Assembly (NCBI GenBank): GCA_965199495.1
Contig: CBDASK010000003.1
Span: 672,001 to 736,000 of the forward strand
Direction: 5' to 3'
DNA length: 64,000 nt
From: Abditibacterium sp.
GTDB taxonomy: Bacteria > Armatimonadota > Abditibacteriia > Abditibacteriales > Abditibacteriaceae
Position 1 is the stretch's first letter. Every line of letters begins with the position of its first letter. The notes below the pieces were generated by a model. The model was not told the DNA's origin and made no database searches. It saw only the letters and a list, made by a program, of their open reading frames with translations. The translations under genes were made by a program, and so were the position numbers. Positions 1-64,000 of the stretch are shown one piece after another.

Positions 1-3
1 CGA

Positions 4-975
4 TTGCGCGATAAGTTTCGGCGTTCGGGGAAAGAAGTCGTGTTCACGCGCGAGGCGACGGTGAGCGCCGAAGAGCCGCTTTCGTTTTCCGATGCGGCGG
101 TCAAAGTTGGTTTTACGCCGCAGGGCGGACGCGTCTACGATTCGGCGTTCGCGGCGAGTTACAGTTGGAGCAACACCGACGCGCAGGCGCGCACGATTCG
201 ATTCACGTTTCCCCTTCCCAACGTCGGCACATTGCGCGATTTGCGCGTGATCGTGGACGGGCAAGCCGTCGCGCAAGCCGAAAATTCGCAATCGTATGAA
301 TGGCAGGACGTGATGAAGCCGGGCGCCAAACATACGGCGACGGTGACCTATCGCGCGGTCGGCGCGCGGGCATGGAATTATAATCTGGGGTCGCAACGGC
401 GGCGCGTGCAACAATTTGGTCTGGTCACAACGGGCCTACGCGATCCGCGTTTCGCGCGCGGCGGATTGTTGCCGACGACGCGCCGGGGCGATGCGATTGA
501 TTGGAAATTAGACAACGTGGTGACGGCCCAACAAATCGCCTTAGTTTGGCCCGAAGATTTTTCCATACGATTGTATTTGCAAGCGGTCAGCGCGTTGCCT
601 TTGGCGCTCTTATTATTCGTGCCGTGCGTGTTGTGTCTGAGTTTTTATCGGAAACAATTGCCGCATCCGTTGCGCATTTTGGTGGCATTAACTATCTTCG
701 GCGTCGCTCTGGGCGCGGCAACGGTCACGACAATTTATGCGGGTGCCTTCGTCGGCTTAATCGCCGCGCCATTGCTGGGCGCGATTGCAGCCACGGCGAT
801 TTTAGGGTGGCGATTCGGCGCCGTTTTGGTGCCGCTCGCGCTGTTTCCCGCCACGTTTTTGAGCGAACAACACAGCGGTTTAATGCTCGTCGCGTTGTTC
901 ATAGTCGCGCTGGCGGGCGCGGCCTTGTCGGCGCGGCCCAAGGCGCAATTGCCGTCGTCGTTCGCGGTGGATTGA
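4..975 (+). CDS. Membrane protein, probably 5'-truncated by the window edge; soluble beta-rich domain followed by several TM helices (CreD-like architecture)
   Basis: 323-aa open frame from the window start; hydrophobic C-terminal third; stop TGA at 973-975. Confidence 0.6.
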   Translation: MRDKFRRSGKEVVFTREATVSAEEPLSFSDAAVKVGFTPQGGRVYDSAFAASYSWSNTDAQARTIRFTFPLPNVGTLRDLRVIVDGQAVAQAENSQSYEWQDVMKPGAKHTATVTYRAVGARAWNYNLGSQRRRVQQFGLVTTGLRDPRFARGGLLPTTRRGDAIDWKLDNVVTAQQIALVWPEDFSIRLYLQAVSALPLALLLFVPCVLCLSFYRKQLPHPLRILVALTIFGVALGAATVTTIYAGAFVGLIAAPLLGAIAATAILGWRFGAVLVPLALFPATFLSEQHSGLMLVALFIVALAGAALSARPKAQLPSSFAVD

Positions 976-1000
976 AGAATTATAACGAGGCTTACTCGGC

Positions 1001-1197
1001 ATAAATCGAGCTTGAAAAGTCCATGCGTCATTCCGAGTGGAGTGAGGCACGAACGGAACCGAGGAATCTTACGTCCCCACGACAGTGGAGATTAAAGCCG
1101 CTTTGACTTTCGCTGCCGCGAGGGCATAAGATTCCTCGGTTCCGTTCGTGCCTCACTCCACTCGGAATGACGCATGGACTTTTCAAGCTCGATTTAT
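1001..1197. repeat. Long palindromic element, GTCATTCCGAG...GAGGAATCT family
   Basis: 1001-1071 is the exact reverse complement of 1127-1197 (71-bp arms); the inner part pairs imperfectly; lies between convergent genes. Confidence 0.95.
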
Positions 1198-1239
1198 ACT
1201 GCGTTTATCTTGCACGCAAGACTTGCCAACGTCAAAAGT

Positions 1240-2472
1240 TCAAACGCCCAACGATTCAAGCGGCCCGTAGCCGACAATGGCCGGATTGGCAAACGGTTTC
1301 ATCGCCAAAACCGCGTTTACATCGGCGACCGAAACCGCCAAAATTTGATTCAACAACTCTTCGGTCGAAGTCTGCTGTTTACGATACAACCAATCGTAAC
1401 CGACCGGGCGCATGCGGCCCATCGGCGTTTCGGCGCGCAGCGTGAGCAACGAGGCGAATTTGCGTTTGGCGCGCTGCAATTCGTCTTCGGTCACGCCCTG
1501 CTCGCACGCGTTTTCGACTTCATCGCGCCAGATTTTTGTAACTTCCGCCGCCTTTTCGGGGCGCGAAACCAAAAACCCATAGAACGCGCCCGCGCCGTCT
1601 TGCGCGTCGTGGCCCATCGAAGCGGCTTCGGCCAAACCGGGATGCACGAGCGCCCAATACAATCGCGAGTTTTGCCCACCGCCGACAATTTCGCACGCCA
1701 ACGACGCCGCGTAACGCCGCGCGTCCTGCGTCGAAAGTCCCGGCCCCATCAGGCCGATATGCGCGCGCGAAATTTCGGGTTTGCTCACGATTTGCACGCC
1801 GCTTCCCGGTTTCACATCCGAATAAACGCGCGGTGCATCCATCTTTTCCCAGTCGCCGCAAGCCGCCACGGCGCCCTGCACTATCGCGTCGAAGTCGTAT
1901 TGGCCGGTCACAACGAGCGCCGTGTTATCGGGCGCGTAACGCTTTTGAAAATAATTCATCATCGCGTCGCGCTCCAAATCGCCGATGCTTTGAACCGTGC
2001 CAATCACCGATTGGCCCAAGGGATGCTCGCCGTAATACAGACTTTTGAGCGCCTCCCAAGTTTTCGACATCGGGCGGTCATCATACATCGCGATTTCTTC
2101 GATAATAACTTTTTTCTCCATATCGAAATCGCCGTTACGCAACGCCGGACGCATCATATCGCCCAACAATTCGAGCAAACCGGACGCGAACTGCGGCAAA
2201 ACCGCGCCATAAAACACGGTCTCTTCTTCGCTCGTAAACGCGTTATAACGCGCGCCCATCTCGTCAAATTCGCGATTAATCTGTTCGGGCGAACGCGCCA
2301 AAGTGCCCTTGAACATCATGTGTTCGAGAAAATGCGAGACGCCCGAAACGTCGAGCGATTCATCGCGCCCGCCGGTTTTGACCCAAAATCCCAGAGTCGT
2401 CGAACGCGCATCAGGATCGAATTCGCCGACGAGGGCGAGGCCGTTGGGCAATTGATAAAAATGAGTTTGCAT
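1240..2472 (-). CDS. M16 (pitrilysin-family) zinc peptidase
   Basis: HFLEHMMFKGT (HxxEH) motif, NAFTSEE, EKKVIIEEI; start placed at MQTHF. Confidence 0.92.
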   Translation of the reverse strand: MQTHFYQLPNGLALVGEFDPDARSTTLGFWVKTGGRDESLDVSGVSHFLEHMMFKGTLARSPEQINREFDEMGARYNAFTSEEETVFYGAVLPQFASGLLELLGDMMRPALRNGDFDMEKKVIIEEIAMYDDRPMSKTWEALKSLYYGEHPLGQSVIGTVQSIGDLERDAMMNYFQKRYAPDNTALVVTGQYDFDAIVQGAVAACGDWEKMDAPRVYSDVKPGSGVQIVSKPEISRAHIGLMGPGLSTQDARRYAASLACEIVGGGQNSRLYWALVHPGLAEAASMGHDAQDGAGAFYGFLVSRPEKAAEVTKIWRDEVENACEQGVTEDELQRAKRKFASLLTLRAETPMGRMRPVGYDWLYRKQQTSTEELLNQILAVSVADVNAVLAMKPFANPAIVGYGPLESLGV

Positions 2473-2482
2473 AAAAATTATT

Positions 2483-2615
2483 TTAGCCACAGAGAACTCA
2501 GAGTGGCACAGAGAGAACGAAAAAATTAGATGTCAAGGAGCCGTGAAAATCATTGTCCTTTTTTCTTTTAATTTTCTTCGTTCTCTCTGTGCCACTCTGA
2601 GTTCTCTGTGGCTAA
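2483..2615. repeat. Gene-less inverted-repeat element, GCCACAGAG family
   Basis: 39-bp perfect arms at 2483-2521 and 2577-2615, built of CACAGAG/CTCAGAG units; same arm type as the GxxExxY flanks at 57975-58454. Confidence 0.92.
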
Positions 2616-2622
2616 TTTGCTT

Positions 2623-3834
2623 TTACGGACGCTTCAAAAACTCTGCCGCCCGCTCCAAATCTTCGGGCGTGTCAATGGCGATTGGAACCACATTGTCCAC
2701 ATTTACAACGCCGATTTCGATACCCGCTTCGAGGGCGCGCAATTGTTCTAATTTCTCGATTTCTTCGAGCGGCGACGGCGGCAGCGCCGCCATTTCCAGC
2801 AGCCACGCCGCCTCGTAGGCATAAATTCCCAGATGGCGAAAACACGGTGCTTCGGTTCCGTCGCGGTCGAATGGAATCGCGGCGCGCGAGAAATATAAAG
2901 CGCGATTGCGCTGCGAAACCACGGCTTTGACGACGTTTGGATCGCCGATTTGCGCCTTGTCTAACAACGGTGTGACTAAAGTTGCCATCCGCAAATCGGG
3001 TTCGCGCGTCATCAAATCAATCAGCGCGTTGATGTGCGTCGGGTTGATAAACGGTTCATCGCCCTGCACGTTGATGATAATTCGGCGCGCTTCGCCGTTA
3101 AACTTCGCGCGCGCGACTTCGGCCAAACGGTCGGTTCCGGTGTGACAATTGGCGCTCGTCATCACCGGCATGGCTGCATCGGGCGCGAAGTGCGCGGATA
3201 TTTCGTCGGCGATGCGCTCGTCGTCGGTCGCAACGATTATCGGACGCGCGGATTGAGAATTGAGCGCCGCTTCGACCACGCGGCGAATCACGGTTTTGCC
3301 GTCCAAAACCGCCAACGGCTTGCCGGGAAAACGCGTCGAACTGTAGCGCGCCGGAATAATAACGTGCGCGCTCGGTTTCAATTTTTCCAGCGCACGCGAA
3401 CTCGATAAGCCTTGGACGAGCGGCACGATAACAACTTCGCCGCCGCCCTGCTCGACAACGGGCGTTTCGGGCAAATTCTGCGCGTCGTAGTCGCCGCCTT
3501 TGACGTGAATATCGGGCCGCAACGCGCGAATGGTTTCTATGGGCGTATCGTCCTCGAAAATCGTCACGGCGTCCACGCAGCGCAACGACATCAAAACCTG
3601 CGCGCGCGCGTTCTGGTCGTGAATCGGGCGAGATTCGCCCTTCAAACGCCGCACGCTCGCATCGGAATTGAGGCCGATGACCAACACATCGCCCAGCGAT
3701 TTGGCGTGTTGTAAGAGCGCGATATGTCCGGCGTGCAGAATATCGAAACAGCCGTTGGTGAAGACGATTTTTTGCCCATTGGCGCGCCAGATGTCGGCCT
3801 GCACAGTCAAGGTTTCGGGATTTAATAAATTCAC
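2623..3834 (-). CDS. kdsB: Fusion of D-glycero-beta-D-manno-heptose 1-phosphate adenylyltransferase (RfaE2/HldE domain II) and CMP-KDO synthetase (KdsB)
   Basis: N-terminal FTNGCFDILHAGH, GLNSDASV, KGGDY; C-terminal IIPARYSSTRFPGKPLA, TGTDR, NVQGDEP, EKLEQLRAL; a GTG start at 3834 overlaps the upstream stop. Confidence 0.9.
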   Translation of the reverse strand: MNLLNPETLTVQADIWRANGQKIVFTNGCFDILHAGHIALLQHAKSLGDVLVIGLNSDASVRRLKGESRPIHDQNARAQVLMSLRCVDAVTIFEDDTPIETIRALRPDIHVKGGDYDAQNLPETPVVEQGGGEVVIVPLVQGLSSSRALEKLKPSAHVIIPARYSSTRFPGKPLAVLDGKTVIRRVVEAALNSQSARPIIVATDDERIADEISAHFAPDAAMPVMTSANCHTGTDRLAEVARAKFNGEARRIIINVQGDEPFINPTHINALIDLMTREPDLRMATLVTPLLDKAQIGDPNVVKAVVSQRNRALYFSRAAIPFDRDGTEAPCFRHLGIYAYEAAWLLEMAALPPSPLEEIEKLEQLRALEAGIEIGVVNVDNVVPIAIDTPEDLERAAEFLKRP

Positions 3835-4535
3835 GATTTGATGCCGCCAAACGCCGCGAAACAACTATTTTTGTGCAGCACTTCGACTTGATTAAAGCCG
3901 ACTTCGCGCAGCAAATCCAACTGAAACATGAGCGGACGCGGCGTATCTTCTTTTTCGATATAAGCGAAAACCGTGTCGCGATAACTTTCGTCTTTGAGTT
4001 GAGACAAGTATTCGCCATAACGCGACCACATCAATTGTTGAATTTGCGAATCGGAATGTTGAATTAAATCCACGATCCAGATGGAACCGCCCGGTTTAAG
4101 TAACTCGTAAAACTTGGCGAAAGTTGTCTTCCAATCGGCATCGTCGCGCAGATGATGCAAGACCGCCGCCGCCAAAATGAAATCGAATTGGCCCTCGAAT
4201 TCCAACGCGCGAATATCGCCCTGCAAACCGCTAACTTTGCCCGAAGTCGCGGGCGTCACGCGTTCGATGGCGCGCTCGACCATTGGCGCGCTCAGGTCAA
4301 CTAAAGTCGCGTTCAAATGCGGCATCAAACCCAGCAATTTAAGCGTGTAATTGCCCGCGCCACAGCCGACATCCAAAACATCCGTCGCGTCTGGATTGAT
4401 GGCGGCGGCGGTTTGAACAACTAATTCCAACGACAACGGCGCATCAATGGTGGCCGATTGTCCGGTTTCCAAATTAGAAAAACGTTCGACATCGTGGTCG
4501 AATCGTTGTTGAATTTCTTGAACAGTAGATTTCAT
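3831..4535 (-). CDS. Class I SAM-dependent methyltransferase (CmoA-like)
   Basis: VLDVGCGAG motif I, VDLS, LHHL, LKPGG. Confidence 0.88.
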   Translation of the reverse strand: MKSTVQEIQQRFDHDVERFSNLETGQSATIDAPLSLELVVQTAAAINPDATDVLDVGCGAGNYTLKLLGLMPHLNATLVDLSAPMVERAIERVTPATSGKVSGLQGDIRALEFEGQFDFILAAAVLHHLRDDADWKTTFAKFYELLKPGGSIWIVDLIQHSDSQIQQLMWSRYGEYLSQLKDESYRDTVFAYIEKEDTPRPLMFQLDLLREVGFNQVEVLHKNSCFAAFGGIKS

Positions 4536-4587
4536 GATTTTTAATTAACTCCTTTTGCGAAATTCAAAAAAGAGTGTGAAAGCGCCC

Positions 4588-4717
4588 GTGCCAGCGAATA
4601 AATTCGCGGCTGGGAGGCGTTCCGCCGGGCGTCCCCCTGCGGGGACGCAATTGCATCTTGTCCGCGTAGGCGGACTTCCGGCTTTAGCCTCTCAGCCGCG
4701 AATTTATTCGCTGGCAC
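4588..4717. repeat. REP-like nested palindrome
   Basis: GTGCCAGCGAATAAATTCGCGGCTG ... CAGCCGCGAATTTATTCGCTGGCAC arms enclosing two small hairpins (GTCCCCCTGCGGGGAC, GTCCGCGTAGGCGGAC). Confidence 0.9.
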
Positions 4718-4738
4718 TTTTGCAAGAAGTTTAATGAT

Positions 4739-5701
4739 TTATCGAGTATTCATCGCGCGCATTTCATCGGGCGTGACAGCCACGACGCCGACGTGACGAA
4801 CGCTGCACGCGGCGGCGAGATTGCCGAACTCGACGGCTTCGTGCAATTCGACGCCCGACGCCAGAGCGTAAGTCGCGCCCGCTAAAAAAGTATCGCCCGC
4901 TCCGGCGACATCGAACACCTCGACGCGATGCGCAGGAAAATGTCGCGGCGCTTGGTTGAATTCAAATAGCGCAACGCCCGCGCCACCGCGCGTAATCGCG
5001 AGCGCTTTGACATCAGCGCGCTTGAGCAATTGCGCGCCCGCGCGTTCGACTTGATCGATGGAATCGAGCGCGAAACCAGCGCTTTCGCGCGCCTCTTTCT
5101 CGTTGAGACTAATTAAAGTCGCGCCCGCGAACACTTCCAAATTATTCGGTTTTGGCCCGCCCGTCACAATTAAGCCCGCGAGTAACGCCGCTTCGCGCGC
5201 GCTTTTCCAGCTTTTTGACGCGGCCAAACCTTTGTCGTAATCGCTCAGGCACAGCGCCGTGGCTGCATCGAGCAGTGCGGGCAAACACGCGCTTAAATCT
5301 TCGTCGGCGCCGGGTTCGGGCGGGCGAATATCTTCGCGATCTACGCGCACGATTTGTTGGCGACTGGCGACAATACGCGTTTTAAGCGTCGTCGGACGGC
5401 CCGATTGCGCGACCAAAGCGTTGATGTCCAATCCGCTTTTTTGCAGTTCGCGCGTCAAATCGCGGCCCGCGTCATCGTCGCCAATCGTGCCGCAAATGCG
5501 CCCGTTGGCGCCCCACGAAAGCAAATTCGCCGCGACGTTGGCCGCGCCGCCGGGCGCCAGCGTGCGCGCGCCAAAGCGCACGACCGGAACCGGCGCTTCG
5601 GGCGAAATGCGCGCGGCATCGCCGTTGATCCATTCGTCAAGCATCAAATCGCCCAACACAGCTAATGTCGGGCGCGCGGCGAAAATTGCGTCTAAATTCA
5701 T
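4739..5701 (-). CDS. rfaE1: D-glycero-beta-D-manno-heptose-7-phosphate kinase (RfaE1/HldE domain I, PfkB family)
   Basis: GDLMLD, RISPEAPVPVV, GGAANVA, SDYDKG, DVAGAGDTF; start placed at MNLDAIF because the upstream 69 codons are repeat-derived. Confidence 0.9.
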   Translation of the reverse strand: MNLDAIFAARPTLAVLGDLMLDEWINGDAARISPEAPVPVVRFGARTLAPGGAANVAANLLSWGANGRICGTIGDDDAGRDLTRELQKSGLDINALVAQSGRPTTLKTRIVASRQQIVRVDREDIRPPEPGADEDLSACLPALLDAATALCLSDYDKGLAASKSWKSAREAALLAGLIVTGGPKPNNLEVFAGATLISLNEKEARESAGFALDSIDQVERAGAQLLKRADVKALAITRGGAGVALFEFNQAPRHFPAHRVEVFDVAGAGDTFLAGATYALASGVELHEAVEFGNLAAACSVRHVGVVAVTPDEMRAMNTR

Positions 5702-5708
5702 AATTTCG

Positions 5709-5893
5709 GATTTCGGATTAGCGCGCGTTGTCATTTCGAGTGAGGCACGAGCCGAGAAATATTTCGCCCGCGCGGCAGCGCAGGTTAGAATCACTTCCAC
5801 GCCGAAGATAAGTTTCACTTCCGATGGCGCGGGGCCGCAAGATTTCTCGGTTCGTGCCTCACTCGAAATGACACATCGCGCTAATCCGAAATC
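5709..5893. repeat. Long palindromic element related to 1001-1197
   Basis: About 52-bp near-perfect arms containing TGTCATTTCGAGTGAGGCACGAGCCGAGAAAT; shares GTCATT..GAG..GTGAGGCACGA with the 1001 element. Confidence 0.9.
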
Positions 5894-5897
5894 TGTT

Positions 5898-6875
5898 TCA
5901 AAGCCCAAAGCGCCTTAGCGCGTTGGCGGGCGCAGCGTTCAGATCGTGCGCCGTTTCGACGGGACGTTCGAGCAGATCGGCGAGCGCGAGGGCGCCCACG
6001 TCGTCGCCGACTACGCCGCGCGCGCGTTGGATAAGCGCGGCCAAAGTCAGCACATCTATTCTACCGCGCGCGTTGATAATCGGATAACGCGTTGCACTGA
6101 GCGCGTGTTCCGTGCGTGCGCGCGGCGTGACCAAAAGCGGCCATTGATTGCTCATGGTTTCGATGGCGCGATCCCAATTGGCGCTTTGATTGGCGGCTTC
6201 GGTTTTGGAGGCGCGCCGATTTAAAGGCGCGGGCGCGACCATCACAAATGGCGTTTCGATGCCGCCGCCACGCAATAATTTCAGGGCGCGTGCATCGGCT
6301 TCATCGGGCAAATTCAACCATTCGCGCGCGCTTGAGCCGCGACTGCGCGCGCCGACCGCGCGCGCCAGTTCGAGCGCATCGCCGCGCGTAATCGGCCCGT
6401 CTTTTTCGACTTTGTGCGTCAAAAACGCCTCGAAACCCGACGGCACGAACCCAGCGCGGATGTGCGCGCCCGTCGCCCAGGTCAGCATCACGGCGTTGGA
6501 GCCGCGCGAGAAACACAACGCGATGTCGAAGTGCGCGGCGTGCAAGCGCGCCATGAGCGCGGCCTGACGCGACAAACCGCCGCCGGGCCGCGCGTGCGCT
6601 TCGTCAACGACACCGAAATTTTCCAAAATCGGCAACACATTCGAGCGTGCCCACGAACAAATGCGCGCGCCGGGAAAACTTTCGCGTAGCGCCACCAAAG
6701 CCGGAAGTGACGCGACCAAACCATCGAGCGAAGCCGAATGAAACGTCGCGATGCGACAGACCGGCGCCGACACAGCCACCGGCGACGGCAACTTCGCCAC
6801 GCGCGTCGCCGTCGCCGCGATTTCACCCGCGCGTAGCGGCGACAATTCAGGCGATTGGGCGCGAGGACGGTTCAT
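5898..6875 (-). CDS. Glycosyltransferase family 9 (heptosyltransferase-like), divergent
   Basis: SLPALVALRESFPGARI, LAALIQRARGVVGDDVG resemble GT9 motifs; LPS gene context. Confidence 0.65.
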   Translation of the reverse strand: MNRPRAQSPELSPLRAGEIAATATRVAKLPSPVAVSAPVCRIATFHSASLDGLVASLPALVALRESFPGARICSWARSNVLPILENFGVVDEAHARPGGGLSRQAALMARLHAAHFDIALCFSRGSNAVMLTWATGAHIRAGFVPSGFEAFLTHKVEKDGPITRGDALELARAVGARSRGSSAREWLNLPDEADARALKLLRGGGIETPFVMVAPAPLNRRASKTEAANQSANWDRAIETMSNQWPLLVTPRARTEHALSATRYPIINARGRIDVLTLAALIQRARGVVGDDVGALALADLLERPVETAHDLNAAPANALRRFGL

Positions 6876-6978
6876 ATTACAGCGAAACGGAAGTATAAAA
6901 CTTCCGTTGCAACTCGAACGCGCAGAAGGGCGAAGCGTAATGATTCTGATTTACTTTGAGTATCGAGGTGACACCCAA

Positions 6979-7533
6979 ATGGCCGTATTAACACCAAGCG
7001 TAACCGATGAATTGATGGAACAGTTGATGAAAATCGACGGCAAAGCCGAAATTGTCGGCAGACGCATCCAAAAAATTATGCCTACTGGATAAGAACCCGA
7101 ATTATTCGCGCTTCAAATCGTCGTTTCGCTTTATATGTATGCGCAACGCGTCGGAAGGGGCCGAGCAGTTGGAGATAACGTGATTTTTCGCGTGGACTTG
7201 CCCAATCGCAAGACATTTTCGCCCGATGCCGCTTACATCGATGAAGAACGCGATGGTTCGATGCGCGGCATCAACGGCGCGCCGCTTTTCGCCGTCGAGG
7301 TGCGCAGCGAAAACGATTACGGCCCCGCCGCCGAGCGCGCGATTTCCGCCAAAATCGCTGATTATTTCGCGGCGGGCACGCGCGCGATGTGGGACGTGGA
7401 TTTACTCAGCGAAAACGTCGTCACGCTGCATCAGCCGCAAACCGAGCCGCAGATTTTTCGGCGAGGCGAAATTGCCAATGCGGGCGCGGCGCTGGCGGAG
7501 TGGACGATGAATGCGGACGAGATTTTCGCATAA
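6979..7533 (+). pseudogene. Uma2-family endonuclease interrupted by one in-frame TAA
   Basis: ORFs 6979-7092 and 7135-7533 are in the same frame, separated only by TAA at 7090-7092; motifs KAEIVG, SPDAAY, APLFAVEVRSEND, KIADYFAAG. Confidence 0.85.
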
Positions 7534-7563
7534 GACGGCGCGCTTTTGGCTCATTTGGGCTTT

Positions 7564-7911
7564 ATGCCTGAACAATCCGTTTTTATTCTCACGGGACTTT
7601 GCGCAATTGGCCTCGGTTTATGGCAACTGCTGACGCCTCTCGATAATTTATGGCAATGGCAAGAACGCCGAATGTTAGCACGCGGATTGGCGCCACAACG
7701 CAATCCGTTATGGGAAAGCAATATGCGTATCGGGGCTTGGGTCTGCATTGCAGTCGGCGTGGCAATGCTGATTATTCCTCTGGCGAGTTCGAGTTCCATT
7801 GTGACGCCCCCGAAAATGTCTGGCGCTGGGATTGATGGTCACGAGTTTACGCAGGCCGAATGGGACAATTGCGGTCACGACTTTAATGTCTGCGCTTCTC
7901 GGATGAAATAA
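7564..7911 (+). CDS. Small membrane protein (two TM helices)
   Basis: About 115-aa ORF with two hydrophobic segments. Confidence 0.55.
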   Translation: MPEQSVFILTGLCAIGLGLWQLLTPLDNLWQWQERRMLARGLAPQRNPLWESNMRIGAWVCIAVGVAMLIIPLASSSSIVTPPKMSGAGIDGHEFTQAEWDNCGHDFNVCASRMK

Positions 7912-8030
7912 CGCCAAGGAACGCGTAAAATCCTCGATTTCAGCGCGATTGATTAATCTTCCTGCGAAACGCGCGCGCAAAAGCGGCGTCTGTTTATCAA
8001 CTTCGATAGCAGGAGCCTTCCCCAATCACC

Positions 8031-8222
8031 ATGAATTTCATTCAAGCCGACGAAAGTGGACGCCGCCAACTGCCCGCCGACCCGATGCCCCGCCCCGGCG
8101 GAGACGAGTCCGGCCCCAGCAAATCGGGCGTCAAGCGTCCCGACTCCAAGAACATTCTCGACCGCATGAAGCGCGTCGATCCCGAACAGGCCAAACGCTA
8201 TCGCCAGCGTTCCGGTCAGTAA
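8031..8222 (+). CDS. ubact: UBact, ubiquitin-like protein modifier (Pup analogue)
   Basis: 63 aa, low complexity; C-terminus LDRMKRVDPEQAKRYRQRSGQ fits the UBact R[ST]G[EQ] end; AGGAG upstream; directly precedes the proteasome genes. Confidence 0.92.
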   Translation: MNFIQADESGRRQLPADPMPRPGGDESGPSKSGVKRPDSKNILDRMKRVDPEQAKRYRQRSGQ

Positions 8223-8227
8223 GTTAC

Positions 8228-8325
8228 AAGCCACAGAGTTCACGGAGGGCGCGCAGAAAAACACAGAGATACTTTTGAATTTTTCTCTGTGATTCTCTGT
8301 GCGTTCACCGTGAACTCTGTGGCTT
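8228..8325. repeat. Gene-less inverted-repeat element, GCCACAGAG family
   Basis: AAGCCACAGAGTTCACGG ... CCGTGAACTCTGTGGCTT perfect outer arms with further CACAGAG/CTCTGTG pairing inside. Confidence 0.9.
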
Positions 8326-8334
8326 TTTCCATTC

Positions 8335-9171
8335 ATGAATTTCCAATCTCCCCCGCCGGGCGATTTCGCCCGTTTGGTTTCCCTTCCCTCCCATTCCGCC
8401 GACGTGGCCGCACAGTCCGCCATTGCGCCCGGTGCCAGTTTCGATACACACGGCACAACCGTTATCGCCGTCAAATATAAAGATGGCGTCCTCAACGTCG
8501 CCGACCGCCGCGCGACGGCGGGCATGAGCATTATGTATGATCGCTCTGAGAAAATCCTGCCTTTGGACGATCATACTTTAGTTTCGATTTCCGGTTCGTT
8601 CGCCAAAGCCGTCGAAATCGCGCGTTATTTGCGCCATTCGTTCAAATATTATTCGCGCTCGCAGTTGCAGCCGATGAGTTTGGAAGGCAAATTGGCCGAA
8701 ATGACCAAAGCTCTGGTGCAAAATCTGCCGATGGCGTTGCAGGGCATTGGAACGTTCGTGCCGATTTTGTCGGCTTTCGATACGGTCAAAAATGAGTCGC
8801 ACATTTATATTTTCGATCCGATGGGCGCGCGTTTCGAGAGCGCAGATTATGGCGCCGCCGGTTCAGGTAGCGCGCCGATTCGCGGCAGCTTCGATTATAT
8901 CGCGCGCACTAAAGGCGCATTTGCCGAAATGGATTTGCAGACCGCGTTGCGCGAATGCCTGATTTTGCTCGACATCGCCGCCGACCTCGATGCAGCCACG
9001 GGCGGCTACTCCAAGATTTTGCCGTCGGCGATGGCCGTGACTAAAGACGGCATTCTCAACCTCGATGAAAGCCAGTTGCAGGAAGTTCTGACCGAGATGC
9101 AGTTCGGTCGCGCGCCGCAAAGCGTCAACGTCAAAACCAGCCGCGTTGATGCGGATGTTGTCAGTGAGTAA
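8335..9171 (+). CDS. prcB: 20S proteasome beta subunit
   Basis: Propeptide ending THG followed by TTVIAVKY (Thr1 nucleophile), ADRRATAG, LEGK, GSGS, DAATGG. Confidence 0.93.
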   Translation: MNFQSPPPGDFARLVSLPSHSADVAAQSAIAPGASFDTHGTTVIAVKYKDGVLNVADRRATAGMSIMYDRSEKILPLDDHTLVSISGSFAKAVEIARYLRHSFKYYSRSQLQPMSLEGKLAEMTKALVQNLPMALQGIGTFVPILSAFDTVKNESHIYIFDPMGARFESADYGAAGSGSAPIRGSFDYIARTKGAFAEMDLQTALRECLILLDIAADLDAATGGYSKILPSAMAVTKDGILNLDESQLQEVLTEMQFGRAPQSVNVKTSRVDADVVSE

Positions 9172-9281
9172 AGGTGGCAAGTGAAAGGTAACAGGTGGCA
9201 AGTTCGGGCGCATAAAACGCGACTGCGTATCGCCCCAGATTTCCCCACCTGTTACCTGCCACCTGTCACCTGTCACCTTTA
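9169..9281. repeat. Inverted pair of heptamer tandem arrays
   Basis: AGGTGGC/AAGTGAA/AGGTAAC/AGGTGGC facing CACCTGT/TACCTGC/CACCTGT/CACCTGT/CACCTTT; termini TAAAGGTG...CACCTTTA. Confidence 0.85.
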
Positions 9282-9283
9282 AT

Positions 9284-10024
9284 ATGTATAGTCCTTACGA
9301 TTTCAACCAATCTATCGCGCACCGCGCCGAATATGTCGAAGAGCGCCTCAAATCCGGCATGCCGGTCATCGCGCTTTCCTACGACAAAGGCATTCTGCTG
9401 TGGACGCTCAAGCGCACGCAGCGCAAAGTGTTCGAGATTTACGACCAAATTATGTATTCGGCTATCGGCAATCAGGCCGATGTCGAAGCCGTCCGCTTGG
9501 CGGCGATTGACTTTTGCCATCAAGAAGGTTTTTCGCGCTCGCCCGACGATGTTTCGTTGCAGCGCCTCATCGGTTTCGTGTTGTCGCCGCCGCTCAAACG
9601 CGCGTTTGGCGACCCGATGACTTCGCCCAATGTTTTGCGCGCCATCTTCGCCGAAATTGGAGCCACGTCCAACCAAGACCAACTTTTCGTGTTGAATTAC
9701 GACGGCGAATTTTCGACGCGTTCGACTTACGCCGCCGCTGGCGGCAGCGAAGGTGCCGAAGACGCGATGTTGGAAAAACTCGCGACGTATGAAGGCACGC
9801 CCAATTTAGGCGAAGCGATAAAGCGCGCCAAAGAAGTTTTCGAGATCGGTCTGGCGCCGCTTCGTTTAGATGACGAAGAGGCAGACGAGATGGAAAACAA
9901 TCCCAACGAGAAATCGCTGTTGGAAATCGCGCTCGAAGACGGCAATTTCGAGGCGGCGGTTCTGGAGCGCGACACGCCGCGCGAAAGCAAATTCCGCGTT
10001 TTGGGCGCGCAGGAAATCGCTTAG
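9284..10024 (+). CDS. prcA: 20S proteasome alpha subunit
   Basis: MYSPYD..RAEYVEERLKSGMPVIAL, KVFEIYD, FEAAVLER; follows prcB. Confidence 0.9.
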   Translation: MYSPYDFNQSIAHRAEYVEERLKSGMPVIALSYDKGILLWTLKRTQRKVFEIYDQIMYSAIGNQADVEAVRLAAIDFCHQEGFSRSPDDVSLQRLIGFVLSPPLKRAFGDPMTSPNVLRAIFAEIGATSNQDQLFVLNYDGEFSTRSTYAAAGGSEGAEDAMLEKLATYEGTPNLGEAIKRAKEVFEIGLAPLRLDDEEADEMENNPNEKSLLEIALEDGNFEAAVLERDTPRESKFRVLGAQEIA

Positions 10025-10144
10025 TTGTCGCAGAATTGCAGAGCTATCGCGTTTGAGAACGCGAGCTTTGTGCTTCCTCAAAAATTAGCGTTTGGGACGC
10101 GACAAGTTTACGTCTGTGCGAGCGGTTCACAAGCGGTTTTACAA

Positions 10145-10186
10145 GCGAAAAGGGCGGCGACTCGGTTGAGTCGCCGCCCTTTTCGC
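10145..10186. terminator. Bidirectional intrinsic terminator-like hairpin
   Basis: GCGAAAAGGGCGGCGACTC-GGTT-GAGTCGCCGCCCTTTTCGC between convergent prcA and the S8 gene. Confidence 0.8.
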
Positions 10187-10203
10187 ATTTGGCTATTCGC
10201 GTT

Positions 10204-13200
10204 TTACGAACCGCCGCCCGACGGTGCGCTCTGGCTCTTGGTCACAATTGACGGAATCACGTTAATCGTGGCCGTCGCCAACGGCGAAGTGCGTCCGTGG
10301 GGATCAGTGGCAACGAACTGAATGGTTTCCGTGTCGCTGAAGTCGGGGCGACTGATATAAGTCAGAGTCGCCGTGTTGTCGGCGTTGTTGACGATAGTCA
10401 CGTCACCACCGGCCACGCTGCCGATACGACGGAAGGTCACGGTTTCGCCATCGGCATCAGTGCCGCTCAGCGTAAACGAAACGCTCTGGCCAGCCACGAC
10501 AGTGCCACTGACGGAGGACGTTGCAGGGGCATTGTTGAAGACTTTGACGTTATTCGTCGCCGTCCCGACATCGTTGCCGCGCGTGGCCGTGACCACGACG
10601 CGAATCCGGTCTTCGGGATCGCCGTTGCCCGGCTTGGCCAGCGAAAGCTGATTAGTGGTTTCGCCGGACAAAAGAGCGTCGTTGACATACCACTGGTAGG
10701 TTAAAGTCGCGCCCGTCATATCGCGGATGATCGGCGTGGCCGTCAAAACGTCGTCGGTCATCGGGCTAATCGGCGTCAGCTGGACGCCCAGACCAATCGG
10801 TTGCACCGAGTCTTGCACGGTAATCGAAATCTTTCCGATATTGGAAGTCTGGCGGCTGGTATCGGTCGCCACAAAGCGCACCTCTTCCAAACCGATGAAG
10901 TCGCGGCGACTGCGATAAACGAACACGGGTTTGCCATCGCGCACCGTGAAATTGCCGGTGCCATTGCGCGGGCCGCCGACACTCTTGAAGGTCAACACAT
11001 CCTTATCGGAATCGGCGCTAACCAGAGGCACCACGATTTCGTCGCCGCCTCTTCCTGTCATGGCAGCATTGGCGACGATAGGCACGGTGTTCACGATGGT
11101 GGCGCGGTTGGTCGCCTGCGAGCCTTTATCTGCGCCCGCCGTGGCTGTGATCGTGACGCTCACGACCTGTCCTTTGTCGCCCTGACCGGGCACCGACAGG
11201 TCGAAGGTATTTTTAGTCGCGCCAGCAATCGGCTTGGCGTTCACGCTCCACTGGTAAGAGTAAGCCGCGCCCTTGGGCGTCGTGGTGACTGGAGTCGCGG
11301 TGACAGTATCAAAGGTATGCGGCCCCACCGGAGTAATTGAAACGCCCAGAGCCGAAGGTTTGGCGGCGGCATCCAAGGCGCGATTCGCCATAATAATGCC
11401 ATAGCCGGAATCGCGGTCAACGCCACGGGCATTGATGTCGAGCGCCGTGTTTTGCAGAAAACCGCGAATTTGCGCGGGCGAGAGCTTACGATTGTAGCTC
11501 AGCACGAGCGCCGCAATCGCGCCCGCGTGGGGCGCGGCTGCCGAAGTGCCGTAAAATGGTGCAAAGCCCGGAGTCGCCGTTTTGCCCCCATCGGCGGCAG
11601 TGATATCAGGCTTTTGCAGAGTGCGTGCGCCCGTCGGCGCGCCGTCTGCGCCAAAATAGAGCACGCGCGGGCCATCGTCGGTGAAGGTTTCGACCGGATT
11701 GGTGTCGCCCCCGGTGAAGAGACCGGGCGCCGATTTCGTGGCATCGGTCGCGGACACGCTAAACGCGTTGGGAGTGTCGGCGGCGGCGTGGCCGCGCACA
11801 GAACCTTCCGTGGCGATGGCCAGTTGCGACCCGCCAGAGCCGCCCACATCAAGATGTAAAAAGCGATCTTGGCTGCCATTGGCTTTGACGATTACCACAC
11901 GTTGCCCCACCGAAACTCCGCCGATTCCTTCAAAAGGGTCTTGCGTGCCGGTCTGGGGATCGGTGGAGGCAGCGATCACCTTGGTGCCAGTACTATCGAG
12001 CAAAAACAGATCGTAGTCGTTAGTTGATTTGTTCGGCGGATCCGTCCAGAAGAGCAAGGCATTAGTGGTGCCTCCGCCGAGGTTTCCCGTGATGGTATCA
12101 GAGGTCACGCCGCCGCCAAAATCATGCAACTGACCGTTGGTAGAAAAAAGTCCCGGAGTTGATCCACCACTGCGGAACTGGCTGCGATACGTGCTGGAGG
12201 TGCCGTCATCTTTGTTGCCGGTGTTGCCCGACGCCGAAAAGTAAAGCGCGCCATCTTCGCAAACCGCCTTGACGGCCTTCTCGGTAATGCCAAAGGCAAA
12301 CGGCGAGTCATCCATGGCAAAACCGATGTCATCGATGATAATATCGCAACCCGCCTTGCGCAAAGCCAAAATGTTCTGCGCCATCTGTTCCGGGCCGGGA
12401 ATGGCGGTCGCAAAAAACAGTTGAGCGCCGGGCGCGAGATCGTGCACGATTTCGAGCATCGCCGTGCCTTCGCTCGATCCCGAACCCGCCTGCCCAGGCA
12501 AAACCGTGACGGGAGGCAGTTCGCCAGCAGCCTGCAACGCGGCCAGAGATTCGACGCTATCGGAAATAACGCCGATTTTGACGCCGGTGCCGTCCACGTT
12601 ATATTTCGCGCGCGCGATGTTGGCGCCGTGCGCCGCGTCGCCTTCGGAAACAACCGCGCCCTGACTGGCCGCCTTTTGAATCTGTTGGCTGAGCGCCTCC
12701 CGCACAGCCACGCCGTCGCCGTCTTCCATGTTTTGCGCGAGTCGCGTCGGTTGCGCGCCACGCGACGATTTGACTATCGCCACATCGGGCGGGCCAATCC
12801 ACTGCACGTCGGAGCGTGCGGCGATGGTTTCCAAAGCCGAAAGCGGCAAAGTGGCGCGGATCGCATTGTATTGCGGGAAGCTGGAGGTAATAGTGCCGCC
12901 GGATTGCTGAATGGCCACCAGCAAACCGGGCGTGACGGTGGCGCGAATGTCCACGGTGACACCGCCACCTGCGGCGCGGGTAACGCGGGTCGCCAATTTG
13001 GACACGCCACGCGCAATAAGCTGGTTGCGGCTCTCTTTCACCGCGAAAACCAACTGCGAACTGATCTTCTTTTGCGCGGGCGTGCGATTGACTTTTTCTT
13101 GCTCCAAAGACGCGATTTGCGACTTGGCAGAAACGCTCAAATCCTGCGCCTGCGCAACGCCCAACCCAAACAACAGATACGCACCGGAAACGACAAGAGC

Positions 13201-13329
13201 GACAAAGCCCGTCTTGGCAAGCCGCTTGCTCTGAGAATTTGAAGACGACAACTCGCCTTCAGTAGGGACGCCAGTGCATGCCGTAACACCACTGGGAAAT
13301 TTGCCAACAAAGGGCACAAAAAGTCTCAT
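10204..13329 (-). CDS. Secreted S8 (subtilisin-like) serine peptidase with C-terminal Ig-like repeats
   Basis: GVKIGVISDS, EGTAMLEIVHDLAPGA, KPDITAADG, GTSAAAPH; signal-like hydrophobic segment; duplicated Ig-like units. Confidence 0.9.
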   Translation of the reverse strand: MRLFVPFVGKFPSGVTACTGVPTEGELSSSNSQSKRLAKTGFVALVVSGAYLLFGLGVAQAQDLSVSAKSQIASLEQEKVNRTPAQKKISSQLVFAVKESRNQLIARGVSKLATRVTRAAGGGVTVDIRATVTPGLLVAIQQSGGTITSSFPQYNAIRATLPLSALETIAARSDVQWIGPPDVAIVKSSRGAQPTRLAQNMEDGDGVAVREALSQQIQKAASQGAVVSEGDAAHGANIARAKYNVDGTGVKIGVISDSVESLAALQAAGELPPVTVLPGQAGSGSSEGTAMLEIVHDLAPGAQLFFATAIPGPEQMAQNILALRKAGCDIIIDDIGFAMDDSPFAFGITEKAVKAVCEDGALYFSASGNTGNKDDGTSSTYRSQFRSGGSTPGLFSTNGQLHDFGGGVTSDTITGNLGGGTTNALLFWTDPPNKSTNDYDLFLLDSTGTKVIAASTDPQTGTQDPFEGIGGVSVGQRVVIVKANGSQDRFLHLDVGGSGGSQLAIATEGSVRGHAAADTPNAFSVSATDATKSAPGLFTGGDTNPVETFTDDGPRVLYFGADGAPTGARTLQKPDITAADGGKTATPGFAPFYGTSAAAPHAGAIAALVLSYNRKLSPAQIRGFLQNTALDINARGVDRDSGYGIIMANRALDAAAKPSALGVSITPVGPHTFDTVTATPVTTTPKGAAYSYQWSVNAKPIAGATKNTFDLSVPGQGDKGQVVSVTITATAGADKGSQATNRATIVNTVPIVANAAMTGRGGDEIVVPLVSADSDKDVLTFKSVGGPRNGTGNFTVRDGKPVFVYRSRRDFIGLEEVRFVATDTSRQTSNIGKISITVQDSVQPIGLGVQLTPISPMTDDVLTATPIIRDMTGATLTYQWYVNDALLSGETTNQLSLAKPGNGDPEDRIRVVVTATRGNDVGTATNNVKVFNNAPATSSVSGTVVAGQSVSFTLSGTDADGETVTFRRIGSVAGGDVTIVNNADNTATLTYISRPDFSDTETIQFVATDPHGRTSPLATATINVIPSIVTKSQSAPSGGGS

Positions 13330-13548
13330 GGAATGGAGGGGATAAATTGAATCCTAAAATAACACGCGCCACAATAATTTGAAAATTCGCGCGCGAAAAT
13401 TTTCATCGCAGTTTGCAGTTTTAAACCTCCACTGTCAAGACGCAAATAGCAAATGACTTTTTCTCATTACATTTCCCGATACCAATTAAGCGACATTAAA
13501 TATATATGATTGGAATTTATTTTTAGTTTTCGCTATTTCGTGGACTGA

Positions 13549-14420
13549 GAGTCTGTGCTCGAATGGAATAATTGGGTCAGACTGATGTTTGATGCGCCGC
13601 GCTTACGATACTGATTTGACCGACGAACAATGGGCCGAGGTTCGCCCTTATGTGGAGAGTTTTAGAGGACGCCATGCCAGCGTGAGCCGCCGTGAGATCG
13701 TCAACGCCATCCTTTATGTCGCGCACACGGGGTGTCAGTGGAGAAACTTGCCCCATGATTTTCCTACTTGGAGCACGGTGTATTCTTGTTTTCATCGCTG
13801 GAGTTGGAACGGCGTGTTAGACCAATTATATACCTCGTTGCACCAAGAAGTGAGACTTACACACGGTAAAAAAGCAAGGCCAACGCTGGGTATTGTAGAC
13901 AGCCAAAGCGTCAAAGTGCCCGCCAAAGGGGGCACTGCTGTTTGCTGCAAAGGGGCTGGGATGGCGGCAAAAAGATAAACGGGCGCAAGCGATTTGTGGT
14001 GGTGGATTCTTTGGGCTACTGGATCGAGGTGCTGGTATTGCCCGCCAGTGTGCCTGAACGCGCCGGAGCCAAAAAGCTGTTTGTCGAGATGGAAGGGCAG
14101 GAGATGAGCGCCCAGTTGAGCACAATCATCGCGGATGCGGGCTTCGAGGGCGAGGAGTGGCAGGAGCAGATGTATCAGCAGTTTGGCTTAGAGGTTGAGA
14201 TCGTCAAGCGCAGCGACGAGGCCGAGGGCTTTGAGTTGCTGCCTCAACGCTGGATTGTCGAACGCAGTTTCGGTTAGATGAACTACTATCGTCGCTTGAG
14301 CAAAGACTATGAAGGCCATGTCAGGCTCAGCCGGTCTTGGATGCTGTGGGCCATGATCGACAAGATACTTCACACCCTGGAGCCAGATTGGTGAAAATTA
14401 CTCCTTTCGAGTACAGACTC
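13549..14420 (+). mobile_element. IS5-family insertion sequence (872 bp) with 25-bp terminal inverted repeats and a TGA target duplication
   Basis: Left GAGTCTGTGCTCGAATGGAATAATT vs reverse complement of right GAGTCTGTACTCGAAAGGAGTAATT; TGA at 13546-13548 and 14421-14423. Confidence 0.93.
13592..14393 (+). pseudogene. IS5 transposase, orfA/orfB in -1 frame, with a premature TAG
   Basis: YDTDLTDEQW, TGCQWRNLPHDFP, IVDSQSVK / GWDGGKKINGRKR, ADAGF, RWIVERSFG*MNYYRRLSKDYE (TAG at 14275-14277 where Trp is expected). Confidence 0.88.
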
Positions 14421-14462
14421 TGAAGACAACATTCTATCGCGCGTCCAATTCTCTTGTTTGCT

Positions 14463-14650
14463 TTACAAGGGTATTTTTTTGGAATTGTCGTGTGAACCGG
14501 CGCGTGAGCAAGCCGGGCCGTCTCACACTTTAGCGCGTTCTTCTTGCGGTATTAGGCGTGAATGGGTAACAACAAGAGCCAAAGTGTGAGACGGCCCGGC
14601 TTGCTCACGCGCCGGTTCACACGACAATTCCAAAAAAAATACCCTTGTAA
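14463..14650. repeat. Long palindromic element (GTGAGCAAGCCGGGCCG family)
   Basis: About 69-bp arms at 14463-14531 and 14581-14650, differing only by one base in a T/A run. Confidence 0.93.
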
Positions 14651-14809
14651 TCCTCTCGTTTGGAAAGACTGAGGATTAAGAAGTCGCTTTTAATCGCTGG
14701 CAGTGTTTGGCCCCAACTTATTCGAGAGCGGCAATTTGGCAGCAAATAAATTTTTTCGCTTGGATTCTTTGCTCCCGAAACACGCAAAACACGTCACACT
14801 TAATTCAAC

Positions 14810-16297
14810 ATGGAACAACGCATCGTCGGTATCGAAACCGAATTTGGCTGTATGGTTCGCTCCGACCGGCTGGGCGGACGTGGCTCCTCCGAGCGCATCG
14901 TCGAAGCCGTTAAAGATCACGCTTTTCTGCGCCGCAAAATGGGACTGCTCGATATGCACGCCCGCGATTACGCTTTCGAGCCAGCGCGGAGCGGCGGTTT
15001 TCTCATCAACGGCGGGCGTTTATACGTCGATGCCGTCGGCTCGCACGAAGAATACGCCACGCCCGAATGCACGACCTGGCGCGATGTCGTGGCCTACGAC
15101 CGCGCCGGTCGCGTCATCTTGCAAGATTTAGTCGAAGACTTGGAACTGCAAGACGACGTGGCTTTCTACGCCAATTCGATTGATCATTTCGGCGGGCACA
15201 CCTTCGGTTGCCACGAAAATTATTTGGTGGACATTTCGGCGAGCGCGTTTCGCGGCAGTCTGGGACTTTTGATGCCGTTTCTGGTGACACGCCAAATTTT
15301 CGCGGGCGTCGGGCGCGTCGGCGGACACAAACTCAACCGTCACGATTTCCGGCGCAACATCATGAGCGTCGGCGAACACGAAGTGGACACGATGTGGGTC
15401 GCCGATTTCTACGGCGTTGAAATTGACGATTCGGTGGATTATCAATTGTCGCAACGCGCCGATCACATCGTCAACACGGTTTCCTCGCGCGTGCGTTTTA
15501 ATCGCGCGATTATCAATCCCAAACGCGATTCGTATTACGATTATTCGGATTTGCACCGTCTTCACGTTTTGTATGGCGAGCCGAATATGAACGAATACGC
15601 GATGTGGCTCAAAATCGCCACGACGTGCATCGTGTTGGATTTGCTCGATATGAAAGTCGTGCCCAACGAAGTCAAACTCGAAGACCCACTTGCGGCGCTC
15701 AAAGAAGTTTCGCGCGACCAATCAATGAAATGGCCGGTCAGTCGTTCGCAAGGCGGCACGATGGGCGCGATTGATTTGCAGCGCATTTATCTGGACGCGG
15801 CGAAGAAACATCTCAAAGGCAAAGACGCGCAAACCGACGAAGCCATTCGCGAATGGGAAACCACGCTCGCGGTGTTGGAGCGCGATCCGATGAAGCTGGC
15901 CGACCGTTTGGATTGGGTCGCCAAAAAGCAGATTCTGCAAGAGTTCATGGATTCGGAAAAAGTCGAATGGGGCGACGATATTCTGCATTCGCTCGATATG
16001 GAATATCATAATATCGACCCGAAATCGAGTTTGTATTACGGCCTCGAAGAGATCGGGCGCGCCAAACGGATGCTGACCGACGAGCAGATTCGCAACGCCG
16101 TTTCTAATCCGCCGCAAAACACCCGCGCCAAAGGCCGCGCCGAAGTAATTCAGCAACTCATCGCGCACAAATGGGGACGCTATTTAATTGACTGGGATTG
16201 GGTGCGCGTCGACAAAGATCGGCATCTGGAACTACGCAATCCGTTTCATACCTACGAGGAAGAAGCCGCAGCGTTTACCGAATCGTTGAACTGGTAA
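14810..16297 (+). CDS. pafA: PafA/Dop-family protein, PafA-like (candidate UBact ligase)
   Basis: GIETEFG, NGGRLYVDAVGSHEEYATPEC, GCHENY, PFLVTRQIFAG, SQRADH, LDWVAK, LDMEYH, PPQNTRA. Confidence 0.85.
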   Translation: MEQRIVGIETEFGCMVRSDRLGGRGSSERIVEAVKDHAFLRRKMGLLDMHARDYAFEPARSGGFLINGGRLYVDAVGSHEEYATPECTTWRDVVAYDRAGRVILQDLVEDLELQDDVAFYANSIDHFGGHTFGCHENYLVDISASAFRGSLGLLMPFLVTRQIFAGVGRVGGHKLNRHDFRRNIMSVGEHEVDTMWVADFYGVEIDDSVDYQLSQRADHIVNTVSSRVRFNRAIINPKRDSYYDYSDLHRLHVLYGEPNMNEYAMWLKIATTCIVLDLLDMKVVPNEVKLEDPLAALKEVSRDQSMKWPVSRSQGGTMGAIDLQRIYLDAAKKHLKGKDAQTDEAIREWETTLAVLERDPMKLADRLDWVAKKQILQEFMDSEKVEWGDDILHSLDMEYHNIDPKSSLYYGLEEIGRAKRMLTDEQIRNAVSNPPQNTRAKGRAEVIQQLIAHKWGRYLIDWDWVRVDKDRHLELRNPFHTYEEEAAAFTESLNW

Positions 16298-16357
16298 TTG
16301 CGGGAATGAAAAGCGCGTTAGACAAATTGTCTGGCGCGCTTTTGCGTTTGCCGATGT

Positions 16358-19207
16358 TTACTGAAAATAAGTCACGCTCGGCAACAGATAGCGGCGTTGT
16401 GGCGGCGTCAGCGCCGCCACGAGAATCTCCAGGCGCGTGCGGTCGAGGCCGTTGTTCGATTCGTTGCGGTCGTCTTTGATTTCGCCCAGCCATTGCAGCG
16501 CGCGCGGCAAGTCGTAGATTGACATCGCCCACGCCAGCTTTTCCTGCGAGACAACGAGCCTTTGATGGTTGTATGCTTCGTCGGGGATGGAATATTTCAC
16601 GTTCGGTTGCTGGCGTTTGCTCCATTGGTCTTCGAGCAGTAAACGCCCGGCGCCCGCATCGAAGTCGCGGAGCGCGAACGCGTAAGCCGCGACATCGCTC
16701 CAGCCCGCAGGCTCGAATGGCGAATGGCCTCCCAACGAGTTTTTGCGCGCGATTTCCATCAATTGCGCGGATAAATCGGCATCGAACGGGCGCGCGATTA
16801 ACGCCAGAGCGCCCGAACCCTCGGCATCTCTGTCGAGTAACCCAAAATTCAAGGCGCGCCGCGCGATTTCGCTTTGTCCGCTCGCAATCGCCGCGTGCGC
16901 GATGATGGCGGCGATTTCGTAAGTTTCGCCGGATTGAATGACGGCTTGAACTTTGTCCAAAGCATCAAGGGCGGCGGGCGCGTCAACCAAGGCCATCGAA
17001 CGCGCGAAGTTGGTGCGGCCCTGAAACAAGGCTTCCACGCTCGCCGAAATCGGCCCCATCGAATTGGATTTATCCGCCTGCGCATCCGCAGCCACGACTG
17101 CCGGATCGCTCGCCAATTTTTCTAAGCGCGCCAACAGCAATTTGGCTTGCGCGGGGTTGAGTTCCGCCTTCAACGCGCCGACGAGCGCCTGCATCTGTTC
17201 GGGCGCGGGCCAACTGCCGACGATTTCATCGAACCATTGCGGGTTGGCGCGCCACAAAGTTTCGCCCCATTCGGGCAGATATTGTCGCAGATATTCGCTG
17301 TGCGGCTTGTCAATTTGCCCCAGCCAAATATCGCGATATTTCTCGGCCTCTGGGCGCCCCAACGCGGCGCCGACGCTCATTACTTGCTCGGTGAGCGCGC
17401 TGTGATACCACTCCAATTTGTCCGGCGAGTCGGGCAGCCTCACCCGCGATTTCTGCGCGTCATACCATTTGGCGGCGAAGGCGCGCAGTTCTTCGTCGTC
17501 GGTTTGCGCGGCCAACATCGCGATTTCGCCCATGCCGAGGCTCCATGTGCCCGCGTCAAAGCGGCGCACTAATTCGACGCCTTCGCGCGCTCTATCTGCG
17601 CGCTCTGCGGGCGTGCGCGCCGAACGCGCGCGATCGGACAGATAATCGTCCAAGCCTTGGCCAATTTGCGTGGGGTTGGTTTTGTCATCGAAGCGGCGCG
17701 CCGCCTCGAAAACGCGACGCGCTCCCACTGCTTCGGTGTAGCGCCCCACATCGGAAATCCGCCTGATTTTGAGTTGCTCCCACATTTTTTCGATTTCCGC
17801 ATCGGGCAAAGCCGTCGCGGGCGATAATTTCAAATCAATCGCCACGCCCGGCGTCGCCGTGGCTGCGGTAAAGCGCAAACCGTCGCTGGCACTGATTGGC
17901 AGCGCTTTGAACGGCAGATTTTTAATTTCAAATTTGCCGTTGCCATCGGTTGTAACCAACTCGAATTGATCGGTGCGACTCCAGCCGACGCGCGCACCAG
18001 CCACGGCGACGCCGTTGGCATCGGTCACGCGGCCCGCGAACGTCGCGCCGATACGCTCGACTTCGATGGTGCCGACATCGAACTTCTTAGCGTCATCGGG
18101 CGACCAATCCACCACGGTTTTCTGGTTGTAATCGCCCTGCACTTTCAAGCCGTAAAACTTCTTTTGCACGCGCGCCTCAAAGCGTCCCTGTGCATCGGTT
18201 TCCAGCATCGTATCCCAAATATCAAGCTTTAATTTCACCCCCGCAACCGGCGCTTTCGTCACGTCATCTACGACAGTTCCAGTCAGCAACAAGCCTTCGT
18301 CGGCGCGCACGTCGCCGATGTCAACGACGGCGCCTTTGGCGGGAATTATAGCGGTAATTTTGTTTGATACGCCCGTCCAAGTCGGCGGCGGCGGATTGTT
18401 CGCTGAGACACTGAAATTTAATGTGTTTTCACCCACGGGCACACTCGGCAACTCGAAGCACCCTTGCGCATCGCTTTGCACGGCATCGCCATAATCGTTC
18501 AAATCCACATAAATTGAAGCCAGAGGGCGTCCCTCGAAATCTAAAACCCGCCCGCGCACTTTGCCCGCCGCACGCAGTTTGAGTTCGGGCGCCATCGTTT
18601 CGGCTTTGTCGATCCAAAAATTCTTTCCATCATCGGCAAATCCGGACGCGCGGACTTTGAAGCGCCCATAGCCGCGCGGCAAATCCGCGATTTCCCAGCG
18701 GCCAGCGGCGTCCGACGTGGTTGCTATCAGCGGCAAACCGGTTTGAATCGACGTATTAGAAAAATCGGCGTCGCTCTTTTCGGCGCTGACGAATTGAATC
18801 CGCGCGCCCGCTAGCGGCGCGCCCGCCGCATTTTTGACAAGTCCGCTCACGCGCACGCCCGCTTGCAGCATCAGCGTGTTTTCGCCCGCGAACAACGCCG
18901 TAACGCCATAACCCAATCTAGCATCGCGCACGCGCGCGCTACCCAAAACTGTGCGATCTCCGATGCGCATTTCGACTTCGCCCGGTCTGCCGGTCAGACC
19001 ATGAAAATCGAGCGCGAGCGTGCCGTTGGCTGCCGTTTGCGCAGTTGCGACGGCGGGCGGCTTTTCAACGGTATTATCCGCGTATTCGACGTTGGCGCCC
19101 GCGACTGGTTTGTTATCGGCATCAACCACACGAAGCGAGACCGGAACCGCACGCGCCGTGGCTGCTGTCAGGAGCAAGGCGCAAAACGCGCGTAAAAAGA
19201 GTTTCAT
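16358..19207 (-). CDS. Large secreted protein with repeated carboxypeptidase-regulatory-like (prealbumin-fold) domains and a helical C-terminal region
   Basis: Signal peptide MKLFLRAFCALLLTAATARA; repeated G.V.D..G.P.AGA.V and T..D..GRF motifs. Confidence 0.75.
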   Translation of the reverse strand: MKLFLRAFCALLLTAATARAVPVSLRVVDADNKPVAGANVEYADNTVEKPPAVATAQTAANGTLALDFHGLTGRPGEVEMRIGDRTVLGSARVRDARLGYGVTALFAGENTLMLQAGVRVSGLVKNAAGAPLAGARIQFVSAEKSDADFSNTSIQTGLPLIATTSDAAGRWEIADLPRGYGRFKVRASGFADDGKNFWIDKAETMAPELKLRAAGKVRGRVLDFEGRPLASIYVDLNDYGDAVQSDAQGCFELPSVPVGENTLNFSVSANNPPPPTWTGVSNKITAIIPAKGAVVDIGDVRADEGLLLTGTVVDDVTKAPVAGVKLKLDIWDTMLETDAQGRFEARVQKKFYGLKVQGDYNQKTVVDWSPDDAKKFDVGTIEVERIGATFAGRVTDANGVAVAGARVGWSRTDQFELVTTDGNGKFEIKNLPFKALPISASDGLRFTAATATPGVAIDLKLSPATALPDAEIEKMWEQLKIRRISDVGRYTEAVGARRVFEAARRFDDKTNPTQIGQGLDDYLSDRARSARTPAERADRAREGVELVRRFDAGTWSLGMGEIAMLAAQTDDEELRAFAAKWYDAQKSRVRLPDSPDKLEWYHSALTEQVMSVGAALGRPEAEKYRDIWLGQIDKPHSEYLRQYLPEWGETLWRANPQWFDEIVGSWPAPEQMQALVGALKAELNPAQAKLLLARLEKLASDPAVVAADAQADKSNSMGPISASVEALFQGRTNFARSMALVDAPAALDALDKVQAVIQSGETYEIAAIIAHAAIASGQSEIARRALNFGLLDRDAEGSGALALIARPFDADLSAQLMEIARKNSLGGHSPFEPAGWSDVAAYAFALRDFDAGAGRLLLEDQWSKRQQPNVKYSIPDEAYNHQRLVVSQEKLAWAMSIYDLPRALQWLGEIKDDRNESNNGLDRTRLEILVAALTPPQRRYLLPSVTYFQ

Positions 19208-19299
19208 AGCGTAAAGCAAATGCAGAGGCCAAGTTTGCGCGCTTACGCCCAACGCGCCAACTCGTTAAGCTAAAAAGGCGCGTTTGGGCGCACGAAACT

Positions 19300-20649
19300 A
19301 TGAAAATTGCCGTTATTGGAACTGGATATGTCGGACTTGTCGCCGGAGTTTGCTTTGCCGAAGCGGGCAACGACGTGATTGGCGTGGATGTCAATCTCGA
19401 CAAACTGCGCCGCCTCAACGCGGGCGAACTGCCGATTTACGAACCGGGTTTGGAACACATTTTCCATCGCAACACCCGCGAAGAACGTCTGCTCTTCACC
19501 GACGATCTGGCGCGCGCCGTTGCCGAATCGGAAGTCATTTTTCTGGCGCTGCCGACGCCGCCGGGCGCCGATGGTTCAGCCGATCTGAAATACGTTTTGG
19601 GCGCCTCGCGTGACATCGGAAAACTATTAAATTCTGCTGCGGATTATAAGATCATCGTCACCAAAAGCACGGTGCCAGTTGGCACCGCCGACAAAGTGCG
19701 CGCCTGCATCGCCGAAAACGCCAAATCGGAATTCGACGTAATTTCCAATCCCGAATTTTTGCGCGAGGGCGTGGCCATCGAAGATTTCATGAAACCCGAA
19801 CGCGTCGTCATCGGCATCGGCGAAGGTTCGCCCGACCCGCACCGTGCTGAAACCGTGATGCGCGAATTGTATCGCCCGTTTTTGATGAGCGGCAATCCCC
19901 TGCTCGTCATGGACGCGCGCAGTGCCGAAGTCACGAAATACGCCGCCAATTCGATGCTGGCGCTGCGCATTTCGTTTATGAATGACATCGCCAACTTGTG
20001 CGAAAAATGTGACGCCGACGTGGATAAAGTGCGCCTGGGCATCGGCTTAGATTCGCGCATCGGCAAGAGATTTTTGTTCGCGGGCACCGGTTACGGCGGC
20101 TCATGTTTTCCCAAAGACGTGCAAGCTCTCGTTGCCACGGGCCAAGAGTTTGGCGCGCCCCAGACGATATTGGAAGCCGCCGAGGCCGTTAATCAGCGCC
20201 AGAAGAAAACGCTGATTCCGCGCATCGAAGCGCATTTCGATGGCGATTTGACCGGCAAGACTTTCGCGGTCTGGGGTTTGGCGTTCAAGCCCAACACCGA
20301 CGATATTCGCGAAGCTCCGGCCTTAGTTATCGTGGACGAATTGATTAGTCGTGGCGCGAAAGTGAAGGCTTATGACCCCGAAGCGATGCTTGCGGTTGAG
20401 GCGCAAATTGGCGATAAGTGGGGCGACAATTTCAGTTTCGTCAAGCGCCATTACGACGCGTGTGATGGCGCCGATGCGATTGTTATCGTGACCGAATGGC
20501 CCAAATTTCGCGAGCCAGATTTCGATTATCTCAAAGAAATTTTGAATCAACCGACGATTTTCGATGGACGTAACGTTTACGAACTCGACACGATGCGGCG
20601 CGAAGGTTTCAATTATTACTCGATTGGCCGCCCGGTCGTAAAGGTGTAG
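19300..20649 (+). CDS. ugd: UDP-glucose 6-dehydrogenase
   Basis: IGTGYVGL, KSTVPVGT, NPEFLREG, GYGGSCFPKD, GLAFKPNTDDIRE. Confidence 0.95.
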   Translation: MKIAVIGTGYVGLVAGVCFAEAGNDVIGVDVNLDKLRRLNAGELPIYEPGLEHIFHRNTREERLLFTDDLARAVAESEVIFLALPTPPGADGSADLKYVLGASRDIGKLLNSAADYKIIVTKSTVPVGTADKVRACIAENAKSEFDVISNPEFLREGVAIEDFMKPERVVIGIGEGSPDPHRAETVMRELYRPFLMSGNPLLVMDARSAEVTKYAANSMLALRISFMNDIANLCEKCDADVDKVRLGIGLDSRIGKRFLFAGTGYGGSCFPKDVQALVATGQEFGAPQTILEAAEAVNQRQKKTLIPRIEAHFDGDLTGKTFAVWGLAFKPNTDDIREAPALVIVDELISRGAKVKAYDPEAMLAVEAQIGDKWGDNFSFVKRHYDACDGADAIVIVTEWPKFREPDFDYLKEILNQPTIFDGRNVYELDTMRREGFNYYSIGRPVVKV

Positions 20650-20665
20650 CGCGAGCCACTGATTT

Positions 20666-22633
20666 TCACCCGATGCGCCCATCAATCGCGGCGAAATCAA
20701 TGGCGAACTCGCGCCCATCGCGCAGCACAACCAGCGCGCCGCACGAAGAACCCGATTCCATAAATCTTGGCGTTTCCAACTGGTCAATCGGGCAAAGTTC
20801 GGCGTCGCTCCACTCGCCGCCATCGCAACGATGCAAAAGCAGCGTCACCAACAAATTCATACCCGGATATAATGACGTGCACGTTTGTTTCGCCGTCAAA
20901 ACCGTGCTGAACTGCGCTTCGGGATGTTTGTCTTTGTGCGTGCGCGCTTCCAATTCGTCCCAACCGTGTTGCGCGACGAAGGCCAAGCGGCGCCCTGCGA
21001 TGCGCGCGGTTAAACCGCGACAACCTTGACGCTCGAACCCTTCGACTGATGCAACCACGCCGCCGATGTGGGGTAAACCGAAGTGGCCCAGCGTTAAATC
21101 GTGCGGATAAAAAACGCGGTTGCGCGCGAACTGCAACACGCCGCCCGGCACGATGATTTCGGCGATGTCAATCGGCGCGCGATGGCCTTTAGCGTTCATC
21201 AGAATTTGGCGATAAATCACGCCGTTCTCTTCGCCAGCCCATAAAATCTGCTGAATCGGTTGCCACGGATTTTCGCCGTCCAGATTGCGCGCGCTAAACG
21301 CCATTGCCGTCGCGCCGCTTTCGTTGTCGTCGGCTTCCCACGGAAACGCCGTGTTGTAGCACAAACGCGAATAATTCGGATCGGGCGCATGAACTTTGGC
21401 GGCGCGCAACTCCGCCGCGCCGCTCACGCCCTGCGCGGTTATCGCAAAGCCCGGCCCCGGCAAAACACGGGTTTCGCTGCCCTGCCCGATAATGTTCCAG
21501 TCGCCGTCGGTTTCGGGCGCCGCCCAGAACGGCGAATCTTCGGGCAAGCTCAACGCGACGAACGGCAGAAACATCCAAAACGGGCTGGCCGCGCAACTGT
21601 AAGGCTGCAAGCATGGCTCGAAGTGCCCGTAAAAACCCAGCGACGGCACATCGTTTTCCCAGAATTCGGGCCGCGTCACGAAATCCAACAACGCGCCCGA
21701 AACGATGCGCCGCGCCCAACCCGGATTGATCGTGGGCGTTTGCGCCATTGATGCGAGCGGAAACGCGCAGGTCGCGCCGAAACGATAGCAAATGCTGCGG
21801 CCCCACATCAACATTTTGCCGTCGCGCCCGAAAAATAGCGGATACGTCTTCATCAAATCCGCGAACTGCTTTTCCATGACTTTCACGCGGTCGGGATCGT
21901 TTTTATCGCCCCACGCGCGGCTCCAGATGATGCCGTAAAGATGGAAAACCCACACGCTATAATAATCGAAGTGCGCGTCCAGAAACCAGCCATCGCCGCC
22001 ATAACTCGCCATCAAAAAATCGAGATGATCGTTCAACAAATCGTCGTCAATCGGATAAGCGCGCGTCTTGAGAAACGTCAGCATCATCACGTTGAAGTAG
22101 CGCCAGTTGTGCGAAGTCGTGCGCCCGTGCGCCCAATCACTGAGGTGCGCGGCGATTAAATTCTGCTCCGCGCGCGAAAAGAGCGGCCACAAAACATCGG
22201 GGAATTGCAGCAAAATTGTGGAAAATCCGCCCCACTCGCAGGTCATCTGGTAGCGGTCGTCGGGCAATTCGGAGATTTTCGGAATATAAGTCGCGCTCCC
22301 CGGCGTGACGAGTTGCAAGATTTGATGGCGATAATAATCGGCCAATGGAATCCCGTTGATTTCAATATCGGGTGCGACGTGCATCAATGGCGCAGCCACG
22401 TTAAGCGAGCGGCTCAAACCCTCGAACTCCATCGCGCGAAAACGCCAATCGGGATCATTTGTGTGCGGATAACTTTTGCCCTCGACTTTGGGAAACGCCA
22501 TCGGATTATCAAGGGTCTCGACGTGGCTGAAGGTACCCTGCATAATAAAACGCGCGCATTCGATCCAATGCGCGCGTGTCATTCCGGTTTGTGGACTGAG
22601 ATTGAAATCGGGATTATTAATTTGGAATTGCAT
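20666..22633 (-). CDS. DUF2264-like protein (putative glycan lyase/hydrolase)
   Basis: SPQTGMTRAHW, NWRYF, YGGDGWFLD, FDYYS, WGRSICYRF, YSCAASPFW. Confidence 0.75.
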   Translation of the reverse strand: MQFQINNPDFNLSPQTGMTRAHWIECARFIMQGTFSHVETLDNPMAFPKVEGKSYPHTNDPDWRFRAMEFEGLSRSLNVAAPLMHVAPDIEINGIPLADYYRHQILQLVTPGSATYIPKISELPDDRYQMTCEWGGFSTILLQFPDVLWPLFSRAEQNLIAAHLSDWAHGRTTSHNWRYFNVMMLTFLKTRAYPIDDDLLNDHLDFLMASYGGDGWFLDAHFDYYSVWVFHLYGIIWSRAWGDKNDPDRVKVMEKQFADLMKTYPLFFGRDGKMLMWGRSICYRFGATCAFPLASMAQTPTINPGWARRIVSGALLDFVTRPEFWENDVPSLGFYGHFEPCLQPYSCAASPFWMFLPFVALSLPEDSPFWAAPETDGDWNIIGQGSETRVLPGPGFAITAQGVSGAAELRAAKVHAPDPNYSRLCYNTAFPWEADDNESGATAMAFSARNLDGENPWQPIQQILWAGEENGVIYRQILMNAKGHRAPIDIAEIIVPGGVLQFARNRVFYPHDLTLGHFGLPHIGGVVASVEGFERQGCRGLTARIAGRRLAFVAQHGWDELEARTHKDKHPEAQFSTVLTAKQTCTSLYPGMNLLVTLLLHRCDGGEWSDAELCPIDQLETPRFMESGSSCGALVVLRDGREFAIDFAAIDGRIG

Positions 22634-22660
22634 ACTTGCTTTACCGGTAAATTATTATAA

Positions 22661-22684
22661 CGTAGAGACGCCGATTTATCGCGT
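22661..22684 (+). repeat. Single GTAG-family REP-like unit
   Basis: CGTAGAGACGCCGATTTATCGCGT, identical to the arm at 56882 onward. Confidence 0.85.
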
Positions 22685-22719
22685 TCAAACAGTTCGCATT
22701 GCGGAACTTTACGCCACTT

Positions 22720-23544
22720 TTATTTTGGCAAAACCAGCAACGCATTGCTCAAATCGCGTCCAGGCGCGCGCAACGCGCGACCTTGCAGCCATAAACCGCT
22801 TGAAGCGCCGCCGTCCATATTCATCGCTTGAGCGCATCCCAATTTTTGCATTAGCACGGCCAGTTGTGCCATCGTGCCCGCAGTAACAACAAAAATCAGC
22901 TCGCGTTTGCTGGTAATTCCGACCGCGCTGCGCGCCATCGAAAGGCGCAATACTTTCGGGTCGGTGAACTTCTCGCCGGTCATATCGAGCGCGACTTTGC
23001 CATCGGCCACCAAACGCGGGCCGCACCCAACGGCTTCCTGCGCGCGCGGCCAAAACGCATCGGCGGCGGCATCGCCCGACTCGCCGCGTAGCGCCAGCAA
23101 CACGCGCGGCGCGCTATCCATGCGAGCCGCGTTGTCGGCGGCAAACCCCAATGTCGTGCCGATGTTGCCTTTAAACGCCGGTTCGCCGTTAGTGATGAGC
23201 GTCATGACCGGTGGCTTGTAGGCGCCACGATTGTAAGCCTGAAAAAACGAACCGTTGATCGCCGCCAACGCGCCATAACGTTTGGCCATGCCGCCCAGCG
23301 ATTCGGTTTTGCCCACTTCATTGCCCGCAATTGCGACCTTCAGGCGCACCTTATCAAGCGCGAATCGCACCATCTGGCCGCGCAAATGCGTTTTGCCGAC
23401 ATTCACATCGAACGACTGCGCGCGAATCGCCGAAATTGGCGCGTTTTGCGCGGGTGCGCCCAGCATCGAACGAACTCCGAGCGCGAGGCCAGCGCTGGCG
23501 ATAGCAACAGCCACGGACAGCTTGAGGTGAGATTTAAGCGTCAT
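22720..23544 (-). CDS. Phosphodiester glycosidase (NAGPA/DUF2233) family exported protein
   Basis: AAINGSFF, GCGPRLV, ARSAVG, AMNMDGGASS; signal peptide. Confidence 0.85.
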   Translation of the reverse strand: MTLKSHLKLSVAVAIASAGLALGVRSMLGAPAQNAPISAIRAQSFDVNVGKTHLRGQMVRFALDKVRLKVAIAGNEVGKTESLGGMAKRYGALAAINGSFFQAYNRGAYKPPVMTLITNGEPAFKGNIGTTLGFAADNAARMDSAPRVLLALRGESGDAAADAFWPRAQEAVGCGPRLVADGKVALDMTGEKFTDPKVLRLSMARSAVGITSKRELIFVVTAGTMAQLAVLMQKLGCAQAMNMDGGASSGLWLQGRALRAPGRDLSNALLVLPK

Positions 23545-23547
23545 TTA

Positions 23548-24378
23548 TTATCCGCCCAGCGACAATACCAACTGTGGCGTTTGAATTTTGTGTTCGCTCG
23601 AAATCTCGATAATAGAAGTGCCCAGCGCGAAATACTCGATGACGTGTTGATTCCAGCCGTGGCTCGATTCCTCTACGCTGACGCCGACGATGCCCCGCCC
23701 GCCATCGGCTTCGGCCTCGGCCTGCATACGCGTCAGGGCCAGTTCGCGCGCGTCGTAAAGTCCTTGCGTGTAATTGTCCATTTCGACGTTTTGCCCGATT
23801 TGTCCCAACGCCTGCGTCATGCCGCGCTTGCGCACCTGATACACACAATTGCCCATCACCAAACTCACCGGACGGTAGCCACTGCGCAAGAGCGTCCAGA
23901 AATCCTGACCGCTCAAATCCGAGGTGAACGGCTTGTTGCGCTTGGTGCGATAATCGCCGCCGGTATCGTGTTTAATCGCGGTTCCAATCGCCAAAAATTC
24001 GACTAAATCGGCGCCAAAGGCGTGACGATTGACGGTGAGTCGCACGCCGACGATGCCATCGGCGCCCAGCAAATCGGCCTCTTCCTGCATTCGCGTCATC
24101 GCCAGTTCGCGCGCCGAATAAAGCGCCTGCGTCAACACGTCGAGTTCCAGACTTTCCCACGGATTGGTGAACTGAAACCCGATGTGATAAATCGAGCAAC
24201 CCATCACTAAACCCAAGGGCGTGAAACCGGCGTCGCGCACGAGCAAAAATTCGTTAACCGAGAGATCGGACGTCCACAGATTGGCTTTGCCATCGGCCAA
24301 ACGCGCTTTGGCGCTTGCGGGCAAACCCTGCGTTTGGCCTTTGACGTAGGCGGCTTCGTTAGATTGAGTATTGTTCAT
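23548..24378 (-). CDS. Double YbjQ/UPF0145 (heavy-metal-binding-like) domain protein, paralog 5 (most canonical)
   Basis: WTSDLSVNEF, ARELAMTRMQEEADLLGADGIVGV, EFLAIGTAI, repeated in the second half. Confidence 0.85.
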   Translation of the reverse strand: MNNTQSNEAAYVKGQTQGLPASAKARLADGKANLWTSDLSVNEFLLVRDAGFTPLGLVMGCSIYHIGFQFTNPWESLELDVLTQALYSARELAMTRMQEEADLLGADGIVGVRLTVNRHAFGADLVEFLAIGTAIKHDTGGDYRTKRNKPFTSDLSGQDFWTLLRSGYRPVSLVMGNCVYQVRKRGMTQALGQIGQNVEMDNYTQGLYDARELALTRMQAEAEADGGRGIVGVSVEESSHGWNQHVIEYFALGTSIIEISSEHKIQTPQLVLSLGG

Positions 24379-25274
24379 TGGATGTCCAAAATCGGTTGAA
24401 TTGCGGGCGCGTCGGTGCCGGGAAGCGGGCGAATCGCCGTGCCGATGGCGAAAACGGAAAAAGTGGTGCGCGGCCCCTCGACGCGAAGGATTTCTCGGAG
24501 ATAGCGTTCTTCAGGATACTTCTCGACTGCGACCTGGAGACCCAGAACCCCGGTTGCGCCACATTTTTTGGCGTAGAATTTGACCAAAGACATCGCCCGG
24601 CGGCGCGCCTTGTGAATGACTTGGGAGTATTCCAGAACCTCGAAATTGCCGCGCCAACCTTTGAAGCGCGTCCTGCCGAACTCACTGCGCGCACCGGGCG
24701 AGAGCGTCCGTAGAATGATCGCCTGCCCCATCACGATGGCGCAGGGCGCGTAACCAGCGCGCTCTAATTTCCAGCTTTCCGCGCAGGAGAGGCTGGACAA
24801 AAATAGCTTTTGAGTCGCGGAGGCGCCACGCACGATTGCGGTTCCGGTGGCCACGAACTCGATGATCTCGCTTCGTTCATTGCCGTCCTGCTCTGGCCAA
24901 CGCGCCTGCAACGTCACTGCGACGATGCCGTCCGCGCCCAGTTCCCGCGCCCGCGCCTTCAATCGTAACAGCGCCAATTCGCGCGCGTCAGAGAACGATT
25001 GGGCCAGTGCCGTTAGTTCGAGCGTGTGTCCCCGCCGCATCTGCTTCTCTAACGCTGGTCTGAGCCAAGGCCGAGAAAGCCAGTCGGGGTCGAAGTATTG
25101 CCTTCCAAACTGCATCGCTACCGCGCCCATGACTTGCCCCAGAACGCGATAACCCGATTTGCGCGCCAACAACATTTCGCCGACGCCAAGCGAACTCGAA
25201 AACGCGCCGCTTTCGATGCGCGCGCGTTCAAGTTGTAAGCGCTCGATAACCGACGGGGTCAAAGCGGAGTTCAT
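24375..25274 (-). CDS. Double YbjQ/UPF0145 domain protein, paralog 4
   Basis: ARELALLRLKARARELGADGIVAV, EFVATGTAI; ATGA overlaps with neighbours. Confidence 0.8.
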   Translation of the reverse strand: MNSALTPSVIERLQLERARIESGAFSSSLGVGEMLLARKSGYRVLGQVMGAVAMQFGRQYFDPDWLSRPWLRPALEKQMRRGHTLELTALAQSFSDARELALLRLKARARELGADGIVAVTLQARWPEQDGNERSEIIEFVATGTAIVRGASATQKLFLSSLSCAESWKLERAGYAPCAIVMGQAIILRTLSPGARSEFGRTRFKGWRGNFEVLEYSQVIHKARRRAMSLVKFYAKKCGATGVLGLQVAVEKYPEERYLREILRVEGPRTTFSVFAIGTAIRPLPGTDAPAIQPILDIQ

Positions 25275-26359
25275 GTGAGATTGATAATCGGCTCGATGGA
25301 AGGTTTGGGCGCATCAACGCGCCGCGAATCGCGAATCGCGGTGCCGGTCGCCATAAACGCGAACGTCGCTTCGTGGGGGGCGTGGCTGGCTTCGTAGTGT
25401 CGCTGCAAAAAAGGGTTTTTGTCGACATCAATTTGCACGCCGACGATGCCATTCGCGCCGCATTGGCGCGCCTGCGCTTCCATGCGCGCAATCGCCGATT
25501 CGCGCGCGTCGTAGACGGCGCGCGTGTATTCGGGCACCTCGAAATTGCCCGACGGACGGAGTTTCCATTCGTCGTGGATTTGCTTTTTGAGCAAATAACA
25601 CTCTCGTTCCCCTTGATAAATTGAAGATTGCTGCTGCGTCAGCGACGACGGGCGCACAAATTGAGGCGGCAGTGCCGCGCCAAAGCGCGTGGTTTTCGAC
25701 AACTCGATTTTGTAGTGCGTGGCTCCTGAAATATCCTGCACAATTGCGCAATTGCCCATAATCAAGCCGCACGGAACGTAACCGACGCTTTCCAATTTCC
25801 AGGTTTCCTCGCCCGATAAATTCGAGGTAAACGGTTCGGCGGACGTTGATTTTTTGGGCGTCGCATCAGCAAATCGCGGCAAGTTGAACGAAGCAGCCAC
25901 GGGCGCGGCGTCCTTTGGCGCGGCAACGGTTTCGCGCGTGACGGCGGTGCCAATCGCCAGAACTTCGAGTTGGTTTTGGTCTTTGCCCGCGCCGACCGGC
26001 CTTTGCAACCGCAACTGCACGCCGACAACGCCACGCGCGCCCAGCAGTTGCGCTTCGGCGCGCAAACGCCCAAGCGCCAATTCGCGCGCCGAAGTCAAAG
26101 CCGCCGTGATCGCCGTCAACTCGTAAGACGAACCTTCGGTCAAACGTGTCTGCCAGTTGTTGCGCCAATTCGAGCGCGTCCACTGCCCGCCGAATTGATA
26201 AACGCTGGCGCCCATGACTTGTCCCAAAACGCGATAGCCCGACGCGCGCGCCAGGAGCATTTCGCCGACGCCTAACGCGCTGGAAAACGCGCCGCTTTCG
26301 ATGCGCGCGCGTTCGAGTTGCAATCGCTCGACGACCGATTGTGGCAATGCGGAATTCAT
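25271..26359 (-). CDS. Double YbjQ/UPF0145 domain protein, paralog 3 (with insertions)
   Basis: Start MNSALPQ; ARELALGRLRAEAQLLGARGVVGV, FTSNLSGEETWKL. Confidence 0.8.
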   Translation of the reverse strand: MNSALPQSVVERLQLERARIESGAFSSALGVGEMLLARASGYRVLGQVMGASVYQFGGQWTRSNWRNNWQTRLTEGSSYELTAITAALTSARELALGRLRAEAQLLGARGVVGVQLRLQRPVGAGKDQNQLEVLAIGTAVTRETVAAPKDAAPVAASFNLPRFADATPKKSTSAEPFTSNLSGEETWKLESVGYVPCGLIMGNCAIVQDISGATHYKIELSKTTRFGAALPPQFVRPSSLTQQQSSIYQGERECYLLKKQIHDEWKLRPSGNFEVPEYTRAVYDARESAIARMEAQARQCGANGIVGVQIDVDKNPFLQRHYEASHAPHEATFAFMATGTAIRDSRRVDAPKPSIEPIINLT

Positions 26360-27264
26360 GTGAGTGGAACGACGGTTGCGATGGAGTTTGGCGCCGCGCG
26401 CGGCAAAGCGCAAATCGCGGTGCCAATCGCCGACAGCGAGAAAATTTGAGAGGGTTTGGCGATTTCGCCGCTCCAGCCCAACTCGGCGATGTCGGAGTAA
26501 GTTTGCGTTTCGATTTGCACGCCAATAACGGAGTGAGCGCCGCTCTTTTGCGCGGCGCGTTCGAGCCGCTCAAGCGCCGTTTCGCGCGCGTCGTAAAGCG
26601 CGTTGGTGTATTGCTTCACCTCAAAATTGCCTGATTTGCCTTTGAAGCGCGCCAGCCGCAGCCGATTTCGCATAAAATTGGACAGAACTTGCAGCAACAC
26701 GCAATTGCCCATCACAATCGCGCGCGGCGCGTAACCGGCGCGCTCCAATTTCCAGGTTTCTTCGCCCGATAAATTCGAGGTAAACGGCACTTGCCCGGCG
26801 ACGTGGCTACTTGAAACGGCGGTGCCAGTCACGACAAATTCCCATTTATCAGCCGACGGTTCGCGTTGCAATTTGAAACTTTGCGGCGTGGAATCTATAA
26901 TTTCGGTTTTGCCAAAATGCACGCGCACGCCGATAACGCCGCTCGCGCCCAGCAAACGCGCTTCTTCGCACAATCGTTCGACGGCCAAATCGCGCGCATC
27001 AGCGATGCTTTGCGAAAGCGATTCCAACTCGGTGCGCAAACCACTGCTCGGACGATATTCGGCCTGCCAATTCGCTTGCACTCGCCCTCCGCCAAACTTC
27101 CAAACGCTGGCGCCCATGACTTGCCCCAACACGCGATAACCGCTCTGACGCGCCAATAACATTTCGCCGACGGGGAGCGAACTCGAAAACGCGCCGCTTT
27201 CGATGCGCGCGCGTTCGGCTTGCAAACGCTCAACAACCGACGGGGGCAAAGCGGCGGGTTTCAT
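26356..27264 (-). CDS. Double YbjQ/UPF0145 domain protein, paralog 2
   Basis: ARDLAVERLCEEARLLGASGVIGV, FTSNLSGEETWKL. Confidence 0.8.
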   Translation of the reverse strand: MKPAALPPSVVERLQAERARIESGAFSSSLPVGEMLLARQSGYRVLGQVMGASVWKFGGGRVQANWQAEYRPSSGLRTELESLSQSIADARDLAVERLCEEARLLGASGVIGVRVHFGKTEIIDSTPQSFKLQREPSADKWEFVVTGTAVSSSHVAGQVPFTSNLSGEETWKLERAGYAPRAIVMGNCVLLQVLSNFMRNRLRLARFKGKSGNFEVKQYTNALYDARETALERLERAAQKSGAHSVIGVQIETQTYSDIAELGWSGEIAKPSQIFSLSAIGTAICALPRAAPNSIATVVPLT

Positions 27265-28145
27265 GTCACATCAATCACTGTCTGCAAATCGAGATTTTTA
27301 CGTTGTCCAAGCGGCTTGACCGCCGTGCCGATGGCGGTAAAACCGAAGATTTCCTGCGCGATTTGTTCGTTCGAGCTTTGCTGCTGTTGCTGCATTAAAT
27401 ATTTCACTTCTTCGACGACAACGCGCGTGCCAACAACGCCCTGCGCGCCGCTCTGTTTCGCGGCCAATTCGAGCCGTTTGACCGCCGCTTCGCGCGCTTC
27501 GTAGATGGCGCCGGTATATTCGGCGACCTCGAAATTGCCGCGCTGGCCGCTCAAAACCGTGAAGGTCATGCGATTGGCGGTGTTGGTTGCCAGCGTTTGT
27601 AGCATCACGCAAGTGCCCATCACGAAATCGCACGGAACATAGCCAGCGCTCGCCAATTTCCAAGTCTCATCCACCGACAAATTCGAGGTGAAGGGCGTTT
27701 GCCGCCCGTTTTGCGAGCGATTGCTCCTGACGGCGGTGCCAATCGCCGTGATTTCGAGCTGATTTTGCCCGACATATTCCGGTCTGCGCAAGTGCAACTG
27801 CACGCCCACAACGCCGGTTGCGCCCAACAATTGCGCTTCGGCGCGCAAACGCGAAAGCGCCAACTCGCGCGCATGAAGTAGCGCCGCCGCAAGCGTCGTC
27901 ATCTCGTAAGAGATGCCCGTCGTCTGGCGCGCCGCCATCGTGTTCTGGCGCCAGTTCGGATTGCTCCATTGCCAGCCGATTTGATAAACCGTCGCGCCCA
28001 TGACCTGTCCCAAAACCTGATAGCCGCTCCCGCGTGCCAGCAGCGTTTCGGGCACGCTCAGCGAACTGGAAAACGCGCCGGTTTCGATGCGCTCGCGCTC
28101 AACGCGCAAACGCTCGACAACCGATTGTGGCAAATTGGTGTTCAT
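27261..28145 (-). CDS. Double YbjQ/UPF0145 domain protein, paralog 1
   Basis: Start MNTNLPQ (ATGA overlap with the upstream gene); ARELALSRLRAEAQLLGATGVVGV. Confidence 0.8.
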   Translation of the reverse strand: MNTNLPQSVVERLRVERERIETGAFSSSLSVPETLLARGSGYQVLGQVMGATVYQIGWQWSNPNWRQNTMAARQTTGISYEMTTLAAALLHARELALSRLRAEAQLLGATGVVGVQLHLRRPEYVGQNQLEITAIGTAVRSNRSQNGRQTPFTSNLSVDETWKLASAGYVPCDFVMGTCVMLQTLATNTANRMTFTVLSGQRGNFEVAEYTGAIYEAREAAVKRLELAAKQSGAQGVVGTRVVVEEVKYLMQQQQQSSNEQIAQEIFGFTAIGTAVKPLGQRKNLDLQTVIDVT

Positions 28146-28537
28146 CGCAGCCACGCCTCCAACGCCTCGCGCGCGGCGTGGCTTTGCTCGGCACGTTCGC
28201 TGAGCGCCGCGCTCAAACGCGCGATCCAATCGGCCATCGTCACGCTTTCGGTTTTGAGAGCCACGCCGCGCACGCTGCGCCGAATCTGCGCTTCGAGCGG
28301 CGAATGCGCCGCACGATTGGCGAGCATAAATTCGTGTTCACCCAGCGTCACTTTTAAATTTTTCACCGGGCGAATTTTGCTCCAGAACGCGCCGCCGCGC
28401 TCAATTTGCGTCGCGTCGGGAAGGGCGCGTTCGAGCATCAGCGCGGCACTTTCGAGAAAATCGCGTTCATCTTCGCCGTAAGATTTGGCGAGATAAGCCG
28501 CGACGCCAATTTGCAGGGCGTTATCGTTGTCCATCAT
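28142..28537 (-). CDS. Hypothetical protein coupled to the YbjQ array
   Basis: 131 aa; start and stop overlap moaC and paralog 1; VRGVALKT...WIARLSAAL. Confidence 0.75.
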   Translation of the reverse strand: MMDNDNALQIGVAAYLAKSYGEDERDFLESAALMLERALPDATQIERGGAFWSKIRPVKNLKVTLGEHEFMLANRAAHSPLEAQIRRSVRGVALKTESVTMADWIARLSAALSERAEQSHAAREALEAWLR

Positions 28538-29004
28538 GATGTTTGGGCGCGCACGAAGTCGCCGCTTTTGCCGCCAGTTTTTTCTAACAACACGATATTA
28601 GAAATCTCCAAGGTTTCGTCCACGCCTTTGGTCATATCGTAAATCGTCAAGAGTGCGGCGGAAACGGCGGTTAAGGCTTCCATTTCGACGCCGGTTTGCC
28701 CGCTACATTTTACCATCGCCGTCGCAATAACAACGCCATTTTTGGTATCGCAATCGAATTCGCAAGTCACGCCCGAAATCAAAAGCGGGTGGCAGAGCGG
28801 AATAATTTGCGGCGTGTTTTTGGCGGCCATGATGGCAGCCACGCGCGCGGTTTCGAGCGCGTTGCCTTTGGGCAAAGTTGAGTCGCGCACCATTTGTGCG
28901 GTGGCGGGCAATAATTTAATTGAACCGCGCGCCGTGGCTTGTCGTCGCGTGCTTGATTTATCGCCGACATCGATCATCTGCGTGAGGTTACGAGAATTTT
29001 CCAT
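28534..29004 (-). CDS. moaC: Cyclic pyranopterin monophosphate synthase
   Basis: MIDVGDK, AAKNT..IIPLCHPL, TGVEMEAL, TIYDMTKGVD, KTGGKSG. Confidence 0.95.
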   Translation of the reverse strand: MENSRNLTQMIDVGDKSSTRRQATARGSIKLLPATAQMVRDSTLPKGNALETARVAAIMAAKNTPQIIPLCHPLLISGVTCEFDCDTKNGVVIATAMVKCSGQTGVEMEALTAVSAALLTIYDMTKGVDETLEISNIVLLEKTGGKSGDFVRAQTS

Positions 29005-29016
29005 CGAGGTTATTTT

Positions 29017-30381
29017 ATGTTGACTCGCTTGCACCGCGCCGCTTTGGGCGCGACTTTTCCTTTCTTGCTGGCCACCGCTACGGCCCACGCCCAGCCAAAA
29101 GTCCAAACCAATCCGTTCGCCAAACAGCCTTTAACTGCGGCGCCGCAAACGCAAACCAATCCGTTCGCCAAACCGTCCGATTCCAATTCACTGCGCCGGG
29201 AGCAGGCCGCCGATGCGTTTTTCGGCGACATCGAAATTGACCAGAGCCGCGCCCAAAGTTGGGACGATTTGATTGACAGCAAGCGCCTCGAAAAGCAGAT
29301 CGCCGACTTGGATGGAACATTGAGTTACCGCGAGGGCGCACTGGGATTTTATCGCGTTGGCTACGAAGCCGTCGGCACGCGCAACGACGGAACGGTGCGC
29401 GTGACCGTCACCATCGTCGGGCAAAGCGGCGACCGGACGATTTTGGCGACCGGCGAAAGCGTGCAACGCTGGCGCGACGGCGTTTTTCTCTATGAAAAAC
29501 CGAAGTTCAATACGCGCAACCCCGAACCGAGCGACAACCAACTCGGCCCCGGCGGGCCAACCATTTTGAAGCCGACAGGCTACGGAAATATCGCCAATTC
29601 GCGTTTTTATCGGGATTGGGTTTGCGCGCCCGATCCGAATCCAAAACGCGACAAAGACAAAGACGACGACAAACCCAAACGCGCGCCCGACCCGCAACCC
29701 AAAATAGATTCCGGTCGCGCCCCCAATCCGACGCCACCCAAACGCGAACCAGAACCCCAACGCGCGCCCGATCCAACACCACCACGTCGCGAGGAACGTC
29801 CGCGCCCCGAACGGGCGCCCGAACCGCAACGCGCACCCGAACCGCAACGCGCACCCGAACCGCAACGCGCACCCGAACCATTTCCAACCAACCCGTTCCC
29901 ACCCGACGAGCCGCAGCGCACAGTTCCACCCATCAGCCCGCCGATATTGAGCGCGCCCGACCCAACTCCGCCTTCGCGCGGCAGCTCGACGGCGCCCGAT
30001 CCCAATCCGTCCAATCGGGGTACTTTTCCTTTAACGCCTAACCCCAACCCGCCCAGTCGCGGCGGCGTTCACAGCGAGTCGCGCCCGCACCGCCGCCCCA
30101 ATTGGGACGGCTCTTATGGACGCTATCCATATCCTTACCCAGATTCTTATCCTTATCCGGCGCCATATCCCTATCCCTACCCGTATCCGGTGCCTTACCC
30201 GGCGCCCTACCCCGCGCCATTTCCGTATCCCGATCCGACGACGGTTTACGGCGCCCGCGAAGGCGCGCGCCAAGCGTTTGATTACGCGCTCGTGCAAGCG
30301 CGCGTGGACGCCGAAACCGATTTCGACCGCCAACTGTTTGGCGAGGATACGCGCGAATCGCTGGTGCAAAATCAGTGGTAA
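29017..30381 (+). CDS. Exported proline-rich protein with RAPEPQ and YP repeats
   Basis: Signal peptide ending AHA; 18-bp tandem repeat at about 29818-29880; (YP)n tract. Confidence 0.7.
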   Translation: MLTRLHRAALGATFPFLLATATAHAQPKVQTNPFAKQPLTAAPQTQTNPFAKPSDSNSLRREQAADAFFGDIEIDQSRAQSWDDLIDSKRLEKQIADLDGTLSYREGALGFYRVGYEAVGTRNDGTVRVTVTIVGQSGDRTILATGESVQRWRDGVFLYEKPKFNTRNPEPSDNQLGPGGPTILKPTGYGNIANSRFYRDWVCAPDPNPKRDKDKDDDKPKRAPDPQPKIDSGRAPNPTPPKREPEPQRAPDPTPPRREERPRPERAPEPQRAPEPQRAPEPQRAPEPFPTNPFPPDEPQRTVPPISPPILSAPDPTPPSRGSSTAPDPNPSNRGTFPLTPNPNPPSRGGVHSESRPHRRPNWDGSYGRYPYPYPDSYPYPAPYPYPYPYPVPYPAPYPAPFPYPDPTTVYGAREGARQAFDYALVQARVDAETDFDRQLFGEDTRESLVQNQW

Positions 30382-30703
30382 AACCAAATCGCATCGCGAG
30401 CGATTGCGGCAAACTTTTGGGGTTATGAAAATAGTTTTAACCACCGTCGAAGCCGATTTGGTTTCTGCCTGACGTAAATTCCCCGCGACGTGGCTGGTGT
30501 CGGGGTCGGCAGTGTGCGCATAGCGATTGACGACGTTTTGCTGCAAAAGCGCGAATTTCCACGAACGTGGGCGCAGGCGCAAAGTCGGCATCAACAGCTT
30601 TATAACCGATAACGAGCGCGTTTCGTAGAAAGGACGATTTACGGACTGGCGTCTTAAACGTCGGATTTGCGTCGGTTGGAATAAGCCGCGACTTCACGGG
30701 CGT

Positions 30704-31714
30704 TCATGGCAGACGCCATAGCTGCAGTTTGTGGCTCTCGCCGCCAAACGCCAATAATTGACCATCGGGAGAAAAGGCGACTGCCAAAGTCGCTCTTTCT
30801 TCCTTGGGCAAGCTGAAGCGCAGCTTGCCGCTTTCCAAATCCCAGATTTCCACCGGATAATTCGGAGTCGCGTTGGCCAACAGTTTCTCATCGGGCGAAA
30901 TCGCGATAGTCCAGGCGCCGAGAATCGCGCCCTCGAAACTCTTTTGCAGCGTGCCCGTTGCCGTTTCCCAAACCGAAATCGCGTCGTTTTGCCGCGCGCC
31001 CGCTATCCGCTTGCCGCCATCGAAAAACGCCAGCGACCTAACCACGCTGCCCAGATGCGTTATGCGCGTTTTGAGTGCGCCCGTCACCACGTCCCACGTC
31101 CTAATTTCTTGCGATCCGCCGCTCGCGATGGTTTTCCCATCGGGCGCGAACGCCAGCGACCAGACCTGATTGCCATCCCACGTCATCGTTTTCAAGAGTT
31201 CGCCCGTCATCACATCCCAAATTCGCACTTCGCCAAAGAGGGTGTTTTCACCTTCCGCGTTGCTCAGTGCGATGCTTCTGCCGCCGCCCGTCGCCAACAA
31301 CCGACCGTCCGGCGAAAATGCGAGCGAAGTTAGCGCGCTCGATGCGGTCGTCAGCGTGCGCCGCAGCGCGCCCGACGCGACATCCCAGATCAAAGTATTT
31401 TCGCTCAACCCGGCGTCGTTCACGCAAGCCACGAGCTTCCCATCGGGAGAAAACACGGCGGGGCCGCCGATGTCCTGCTTTGCCTCCAAAGCGGGGCGCG
31501 GTTCACCCGAAGCGACATCCCATAATGCCAGCCCGCCGAGGCCCGCAACCGCAACCGTTTTTCCGTCGGGCGCAAAAGCAAGCGAACTGAAGCTCCAATG
31601 CACATCAATACTCGAAACCAATTGAGGCGCGGCGAGTGGGGGCGTTTCGGGCGCGGCCAAGCCCCGAAACGCATGGAAACACAAAAAGCCGAGCAGACAA
31701 CAGAAATTCTTCAT
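30704..31714 (-). CDS. Exported WD40-repeat protein
   Basis: Repeated SLAFSPDG...WDV units; signal peptide. Confidence 0.9.
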   Translation of the reverse strand: MKNFCCLLGFLCFHAFRGLAAPETPPLAAPQLVSSIDVHWSFSSLAFAPDGKTVAVAGLGGLALWDVASGEPRPALEAKQDIGGPAVFSPDGKLVACVNDAGLSENTLIWDVASGALRRTLTTASSALTSLAFSPDGRLLATGGGRSIALSNAEGENTLFGEVRIWDVMTGELLKTMTWDGNQVWSLAFAPDGKTIASGGSQEIRTWDVVTGALKTRITHLGSVVRSLAFFDGGKRIAGARQNDAISVWETATGTLQKSFEGAILGAWTIAISPDEKLLANATPNYPVEIWDLESGKLRFSLPKEERATLAVAFSPDGQLLAFGGESHKLQLWRLP

Positions 31715-31719
31715 CGAGT

Positions 31720-33108
31720 TTATCCTCCGCCGCCCGCGCCTTTGATACCGCCGTTGGTCATCTCGCGCGCGTCCAATAATTCGTCCAACTGTTCGGCGCT
31801 CAAATCGGTCTGTTCCAGCGCGACATCTTTCAATCTGCGATTCTCTTTATACGCTTGTTTCGCAATCGCGGCACCCTTTTCGTAGCCGATAATCGGATTC
31901 AGCACGGTAACCATGATCGGGTTTTTCTCGACCAATTCTTGCATTGCGTCGCCCTTGACTTCAAAGCTCATCGCTTTGTCGGCCAACACGCGGCTCACGT
32001 TGCCCAGCAAAGTAATGCTTTGCAACAGGTTATGCGCAGCCACGGGCATCATAACGTTGAGTTGGAAGTTGCCCGACGCGTTGCAGAGCGCGATTGTGGC
32101 GTCGTTGCCGACGACTTGCGCGCAGACTTGCATCGTCGCTTCGGGAATGACCGGATTGATTTTGCCCGGCATAATGCTCGAACCCGGCTGCAAACTGGGC
32201 AACACGATCTCGCCTAAACCGGCTTGCGGGCCCGAATTCATCCAGCGCAAATCGTTGGCGATTTTAAACAGCGAAGTCGCCAGAGTTTTGAGTTGGCCGC
32301 TCATTTCGACGGCGGCATCGAGCGTCGCCTGCGCCGCGAAATGGTTGCGCGTTTCGCGAAACGGAATGTTGGTAATAAGTTCGAGTTTGCGCGACATCAA
32401 ATGCCCAAATTCGGGATGCGCGTTGATGCCGGTTCCAATCGCGGTGCCGCCAATCGCCAGTTCGTGCAGACGCGGCAGACTCGATAAAATCCGCTCGGTC
32501 GATTGCTCGATTTGCGCGCGCCAACCGCTGATTTCCTGCGCCAAAGTCATTGGCATCGCGTCCATCAAATGCGTGCGGCCGGTTTTCACGACATCTTGCG
32601 TCTCGAATTCGCGCTGATTCAAAGCGCCGCGCAAACGTTGCAAACCGGGCAACAGATTGTCGGCGATCTCCATCGCCGCCGCCACGTAAATCGCCGTCGG
32701 AATCACGTCGTTACTCGATTGTCCGTTGTTCACGTCATCGTTGGGATGAACTTTCAAACCGTCTTTCGACGCCAAATTTGCGATGACTTCGTTGGCGTTC
32801 ATGTTGGTCGAAGTGCCGCTTCCGGTCTGGAAAATATCAATCGGGAATTGATCGTCATAGCCGCCGCGCGAAACTTCGAGAGCCGCATCGCTAATCGCCT
32901 TGGCTTTGTCGGCGGGCAGAATTTCCAGATCGGCGTTGACCTGCGCCGCCGCCGCTTTGACGATGCCCAGCGCGCGGATAAAACTGCGCGGAAAAGTAAT
33001 GCCCGAAATCGGGAAGTTTTCGACCGCGCGCTGAGTTTGCGCGGCGTAGAGAGCGTCGGCGGGCACTTGCATTTCGCCCATCGAATCTTTTTCAATGCGA
33101 TATTCCAT
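31720..33108 (-). CDS. fumC: Class II fumarate hydratase
   Basis: RIEKDSMG, QTGSGTSTNMNANEV, GRTHLMDA, GSSIMPGKINP. Confidence 0.95.
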   Translation of the reverse strand: MEYRIEKDSMGEMQVPADALYAAQTQRAVENFPISGITFPRSFIRALGIVKAAAAQVNADLEILPADKAKAISDAALEVSRGGYDDQFPIDIFQTGSGTSTNMNANEVIANLASKDGLKVHPNDDVNNGQSSNDVIPTAIYVAAAMEIADNLLPGLQRLRGALNQREFETQDVVKTGRTHLMDAMPMTLAQEISGWRAQIEQSTERILSSLPRLHELAIGGTAIGTGINAHPEFGHLMSRKLELITNIPFRETRNHFAAQATLDAAVEMSGQLKTLATSLFKIANDLRWMNSGPQAGLGEIVLPSLQPGSSIMPGKINPVIPEATMQVCAQVVGNDATIALCNASGNFQLNVMMPVAAHNLLQSITLLGNVSRVLADKAMSFEVKGDAMQELVEKNPIMVTVLNPIIGYEKGAAIAKQAYKENRRLKDVALEQTDLSAEQLDELLDAREMTNGGIKGAGGGG

Positions 33109-33200
33109 AAGTATTGTTGAACCGACGCGCAAACTCGGCGTCGCTTTGCGGTTGACAGTTTAGGCAATCGCCACACCCACGCGGGGCGCCCAACAATTTC

Positions 33201-34490
33201 ATGAAAACTCTACTTTTAGCTACCGTTTTAATAGCAGCCACGGGCGCCGTGGCTGCTCCCGACGCGCCAGCGAATAATGCGCCCGCAGCGCAAACGGCGC
33301 CCGCCATCGCGCTTTCGGCTTACGATCAATTGACTTTAACCGCAAAAGCGCAATTCGATGCCAAAGATTTCGCGGGCGCACAAAAATCAGTCGAAGAGTC
33401 GTTAGAATTGGCTCAAACGCCCAAGGAAAAATCTGACGCTTTGCGCCGTTTGGGTCTGGCGTTGAACGGTCAGAAAAGATACGCCCAAGCGCGCGAAACA
33501 TGGCAAAAGATGGCGCCGCTTATTCAAGATTCTCCCGAAGATTTATATTCGATGCGCCTTGCCATCGCTTCGAGTTATAGCGATGAAGAGATGTGGCCCC
33601 AAGCCGTCGCCGCGTTCGTTGAACTTGTCAACGAACCGCGCGTTGAAAACAAAAGTTTATTTCGCATGGCTCTGGCAACGGCTTACAACAATTTGAAACA
33701 GACGGATAAAGCGCGCGAGCAACTGGCGATTGTCACCGCCGACCCAACTGCCCCCGCCACTCTGCGCGCAACGGCGCAAATATTTCTCGGCAAAACTTAC
33801 GCTGAAGCATCGAATTTTGACAAAGCGCGCGAACAGTTCGCCAATGTCGTTGCCGACCCAACTGTCCCCGCCGCTCTTCGCGGCCTGGCGCAAATATCTA
33901 TCGGACAGGCCTATTTCGACCAATCGAATTTGGGTGAGGCGCGCCGTAGCGTCGAAGCGGCAGAGAAAATTCCCGGTTTTCCGAGAGACTTCTTGATCGG
34001 AACTCAACGTCTTCTGGCCGAAATCGCCGAAAAACAGAATCGCCCCGAAGACGCGGCAAAGGCGTATTCTACACAGCGGGTTTTCTTGATGATAAAAGCC
34101 GTTGATCAAGCCAATGCCAAAGATTTGGAAGGCGCAATTGCCAGCTACAAAGCCGCCCTCAATGCGGGCACTCCCGAAATACCAATCGAACTCGGCGTTC
34201 GTTTGCAAATCGGCAATGCGCAGACAAAACTGGGGCAATACGAGGACGCGCGCGTCGAATTTCAAAAGGTGCTCGATGCCGCTCCCATGCGTTTAAACGC
34301 GACTGAGACACAGTCAGACAATCCGTTCAAGATTGGCGCTTACCTTGGATTGGCCAGAATTGACATCGCAGAAAAGAAATTCGATGTGGCGCGCGAGAAG
34401 TTGAACAAAGCGTTACAAATTCCTAATTTGCCAGAAAAGTCTGCGGTTTTGGTGGAAGATTTGTTGAATTCGTTGCCGCCGAAACCGTAA
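33201..34490 (+). CDS. Exported TPR-repeat protein
   Basis: Signal peptide; TPR-like helices; internal duplication DKAREQ....ADPT.PA.LR. Confidence 0.8.
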   Translation: MKTLLLATVLIAATGAVAAPDAPANNAPAAQTAPAIALSAYDQLTLTAKAQFDAKDFAGAQKSVEESLELAQTPKEKSDALRRLGLALNGQKRYAQARETWQKMAPLIQDSPEDLYSMRLAIASSYSDEEMWPQAVAAFVELVNEPRVENKSLFRMALATAYNNLKQTDKAREQLAIVTADPTAPATLRATAQIFLGKTYAEASNFDKAREQFANVVADPTVPAALRGLAQISIGQAYFDQSNLGEARRSVEAAEKIPGFPRDFLIGTQRLLAEIAEKQNRPEDAAKAYSTQRVFLMIKAVDQANAKDLEGAIASYKAALNAGTPEIPIELGVRLQIGNAQTKLGQYEDARVEFQKVLDAAPMRLNATETQSDNPFKIGAYLGLARIDIAEKKFDVAREKLNKALQIPNLPEKSAVLVEDLLNSLPPKP

Positions 34491-34496
34491 TTTCCC

Positions 34497-34605
34497 CGTA
34501 GAGACACCGACCGGGTGCCCTCTGGGCGGATGTCTAAAAACATAGCAATTGCCTAAAAATGAAGCTATTCCGACGTTTTAGACGCGATAAATCTGCGTCT
34601 CTACG
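34497..34605. repeat. GTAG-family REP-like inverted doublet (degenerate left arm)
   Basis: CGTAGAGACACCGA...TGTCTAAAA facing TTTTAGACGCGATAAATCTGCGTCTCTACG. Confidence 0.8.
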
Positions 34606-34609
34606 AGAA

Positions 34610-36160
34610 TCATTTCAGCTTTTTCCCCGCCACAATCCACAAACCCGTTCCCAATCCGCCGCCGACAATCACGACCAAAACGCGCCCGACCAAACGTAAA
34701 GCGCCCGCGTCCCAGCCGCCAACCAAACTCTGCGTTAGCATGACGCCGATAGCAGCCACGCCGCCCGACGCGAGCGCCACAATTAATCCGCGACCAAGGG
34801 CGCGCAACGCCATTTTGCCGTCTAAATTGAGATGACGCGACAACGAACGCCACAATAACAGCGACAAAACTGAGGTCGAAGCCGCCGCCGCCAAAGCCAG
34901 ACTCGCGCCGCCCGGCAGGGGAAATCGAATCGCGATGACGCCGAAAATTAGGAACAAAACCGTCGCCAAAAAGCCGATGCGAACCGGTTCGTTGGGCCGC
35001 TCGGTGGCGAAAAAGCCGCGCGCCAATAATTGTTGCGCGCCCAACGCGGGCAAACAGAGCGCGTAGCATTGCAGCGCCAGCGTCGTCTCGCGCGCGTTTT
35101 GCGGCGTGAAGGCGCCATGCTCGAACACCAAATGAATTAAAGCGGGCGCCAAAACCGCCGTCATGGCGGCGGCGAAAAACATCGCGCTCAGGTTTTTGGC
35201 GAGCGCCACGTCGAAGGTTTCGCGCAGTTCGTCGTCTTTGCCATCTATGAACAAACGCGAAATCGTTGGGAACAGCGCGACGGCGGTGCTGGAGGCCAGC
35301 AGATCGAGCGGCACCTGCATCAGTTTGTTGGAGTAATCGAGCGAAGTCGTCGAGCCGACCGCCAGAAATTTGGCGAAGGCACGCGGCAAACTCAGCGCGA
35401 TGATTTGCCCACTCGCCAGTCCCATAAAGATCGGCAGCAGCGACGCCGCCACGCGGCGCACGCCTTCGTCGCGCAAATCCCACAAGGGCCGCAGCGACAA
35501 ACCGTGACGCCGCGCGGCGGGCGCCAGCATCACGAACGTGCCGACGATGGCACCGCCTAGCGCGCCCCACGCCTGATATTCGATGCCGATTTTGGCGCCC
35601 AACACGCCGCCAATAATAATGCCGACGTTATAAAACACCGGTTGCAGCGCCGGAAACCAGAACAAACGCAGCGCATTAAATGTTCCCGAAAACACGCCAC
35701 CCACCACAAAAAGCCACTGCGCCACCAACAGAATCCGCAGAATGATCAAGAACTTTTCGATATTCTGTGGCCCGACTTTATCGGGCGCCAATAGGGTTCC
35801 GGCGGACGTGAAAGTCAGGGCGAACAAAATTAAAGTCAAGCCGCCGAAGCCGACCAAAATCAAAGTCAAGAGCGCGCGAAAAGTCAGGCGCGCGCGCTGC
35901 GTTTCGCCCTGTGAAAGATAGCGCGTGAAAACCGGCACGAAGCCGGTGGCTAATAGTCCGCCCGAAATTAGAATCGCGAGCGTATCGGGAATATTGAAAG
36001 CGGCGGTATAAGCGTCGGTTTGCGGGCCGCTCCCGAAAAAGTAGGACGTGACGACGGTGCGCCCCATTCCCGTAATGCGCGAGAGGCCAATCATCAGCGC
36101 CAGAATTAAAGAGGCGCGGCCAACGGTAGTAATTTGGTTAATTTGGAGTTCGCGGGGCAT
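34610..36160 (-). CDS. murJ: Lipid II flippase MurJ (MviN)
   Basis: SRITGMGR, DAYTAAFNIPD, GFVPVF, many TM helices. Confidence 0.88.
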   Translation of the reverse strand: MPRELQINQITTVGRASLILALMIGLSRITGMGRTVVTSYFFGSGPQTDAYTAAFNIPDTLAILISGGLLATGFVPVFTRYLSQGETQRARLTFRALLTLILVGFGGLTLILFALTFTSAGTLLAPDKVGPQNIEKFLIILRILLVAQWLFVVGGVFSGTFNALRLFWFPALQPVFYNVGIIIGGVLGAKIGIEYQAWGALGGAIVGTFVMLAPAARRHGLSLRPLWDLRDEGVRRVAASLLPIFMGLASGQIIALSLPRAFAKFLAVGSTTSLDYSNKLMQVPLDLLASSTAVALFPTISRLFIDGKDDELRETFDVALAKNLSAMFFAAAMTAVLAPALIHLVFEHGAFTPQNARETTLALQCYALCLPALGAQQLLARGFFATERPNEPVRIGFLATVLFLIFGVIAIRFPLPGGASLALAAAASTSVLSLLLWRSLSRHLNLDGKMALRALGRGLIVALASGGVAAIGVMLTQSLVGGWDAGALRLVGRVLVVIVGGGLGTGLWIVAGKKLK

Positions 36161-36259
36161 AAAGTGCGTTTACACTTTACTTCAAAATTCATCGAATGCA
36201 ACTCAAATTGTGCGTTACTGTCTAATGCCTCCAACCAATTGAAAGGAGGTAAAAAAAAC

Positions 36260-36568
36260 ATGAAAAAAATTCAAATTGTGGCGATGAGTGCGGCGCTTTT
36301 AGCGGCGGTGGCGACCACGAGTTTCGCGGATGAATTGCGCGCGCACATCAAAGCCGTTGATGCCGATAAAAATATCATCACCGTGACCGAAGGCCAAAAG
36401 GATTATGTTTTCAGCGTCAGCGCTGACTCCAAGTTCCTCAACGTTTTGGGCGGCGAATTGAAAGGCGGCATCAACAGCAACGACCTGAAAGCGGGGCGTC
36501 GCGTGATCGTAGATTACACCGCCAAAGAGGGCGTCATCTCCCTGCAAAGTCTGCAAATTCGCAAATAA
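36260..36568 (+). CDS. Small exported beta-rich (OB-fold-like) protein
   Basis: AAAGGAGG RBS; signal peptide MKKIQIV...SFA. Confidence 0.75.
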   Translation: MKKIQIVAMSAALLAAVATTSFADELRAHIKAVDADKNIITVTEGQKDYVFSVSADSKFLNVLGGELKGGINSNDLKAGRRVIVDYTAKEGVISLQSLQIRK

Positions 36569-36695
36569 TTCTTCGTCGTACGGTGAGATGTGTAGGCGAC
36601 GTTCTCTTCCAATCCGGTTCAAAGCCGCCTAAGTTCGAGGAAAACCCGCCGCTTGGAAGAGGACGTTGTCTCCCTTGCCTCAATACGGATTGCCT

Positions 36696-38447
36696 CTACT
36701 CGCCCAAAATAACCTGATTGCGGCCCGCGCCTTTGGCTTCATATAACGCGTTGTCCGCCGATTCCGAAAGCGAGGCCGCATTTTCGTGGGGCGGCGCGGC
36801 AGACACGCCCGCCGAAAAAGTCGAGAAAAACTCGCGACCGTTGGAATTATGCGCCAAATTCGCCCACGATTGGCGCACTTCGTCAATCGCGCGGCGCGCG
36901 TTGCCCGCATCGGCGCCGACCATAATCACCGCGAACTCTTCGCCGCCATAACGTCCGACGATGTCGGTCTGGCGCATACGCTGGCTCAATAAGCGCGATA
37001 GCGAACGCAAAACGCGGTCGCCGGTGGCGTGGCCGTAGTGGTCATTGACGGTTTTGAAGTGGTCTATATCAATCATCGCGAGGGAAACCGGGTGGCCCAG
37101 ACGGCGCCTACGCTCGATCTCAATGCCCAGTTGTTCCTTGGTTTTGGTGTGATTCAAAAGCCCGGTCAAACTATCGCGCACCATCAAGTTTTGCAAAACG
37201 CGGGCGCGCGCGGCGCGCGTGCGCACCGACGAAATCAGGTGCTGCGAGTCCACCGGTTTTTGCAAAAATTCGTCGCCGCCCAAACGCATCGCTTCCAACT
37301 GTTTATCGCTGTCCATTTCCGAACTCAAAAACATAATCGGAATGCCGACATAGGTTTCCTGCTGGCGAATCACCGCCGCCAGTTCGGTGCCCTGACAATC
37401 GGGCATATAAACGTCCATCAAAATCAGGTCGGGCTGAAAATCTATCAGGGGCGCCATGAGCGCCATCGGGTCGGTGACTTCGCGCGTGTCCATGCCCGCG
37501 CCTTGCAGCGTCAGCGCATAAAAACTCGCCAGCGTCGCATCGTCTTCGACGATCAACACGCGAAACGGTTCGGGCGTGTGCAAAACAGAGAGATCGTCGA
37601 GTTTGGCCAACAGCGCATCGAGATCAACGGGCGGCGTAAAAAACGCCGCCGCGCCCAGACGAACCGCCTGCAAACGCGCGCGCAGATCGCCGTTTTCGCA
37701 AATCCAAATCATCGGAATTTTGGGCTTGTCGCCCTGATGCAACAGAGGCCAGACATCGCTTAAAACCGCGCCGACTTGCACCGGTTCCGTTTGCGAACTC
37801 ACCATCAAAACGGCGGGTTGGGCGCGCGCAATGGCATCGCGCAATTGCGCGGCGTCATTGTAAATTTGCAAGCGATAACCGAAAGTTTCGACCGAACTCA
37901 CCCAACTCGGCGCTTCGTTGAAAAACTCACAAAACAAATAAATGAGCGGATTGGCCGGGGCAGCAGGCGCGATTTCGGTGGGCCTGACAACGGCCACGGG
38001 CGCGACAACCTGCGCGGGCACGGCAGCCACGGGCGCGAGTATCTCGCTTTGGGTCGCCGTAATCTGGGCGATGACATGGCGCAATTGCGCGTAGGCGGCT
38101 TCAATTTCGGCGCGTTGCTCGCCAGTGGGCGAGTCGTTGTTCGCCTCGGTTTCAATAATTGTTTTGAGCTGAATTTCGGCGCGGCGCGCGAACTGAGAAA
38201 CCAGAGAAAAACCAAAGGTCGCGCCCGAACCCGCCAAAGAGTGCGTCAGGCGATGCAAAACGGCCAGCGCCTCCGATTTTTCGGCACTCGCTGGCACTTC
38301 CAAATAACGTTTCCACGCAGTTTCGATGGCAGCGATTTTATCTTCGAGGCGGGCGCCATAAGCGCGACGCAGCAACTCGAATTTATCGCCGAAATCTGCC
38401 GCAGGCGAGAACTCGGTCGAAGCGAGCGGGGAAGAAGAGACTTTCAT
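36696..38447 (-). CDS. Diguanylate cyclase, Hpt-REC-REC-GGDEF
   Basis: HSLAGSGATFG (Hpt), DLILMDVYMP (REC), RQTD I-site, RYGGEEF. Confidence 0.92.
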   Translation of the reverse strand: MKVSSSPLASTEFSPAADFGDKFELLRRAYGARLEDKIAAIETAWKRYLEVPASAEKSEALAVLHRLTHSLAGSGATFGFSLVSQFARRAEIQLKTIIETEANNDSPTGEQRAEIEAAYAQLRHVIAQITATQSEILAPVAAVPAQVVAPVAVVRPTEIAPAAPANPLIYLFCEFFNEAPSWVSSVETFGYRLQIYNDAAQLRDAIARAQPAVLMVSSQTEPVQVGAVLSDVWPLLHQGDKPKIPMIWICENGDLRARLQAVRLGAAAFFTPPVDLDALLAKLDDLSVLHTPEPFRVLIVEDDATLASFYALTLQGAGMDTREVTDPMALMAPLIDFQPDLILMDVYMPDCQGTELAAVIRQQETYVGIPIMFLSSEMDSDKQLEAMRLGGDEFLQKPVDSQHLISSVRTRAARARVLQNLMVRDSLTGLLNHTKTKEQLGIEIERRRRLGHPVSLAMIDIDHFKTVNDHYGHATGDRVLRSLSRLLSQRMRQTDIVGRYGGEEFAVIMVGADAGNARRAIDEVRQSWANLAHNSNGREFFSTFSAGVSAAPPHENAASLSESADNALYEAKGAGRNQVILGE

Positions 38448-38473
38448 AGAGCGGGGATTTTGACAATTTTATT

Positions 38474-38887
38474 CTAACTTGAAACGCCAACGATGTCACC
38501 ATTAGAGATATTATCATTATAAATGTTGGCCAACTGCGCCGAAAGCGTCATCGGATCAAACGGTTTGGAAATCACAGCGAACGCGCCCATCGCGCGGTAA
38601 GCCGCCACTTCGTGCGCCTGCGCTTTGGCTGTCATGAAAACAATCGGCAAGCGCGCCGTGGCTGGTTGGGCGCGCAGATGTTCCAAAACCGTGGGGCCGT
38701 CCATATCGGGCATCATCACATCGAGCAAAATCAAGTCGGGATTAAAGGTCTCGACAATCCCCAGAGCGCTCCGCCCGCCCGCACAAATTTCTACCGTGTA
38801 ACCGCCCACCATTTCGAGCGCCATGCGCACGACCGCCTGAATATCGGCATCGTCTTCCACGACCAATATGCGTTGTAAAAATTGCAT
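38474..38887 (-). CDS. Single-domain response regulator
   Basis: LVVEDD, DLILLDVMMP, TAK, KPF. Confidence 0.92.
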   Translation of the reverse strand: MQFLQRILVVEDDADIQAVVRMALEMVGGYTVEICAGGRSALGIVETFNPDLILLDVMMPDMDGPTVLEHLRAQPATARLPIVFMTAKAQAHEVAAYRAMGAFAVISKPFDPMTLSAQLANIYNDNISNGDIVGVSS

Positions 38888-38928
38888 AAATTTTTATCAA
38901 TAAACGACGAGCATTTTTTTCGCCGTCA

Positions 38929-39411
38929 TTATAAATACTCTTCGATTTCGGGTGCCAGTTGCGCCATCAAGTCGCCCAGTTTAAGGCGCGGGCGATGCAA
39001 GCGCGGCAACGCGGGCGGAATTAATAAGTTGTGCCGCAAAATCTCCGAGTTGACAGCTTGGATTGTGGTTTGCGTGGCGCGGATTTGCGCGCGAAAATCG
39101 GCTTCGATTTTGGCTGGATCGGCTTTTTTGGAAACCAATCCCGCGCGTCTAAATTCCAACGCGCGTTTAATTTCGTTTTCGGCGCGGCGCGTCAACGAAT
39201 CAATGGCGCGGGCGGCATCGTCCCACGGCGCACTCAACTGGTCGCTATCGCGGGCGAGTTTTTCCCGCATATCGCGCCGGTTGGCCAGATCGCCCCATAG
39301 CTTGAGTGGCTGGCCTTTACCCTTTAAATTCTCGAATTCGCCCCGCGCAATCGCTTCGTCAATCTGCTCCTGCGTCTGGCCGCGCCACCGCGGCTTATCC
39401 GGCATTTTCAT
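38929..39411 (-). CDS. DUF1992 (DnaJ-related) domain protein
   Basis: EQIDEAIARGEFENLKGKGQPL. Confidence 0.8.
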   Translation of the reverse strand: MKMPDKPRWRGQTQEQIDEAIARGEFENLKGKGQPLKLWGDLANRRDMREKLARDSDQLSAPWDDAARAIDSLTRRAENEIKRALEFRRAGLVSKKADPAKIEADFRAQIRATQTTIQAVNSEILRHNLLIPPALPRLHRPRLKLGDLMAQLAPEIEEYL

Positions 39412-39503
39412 GGGCAAAAAGACGTTATTTAACGCGCATAAGTTGCAGCGAAAATCGCGGTGTAGTCAGTTGAATCGTAAACTCGAATGCCACTCCAAAA
39501 TTT

Positions 39504-40919
39504 ATGAATCTTGAACCTAAAAAACCTTTTTCCGTGCGCGCCGATGAAGCGGCCAACACTCCGTTTGACACAATTATTATCGGCGGCGGACAGGGCGGCG
39601 CGCTCGCTCGGATGTTGGGGGAAGGCGGCCAAAAAGTCGCGCTCATCGAAAAAGAAGCGCTGGGCGGAACTTGCGTCAATCGCGGTTGCACGCCGACCAA
39701 AGCGCACATCGCCAGCGCCAAACGCGCGCAGGACGCGCGCGACGCCGCGCCGTGGGGCGTGATTATCCCCGAAGTGAAAGTGGACATGGTCGCTGTGCAG
39801 GCGCGCACCGCAGAAATCGTGCAAGATTTCCGCGCGTCCATTCAAAATAAATTACGCGAAACCCAGGGCGTGACAATTTTGGGCGGGACAGCGAAATTCA
39901 TCGGCCCGCACGAAATCGAAGTCAAATTTCCCGATGGCAAAACGCTCGAATTGAGCGCGCCAAATATCGTCATCGCGACGGGCGCTCACACCGTCGCGCC
40001 ACCGATTGATGGGTTGGATGCCGTGGATTGGGTGGATCATCGCGGCATGCTGAACATGACGGAAGCGCCGGAGCATTTACTGATTTTTGGCGGCGGCTAC
40101 ATCGCCTGCGAGTTCAGTCAGATGTTCGCGCGCCTGGGTTCGCGCGTGACGCTGGTGCAAAGCGGCGAGCAACTTTTGAGTCGCGAGGACGACGACGTGG
40201 CTGCTGCCGTCGCCGACCTGCTGAAAGATTCGGGCGTCGAATTGATTTGCGACGACAAAGCCCAAGCGGTCGCAAATGTGGACGGCGCCATCGAAGCGAC
40301 GCTGGAAAGCGGCAGGGTAATTCGCGGCACGACGCTGATGCTGGCGATTGGCCAAAAGCCACAAACCCAAAATTTGGGTTTGGAACATACCGAAGTCGAG
40401 CTGACCGAATCGAAGCACGTTAAAACCGACGATTATCTGCGCGCCGCGCCGGGCGTTTGGGCGCTGGGCGACGTGAAGGGCGGCCCGGCTTTCACGCATA
40501 TCGCCTACGACGACGCGCGCATTTTGCGCGATATTTTGCTGCACGATAAGAAACGTTCTATTAAAAATCGGCAGGTGCCTTATGTGGTTTTCACCGATCC
40601 GCAGTTGGGTCGCATCGGCATGAACGAATGCGAAGCGACAGAAAAAGGTTTGAAATATCGCGTGGCAAAAATCGCGATTAACGACACCGCGCGCGGCATC
40701 GAAAGCGGGCAATCGCGCGGATTTTTGAAGGCGCTCGTCGGCGACGACGACCAAATTCTGGGCGGCGCGTTTTTGTGTTACGAAGGCGGCGAAATCATCG
40801 CCGCGCTGCAAATCGCGATGTTGGGTGGCTTGCCTTATACGGCGCTACGCGACGGCATTTTCGCGCACCCGACGCAGGTCGAATCGTTGAATAATCTGTT
40901 CTTGAAGTTGGACGAGTAG
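39504..40919 (+). CDS. Pyridine nucleotide-disulfide oxidoreductase (RclA/MerA-like, no C-terminal Cys-Cys)
   Basis: IIIGGGQGG, GGTCVNRGCTPTK, GDVKGGPAFTH, FAHPT. Confidence 0.88.
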   Translation: MNLEPKKPFSVRADEAANTPFDTIIIGGGQGGALARMLGEGGQKVALIEKEALGGTCVNRGCTPTKAHIASAKRAQDARDAAPWGVIIPEVKVDMVAVQARTAEIVQDFRASIQNKLRETQGVTILGGTAKFIGPHEIEVKFPDGKTLELSAPNIVIATGAHTVAPPIDGLDAVDWVDHRGMLNMTEAPEHLLIFGGGYIACEFSQMFARLGSRVTLVQSGEQLLSREDDDVAAAVADLLKDSGVELICDDKAQAVANVDGAIEATLESGRVIRGTTLMLAIGQKPQTQNLGLEHTEVELTESKHVKTDDYLRAAPGVWALGDVKGGPAFTHIAYDDARILRDILLHDKKRSIKNRQVPYVVFTDPQLGRIGMNECEATEKGLKYRVAKIAINDTARGIESGQSRGFLKALVGDDDQILGGAFLCYEGGEIIAALQIAMLGGLPYTALRDGIFAHPTQVESLNNLFLKLDE

Positions 40920-40925
40920 CGATTG

Positions 40926-42182
40926 CTATGCGCCCTCGGCGCCTTCGACGTTGGTGGCTTCGTCCGGCGGACGAATTTCGCCCAGATAGCGCAAAAGCGG
41001 CGTCACGGTTAAGCCCTGCACGATGACCGAAAACGCGACGGCGGCAAACGAAACCGCGATGATTTCGGCGCGTAGCGGCAAGTGTTCGGGCAAGCCCAAA
41101 GCCAGCGCCAAAGCCAGAGCGCCGCGTAGTCCCCCCCAGAACAGAATATGTTGGTGCGGGCGCGAAACACGTTGTTTGGTTTTAATCCAGAACGACGAAA
41201 CCACATAAACCGCGACGGCACGGCCCAGCGTCACGAAAACTATGGTGACAACCGCCGGGAGCCAGACGGCGCCGATGTCGGTTTTGGCGAGACGAATGCC
41301 AATTAATAAAAATATCAGCGAGTTGGCGACGAAGCCGACGTATTCCCAGAACGATTCGACGGCCTCGCGGCCTCGGTCGGTGATGGCGCCGCACGAGCCG
41401 ACGTTGCCGACGATAACGCCCGCCGTCAAAGTCGCCAGCACGCCCGACAAGTGAAAATGTTCGGCCAGCAAAAACGAGCCGTAGGCCGCAATCGAAGTGA
41501 AAGTAATTTCGATCAGATGATCGTCAGTGCGCCCGGCGAGCGTCACCGCGCCGTAACCGAGGATGGCGCCGCACAAAATACCGCCGAAAACAGTCTTGGT
41601 GAAATCAATCGCGATGCCGCCCGGCGTCAAATGCGTCGTCGCGCCAAAGGCAGCCACGGCGACGCCGAAGATGACGGCGACCGTGCCATCGTTGAACAAA
41701 CTTTCGGCTTCGACCAACAAGCGCAAGCGCCCGGTCACGCCCGCTTCCTTAAATGTCGCGATAACAGAAACCGGATCGGTCGCCGAAATTAGCACGCCCA
41801 GCGTCAGCGCCGACAAAACCGGCCATCCGGCGACGTAGAACAATCCGGCAGTGGTTAATGCGATGGACAAAACCACGCCGACAGTCGCCAGCGAAATGAC
41901 GATGCCGATGTTGCGCTTGAGTTCGCTCCAAGGCATCGCGAACGCGGCCTCGAAAATTAAAGGCGGCAAAAACGCCGAAAAAATGACTTCTTTGGTGAAC
42001 GGCACATCCACATCGAGCGACAACAAGGCGAGGCCGATTCCAGCGAGCGTGAGTCCGACCGTATAAGGCAGGTTGAGGCGACGAACTAACATCGAAACCA
42101 CGGCGGCGATCAGCAGCAGAATCTCGATGCGCTCTATGCCGTGGGCGGGACTTAAAACTTCGGCGGCAGCTTCGTGGGGCAT
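40926..42182 (-). CDS. CPA1-family Na+/H+ antiporter
   Basis: FLPPLIFEAA, SATDPVSV, ESLFNDG, GGLRGALALAL. Confidence 0.92.
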   Translation of the reverse strand: MPHEAAAEVLSPAHGIERIEILLLIAAVVSMLVRRLNLPYTVGLTLAGIGLALLSLDVDVPFTKEVIFSAFLPPLIFEAAFAMPWSELKRNIGIVISLATVGVVLSIALTTAGLFYVAGWPVLSALTLGVLISATDPVSVIATFKEAGVTGRLRLLVEAESLFNDGTVAVIFGVAVAAFGATTHLTPGGIAIDFTKTVFGGILCGAILGYGAVTLAGRTDDHLIEITFTSIAAYGSFLLAEHFHLSGVLATLTAGVIVGNVGSCGAITDRGREAVESFWEYVGFVANSLIFLLIGIRLAKTDIGAVWLPAVVTIVFVTLGRAVAVYVVSSFWIKTKQRVSRPHQHILFWGGLRGALALALALGLPEHLPLRAEIIAVSFAAVAFSVIVQGLTVTPLLRYLGEIRPPDEATNVEGAEGA

Positions 42183-42208
42183 AAAGGAAAAGGATAGAAG
42201 ATTTTGGG

Positions 42209-42610
42209 GAACTCGCAGGCGGCGTCATCGCGCAATTTAATTCCAGTTGGACGACGCGCGTGCGCCGCGACGACTTGCTGACTTTGCACGTAGACGGTAC
42301 CAAAGGCAGCGCCGTGGCTGATCTGCGCGACTGCGTGATTCAGAGTTATGGAGCCACGCCGCGCCCAACGTGGAACCCCGACATTCCCAAAGCCTACGAT
42401 GGTTTCGAGCAATGGCAACAGATGCCCGAAGGTTTCCCCTTCGACAACGGCTTCAAAATTCAGTGGGAAATGTTCCTCAAACACGTCGCCTACGACACGC
42501 CCTACGAATTCACTTTGCTCGCAGGCGCCAAAGGTGTGCAGTTGGCCGAATTGGGCATCGAATCGTGGGAAAAACGCGCGTGGGTTGACGTGCCAAAGTT
42601 AGAGGTTTAA
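42209..42610 (+). pseudogene. C-terminal fragment of a Gfo/Idh/MocA-family oxidoreductase
   Basis: ELAGGVIAQFNSSWTTRVRRDDL..VDGTKGSA..WNPD..FDNGFKIQWEMFL; no room for the N-terminal Rossmann domain before the divergent antiporter start. Confidence 0.7.
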
Positions 42611-42733
42611 GTTGGAGTGTGCGGCCTAATTCTGCGAAGGTGGGATTGGGCTACTTTTCACTCACCATAGTTTGAAATCAAGTAAAATTACGTTGCTCTT
42701 ACAAAAATTTATAACTACGCAAAAGAGAATATA

Positions 42734-43468
42734 ATGGCTTTCACGAATCGGACATTTGAACTTTTATCTCAATTAGAAGACAGCGGCAAATACAGCTTCT
42801 ACCAAGAGAACGAAGATGAATTTAAGCAACAGCTTGTGATGCCTTTCCGCGAATTGATGCTTGAAGAGGTTATTCCCAATCTGCCGGATGAGATTTTGGA
42901 TACGATGGAAACCCAAAAGCGGATTTTTGGGCAGATGAACAAGAACGATTTCGGAAGAGGTGGAGCCAATCCGTTTTATTGGGCGGCACTCTCCCCTGAT
43001 CGATCAAAAAACAAGCAACAAGATGTTCAGTTGCTGACGTTCATCAATCACAAATATATCGAATTCGGCTACTTCTTTGGACATCAATGTCCACTCGAAA
43101 GGCAAGTAAAATACGCGGACAACATTCGCCATCTCTGCCAGTCAAAATCGGATTACGAAAAGGTCATTGATTTTCTTTCTGAGCAATTTCCAGTGGATAC
43201 TCTCTGCTTTCGCGATTCAGATTACGAAATTGAAGGCGAAGGAGTCAAAAGCTACGTGTTTACATGGCACGACTATTTCTTAACCGAAAATATCGCTGCT
43301 CATAATCCTATGGTCGTTTACTCCAAAGCAACCGTCCTTGGCATGACTATACAGGAATTAGCCGCCGAAATTTCCGCCACATTTGCTGGTCTCTTTCCGT
43401 TCATTATCCTGGCAATTTATAGAAATCCTTTGCCGATTTTACGTTCATACATCGAGTCGCGTGAGTGA
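42734..43468 (+). CDS. AT-richer hypothetical protein; N-terminus resembles DUF2461-like domains
   Basis: FTNRTFELL..FYQENEDEFKQQLVMPF..KNDFGRGGA..YWAA; visibly lower GC than the flanks. Confidence 0.6.
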   Translation: MAFTNRTFELLSQLEDSGKYSFYQENEDEFKQQLVMPFRELMLEEVIPNLPDEILDTMETQKRIFGQMNKNDFGRGGANPFYWAALSPDRSKNKQQDVQLLTFINHKYIEFGYFFGHQCPLERQVKYADNIRHLCQSKSDYEKVIDFLSEQFPVDTLCFRDSDYEIEGEGVKSYVFTWHDYFLTENIAAHNPMVVYSKATVLGMTIQELAAEISATFAGLFPFIILAIYRNPLPILRSYIESRE

Positions 43469-43565
43469 CTCAAATGGAAATCGGGGGACACAATACCTAT
43501 TTCTTCATCATCGCTAACTCCGGCAGCGAGTCGGCTTGATCATCATATAAACCCCGACATCCACA

Positions 43566-43602
43566 ACAAACGCCCCGCGACTTTTCGTCGCGAGGCGTTT
43601 GT
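43566..43602. terminator. Terminator-like hairpin
   Basis: ACAAACGCCCCGCGAC-TTTTC-GTCGCGAGGCGTTTGT. Confidence 0.5.
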
Positions 43603-43798
43603 CGGTTCGGCGTGGCTCAGGCCAGCGTAGCCGCGCTGACGATGGGCAAGAGATGGCCGTCGCCGGTTTTGCCGTCGATTTGACCGTTAGAACCCGTAAT
43701 CGCGCGCCTCGCTCATAACAGCCACGGCGCGAGGATTGCGCGCGGTTTGGTCGCATTGTCAGAACAGCGCAGAACAGCAAAACGTAAACTGGCTCTTG

Positions 43799-44392
43799 AT
43801 GGAAACGCAGAAAACTTTAATTTTTATCATCGGGCCGCAAGCGGTGGGCAAAATGACGGTGGGACACGAATTAAGTCGGGCGACCGGCTATAAATTTATG
43901 AGCAATCACCAAACGATTGAGACGTTGCTGCCGATTTTCGATTTCGGCACGCCCTCGTTTCGGCGCTTGCTCTTTGATTTTCGCGTGAGCATCTTCGAGG
44001 AAGTCGCGGCCAGCGAACTGCCCGGCTTCATCTGTTCGTTTGTGCCGGATTTCGATTCGGCATTGGATCGCGGACAGACCGAATGTTATGCGGCGCCTTT
44101 TCTGCGACGCGGCGGGCGAGTGCTGTTCGTCGAGTTGGAGGCGTCGCTTGAAACGCGATTGGAGCGCAACAAAACCGAATATCGCCAATTGCATAAGCCA
44201 TCGAAACGCGACAGCGAGTTTTCTGAGCAGCTCATCTATGCTGATGAAGACGAAAGATTGAATGTGGTTAGCGATTTCCCTTATGCGTATCCGCATTTGA
44301 AAATTAGCAACGAAAATCTCTCGCCCCAAGAAGTCGTGGCGCAGATTTGCGCTCATTTTGAATTGAAAATTGTTTCTACGCCAGCCAAGTGA
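43799..44392 (+). CDS. P-loop kinase (shikimate/nucleotide kinase-like)
   Basis: IIGPQAVGKMTVG, FVELEA..RLERNKT..R..KPSKRD. Confidence 0.82.
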   Translation: METQKTLIFIIGPQAVGKMTVGHELSRATGYKFMSNHQTIETLLPIFDFGTPSFRRLLFDFRVSIFEEVAASELPGFICSFVPDFDSALDRGQTECYAAPFLRRGGRVLFVELEASLETRLERNKTEYRQLHKPSKRDSEFSEQLIYADEDERLNVVSDFPYAYPHLKISNENLSPQEVVAQICAHFELKIVSTPAK

Positions 44393-44531
44393 ACGGAGAA
44401 TCCAACGGGGTAACAGTCGCTCAGCAAGGCGCCGCATTCGACCGCTTCCAACCTCGATTTCGGCGCCGGTTCAACAGCATCATGCCAATACTTGCGCGTG
44501 GCCTTGTCATTCACTTTATAATCTTTGTGAA

Positions 44532-45074
44532 ATGTTTGAATATCAAGTGGATGGAGATATTATCCTGCGCTTATTGGAGCCACGTCACGCCGCTGCGCTT
44601 TTTGCTCTGGTTGAGACGAATCGCGGGCATCTGCGCCGGTGGCTGCCTTGGCTGGATACTAACATTGAGGTTTCCGACACACTCCGCTTCATCCACAGGA
44701 CGCAAAGACAATTCGCCGATAACGCGGGATTTGTCGCTGGCATTTGGTATGGCGGCGAGATCGCTGGCGTTATCGGTCATAATCGCATTGATTGGGAAAA
44801 TCGGATTAGCTGGCCCGGTTATTGGCTCGCCGAAGGATTCGGGGGCCAAGGCATTATGACGAAATCCTGTCACGCGCTTATCAGCCATGCCTTTTCTGAA
44901 CTCGATCTTAATCGCGTTGACATCCGATGTGCGGTTGAAAACCGCAAAAGTCGAGCGATTCCCGAACGACTTGGGCTTCGCCAAGAGGGGGTTATTCGCC
45001 AAGCCGAATGGCTCTATGATGAATTTGTTGACCATGTGGTTTATGGCGTTTTGACAAGCGAATGGCAAAACTAA
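44532..45074 (+). CDS. RimJ/RimL-type GNAT N-acetyltransferase
   Basis: NRGHLRRWLPW, GYWL...GQGIMT, NRKSRAIPERLG. Confidence 0.88.
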   Translation: MFEYQVDGDIILRLLEPRHAAALFALVETNRGHLRRWLPWLDTNIEVSDTLRFIHRTQRQFADNAGFVAGIWYGGEIAGVIGHNRIDWENRISWPGYWLAEGFGGQGIMTKSCHALISHAFSELDLNRVDIRCAVENRKSRAIPERLGLRQEGVIRQAEWLYDEFVDHVVYGVLTSEWQN

Positions 45075-45089
45075 AACACAATTAAAATC

Positions 45090-45995
45090 ATGTTCGAGTT
45101 TTATGAAACGGGCGAATTAAAGGACGATGACCTCGAACTCGTTTTGATCGAGAAATTCCCCGGCGACCCAGGCATCGGCTTTGTGCCCGCTTATAAGTTT
45201 GAGATGCGACGTGTCGGCACCAATCAAACGGTTGGCGAAATCCATTTGCGAATTGGCGATACGCACGCGCTCAAGATGTATGGCGGACATATCGGCTATA
45301 AAGTCGCCCGCGAATATCGAGGTCACAAATACGCCTCCAGAAGTATCAAATTGCTTTTATCTTTGGCGCAAAGTCACGGTCTCAATCCGATTTGGATTAC
45401 CTGCGATCCAGCGAATTTGGCATCGCGCAGGACGTGTGAATTGGCGGGCGCGCAACTCGTCGAAATCGTGGATTTGCCCGCAGAGACCGATTTATACCAA
45501 CGCGGCTTCCGCCGTGGCTGCCGTTATCGCCTCGATTTGTCAATGATTATGCAACCACATTTTATCCAGCTTCGGCCCGCAACAGAAGCCGATAGCGAGT
45601 TTTATTACGATGTCAAAAAGCAGGCGCTTGGACACTATGTCGCGCAGGTTTGGGGCTGGGACGAAGCGTTTCAACGCGAGTTTCATCGCGCGGATTTTGG
45701 ATTAAGGCGGCCCGATGTCGTGGTTTATCGTGATCTCGACATCGGCACAATTGAAATCATCAGCCACGCCGACCATATTCATCTGGGCGAGTTTTATTTG
45801 TTGCCACAATTTCAGCGGCAAGGCATCGGCACCGTTTTGCTGGAGCGAGTTTTGGCAGAGGCGAGAGAAAAAGAATGGCCGGTTCGATTGGAAGTTCTCA
45901 AAATTAATCCGGTGCGCTCATTGTATCAAAGGCACGGATTTGTCGTTACCGGCGAGCGCGAGCATCATTTTCTGATGGAGCGAGCGGTCGCCTGA
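45090..45995 (+). CDS. Tandem two-domain GNAT acetyltransferase
   Basis: GGHIGYKV..YRGHKYA, ITCDPANLASRR (domain 1); LRPAT, QRQGIGT, LYQRHGF (domain 2). Confidence 0.82.
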   Translation: MFEFYETGELKDDDLELVLIEKFPGDPGIGFVPAYKFEMRRVGTNQTVGEIHLRIGDTHALKMYGGHIGYKVAREYRGHKYASRSIKLLLSLAQSHGLNPIWITCDPANLASRRTCELAGAQLVEIVDLPAETDLYQRGFRRGCRYRLDLSMIMQPHFIQLRPATEADSEFYYDVKKQALGHYVAQVWGWDEAFQREFHRADFGLRRPDVVVYRDLDIGTIEIISHADHIHLGEFYLLPQFQRQGIGTVLLERVLAEAREKEWPVRLEVLKINPVRSLYQRHGFVVTGEREHHFLMERAVA

Positions 45996-46081
45996 GTAAC
46001 AACAGTTAAGGCGCCTTGTTTCGATGGCGGTGAGTGGCATAAAATTGTCCTATAGCCCTTCATAGTGGAAAGGCTACAACG

Positions 46082-46156
46082 GTGGGGCTGACGCCTCCTT
46101 CCAATCGGCGGACTTTCCTCGCTCTTAGACCGATTGGAAGGGTGCGTCAGCCCCGC
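46082..46156. repeat. Palindromic element, GGGGCTGACGCACCCTTCCAATCG family
   Basis: GTGGGGCTGACGCCTCCTTCCAATCGG ... CCGATTGGAAGGGTGCGTCAGCCCCGC. Confidence 0.9.
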
Positions 46157-46202
46157 TCTCGGAAATGTAGCTTTCTGTTTAGGAAGGACTATATTTTAGA
46201 AA

Positions 46203-46715
46203 ATGCGAACACCCGATATTATTTTTTTGAACGGAACATCGAGTTCCGGCAAAACGACGCTCGCCCACGCACTGCAACGTCAACTTTCGACGGTTTACCT
46301 TCATGTGCCCGTGGATTCGTTTGGCGTTATGTTTCCCCAAAGCAAGTTGGGCGATGCCGAACTTTGTGCTTCTGCGACACCAAAGCTACTCGCGGGTTTT
46401 TATCGTTCCATCGCGGCTTTGGTTGACTGCGGCAACAGCGTCATCGCGGATACCGTCGCCCCGGCGCCTCATAGCGAAGTGTTCGAGCCTTTGTTCGCGA
46501 ATTTCGATGTGGTTTACGTGGCCGTTCGATGTCCACTCGAAGAATTGGAACGGCGCGAATCCGCGAGAGGCGACAGAAATATCGGACTCGCGCGCAGTCA
46601 ATTCTTCGAAATTCATCGCGCCTTGCGCTACGATATTGAGGTTGAGACTCACCAAAATAACGCCGAGCAGTGCGCGGCGTTGATCAAGCGATTTATAGAG
46701 TTTCGCGAATTCTGA
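46203..46715 (+). CDS. Chloramphenicol phosphotransferase (CPT)-like kinase
   Basis: IIFLNGTSSSGKTT, LERRESARGDRNIGLA, YDIEVET. Confidence 0.85.
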   Translation: MRTPDIIFLNGTSSSGKTTLAHALQRQLSTVYLHVPVDSFGVMFPQSKLGDAELCASATPKLLAGFYRSIAALVDCGNSVIADTVAPAPHSEVFEPLFANFDVVYVAVRCPLEELERRESARGDRNIGLARSQFFEIHRALRYDIEVETHQNNAEQCAALIKRFIEFREF

Positions 46716-46717
46716 CC

Positions 46718-47164
46718 ATGACTTCAAACATCGAACTCTGGGAGCGATTGCGCGAAATCGTCGCGTTGCGCTTCACCTCGAAAAGTCACACCGGCATCGG
46801 CTGGGGCGGCGCCGGAACTGGCATCGTCGAAGTCTCCGAACCCGCGCCCGATACATTGATATTCAACGAATTCGGCTCGTGGCGACAGGACGGCGGCCAA
46901 AAAATCCGGTTTTCCAACGTCTTTCGTTGGACGCGGTTGGACACACAAATTCGGCTCGAACATCTGCGTTTTGGCGCGGATCGTCCGGTTTTCTTGTTCG
47001 ACATGGCCGCCGATTCCGACGGGGTTTGGCGCGAAATCAATCCGCATCCGTGCCGCGACGATTGTTATCGGGCGTCGTTGCGCGTGCAATATGAGCACAT
47101 TTTCGTCAATTGGCGGGTGCTTGGCCCGAAACGCAACGAAGTTATCGATTACGTTTACGTTTAA
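46718..47164 (+). CDS. Hypothetical protein (DUF6314-like)
   Basis: GWGGAGTG, NVFRWT, LEHLRFG..PVFLFD, PHPCRDDCY. Confidence 0.7.
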   Translation: MTSNIELWERLREIVALRFTSKSHTGIGWGGAGTGIVEVSEPAPDTLIFNEFGSWRQDGGQKIRFSNVFRWTRLDTQIRLEHLRFGADRPVFLFDMAADSDGVWREINPHPCRDDCYRASLRVQYEHIFVNWRVLGPKRNEVIDYVYV

Positions 47165-47183
47165 ACAAGAAACTTGCTAAAGC

Positions 47184-47216
47184 AAAAGCCTCGCACTGAA
47201 ACAGTGCAAGGCTTTT
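47184..47216. terminator. Bidirectional terminator-like hairpin downstream of tRNA-Glu
   Basis: AAAAGCCTCGCACTG-AAA-CAGTGCAAGGCTTTT. Confidence 0.75.
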
Positions 47217-47223
47217 TTCAATT

Positions 47224-47297
47224 TACTCCCGACGGGATTCGAACCCGTGATCTCTACCTTGAAAGGGTAGCGACTTAAACCGCTTGTCTACGAGAGC
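47224..47297 (-). tRNA. tRNA-Glu (TTC), CCA not encoded
   Basis: GCTCTCG acceptor stem, CTACC-CTTTCAA-GGTAG anticodon arm, GGTTCGAATCC T-loop. Confidence 0.95.
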
Positions 47298-47362
47298 TTC
47301 CGGCGTAACGTGAGCCGAAAGGATGGACGAAATACTTTAACACATTTCGCGAGTTTTGTCCA

Positions 47363-48742
47363 CTATCGTTGCTCTTCGCGTTCGGCGATGGAGCGCATGA
47401 CTTTGGTGTAGGCGACTTCGTAACTCGCTTTGTCCGAGTCCATGACCGAGGCTTTGGTCGCTTCTTCGCGCGCCAGTTTGGCGTGGCGAATGATGGCGGC
47501 GCGCTCTGCGTCGGTTTGGCATTTGGCGCCGACCTCGGCCAGAGTTTCCAGCAAACAGAGAATAACTTTGGGCGAATCGGCGCCGTAATGCCGAATCATA
47601 TCGAAGCCCGAATCGCACAGACTGGGAAAAGTCACCGTGTGCGTGATGATGCGCAACTTGCCTTCGTCATCCAAAAGATAGGGCGAGGGAATTTCGCAGC
47701 GCAAAACGTGACGCAAGGCCGCGCCGATATGGCCCAGACAGGTGATGGCGGTGAACGGATCGTTGATGCCCGGCGACAGCGCGCGCGCGCCGACTTCGAC
47801 CAGTTGGTTGAAACCGTATTCGGCGTCCTGCACCGTCGTGCGCGAACGGCCCGTCAAGAAGCAGCCACGCGCCCTGTCTTCGTAAATCATCGGGTTGCGC
47901 GGCGGCCACACCGTGAGCAACGGATCGCCCTTGACGACCCAATCGCCCGAACCGTAACCCAGCTTGAAAATCGCGTCTTCGTGGACGGCGATTCGCAGCA
48001 AAACATCGTAATTGACGGCGCGCAAAAAGCCGTCTTTGGTCGCTTCGATGTTAATGCCCAGATCGAAATCGGGCAACGCCTCGCCTTCAACGCGCTTGTG
48101 TTGTTCGTCGGTCGCGCAGGCGCCGTGTTTGGCGCTTTTGCCCGCGCCAAACAAGCGCTCGATTTCAGCGTTCAAATCGCGCGCGGCGTCGGCAATCACA
48201 AAAGGCGCCTGAATCGCCTGCGCCATGTGATGCAGAAAATAGATCAGCAGAAACACGCACAAAACCGCGAGCGCCAGCGCCATCGTCACCGAAACCTGCG
48301 GCACGCCCGAACCGAAATTGGCGCCCTCATCGGCGGAGCGAATCGCGCGTAAAACGACCAGACAAAACAAAAAGGTGCCGTTAAACACGCCCAGCGCGAC
48401 CTGAAAACCGCGATCATCCATAAAGGTGCGCAACAGGCGCGAGCCGAACTGTCCCGACGCCAGCGCCAGAGCAGTGATGGCAATCGAAGAAGCGAGCGCC
48501 GAAACCGAGATAATCGAACCGGCGATGGCGCCCAACAAAGCACGCGCGCCGTCGGCGCCGCCCGAATAAAGAATGCTGTTCCCCACGCGCGCACCCAGAA
48601 CATTTCCGTTGAGGTTCAACGCCATCGCATCCACTTTCAAGGTCATTAACGCCAGAACCAAACCGCAGAGCGACAAAATCATCGGCACCGTCATGTAGGA
48701 ATAACGCAGCGAATCGAAGAAAAGTTGAAGCCGAAGTTTCAT
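47363..48742 (-). CDS. DUF2254-family membrane protein
   Basis: LASGQFGSRLLRTFM, RALSPGINDPFTA. Confidence 0.85.
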   Translation of the reverse strand: MKLRLQLFFDSLRYSYMTVPMILSLCGLVLALMTLKVDAMALNLNGNVLGARVGNSILYSGGADGARALLGAIAGSIISVSALASSIAITALALASGQFGSRLLRTFMDDRGFQVALGVFNGTFLFCLVVLRAIRSADEGANFGSGVPQVSVTMALALAVLCVFLLIYFLHHMAQAIQAPFVIADAARDLNAEIERLFGAGKSAKHGACATDEQHKRVEGEALPDFDLGINIEATKDGFLRAVNYDVLLRIAVHEDAIFKLGYGSGDWVVKGDPLLTVWPPRNPMIYEDRARGCFLTGRSRTTVQDAEYGFNQLVEVGARALSPGINDPFTAITCLGHIGAALRHVLRCEIPSPYLLDDEGKLRIITHTVTFPSLCDSGFDMIRHYGADSPKVILCLLETLAEVGAKCQTDAERAAIIRHAKLAREEATKASVMDSDKASYEVAYTKVMRSIAEREEQR

Positions 48743-48821
48743 AAAAAGGAACGGCTCACGGTTGCGATTTTGTCGCCAATGCACTGCGCTTCAATTGCGG
48801 ATGAATAACGCAGAATTTTCA

Positions 48822-50735
48822 CTATTTCTGCAATTTCGCCCACGCCAACACGCCCGATACAAAACTCGACATCGCCCAACCGTGCGGCGCCGCCCAATAG
48901 GTTTGGCCTTCCGGCCCCTGCATGAGTTCGGGTAGCAACAATGTCGGCGTCGCGCGTTTGATGACGACGCGTAAAAAGCTCTGCGCGCGCTCGATGAGTT
49001 CGGCTTCGCCCGTCGCCGTGGCGACATGGAGGCAGCACCTCGCCATCCACAAAGTATTGACGCACGCCGGAACGCCGCCGACATATTCGTCGCCCTCAAA
49101 GCGCCGAATCGCGCGCGCGCCCATCCAATTCACTTCGAGTTTTTCCGTCACCGCCCGAATCGTGCCGCGCGCGATTGCGAGTTCGGCGGGCACGTTCAAA
49201 TCCAATAAACCAAACGGTTCGATGGCACCCAAACTCGCCGAATCCACGGTTTCATCGGGCGTTCCATCGGCGCGAAAACCGCGCACCAGATATTTGTAAT
49301 TGCCGTTATCGCGCACGAAATGTTTCAAAACGCCCGCCTTCATTTTGCGCGCAGCATTGAGATATTTTTGCTTGCCTGAAACGCGATGCGCCGTCAAAAA
49401 CGCGGCGTAAATTGCGGCGTTGGAATAGGTGAAAGAGCCGATGAAAGTTTCCCACGTATCGAAGGCGTTGAGATGCACGCCAGTTGCGCGGTCTTGCCGC
49501 GAAATCAAATAATCGGCGGCTTTAACCAACATTTTTTTGTGCGCGGCGGGAACGACGAAATCGGGGTACCCTTCGAGCCATTTGCCATAAGCCCAGCCGA
49601 CAGCGCCGACTTGATCAATTTGCAGCGTATCGGGCGGCAAACACCAGTTGGGCGCGACTTGACCGTTGAGAAAATATCGTTGATGCCACAATCCGCGCTC
49701 GTCTTGATGGCGCGCGCACCAATCGAACATCTGCGGCGCGGCGTCGGGGTAACCGGCGTCCAGTAGGCCGGAAACGTATTCGCCGCCGTCGCGCGGCCAA
49801 AAGTAGCCGTAGCCGCCGCACGAGATAAATTCGGGATCGAACTCCGGTGCAGCCACGGCGACGCCTTCGTCGCCGCGCAAAAGTGGCAATGCCAACAAAC
49901 TGCGTGCGTAAGTCTCTAATAAATCATCGGGCACGCGCGCGCCGGTCTGTTTTAATGTTTCCAATCCCGGCGCCAAAGTGCGCGCGTCGGCGGCCAAACG
50001 CGTCGCCAAAACCGCGTTAAAATCGCGCGTTTGCGCGGTTTGTAGAGTTTCAATCGCCGCGACTTGATCGGGCGCGAGGGCGAAAATCGCCAGCCGCTCG
50101 ACGCTTTCGCCCGGCTGCAACGCGACATAGAATCCGAACGCCCAGTTGACATCGCCGATTTCGAGTTGCTGGCACCCCAGCACGCCACTTTGCAACGCAT
50201 AGCGCGCGTTGTGCGCCCAGTTTTCGCCCGATTTGCCGCAGTGCCAACTTTCCAGCGCGTCGCCGCCGATGGCAACCGAGGCTTCGCGGTGGCTCTGCGT
50301 CAGAACACGCTTTTCAAAATCGAAAACCACGCCGTTGCCTTCGTGATGTCCGCCCAGCGCCCAGTGGCCGTAATGGTAAAAGCCGCCGTTTCGCCAGTCG
50401 TCGCCGATGTTTTCGACGCGGATGTGACGATACAAAACCGCCGCATCGTCGGGCATCACGTCGGTAAAAGTGACGCGAAAACCGTGACCGATCAAAACGG
50501 TTTGTAGCGCGTTGGAATCGGGCAAATAGCGCTGATTGCGCGACCAACTCTCTTCATAAAAATAGGAAAGTTGACCGCGCCCAGCGTCGCCCAGATAGGC
50601 GCAGGGCAGGCAGGAAGTGATGTGTTGGTCGGCGTCTTTGTGCGGATAAAACCAGCCCATCAATTCGCCCGAATGGCCGAGCGTGACGAGGTTATTGGCA
50701 TTGCCGAGAATGGAAGTCGGAAGAAAAACAGGCAT
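48822..50735 (-). CDS. Glycoside hydrolase family 15 (glucoamylase-like)
   Basis: AAPEFD..GGYGYFWPRDG, WHQRY, QIDQ, DTWE, RRFEGDEYVGG, LLPE. Confidence 0.87.
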   Translation of the reverse strand: MPVFLPTSILGNANNLVTLGHSGELMGWFYPHKDADQHITSCLPCAYLGDAGRGQLSYFYEESWSRNQRYLPDSNALQTVLIGHGFRVTFTDVMPDDAAVLYRHIRVENIGDDWRNGGFYHYGHWALGGHHEGNGVVFDFEKRVLTQSHREASVAIGGDALESWHCGKSGENWAHNARYALQSGVLGCQQLEIGDVNWAFGFYVALQPGESVERLAIFALAPDQVAAIETLQTAQTRDFNAVLATRLAADARTLAPGLETLKQTGARVPDDLLETYARSLLALPLLRGDEGVAVAAPEFDPEFISCGGYGYFWPRDGGEYVSGLLDAGYPDAAPQMFDWCARHQDERGLWHQRYFLNGQVAPNWCLPPDTLQIDQVGAVGWAYGKWLEGYPDFVVPAAHKKMLVKAADYLISRQDRATGVHLNAFDTWETFIGSFTYSNAAIYAAFLTAHRVSGKQKYLNAARKMKAGVLKHFVRDNGNYKYLVRGFRADGTPDETVDSASLGAIEPFGLLDLNVPAELAIARGTIRAVTEKLEVNWMGARAIRRFEGDEYVGGVPACVNTLWMARCCLHVATATGEAELIERAQSFLRVVIKRATPTLLLPELMQGPEGQTYWAAPHGWAMSSFVSGVLAWAKLQK

Positions 50736-50805
50736 TTTCGGAGAGCGAGTTTAACCTTTGCCGTGCCGTCCCGTGTTTGTGCGCACCAGTTACACTTTTG
50801 GCACA

Positions 50806-50985
50806 ATGAGAAGAGGAAATGTTATTTTCTGGCTGCTCCAACATCCGTGGGCGATAGTTCTGATCGCCGTTATTCTGCTGGCGACTGGAGCTTTCATCGT
50901 CTGGTATAACATTCAGGAAACCAATCAGAAAGAAATTCAGCGCAAACGTGACCGCGCGGATAACGGCAACATTTGGGACGATTGA
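50806..50985 (+). CDS. Small single-pass membrane protein
   Basis: 59 aa with one strong TM helix and a charged tail. Confidence 0.5.
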   Translation: MRRGNVIFWLLQHPWAIVLIAVILLATGAFIVWYNIQETNQKEIQRKRDRADNGNIWDD

Positions 50986-50994
50986 CGCTTTGAA

Positions 50995-51747
50995 TCAAGC
51001 CGGAGGAACGACCGGTTCGCGGCCATCGTAGCGCCACATCGGCGTGCTGGCCAGCGATTCCAATTTTTGCCATTTGACGTGACCATCCACATACAACAAG
51101 TTCACGCCGTCTTTGTGGCGAGGCAAGACGCCGCCATCTTTCAAATCGTCAACGCTCGTTATCGGATCAATGCCCGGATTGATCACGGCGTAGATGTTAT
51201 GAAAGTGGTAACTGTCATCGCTGCCGTCCAAAACTAAAATCGTGGTCGAAGGAAAACGGTAGCTCGACACGGACAAACTCGTCGGTTCGATGTGGAATTC
51301 TTTGGTAATTGTGCCGCCGTTTTGGGTCGTTTTTGTCTCGACAAAGGGCGTCACCATGTCGTAACTTCCGTTAAAGCCATCGCGAACTGGGGGCGAGGTG
51401 CCGGGAATTTCTTCCGTCAACGGAGGACAACCCGGCACATATTTGCCACGATTGGCCGAGGGACACTGAAAGAGCGCGGGCGATTTCGCATAGGGATAGA
51501 TTGCGTCCACCCAGGTGCATCCGGGACTGGTCTCGACGACTGGATAACGTTGACGATGATCGCTGGCGTAGAGAGACATCGCCTGACCGATCTGTCTCAG
51601 GTTGGAAGCGCAACTCGTCGTACGCGCGCCCTCGCGCGCGCTGTTGAAGACGGGAAAGAGCAACCCCGCCAGCATCACAACGATGCCGATGACGACGAGA
51701 ATCTCGATCAGGGTAAAGGCGTGCGCGCGAGAACGTTGATGCTTCAT
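50995..51747 (-). CDS. Prepilin-type N-terminal cleavage/methylation protein with H-X9-DG motif (DUF1559-like)
   Basis: AFTLIEILVVIGI, FPVF..ARE.AR..SCASNLRQIG, RHKDGVNLLYVDGHVKW. Confidence 0.9.
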   Translation of the reverse strand: MKHQRSRAHAFTLIEILVVIGIVVMLAGLLFPVFNSAREGARTTSCASNLRQIGQAMSLYASDHRQRYPVVETSPGCTWVDAIYPYAKSPALFQCPSANRGKYVPGCPPLTEEIPGTSPPVRDGFNGSYDMVTPFVETKTTQNGGTITKEFHIEPTSLSVSSYRFPSTTILVLDGSDDSYHFHNIYAVINPGIDPITSVDDLKDGGVLPRHKDGVNLLYVDGHVKWQKLESLASTPMWRYDGREPVVPPA

Positions 51748-51778
51748 TGGAACGGCTCCTTGCAAAGTTTGGTTGACA

Positions 51779-53617
51779 TTAGCGCCTTCTGCTGGGCGCA
51801 CGCGGCGCGGGCGCATTAAGCTGGCTGGAGTCAATGTAAATTATCGATTCGAGAAAGATCAGCGCCGACATTTTGTCGTCTTGACTCAATATGGCAAAAT
51901 TGAGAGAAGGCGGTGGAAGGGCGATTTCCGTCCCATACCCTACCATTATGTAATGGCGAGCCGCAAAGCCCGTCGTGTCACCCGATGGGCTTTCCCCTTT
52001 GCCCATACGATTACTAAATTGCAGCGAAAGACCGTTTTGCGCCAGTTCCTGATTGAGCGCTGGCTGAAATTTGAACAGGTTGCGAGCGACATTTTCGGCA
52101 ATAGGAATCGCGATGGCTTGGCGCCAACGGTTTTGCAGCGCGGGCGACAAAGACGAGAACGCCACGCCCTGCGGCGTTTTCAACGCTTCCAGTTCCACCT
52201 GCTCGATAGCCGCGCGCCCAAGCGCCGCATTTTCTTGTTCGCGGTCGGAGCGATTATAAAATTGAAATCGATAGCGATAACGCTGAGGATCGCCCATTTG
52301 CAGTAGTTTGAGATGCAGTTCGCCGCGCGTGTTGCCCTGCATGGAGTAAGCGTCTCCCGTTTTGTTCCACGATACGCCATAAACGCGGGCAAGCGATTCC
52401 ATGAACTTGGCAAGCGGCATCGCTTCGACGCGCGCGGTTAGCAGTTCATCTGCGGGCGCATCAGTTCCCAATTGCAAAGTCACTCCGCTTTGCGCCTGCA
52501 ATTGCGTCAACAGTTCGCGGAGCGGCAACCGTTTGACTTGCAGCGAGACTTCTTTTTGCAGCGCGGCATCGGAATCGAGTTGTGCATTGGCGATTTCACC
52601 ACCAAGGCCGCCGTAAACCGTGTTCAGAGTTTCGTCGTTAGCCGCATCAAACTTTGGCGCGAGCGGCGCCGGTTGCAAGGTTTGCTCGGCGGGCAGTTGC
52701 AGAGCCGCAGGAGCGTTCACCGCATCCATCTTGCTCAACGCAAATCTCGGTTGCGATTTGATCAACTTAAATCCCGCACCGGCTTCGTTTACATTCCCCT
52801 GCTCTTTTTCGACAGGCAACGAAGGAATTTCGACGCCAATAACGTCGGAACCTCCGTCCTCGAAAACGCGAATGCGCAGACGCGGATTTTTCCAGAAGTC
52901 ATCACTCAAAGCGAACAAGTTGCTTGGCATTGCCATGATCTCGCGCAGATCGAGTAAGACGCGCGCCCGCACATCGGGTGGCAGTTCGGCCAGAGCAAAA
53001 CGAATATCTATTTTTTTGTCCAACGCGGCAGTATTCTGTGTCCAACCCCGTTGATTTTTGAGCAGATTAAACAGCACAGTGCGCAACGCCTCCGGCGTCG
53101 TGGCGCCAGTGACGATGTCTTCGGGCGCCATGCCCTGCGCTTGCAAAGCCGCCGACGCCTTGGCAAAGCGGTCACGCTCGACTGCCTGAATGAGCGAAAG
53201 TTGAAGCGTCGCCAGTTGAACCGGATCGGGTTCGCTCCAAAACAAAAATGTGCGCTCATCCACGCGCAGAGTGCTGAGTTTTTCCTGAGAGGCGAAGTCG
53301 CCCATCACATTGATAAGACTGGAACCCCAGTGTTCCTGATATTCGCCTTTAAGACCGGCGACTGCTCCCGAAGTTGACGGATAAGCGGTAACGGGCGCCG
53401 GAGCCGGAAAATCGGTTGCATCGGCGATGAAGTTCACGCTGGCGGCGCGCGCCATATCAATCAGATAGCCGTCCGCTGTGGCTGTATCGAGCGGGCGCGT
53501 AATCTTTTGTTCGGTGACAGCGTCCAGCTTAACAGGTATCGCGCGCGCGGGCGCATGAGACAACAACAGCCACGTCCCCAGCACCGCAAATCCTTTGAAG
53601 TAATTCATGTCGGTCAT
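51779..53617 (-). CDS. Exported hypothetical protein with secretin-N-like segments
   Basis: Signal peptide ending ARA; VSLQVKRLPLRELLTQLQAQSGVTL. Confidence 0.65.
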   Translation of the reverse strand: MTDMNYFKGFAVLGTWLLLSHAPARAIPVKLDAVTEQKITRPLDTATADGYLIDMARAASVNFIADATDFPAPAPVTAYPSTSGAVAGLKGEYQEHWGSSLINVMGDFASQEKLSTLRVDERTFLFWSEPDPVQLATLQLSLIQAVERDRFAKASAALQAQGMAPEDIVTGATTPEALRTVLFNLLKNQRGWTQNTAALDKKIDIRFALAELPPDVRARVLLDLREIMAMPSNLFALSDDFWKNPRLRIRVFEDGGSDVIGVEIPSLPVEKEQGNVNEAGAGFKLIKSQPRFALSKMDAVNAPAALQLPAEQTLQPAPLAPKFDAANDETLNTVYGGLGGEIANAQLDSDAALQKEVSLQVKRLPLRELLTQLQAQSGVTLQLGTDAPADELLTARVEAMPLAKFMESLARVYGVSWNKTGDAYSMQGNTRGELHLKLLQMGDPQRYRYRFQFYNRSDREQENAALGRAAIEQVELEALKTPQGVAFSSLSPALQNRWRQAIAIPIAENVARNLFKFQPALNQELAQNGLSLQFSNRMGKGESPSGDTTGFAARHYIMVGYGTEIALPPPSLNFAILSQDDKMSALIFLESIIYIDSSQLNAPAPRAPSRRR

Positions 53618-53694
53618 AAAACAAATTCGATTTACACAATGAAGTATGAATTGAATTTCTCTGGATTGGGTATGTCAATTAACTCCGTCGTCGT

Positions 53695-53724
53695 ATTTTA
53701 CAAAGCGTTTACAATTTCTGTCAA
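53695..53724 (-). promoter_or_regulatory. Sigma70-like promoter
   Basis: TTGACA-18 nt-TAAAAT on the minus strand about 80 bp upstream of the 53617 start. Confidence 0.55.
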
Positions 53725-53774
53725 TCCTCGCGCACTCTTTATTTTTGCCAAATATCGCCAGTCGTCAATGGTTT

Positions 53775-53891
53775 TCACGATGGCGTCTGCCCGCGCCGCA
53801 GTTCATCCAAATAACCGTGAATCGCGGAGGCCATCGCGCTCAAGCCTTCGCCGACTGCTAAAGTCACGCGCTCGACCGCACCAGCGCGAAT
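53775..53891 (-). pseudogene. Remnant resembling the C-terminus of a thioredoxin-reductase-like flavoprotein
   Basis: Translates IRAGAVERVTLAVGEGLSAMASAIHGYLDELRRGQTPS*; no start codon, abuts the bioF stop. Confidence 0.5.
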
Positions 53892-53894
53892 GGA

Positions 53895-55082
53895 TCAGGG
53901 AAAAACGTCCGCAAAGCCCGCGATAATTCGTTCCAAATCGGCTTCGTTCCAACTCGCGTTGCTGGTCAGGCGCAAGCGTGCGCGCTTGACCGTCGGTGGA
54001 CGAACCGCCGGACACCATAAGTTGCGCTCCAACAATCGCGCCGACAGTTGCAACGCGGTTTCGCTACTTTGGGCGAAAACGGGTAAAATCGGCGAAATTT
54101 GCGGCGCAACATCGTATCCTAAGGCGCTAAGTTCACGATACAGCCACGCCGCGTTGGTGCGGCATTTTTGGACGTGTTCCGGCTCATTTTGGATGATGCG
54201 CAACGCCTGCAATGCCGCGCCAACGGCGGGCGGATTAAGGCCGGTCGAATAGACGAAACTGCGTGCGGCACCGACCAAATAATCGATCAAAACGCGCGGG
54301 CCGCAGACGAAACCGCCCTGACTGCCCAACGCTTTGGAAAGTGTGCCGAGTGTGACGATATTTCGAGAGCGGGGCTGACGCACCCTTCCAATCGGCGGGA
54401 GTTCTTCCAAAGTAGATTGATTGGAAGGGTGCGTCAGCCCCGCCTCGATTTTAAAATACTCTGCCGTCCCGCGCCCGCCCGCGCCCAAAGTTCCTGTCCC
54501 ATGCGCGTCGTCCAAAATTATAATCGCATCGAATTCGTGCCCCAATTCGACAATGGCGGGTAAATCGCACAAATCGCCGTCCATCGAGAAAACGCCATCG
54601 CAAACGATCAGCTTGCGCCCGGCGTGGCTGCTGGCCAAGAGCGCGCGTAATTTCTCGTTTGATTCCCAAAATCGCGTCGGAGATTTCGCCAATGCGCACG
54701 CATCCAATAGCGACGCGTGATTGCGCTTATGACAAAACAGCGCCGTTTCGTGGTTGCAAAGCGCCGTAATCACGCCGATGTTGGCGGCGTAACCCGACGA
54801 AAAAACGAGCGCCGCTTCGCAATTTTTAAATCTCGCCAATTCGCTTTCGAGTTCTTCGACCAACTCATAATGCCCCGAAACCAACCGCGAGGCGCGCGCG
54901 CCCGCGCCAAACTTCGCCGCCGCAGATTGCGCCGCTTCAATGACGCGCGGATGGACGGCCAAACCGAGATAATCGTTGGACGCCAAATCGAGCGCGCCGT
55001 CGGGCACGCGCCGCAGTTCGCGCGTCAAATGCGCGGCGGCGCGTTTGTCGAGTTCGCGTTGGAGTTCGTGCCAGAGTTTCAT
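53895..55082 (-). CDS. bioF: 8-amino-7-oxononanoate synthase with an in-frame repeat insertion
   Basis: ASNDYLGL, GARASRLVSG, FSSGYAAN, NHAS, DGVFSMDGD, DDAHG, GTLSKALG, VRPPTV. Confidence 0.93.
   Translation of the reverse strand: MKLWHELQRELDKRAAAHLTRELRRVPDGALDLASNDYLGLAVHPRVIEAAQSAAAKFGAGARASRLVSGHYELVEELESELARFKNCEAALVFSSGYAANIGVITALCNHETALFCHKRNHASLLDACALAKSPTRFWESNEKLRALLASSHAGRKLIVCDGVFSMDGDLCDLPAIVELGHEFDAIIILDDAHGTGTLGAGGRGTAEYFKIEAGLTHPSNQSTLEELPPIGRVRQPRSRNIVTLGTLSKALGSQGGFVCGPRVLIDYLVGAARSFVYSTGLNPPAVGAALQALRIIQNEPEHVQKCRTNAAWLYRELSALGYDVAPQISPILPVFAQSSETALQLSARLLERNLWCPAVRPPTVKRARLRLTSNASWNEADLERIIAGFADVFP
54369..54443. repeat. Palindromic element inside the bioF coding sequence
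   Basis: GCGGGGCTGACGCACCCTTCCAATC ... GATTGGAAGGGTGCGTCAGCCCCGC (25-bp perfect arms, 75 bp total). Confidence 0.93.
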
Positions 55083-56074
55083 TGCGGCATCAACTCGCTG
55101 AGTTCGGCGGGCGAAACTTTGTCGCGCAACCAATCGCGCAAATCGAGTAACGATTCCAAACGCTCGTGCTGAGAAGGCGGCACAATTGCCAATCGCCAGA
55201 CATAGCCATGCCGGTGGCTGTAGTGGCGCGCGGCGGAATAACGTTCCATTGGCTGATTCATGTTTAAGCCGAAATGCGCGAAAACCAAAGCGAACAGACG
55301 ATATTGGGATTCGGAAAACTCCTGGATATTAGTGCCATCGAAAATATGGCTATGGATCGTCTCGCCCGCAGCAAAGGGCAAATACATCGCTCCCAGCTCA
55401 AAAACCAAATCGCGTCCCATGCCGCTTTGCCAGTTGACATCCACACCCGCAATCGCGCGCAACAAACGCTCGCACTCGTCCAAATCGCCGCGCTCGGCGC
55501 GCGCCCAGACGCGATTGCGTTGGACGTGGCTCCAACCCAGCCACGCCCATGAAAAAGCGCAATCGCTGTTTTTGTCACCCAACATCGCGCGCACTTCGGC
55601 TTCGATTTCCGCATCAGTTGCGCGCGTGCGCCACCAATTCGGCAATTCCCGGTTCGGTTGTAAATTATGCCATCGAAACGGCGCGATTTCGCCATCGGGC
55701 GCCTGCCAGCAACTTTGGCCGTTCGGACTCAAAATCAGTTCGCCCGCCCAATTCCCGCGATTCTTGATCAACTTTTGGTCGGCTCCGAAAAACAGGTCGC
55801 GCATAAACCCGCCTTTGATGAGCGTTGTCAGATTGACCTTTTGACGCGGCGCTGTTCTTCCAAACGCAAAGCGCAGGAGCGGCGCATGGGGCGTTTCGCG
55901 GCGGGCGACTAAATCGAATTTTCCGTTGCTCAATCGAATCCAACGCGCGCAGTAAAATGAGGCCGCGAGCCGAAGCCCCACACGCACTCGCATTTCGGCG
56001 GGCGCACACAACGGCTCGCCGGACGCCAAGTCGCCGACCTCGTGGGGCGCCAGACAAAGTGCGGGCAAAGACAT
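55079..56074 (-). CDS. Hypothetical Trp-rich protein
   Basis: 331-aa ORF co-oriented with neighbours; stop overlaps the bioF start. Confidence 0.6.
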   Translation of the reverse strand: MSLPALCLAPHEVGDLASGEPLCAPAEMRVRVGLRLAASFYCARWIRLSNGKFDLVARRETPHAPLLRFAFGRTAPRQKVNLTTLIKGGFMRDLFFGADQKLIKNRGNWAGELILSPNGQSCWQAPDGEIAPFRWHNLQPNRELPNWWRTRATDAEIEAEVRAMLGDKNSDCAFSWAWLGWSHVQRNRVWARAERGDLDECERLLRAIAGVDVNWQSGMGRDLVFELGAMYLPFAAGETIHSHIFDGTNIQEFSESQYRLFALVFAHFGLNMNQPMERYSAARHYSHRHGYVWRLAIVPPSQHERLESLLDLRDWLRDKVSPAELSELMPQ

Positions 56075-56112
56075 TGGCGTTTCAGTGAATTAAGCGCACG
56101 GTTTCCCCACTT

Positions 56113-56844
56113 TTACTTTTTCGGCGGCGGCGTCCAATCTGGAATTTCGTCGTCGGGAATCGCGCCATATAAGGCGGCGCGATGACCGCCGCGTAGCGCC
56201 CAACCCGGTTCGCCATAACTCCAATGCCACCATTCGCCGCGAAAATTGGTGAGGCCCGATTCGGTCAAGACGCCGCTCAACAAATCGCGGTTGTGGCGGG
56301 CTTCGTCGCTCAAACCTTCTTTGGCAAACGGCGCGCTGTCCCAACCCATTTCGTAGGGCGAAGTGAAATCCAGACGCTCGCCGTGTTTGTCCACGATGCC
56401 CAGATCAACGGCGCCACCCGTCGTGTGCGGCGGCGGCGTGTCCCAAATCGGCGGCGCCGAAAAGACGTTGATATATTGCGTCAAAAATTCTTCGCTCCAA
56501 TGCGGGTTTTTCTCGCGCTGTTCGGCTTTCACGATGTCATACATCGCTTTTTGCGTGGCGAATGGGCGAAACACGCCGATGATGATGAGCGACAAATCGG
56601 GCGGCAACAGGCTTTGCGCGTTGGCCAACATTTTGGCGAGCGATTCGCGCCCCAGACCGTAACGAGGAAAATCGAAACGCGCGTTGTTCTCGTGAAACCA
56701 GTGCATTTCGGGCGCATACTGGAAAACGTCAACGAGCGGTTCGCCGTTGTCTTCGATGGGAATCGGGATGAGAAGTTCGAGCGGTTCGCCAAAAGTATCA
56801 ATTTCGGGGAGCGTGGGGGTTTCGGGAAGTTGGGTGTCGGACAT
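56113..56844 (-). CDS. M15 D-alanyl-D-alanine dipeptidase-like metallopeptidase
   Basis: FRPFATQ, PPPHTTGGAVDL, GEWWHWSYG. Confidence 0.85.
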   Translation of the reverse strand: MSDTQLPETPTLPEIDTFGEPLELLIPIPIEDNGEPLVDVFQYAPEMHWFHENNARFDFPRYGLGRESLAKMLANAQSLLPPDLSLIIIGVFRPFATQKAMYDIVKAEQREKNPHWSEEFLTQYINVFSAPPIWDTPPPHTTGGAVDLGIVDKHGERLDFTSPYEMGWDSAPFAKEGLSDEARHNRDLLSGVLTESGLTNFRGEWWHWSYGEPGWALRGGHRAALYGAIPDDEIPDWTPPPKK

Positions 56845-56878
56845 TAAATTCTGGTTCGAGAGTTGGCACTCGCCTACG

Positions 56879-56980
56879 TCCCGTAGAGACGCCGATTTAT
56901 CGCGTCTAAAACGGTGAAATTGCCATTACGTTGAGGCAATTCTACCATTTTAGACGCGATAAATCGGCGTCTCTACGGGA
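56879..56980. repeat. GTAG-family REP-like inverted doublet
   Basis: 33-bp perfect arms TCCCGTAGAGACGCCGATTTATCGCGTCTAAAA. Confidence 0.93.
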
Positions 56981-56990
56981 ATCAAAACAA

Positions 56991-57962
56991 CTATTTGCTC
57001 ATTAAAGGCATCATTTCTGCCGAACCGAACACGCCATAAATGCCGCGCCCTTGCAGCCACGCCGCGCGCGCCAGATAACCCAGCGCGGTGCCGCAGACGT
57101 TCGCCGCCATCGTGGTTTCATCGCCCAAAATAAATTGGTGTTCGCTGCGCTGGCCATCGAAGGTGATGCCGGTCAGCGTCATCGTCGTCGAAACTGGCTT
57201 TTTGGCGTTACGCGTGTCCATCACGCCGCCGACGGTCACGCAATCGCGGTCGCAAATGCCAGCGCGTTCGAGCATTACGTCGTCGGCGTGTTCCATATTA
57301 TAAAGCGTCAATTTGCCATCAGTCGCGTTGAGCAGTTCTTCGACTTCGCCGTCGCTTAAAGTTTTGGCCGAATCAACGTCGAAGCCGGGCAGATGCGCGA
57401 TGTCTTCGCGGATCGTGGCTTTATAATCGTCCCAGCGCGCGATGCCGACGCCCCACCAGATGTGGACTTTCTCGACTTTAACGAACGATTGCGCCGCAAT
57501 CGCCGCCGCCGCCGTCAACAAGCCCGGCGTGGCTCCGCAACCGCTGAGATAAGTGCATTTGGATTGTTTGAGCAAATCGTCCAACTCGAACATCATTTCC
57601 ATCGCGCGCGTGCGCTTGAGGGCGTCAACCATCGCGCCCTGAAAACCGCCCGCCAGAAAACGCTGCACGACGCACGGAATAAAATCGTTGGGCAAGTTGG
57701 GCAACGCCACGAAAACCGCGTCGAATTCGGTGTGACGCTGAATCAATTCGCCGATGGCGTCTTCGCTGCGCTGACCGTTTTTCATTTGCGAAACCGAGCC
57801 GCCGACTTTGACATTTTGTAATTCTGAGGCGTCAATGCCGTTTTGGTCGAAGACGAAGCCGCCCAAATCGGCGATGGCGACGAGTTGTAGGGTTTCTTTT
57901 TGCGAGATGATATGGGCGGCGGCTTTGCCTAAGCCACCAGCGCCTAAAATTGCGATTTTCAT
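56991..57962 (-). CDS. bioU: BioU-type dehydrogenase (replaces BioA in biotin synthesis)
   Basis: GAGGLG, ALPNLPN, VDALKRT, GCGATPGLLTAAA, ATIREDIAHLPG, MEHADD, LGDETTMAANV; near bioF. Confidence 0.85.
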   Translation of the reverse strand: MKIAILGAGGLGKAAAHIISQKETLQLVAIADLGGFVFDQNGIDASELQNVKVGGSVSQMKNGQRSEDAIGELIQRHTEFDAVFVALPNLPNDFIPCVVQRFLAGGFQGAMVDALKRTRAMEMMFELDDLLKQSKCTYLSGCGATPGLLTAAAAIAAQSFVKVEKVHIWWGVGIARWDDYKATIREDIAHLPGFDVDSAKTLSDGEVEELLNATDGKLTLYNMEHADDVMLERAGICDRDCVTVGGVMDTRNAKKPVSTTMTLTGITFDGQRSEHQFILGDETTMAANVCGTALGYLARAAWLQGRGIYGVFGSAEMMPLMSK

Positions 57963-57974
57963 GATTTTTATTTT

Positions 57975-58454
57975 GCCACAGAGGGCACAGAGGAACACAG
58001 AGAGTTTGCAGGGAAACCCTAAATTGTGTGGAGATTTTAGTTGTGAATTCTTTTGATGCCTAACTTCGCTTCGCCAAAGTTGAGTATGAGGCAAAGTGGA
58101 CTTCCCGCCGTCGTAAGATAATTCAGAGCTTGGGCCACATGAGCGTTGGAAATCGAGTTGATAGCTTTGAGTTCGAGAATTATCGTGTTGTTCACCACGA
58201 TGTCGGCTATGAAATGCCCGACGACGATACCATCGTAATATACATCCAAAGGCACTTGCCGCTCCACATGAAAATGGTTTTTGCTCAGTTCGTGGAAAAG
58301 AGCGTTTTCATACACCTTCTCTAAATAACCGGGCCGCAGTTTCCGAGCGACCTTGATGGCATATCCAATTACCAAACCCGAAAGTTCGTTCAATTTCTCT
58401 TCTTCCATAATGTTTCTCTGAAACCTCTCTGTGTTCCTCTGTGAACTCTGTGGC
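57975..58454 (-). mobile_element. Candidate inverted-repeat-bounded GxxExxY element (480 bp)
   Basis: 43-bp imperfect inverted repeats at 57975-58017 and 58412-58454 enclosing one gene; gene-less relatives at 2483 and 8228. Confidence 0.7.
58037..58408 (-). CDS. GxxExxY protein (PD-(D/E)xK nuclease-like)
   Basis: PGYLEKVYENAL, ADIVV..IILELKA, AQALNYL, LILNFG. Confidence 0.92.
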   Translation of the reverse strand: MEEEKLNELSGLVIGYAIKVARKLRPGYLEKVYENALFHELSKNHFHVERQVPLDVYYDGIVVGHFIADIVVNNTIILELKAINSISNAHVAQALNYLTTAGSPLCLILNFGEAKLGIKRIHN

Positions 58455-59435
58455 TTATTTTAACAAAACCAAACAACCGATATGTCCGCCAAACCCGTAA
58501 TTCACGCTCAAACTCGCCCCGATTTCTATCGCCCTACCCGGCCCAATAATCAAATCTAAATCAATCTCATCATCCACGTTTTCCAGATTCAACGTTGGCG
58601 GCGCCCAACCATTTTCCATCGCTTCCAAACACATAACCGCTTCGACGGCGCCCGCCGCGCCCATGAGATGTCCGGTTTGCGGCTTGGTCGAACTGACAGC
58701 CACGCCGCCGCCAAAGACGCGATTTAAAGCGCGCGCTTCGGTTAAATCGTTGATTGTCGCCGTGCCATGCGCGTTGATATAGTCAATTTTCGGTTCGCCC
58801 GCCATCTTCAATGCGCTGCGAATCGCGCGTTCAATCGAATCACCTGAGGGCGCCATTTGCGTGATGTGCGTGGCATCGCATGCGAAACTCCAACCGCCAA
58901 CAAATCCGTGAATCGCGAAATTATGCGCGCGCGCGAAGTCTTCGCGCGCCAACACCAAAAAGCCGCCGCCGTGATTCACGACAAAACCATCGCGGCGCGC
59001 ATCAAAGGGGCGCATCATTCCGCTTCGGGAAAGCGCGCCCATGTTGCGATAGGCCGCCGCGATCATCGGATGTTGCGGCGGTTCGAGCGCGCCCGCCAAA
59101 ACTAAATCGGCGTCGCCTTGCGCAATCCATTGCGCGCCCAGCGCGATGGCGTGCGTGCCCGACGCGCAGGCCGCGTTGGGCGCGCCGATGCGGCCACGCG
59201 CATCGAACTGGCGCGCGAGTTGTAAGGCGGGCGCGTCGGGAAAGGCGCCCGCGAAATCGCTGTTTTGCAATTGCGTCCAATCGCCTTTGGACGAAGTGAA
59301 ACACACCGATACGCGCGACGCGTCGGCAATCTGGGCGCGCAGGGGCGCAAAGGCGCGCTCAATTTGGGTTTCGAGCGCGTCCTGCGCACAATTTCGGTAG
59401 TGCGCTCCGGTAGCGAGAATGGCAACGCGCGTCAT
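58455..59435 (-). CDS. Beta-ketoacyl-ACP synthase (FabF-like, short N-terminus)
   Basis: AACASG, RPFDARRDGF, YINAHGTAT..ND..E, STK..TGHLMGAAG, NYGFGG. Confidence 0.85.
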   Translation of the reverse strand: MTRVAILATGAHYRNCAQDALETQIERAFAPLRAQIADASRVSVCFTSSKGDWTQLQNSDFAGAFPDAPALQLARQFDARGRIGAPNAACASGTHAIALGAQWIAQGDADLVLAGALEPPQHPMIAAAYRNMGALSRSGMMRPFDARRDGFVVNHGGGFLVLAREDFARAHNFAIHGFVGGWSFACDATHITQMAPSGDSIERAIRSALKMAGEPKIDYINAHGTATINDLTEARALNRVFGGGVAVSSTKPQTGHLMGAAGAVEAVMCLEAMENGWAPPTLNLENVDDEIDLDLIIGPGRAIEIGASLSVNYGFGGHIGCLVLLK

Positions 59436-59557
59436 GCGTCCAGCAGTTTAAGGCGCGAATAGAGATTAGCGAACTGAAAGCGGAGGGATTTTCATTGAAA
59501 TGTTTGCGTTAAAACTGGCCAGTGGCGCGGCATCTGCTAAATCGCAAGGCATTCTTT

Positions 59558-60172
59558 ATGGCTACTTCTCCCACCAATGCGATGCCCGCCGTGCCTTCGG
59601 ATAACGTGTTTCGGTTGCTACTGCTCGAAAACGATGAGACGACAGCCAATACGATACTGAGTTTTTTGGAGAAAACCGGCTTCGATTGTCAGGCCGCTTT
59701 CAGCGCCGAAGCGGGCATGGCGCTGTTCAAAAAGCAGGTGCCGCATCTGGTGATACTGCCCGCGTTGACGCCCAACATTGATGGCCACGCGTTTTGCCGT
59801 TGGGTGCGCGAACACAGCACGATTCCAATTTTGATGCGCGGCGTGGCGGATGAAAGCGCCGAAGTCGCCGCCTTTAAAATCGGCGCCGACGATTATCTGC
59901 CCGCACCGCTACGCCCTGCCGTGTTGATGGCGCGCGTCGTGGCTCATCTGCGGCGCGCCTATCGCTACAACGCGCCGCCCGAAAATCCATTTGGGCTGGA
60001 AGTAGAAGCGGACGCGCCCTCCAATGCGCTGCCCGCCGGTTGGGCCGAATGCGAACTCTGTGGACACCGCGCGCCGCGTCGCGTCTTCGAGAAAGAAGAT
60101 ATTATGGGACGCATGAAACTGATTTGCCCGCGCTGCAACGAAAGTGATCACGTTATTATTTCGATTGATTGA
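59558..60172 (+). CDS. Atypical receiver-domain protein with a C-terminal Zn ribbon
   Basis: LLLEND, HLVILP (Pro at the phospho-Asp position), GADDYL; CELC...CPRC. Confidence 0.75.
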   Translation: MATSPTNAMPAVPSDNVFRLLLLENDETTANTILSFLEKTGFDCQAAFSAEAGMALFKKQVPHLVILPALTPNIDGHAFCRWVREHSTIPILMRGVADESAEVAAFKIGADDYLPAPLRPAVLMARVVAHLRRAYRYNAPPENPFGLEVEADAPSNALPAGWAECELCGHRAPRRVFEKEDIMGRMKLICPRCNESDHVIISID

Positions 60173-60175
60173 GCG

Positions 60176-60295
60176 ACAGATTCACGCTTTGAGGGGAGCG
60201 GGGCTAACGCACCCTTCCAATCGGCATGAGGCCGAGGAAAGTCCCCCCGATTGGAAGGGTGCGTTAGCCCCGCTCCCCTCAAGGCGTGAATCTGT
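60176..60295. repeat. Palindromic element, GGGGCT(G/A)ACGCACCCTTCCAATCG family
   Basis: About 49-bp near-perfect arms ACAGATTCACGC...CCAATCGG / CCGATTGG...GCGTGAATCTGT. Confidence 0.93.
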
Positions 60296-60331
60296 AAATA
60301 GATACTGTGTTGGCCGTCAAGAGTTTTGGCG

Positions 60332-61336
60332 TTAATTTTTCAGCCCCTGCGCACAAAACTCGGCATCGAAGGGCTGACCGGACTTGAGCACGCCATAGGC
60401 CAACACCAGCAACTTGCGCATCGCAGCACCCAAGATCAGCATTTTACACTTGCCAGCCTGGGTCAAACGTTGCTTCAACTCGCTAATCACGGGATTGCAG
60501 CGCAGTGCCGTCATCGCCGGATAAAAGAGCGCTTTGCGCAGACGCGGCGAACCGACCTTAGACAGGCGCGGCTTGCCGCGCACGCTCGAACCCGATTCGC
60601 GCAAACACGGCGCTAATCCGGCAAACGCCGCGACCTGGCGCGCGTTCTCGAACTGCGCGATCTCGCCCAACTCGGCCAGGATCAATGCGGCTGTGGCCGC
60701 AGCGATGCCAGGAATCGAGCAGAGCAAACGCACGGATTCGTTCAACTCAGGATGCGCCTGGATGTGCTCTTTGATCTGGTCTTTGGTCGCCCCGATCTCC
60801 CGTTCGAGATAGTCGATGTGAGAGCGCAACGAGTGTTGAACGACCTCACAGGAGGTCACTTCCAGGCGGTTGGCTTCCATCTGCTTCATCTCCTGGAGCG
60901 TCTCGATGCGGCGCACCAGAGCTTGCAGATGCTCGATCTCCGGCGCGGGCGCCTTCCAGGGCGCGGGCCGGTGCAAAGCGCAAAAGCGGGCGATGAGTTG
61001 CGCATCGGCTTTGTCGGTTTTGGTGCGCTTGAGCTGGCTTTTGGCAAAGGCACGCACGGCAGCGGGGTTCACAACCGAGACAAGATGCCCGGCTTGGTGG
61101 AGCGCGCGCGCAAGGGCATCGCCGTAGATGCCGGTGGCTTCTAAACACGCGTGAAGCGTGGGCGCGGATGTGGGCGCTTCTGCACTGGTAGAAGGCAGCT
61201 CTTGCAACCAGTCGAGCAGAAGTTGATGGCCTTGCTCTGTGTTGGCGAAGACTTTGTGGCGCGTTTTGGCGGCGTCTGGGGTGGACAGAAACGCGGCATC
61301 GAGAGTCGCTTTGGAAACGTCTATTCCTAAAAACAT
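60332..61336 (-). CDS. IS110 DEDD recombinase/transposase
   Basis: GIDVSK, EATG, KTDKADA, SIPGI, ESGSS; GAGGAG RBS. Confidence 0.95.
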   Translation of the reverse strand: MFLGIDVSKATLDAAFLSTPDAAKTRHKVFANTEQGHQLLLDWLQELPSTSAEAPTSAPTLHACLEATGIYGDALARALHQAGHLVSVVNPAAVRAFAKSQLKRTKTDKADAQLIARFCALHRPAPWKAPAPEIEHLQALVRRIETLQEMKQMEANRLEVTSCEVVQHSLRSHIDYLEREIGATKDQIKEHIQAHPELNESVRLLCSIPGIAAATAALILAELGEIAQFENARQVAAFAGLAPCLRESGSSVRGKPRLSKVGSPRLRKALFYPAMTALRCNPVISELKQRLTQAGKCKMLILGAAMRKLLVLAYGVLKSGQPFDAEFCAQGLKN

Positions 61337-61384
61337 GAGATTCTCCTCAAACAAAGGGAAACCGAGGGGTTCTTGTTTTTATCT

Positions 61385-61550
61385 TGCAGCCAGCCTTGTC
61401 AATGCGAACTCTGTTGCAAGTCACAACTCGCAACGGCTCAAGATACTGTCCGGCTTGAAAAGACAAAAAAGAACAGGGACAAGAGGCGCAATTCTATCCA
61501 ACAGCTTGCAAGCAGCTCAGGCTCTTATCGGCGTCACTCTTGCCCCTACT
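61385..61550 (-). ncRNA. Predicted IS110 bridge RNA (ends approximate)
   Basis: Contains TAAGAGCCT and TGGATAG (target guides) plus ACAGTATCT and ACAAG (donor guides), in the order known for IS621. Confidence 0.85.
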
Positions 61551-61567
61551 ATTAACATACAAGGCTC

Positions 61568-61611
61568 TTAATCAAAGTTTCATCAAAATCTAATCGAACG
61601 TTAATTTACCC
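61568..61611 (+). promoter_or_regulatory. Pho-box-like 11-bp-period repeats upstream of pstS
   Basis: TTAATCAAAGT TTCATCAAAAT CTAATCGAACG TTAATTTACCC. Confidence 0.55.
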
Positions 61612-61648
61612 GGCTTAACATTGAAGTCGCTTCTTTAAGCGACTTCCA

Positions 61649-62683
61649 ATGAACAAATCTTTCTTTTCGGGCGCATCGTTGCGCCAGCGTCTTTTAACGA
61701 CCGGTGCCGTTGCGCTTACTCTGCCGTTTTTGGCACCCACCGCTCAGGCGCAAAACCTGAATGGCGCGGGCGCGACTTTTCCGGTCGCGATTTACACCAA
61801 GTGGTTCGATGTCTACGCCAAACAGACTGGCGTGCAAATCAATTATCAAGCGGTTGGTTCGGGCGCGGGCATCAAACAGCTCAAAGCCAACACGGTAGAT
61901 TTCGCCGGTTCAGACGCGCCGCTTTCCAACGCCGATCTGGCCGGAATGCCCGGCAAAGTCCTGCAAATCCCGACGGTCGCCGGTTCGGTCGCCGTGGCTT
62001 ATAACGTGAAAGGTCTGGGTTCGGGCTTGAGGTTGAGCGGCCCGGTGTTAGCCGATATTTTCGCGGGCAAAATCACCAAATGGAATGCGCCGCAAATCGC
62101 CGCGCTCAACGCGGGCAGAGCGCTTCCAGCGACCGGCATCAGCATCGCGCACCGCGCCGATGGTTCAGGCACCACCAATATTTTCACCTCTTATTTGAGC
62201 GCGGTTTCTCCTTCGTGGAAAGCGCAATTGGGCGCGGGCAAAACCGTGAGCTGGCCCGTCGGATTGGGTGGTAAAGGCAATGATGGAGTTGCCGCGATTA
62301 TCAAGCAGGGCAACGGCACCGTCGGCTATGTCGAACTGGCTTACGCTTCGCAAAACCATTTGACGGTCGCCGCGATGCGCAATAAATCGGGCAAATTCGT
62401 GATGCCATCGGTCGCCGCGACGACCGCCGCCGCGCAGGGCGCCGCCAAAGCCACCGCCAAAGACCCGCGCGCGCCGATCTTCAATCAGGGCGGCAACGCG
62501 TATCCTATCGCGGGCTACACATTTTTGATGTATTACGCGGGCAACAAAAATACCGCCAACGGCAAACAGCTCACTCGTTTTCTCAACTGGGCGATGGGTT
62601 CGGGCCAAAATTACGCCGCCGGTTTGCTTTATGCGCCCCTCCCCAAAGCCGTCGTCGCGAGCAACAAAAGCCGTCTGCGTTAA
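61649..62683 (+). CDS. pstS: Phosphate ABC transporter substrate-binding protein (Sec signal peptide)
   Basis: GAGATFP, YQAVGSGAG, DFAGSDAPL, HRADGSGTT, GKGNDGV. Confidence 0.95.
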   Translation: MNKSFFSGASLRQRLLTTGAVALTLPFLAPTAQAQNLNGAGATFPVAIYTKWFDVYAKQTGVQINYQAVGSGAGIKQLKANTVDFAGSDAPLSNADLAGMPGKVLQIPTVAGSVAVAYNVKGLGSGLRLSGPVLADIFAGKITKWNAPQIAALNAGRALPATGISIAHRADGSGTTNIFTSYLSAVSPSWKAQLGAGKTVSWPVGLGGKGNDGVAAIIKQGNGTVGYVELAYASQNHLTVAAMRNKSGKFVMPSVAATTAAAQGAAKATAKDPRAPIFNQGGNAYPIAGYTFLMYYAGNKNTANGKQLTRFLNWAMGSGQNYAAGLLYAPLPKAVVASNKSRLR

Positions 62684-62693
62684 TTAATTGATG

Positions 62694-62733
62694 CAAAAAT
62701 GCCCCACGAGCCGAAGTTCGCGGGGTATTTTTG
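62694..62733 (+). terminator. Intrinsic terminator-like hairpin
   Basis: CAAAAATGCCCCACGAGC-CGAA-GTTCGCGGGGTATTTTTG. Confidence 0.65.
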
Positions 62734-62861
62734 TTTCTGTATTGAGCAAAAATGGCTTTTGATCCGCATCAATTAAAACGGGCTTAACATTGCGGGCTTA
62801 ACATTGTGTTGTCTCCCTGTGGTTCGCGGCGAAAATGTCGTCCGAACTTTTTAAAATCAAC

Positions 62862-63911
62862 ATGAAAAATATGCTATCTTTGAGCGTCGCCGGACTTGCG
62901 CTCTCCTTTGCTCTGGTCGGTTGCGGCGGCAAATCAGCCACCGGCACGACGGGCGCCGCGTCGAGCGTCAAACTCAACGCGGCGGGCGCGACGTTCCCCT
63001 ACCAAATTTACACAAAATGGTTCGACGATTATAAAACCAAAACCGGCGTCGAGATCAATTATCAATCGGTCGGTTCGGGCGCGGGCATCAAACAGCTCAA
63101 AGCCCAGACGGTGGATTTCGCCGGTTCCGATGCGCCGCTCAAAGACAAAGATATGAAAGAGATGCCGTCGGAAGTCGTGCAATTTCCGTCGGTTGGCGGC
63201 GCGGTCGTCGTGGCTTATAGCGTCAAGGGCGCGCCCGCCGATTTGAAGTTGGACGGGCCAACTGTTGCCAAGATTTTCATGGGCACCATTACCAAATGGA
63301 ACGATCCGGCCATCGCCGCCGATAATCCCGGCGCGACATTGCCCGCGACGAGCATCAACACCGCGCACCGCTCCGATGGTTCGGGCACCACCAACATTTT
63401 CACGACTTATCTGTCGCAGATTTCGCCCGAATGGAAAGGCAAACTGGGCGCGGGCAAAACCGTGGATTGGCCCGTTGGCGTCGGCGGCAAAGGCAACGAT
63501 GGCGTCACCAGCGCCATTCAGCAGGGCGACGGCGGCATCGGTTATATCGAGCTGGCCTACGCGATGCAAAATAAACTCAACGTCGCTTCGGTCAAAAACG
63601 CGGCGGGCAAATTCGTCAAACCTTCGGTCGAGACCACGACGAGCGCCATCGAAGGCGCCCTCCCGCTCGTGCAAAAGGACATCACCGCGCCGATTTCCAA
63701 CGCGCCCGGCGACGCGGCTTACCCGATTTCGGCGCTGACCTACCTGCTGGTTTATAAGAAAGGTCAAAACCCGGATCAGACCAAAGCGACGGCTGACTTC
63801 CTGAAATGGGCGATGACCGACGGCCAGCCCGAAGCCGCCAAATTGAATTACGCGCCGCTTCCTAAAGCCCTCGTTGACATCAACATGAAAGCGATTGCTG
63901 AATTAAAATAA
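62862..63911 (+). CDS. pstS: Phosphate ABC transporter substrate-binding lipoprotein
   Basis: Lipobox LVGC; AAGATFP, YQSVGSGAG, HRSDGSGTT. Confidence 0.95.
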   Translation: MKNMLSLSVAGLALSFALVGCGGKSATGTTGAASSVKLNAAGATFPYQIYTKWFDDYKTKTGVEINYQSVGSGAGIKQLKAQTVDFAGSDAPLKDKDMKEMPSEVVQFPSVGGAVVVAYSVKGAPADLKLDGPTVAKIFMGTITKWNDPAIAADNPGATLPATSINTAHRSDGSGTTNIFTTYLSQISPEWKGKLGAGKTVDWPVGVGGKGNDGVTSAIQQGDGGIGYIELAYAMQNKLNVASVKNAAGKFVKPSVETTTSAIEGALPLVQKDITAPISNAPGDAAYPISALTYLLVYKKGQNPDQTKATADFLKWAMTDGQPEAAKLNYAPLPKALVDINMKAIAELK

Positions 63912-63918
63912 AGTTTTT

Positions 63919-64000
63919 GTAGAGACACCGACTTGTCGTGTCTAAAACGTCAGATTTGCCTTTACGGCCAAGCAAGTTCGACATTTTAGACACGACAAGT
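63919..64000. repeat. GTAG-family REP-like doublet variant, cut by the window end
   Basis: GTAGAGACACCGACTTGTCGTGTCTAAAA facing TTTTAGACACGACAAGT. Confidence 0.85.

Follow-up and report, generated by a model that had tools for sequence, protein, structure and literature searches.

Targeting of the terminal repeats of another mobile element is reportedly known for IS4321/IS5075. Generally, many different targets of IS110 elements have been catalogued (PMC11187229), and natural retargeting is described across thousands of IS110 orthologues (PMC11208160). For IS621, the structural work describes a handshake asymmetry that favors insertion (PMC11208158, PMC13626964) and a 5′ stem-loop that is structurally conserved and whose deletion cut recombination only slightly (PMC11208158), so this stem-loop is not a defining feature. 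The locus described here has a mechanism of the known IS621 type and is a new example, not a new kind of system. Judged from its sequence, it is probably an IS110 bridge-recombinase element of the IS621 type that is intact, has transposed recently, and is aimed at the ends of IS5-family elements.

The window, i.e., the whole 64,000-nt stretch of Abditibacterium sp. DNA analyzed, contains an IS110-group element of 1,264 bp (60300–61563, minus strand, both CT cores included), with non-coding ends of 227 nt on the left and 32 nt on the right. Its bridge recombinase of 334 aa (60332–61336, minus strand; PF01548 and PF02371) matches the solved structures of IS621 (8wt6, E 2e-72) and ISCro4 (9t56, E 9e-71). 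The frame is open; the catalytic residues D6/E66/D108/D111 and S248 are all present, and F271/Y272/M275 form the wedge, the residue roles being set by alignment to the IS621 structure and by the descriptions in PMC11208158. The protein thus combines the DEDD RuvC domain with a Tnp domain that has a catalytic serine and a hydrophobic wedge, as in IS621-type recombinases. A preliminary description had called the element a naturally retargeted orthologue from a distant lineage; the retargeted orthologue stands, while the lineage rests only on one named relative (62% identical, labeled Abditibacteriaceae by its source, one among 2,477 matches), by which the host is probably Abditibacteriaceae. Tandem phosphate-binding-protein-like genes (61649–62683 and 62835–63911, plus strand; PF12849 in the first) begin 86 nt from the left end of the element and are oriented away from it.

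The same genome (G000) has a second copy (C3:1935052–1936315), identical at 1,264 of 1,264 bases and with different flanks. A profile search for non-autonomous bridge-RNA copies in G000 gave the two full copies only; a third IS110 fragment (C3:3106505–3106741) is a different remnant, not another copy. In run X1, the contig spanning 60298–61571 has a depth of 50.4, vs. 21–25 in the flanks, although the doubled depth is not independent support, X1 possibly being the source sample itself. In run X2, from another study and a related strain, a contig passes from 61566 to 60200 with the element absent and 42 other letters between. The same run also has a close variant of the element on two contigs (6 and 11 letters differ); as the match ends at 60298 on one side and 61570 on the other, there may be a third insertion site sharing the same inner flanks. 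No circle junction occurs in the contigs from four runs, a search of assembled contigs only that does not imply absence of the circle. Insertion is site-specific: the core is present at both junctions, the left arm is common to both copies, the right side pairs with its guide, and run X2 provides the element-free allele.

On the minus strand, the left target arm TAAGAGC (61564–61570) is followed by the core CT of the left junction (61562–61563) and the right donor TGTAT (61557–61561); at the opposite end, the left donor ACAGTAT (60302–60308) is followed by the core CT of the right junction (60300–60301) and the right target arm ATTTA (60295–60299). The target TAAGAGC-CT-ATTTA and the donor junction ACAGTAT-CT-TGTAT, as proposed earlier, are therefore both read at the element ends. 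By sequence complementarity, four guides, all on the minus strand, match target and donor around the shared dinucleotide core. The left target guide TAAGAGCCT (61519–61527) pairs at 9/9 positions with the left flank and core at both copies, and the right target guide TGGATAG, of 7 nt (61494–61500), pairs 7/7 by Watson–Crick with CTATCCA at copy 2, and by five Watson–Crick and two G–T pairs at the window site. The left donor guide ACAGTATCT (61441–61449) pairs 9/9 with the right end of the element, and the right donor guide AT-(TG)-ACAAG (61395–61403) is discontiguous and complementary to CTTGT and AT of the donor. Chance seldom yields such guides: when 211 nt of the left end were shuffled 20,000 times with dinucleotides preserved, the 9-nt target guide arose in 0.19%, the 7-nt right guide in 0.41%, and the 9-nt donor guide in 0.01%. 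Both target guides claimed in the preliminary description are confirmed. Every motif listed there as part of a complete system with readable guides is found at its minus-strand position; the discontiguous right donor guide and the element limits are additions to that reading. The donor is the IS621 wild-type donor ACAGTATCTTGTAT at 14/14 positions (PMC11208160 supplement) and is bordered by a short repeat, AAC/GTT, of 3 bp; the earlier assignment of IS621 layout and donor is supported.

The flanks of copy 2 rebuild TAAGAGC-CT-ATCCA, with which both target guides pair at zero mismatches. The preliminary description had suggested inspecting the flanks of other copies, and its proposed test target, TAAGAGCCTATCCA, turns out to be the natural site of copy 2. 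Nature has thus tested the guide reading cleanly, with the second copy exactly where the guides predict, and target recognition by the bridge RNA is almost certain. The 4.8-Mb genome has no uninterrupted site that pairs fully, even with G–T pairs allowed; the nearest are three sites with one mismatch and 40 with two. Hence, both fully pairing sites are occupied.

The predicted bridge RNA of about 170 nt (61377–61547, minus strand; its ends inferred, the start from the IS621 promoter register) would present a target-binding loop and then a donor-binding loop. The left end folds as two stem-loops whose internal loops contain the guides (z −2.07), and 16 of 33 consensus pairs show compensatory change among eight aligned left ends; these are related sequences, so the count is support, not a statistical test. 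Rfam gives no family at gathering score, and its six weak matches are mostly generic hairpins. A −35-like box TTGACG (60315–60320) lies in the right end and a −10-like box TATGTT (61554–61559) in the left, both on the minus strand, and they would come into promoter register in the circular form only. As claimed previously, the joined ends would read TTGACG-17 nt-TATGTT, with the spacing and register of the IS621 junction; the boxes fit the consensus at 5/6 and 4/6 positions, a consensus match only. No promoter-like site is seen in the linear region.

The preliminary description did not see the pairing of the handshake dinucleotides, the lack of room for a 5′ stem-loop, or the identity of the target. 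The target-loop dinucleotide AA (61492–61493, minus strand) is in the register of IS621 A81/U82, and the donor-loop dinucleotide GC (61393–61394, minus strand) is complementary to target positions 6–7 (GC) after strand exchange. With donor AT and target GC, AA/GC makes no Watson–Crick pairs before and three after strand exchange, so insertion should be favored. Only 34 nt separate the core from the start of the left target guide, vs. 63 nt in IS621, which leaves no room for a 5′ stem-loop; this distance is 31–36 nt in all 14 parsed loci of at least 55% identity, none of which fits a 5′ stem-loop.

As to the target itself, the target loop is likely to be directed at the ends of IS5-family elements. 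In the target 14-mer, a 3-bp duplication is followed by the 11 bases with which an IS5-type terminal repeat opens; the left arm accounts for TAA and the first four of these bases, letters that also open the autonomous IS5-family elements of G012 and G020. Copy 2 interrupts an IS5-type miniature element of 162 bp at one of its ends; this element, flanked by TAA on either side, is bounded by TAA-GAGCCTATCCAAATAGG and, on the opposite strand, TTA-GAACCTATCCGAATAGG, with a hairpin inside. An autonomous IS5-family element of 888 bp (PF13340) in genome G020 begins TAAGAGCCTATCCGAATAGG and has the ends TAAGAGCCTATCCG and TTAGAGCCTATCCG. Each end of the 162-bp element differs from the left end of this IS5 at one of 20 positions (the mid-duplication base left free), and these two ends are the best two of 15 sites within four mismatches of the G020 20-mer on the chromosome with the IS110 copies removed, where control patterns gave three sites and one; a hairpin adjoins nine of the 15.

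Genome G012 shows the same arrangement with other letters. Its two autonomous IS5 copies begin TAAGAGCCTGTCTTCACG (start letters TAAGAGCCTGTCTT) and end in TTAGAGTCTGTCTTCACG; such ends recur on miniature elements of about 200 bp. An IS110 orthologue (59% identical, frameshifted) interrupts one such miniature element at TTAGAGC-CT-GTCTT; its guides are TGAGAGCCT on the left and AAGACAG on the right, the latter pairing 7/7 with CTGTCTT, and an uninterrupted sister of the host element is present (L111/L112). A left-end-only IS110 remnant (L137, G012:C1, about 6183403–6183620), with the whole bridge-RNA region and no recombinase gene, has the guide TAAGAGTCT next to the flank TGAGAGT-CT and matches the other IS5 end variant, GAGTCTGTC. 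The guides fit that genome's own IS5 ends and, hence, the guides of the two species differ in step with IS5 ends. The same terminal repeat bounds autonomous PF13340 elements with a 3-bp T-N-A duplication in G020 and G012, and the copy-2 site and the G012 site are each one end of a paired-end miniature element. Three-bp T-N-A duplications together with such ends presumably mark the IS1031/IS427 subgroups of IS5.

The fit is weaker at the window site, where 11 bases agree with the IS5 end, no partner end is visible, and the site falls outside the 15. No autonomous IS5 element bearing these ends was found in G000: its two PF13340 matches have other ends (GAGTCTGTGCTCGAA), which do not fit the guides, and were rejected as targets. 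IS5-end targeting is based on two genomes (G000 and G012). A pattern scan of the phylum matched 42 of 401 genomes, and 30 of its 44 matches were fetched; among these 30, IS110-left-end-like loci occur only in G000 and G012, the rest being mostly chance. A second pattern was discarded, since it missed its own positive control.

Several further IS5-related structures were seen. The IS5-family element of the window (13549–14420, plus strand; PF13340) has the ends GAGTCTGTGCTCGAA / GAGTCTGTACTCGAA, a TGA duplication, and its transposase in two frames; beyond it, at about 14455–14650, is a long and perfect palindrome, separate from the element, and the second such element of G000 lies at C3:1158486–1159300. 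Palindromes of 46 and 53 bp in G000 (C3:3233484–3233529 and 957809–957861) consist of two IS5-like ends face to face, the 46-bp one being the best uninterrupted near-target in the genome. The reverse case is found in G020 (L013, C1:2346492–2350454), with an IS5-family element inserted in the bridge-RNA region of an IS110 orthologue, whose target loop is thereby severed; downstream is a partial IS5 that has the end TAAGAGCCTATCCGAATAGG. In G012 (L105, C1:849215), about 55 nt separate an IS5-like end from a CRISPR-like array, the repeat of which starts GTTTCAATCCCAGAAGGG.

Alternatively, the selected target might be the flank of a large hairpin repeat, REP-like and perhaps with a structural role as in ISPpu10, with the likeness to IS5 being secondary. 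A long hairpin with 49-nt arms, 98% complementary, abuts the target (60176–60295), and its core belongs to a G000 family of 207 arms in about 95 inverted pairs. Both element copies sit just outside a hairpin arm, about 20 and 35 nt away, vs. about 0.2% of strand positions lying within 80 nt upstream of an arm; the window site, a poor IS5 end, nevertheless abuts the 49-bp hairpin; palindromes are the targets of IS621 and of the relative in genome G004; and for ISPpu10 a stem-loop at the target is described as adding specificity (10.64898/2026.03.19.712850). However, it is to the outer end, not to the hairpin, that the guides correspond. The core arms GCGGGGCTGACGCACCCTTCCAATC are nested in outer ends of three kinds, and the IS5-like one, T(A/T)AGAGCCTATCC, lies upstream of only nine of the 207 uninterrupted arms, the others being TATAGCCCTTC (31) and TAGACCTCTTGCA (7). 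Weaker hairpin matches occur in three of five relatives searched, but the G012 host miniature element has none, G012 matching only at two other places, and the ISPpu10 stem-loop, according to the same source, is 5′ of the target, whereas the hairpin here is 3′. We therefore regard the hairpin as unlikely to be what is selected, although the two readings can be compatible with each other. A RAYT-associated REP/REPIN origin of the hairpin is not supported, the nearest arm being 1.8 to 40 kb from each of six loci for Y1 transposases (PF01797).

It is distinctly improbable that the element, though recent, has become an inactive relic. The genome retains no fully pairing empty site, the contigs of four runs show no circle, and the G012 relatives are broken, as would suit a relic; the two copies are, however, 100% identical, with an open frame, all catalytic residues, and intact putative promoter halves, and a close variant apparently occupies another site in run X2. 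Very improbable, finally, is retargeting by drift or flank capture with a chance match to an IS5 end: close relatives do have several unrelated target guides on one scaffold, and the IS5-type guide is seen in two genomes only, but both ends of the copy-2 host element fit a real IS5 end at 19/20 positions with a TAA duplication, and the G012 guides follow the two IS5 end variants of their own genome.

Guide choice may be followed further among relatives of this IS5-directed element. Five copies in G004, 69–70% identical, are the nearest relative; they have an almost identical scaffold and the guide GGTGTCTCT, and are located at the end of a GTAG-type palindrome. In a tree of 17 chosen rows, G004 groups with the element (support 100/98) and the G012 element is not placed as sister, so that the tree fits IS5-end targeting either as ancestral or as arisen twice. 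Guide parsing covered 46 loci, of which 32 were parsed (duplicates included) and 14, copy 2 among them, were not. The left guide is within two mismatches of the flank in 27 of the 32, partly by construction, since the guide was picked as the best match and the donor was in the search pattern. Close relatives have the same scaffold with several unrelated target guides, which implies that guides change readily. More tentatively, a compact bridge lineage, with no 5′ stem-loop, a 7-nt right target guide, and an insertion-set handshake, may parasitize IS5-family elements, its loop tracking the end variants of each genome and its insertions disabling miniature-element repeats. If so, the sister species with a near-identical scaffold and another target would be a natural before-and-after pair for guide rewriting.

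By analogy with IS621, the element would leave as a circle, and the joined ends would form a sigma-70-type promoter that drives the bridge RNA of about 170 nt. A recombinase tetramer would then hold both loops in their pairings, ACAGTAT-CT-TGTAT in the donor loop and TAAGAGC-CT-ATCCA in the target loop, the ATTTA site presumably being tolerated via the two G–T pairs; cleavage beside CT via phosphoserine links would lead to insertion in one orientation. According to a 2026 preprint, however, the circle released by IS621 is single-stranded, in which case excision may proceed otherwise than assumed here. The presumed benefit is that the ends of IS5-derived miniature elements would be multi-copy, intergenic, and safe landing sites. 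An IS110 element that inserts a few bases into the terminal repeat disrupts it, and the host element should then stay immobile until the IS110 element exits.

A literature search, mostly of open-access sources and with ISfinder outside its scope, gave no report of an IS110 element aimed at IS5 ends, and the choice of this target is probably undescribed so far. One target in the PMC11208160 supplement contains TAAGAGCCTGTCTT, with the core apparently two bases further on, so IS5-end targeting may lie unremarked in those data. As the mechanism is already known, the value of the new example is modest. Still, IS5-type ends join the mobile-element ends struck by IS110-family elements; a compact scaffold is combined with the IS621 donor, and the natural 7-nt right target guide and last-handshake C are both features that have been engineered into IS621; and the relatives that share the scaffold and differ in target bear on natural bridge-RNA retargeting.

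Compared with IS621 of Escherichia coli (PMC11208160, PMC11208158, PMC13626964; 8wt6), the element shares the recombinase family, catalytic residues, 14-nt donor, and CT core; the left-end bridge RNA with four guides, the discontiguous right donor guide, and the handshake register; and the putative junction promoter with its 17-nt spacer and the short repeat bordering the donor. The target differs, as the preliminary description had noted: TAAGAGC-CT-ATCCA here, and the REP target ATCGGGC-CT-AC in IS621. The right target guide here pairs over 7 nt, the core-to-guide distance is 34 nt instead of 63 nt, the 5′ stem-loop exists in IS621 only, and the donor loop here has a longer inner hairpin; the IS621 handshake AU/GU makes one and then three pairs, whereas AA/GC goes from zero to three. 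ISCro4/IS622 (10.1101/2025.05.14.653916; 9t56) has the same layout and mechanism, but keeps the 5′ stem-loop (positions 1–34) and is 88% identical to IS621, while the element described here belongs to a separate clade with a short left end. ISPpu10 and ISPpu9 of Pseudomonas putida are reported as likewise IS110 elements at repeated intergenic palindromic sites; here, it is the repeat's outer end that the guide fits, and the hairpin is 3′ of the site. Assignment to the IS1111 group, with its sub-terminal inverted repeats of 7–17 bp and right-end RNA, was rejected, given a right end of 32 nt, guides on the left, and a donor repeat of only 3 bp. IS4321/IS5075 are similar in being IS110-family elements that seek out the terminal repeat of a different mobile element; they differ in belonging to the IS1111 group, with sub-terminal repeats and a right-end RNA, and in that their host is a Tn21-family transposon and not an IS5-family element.
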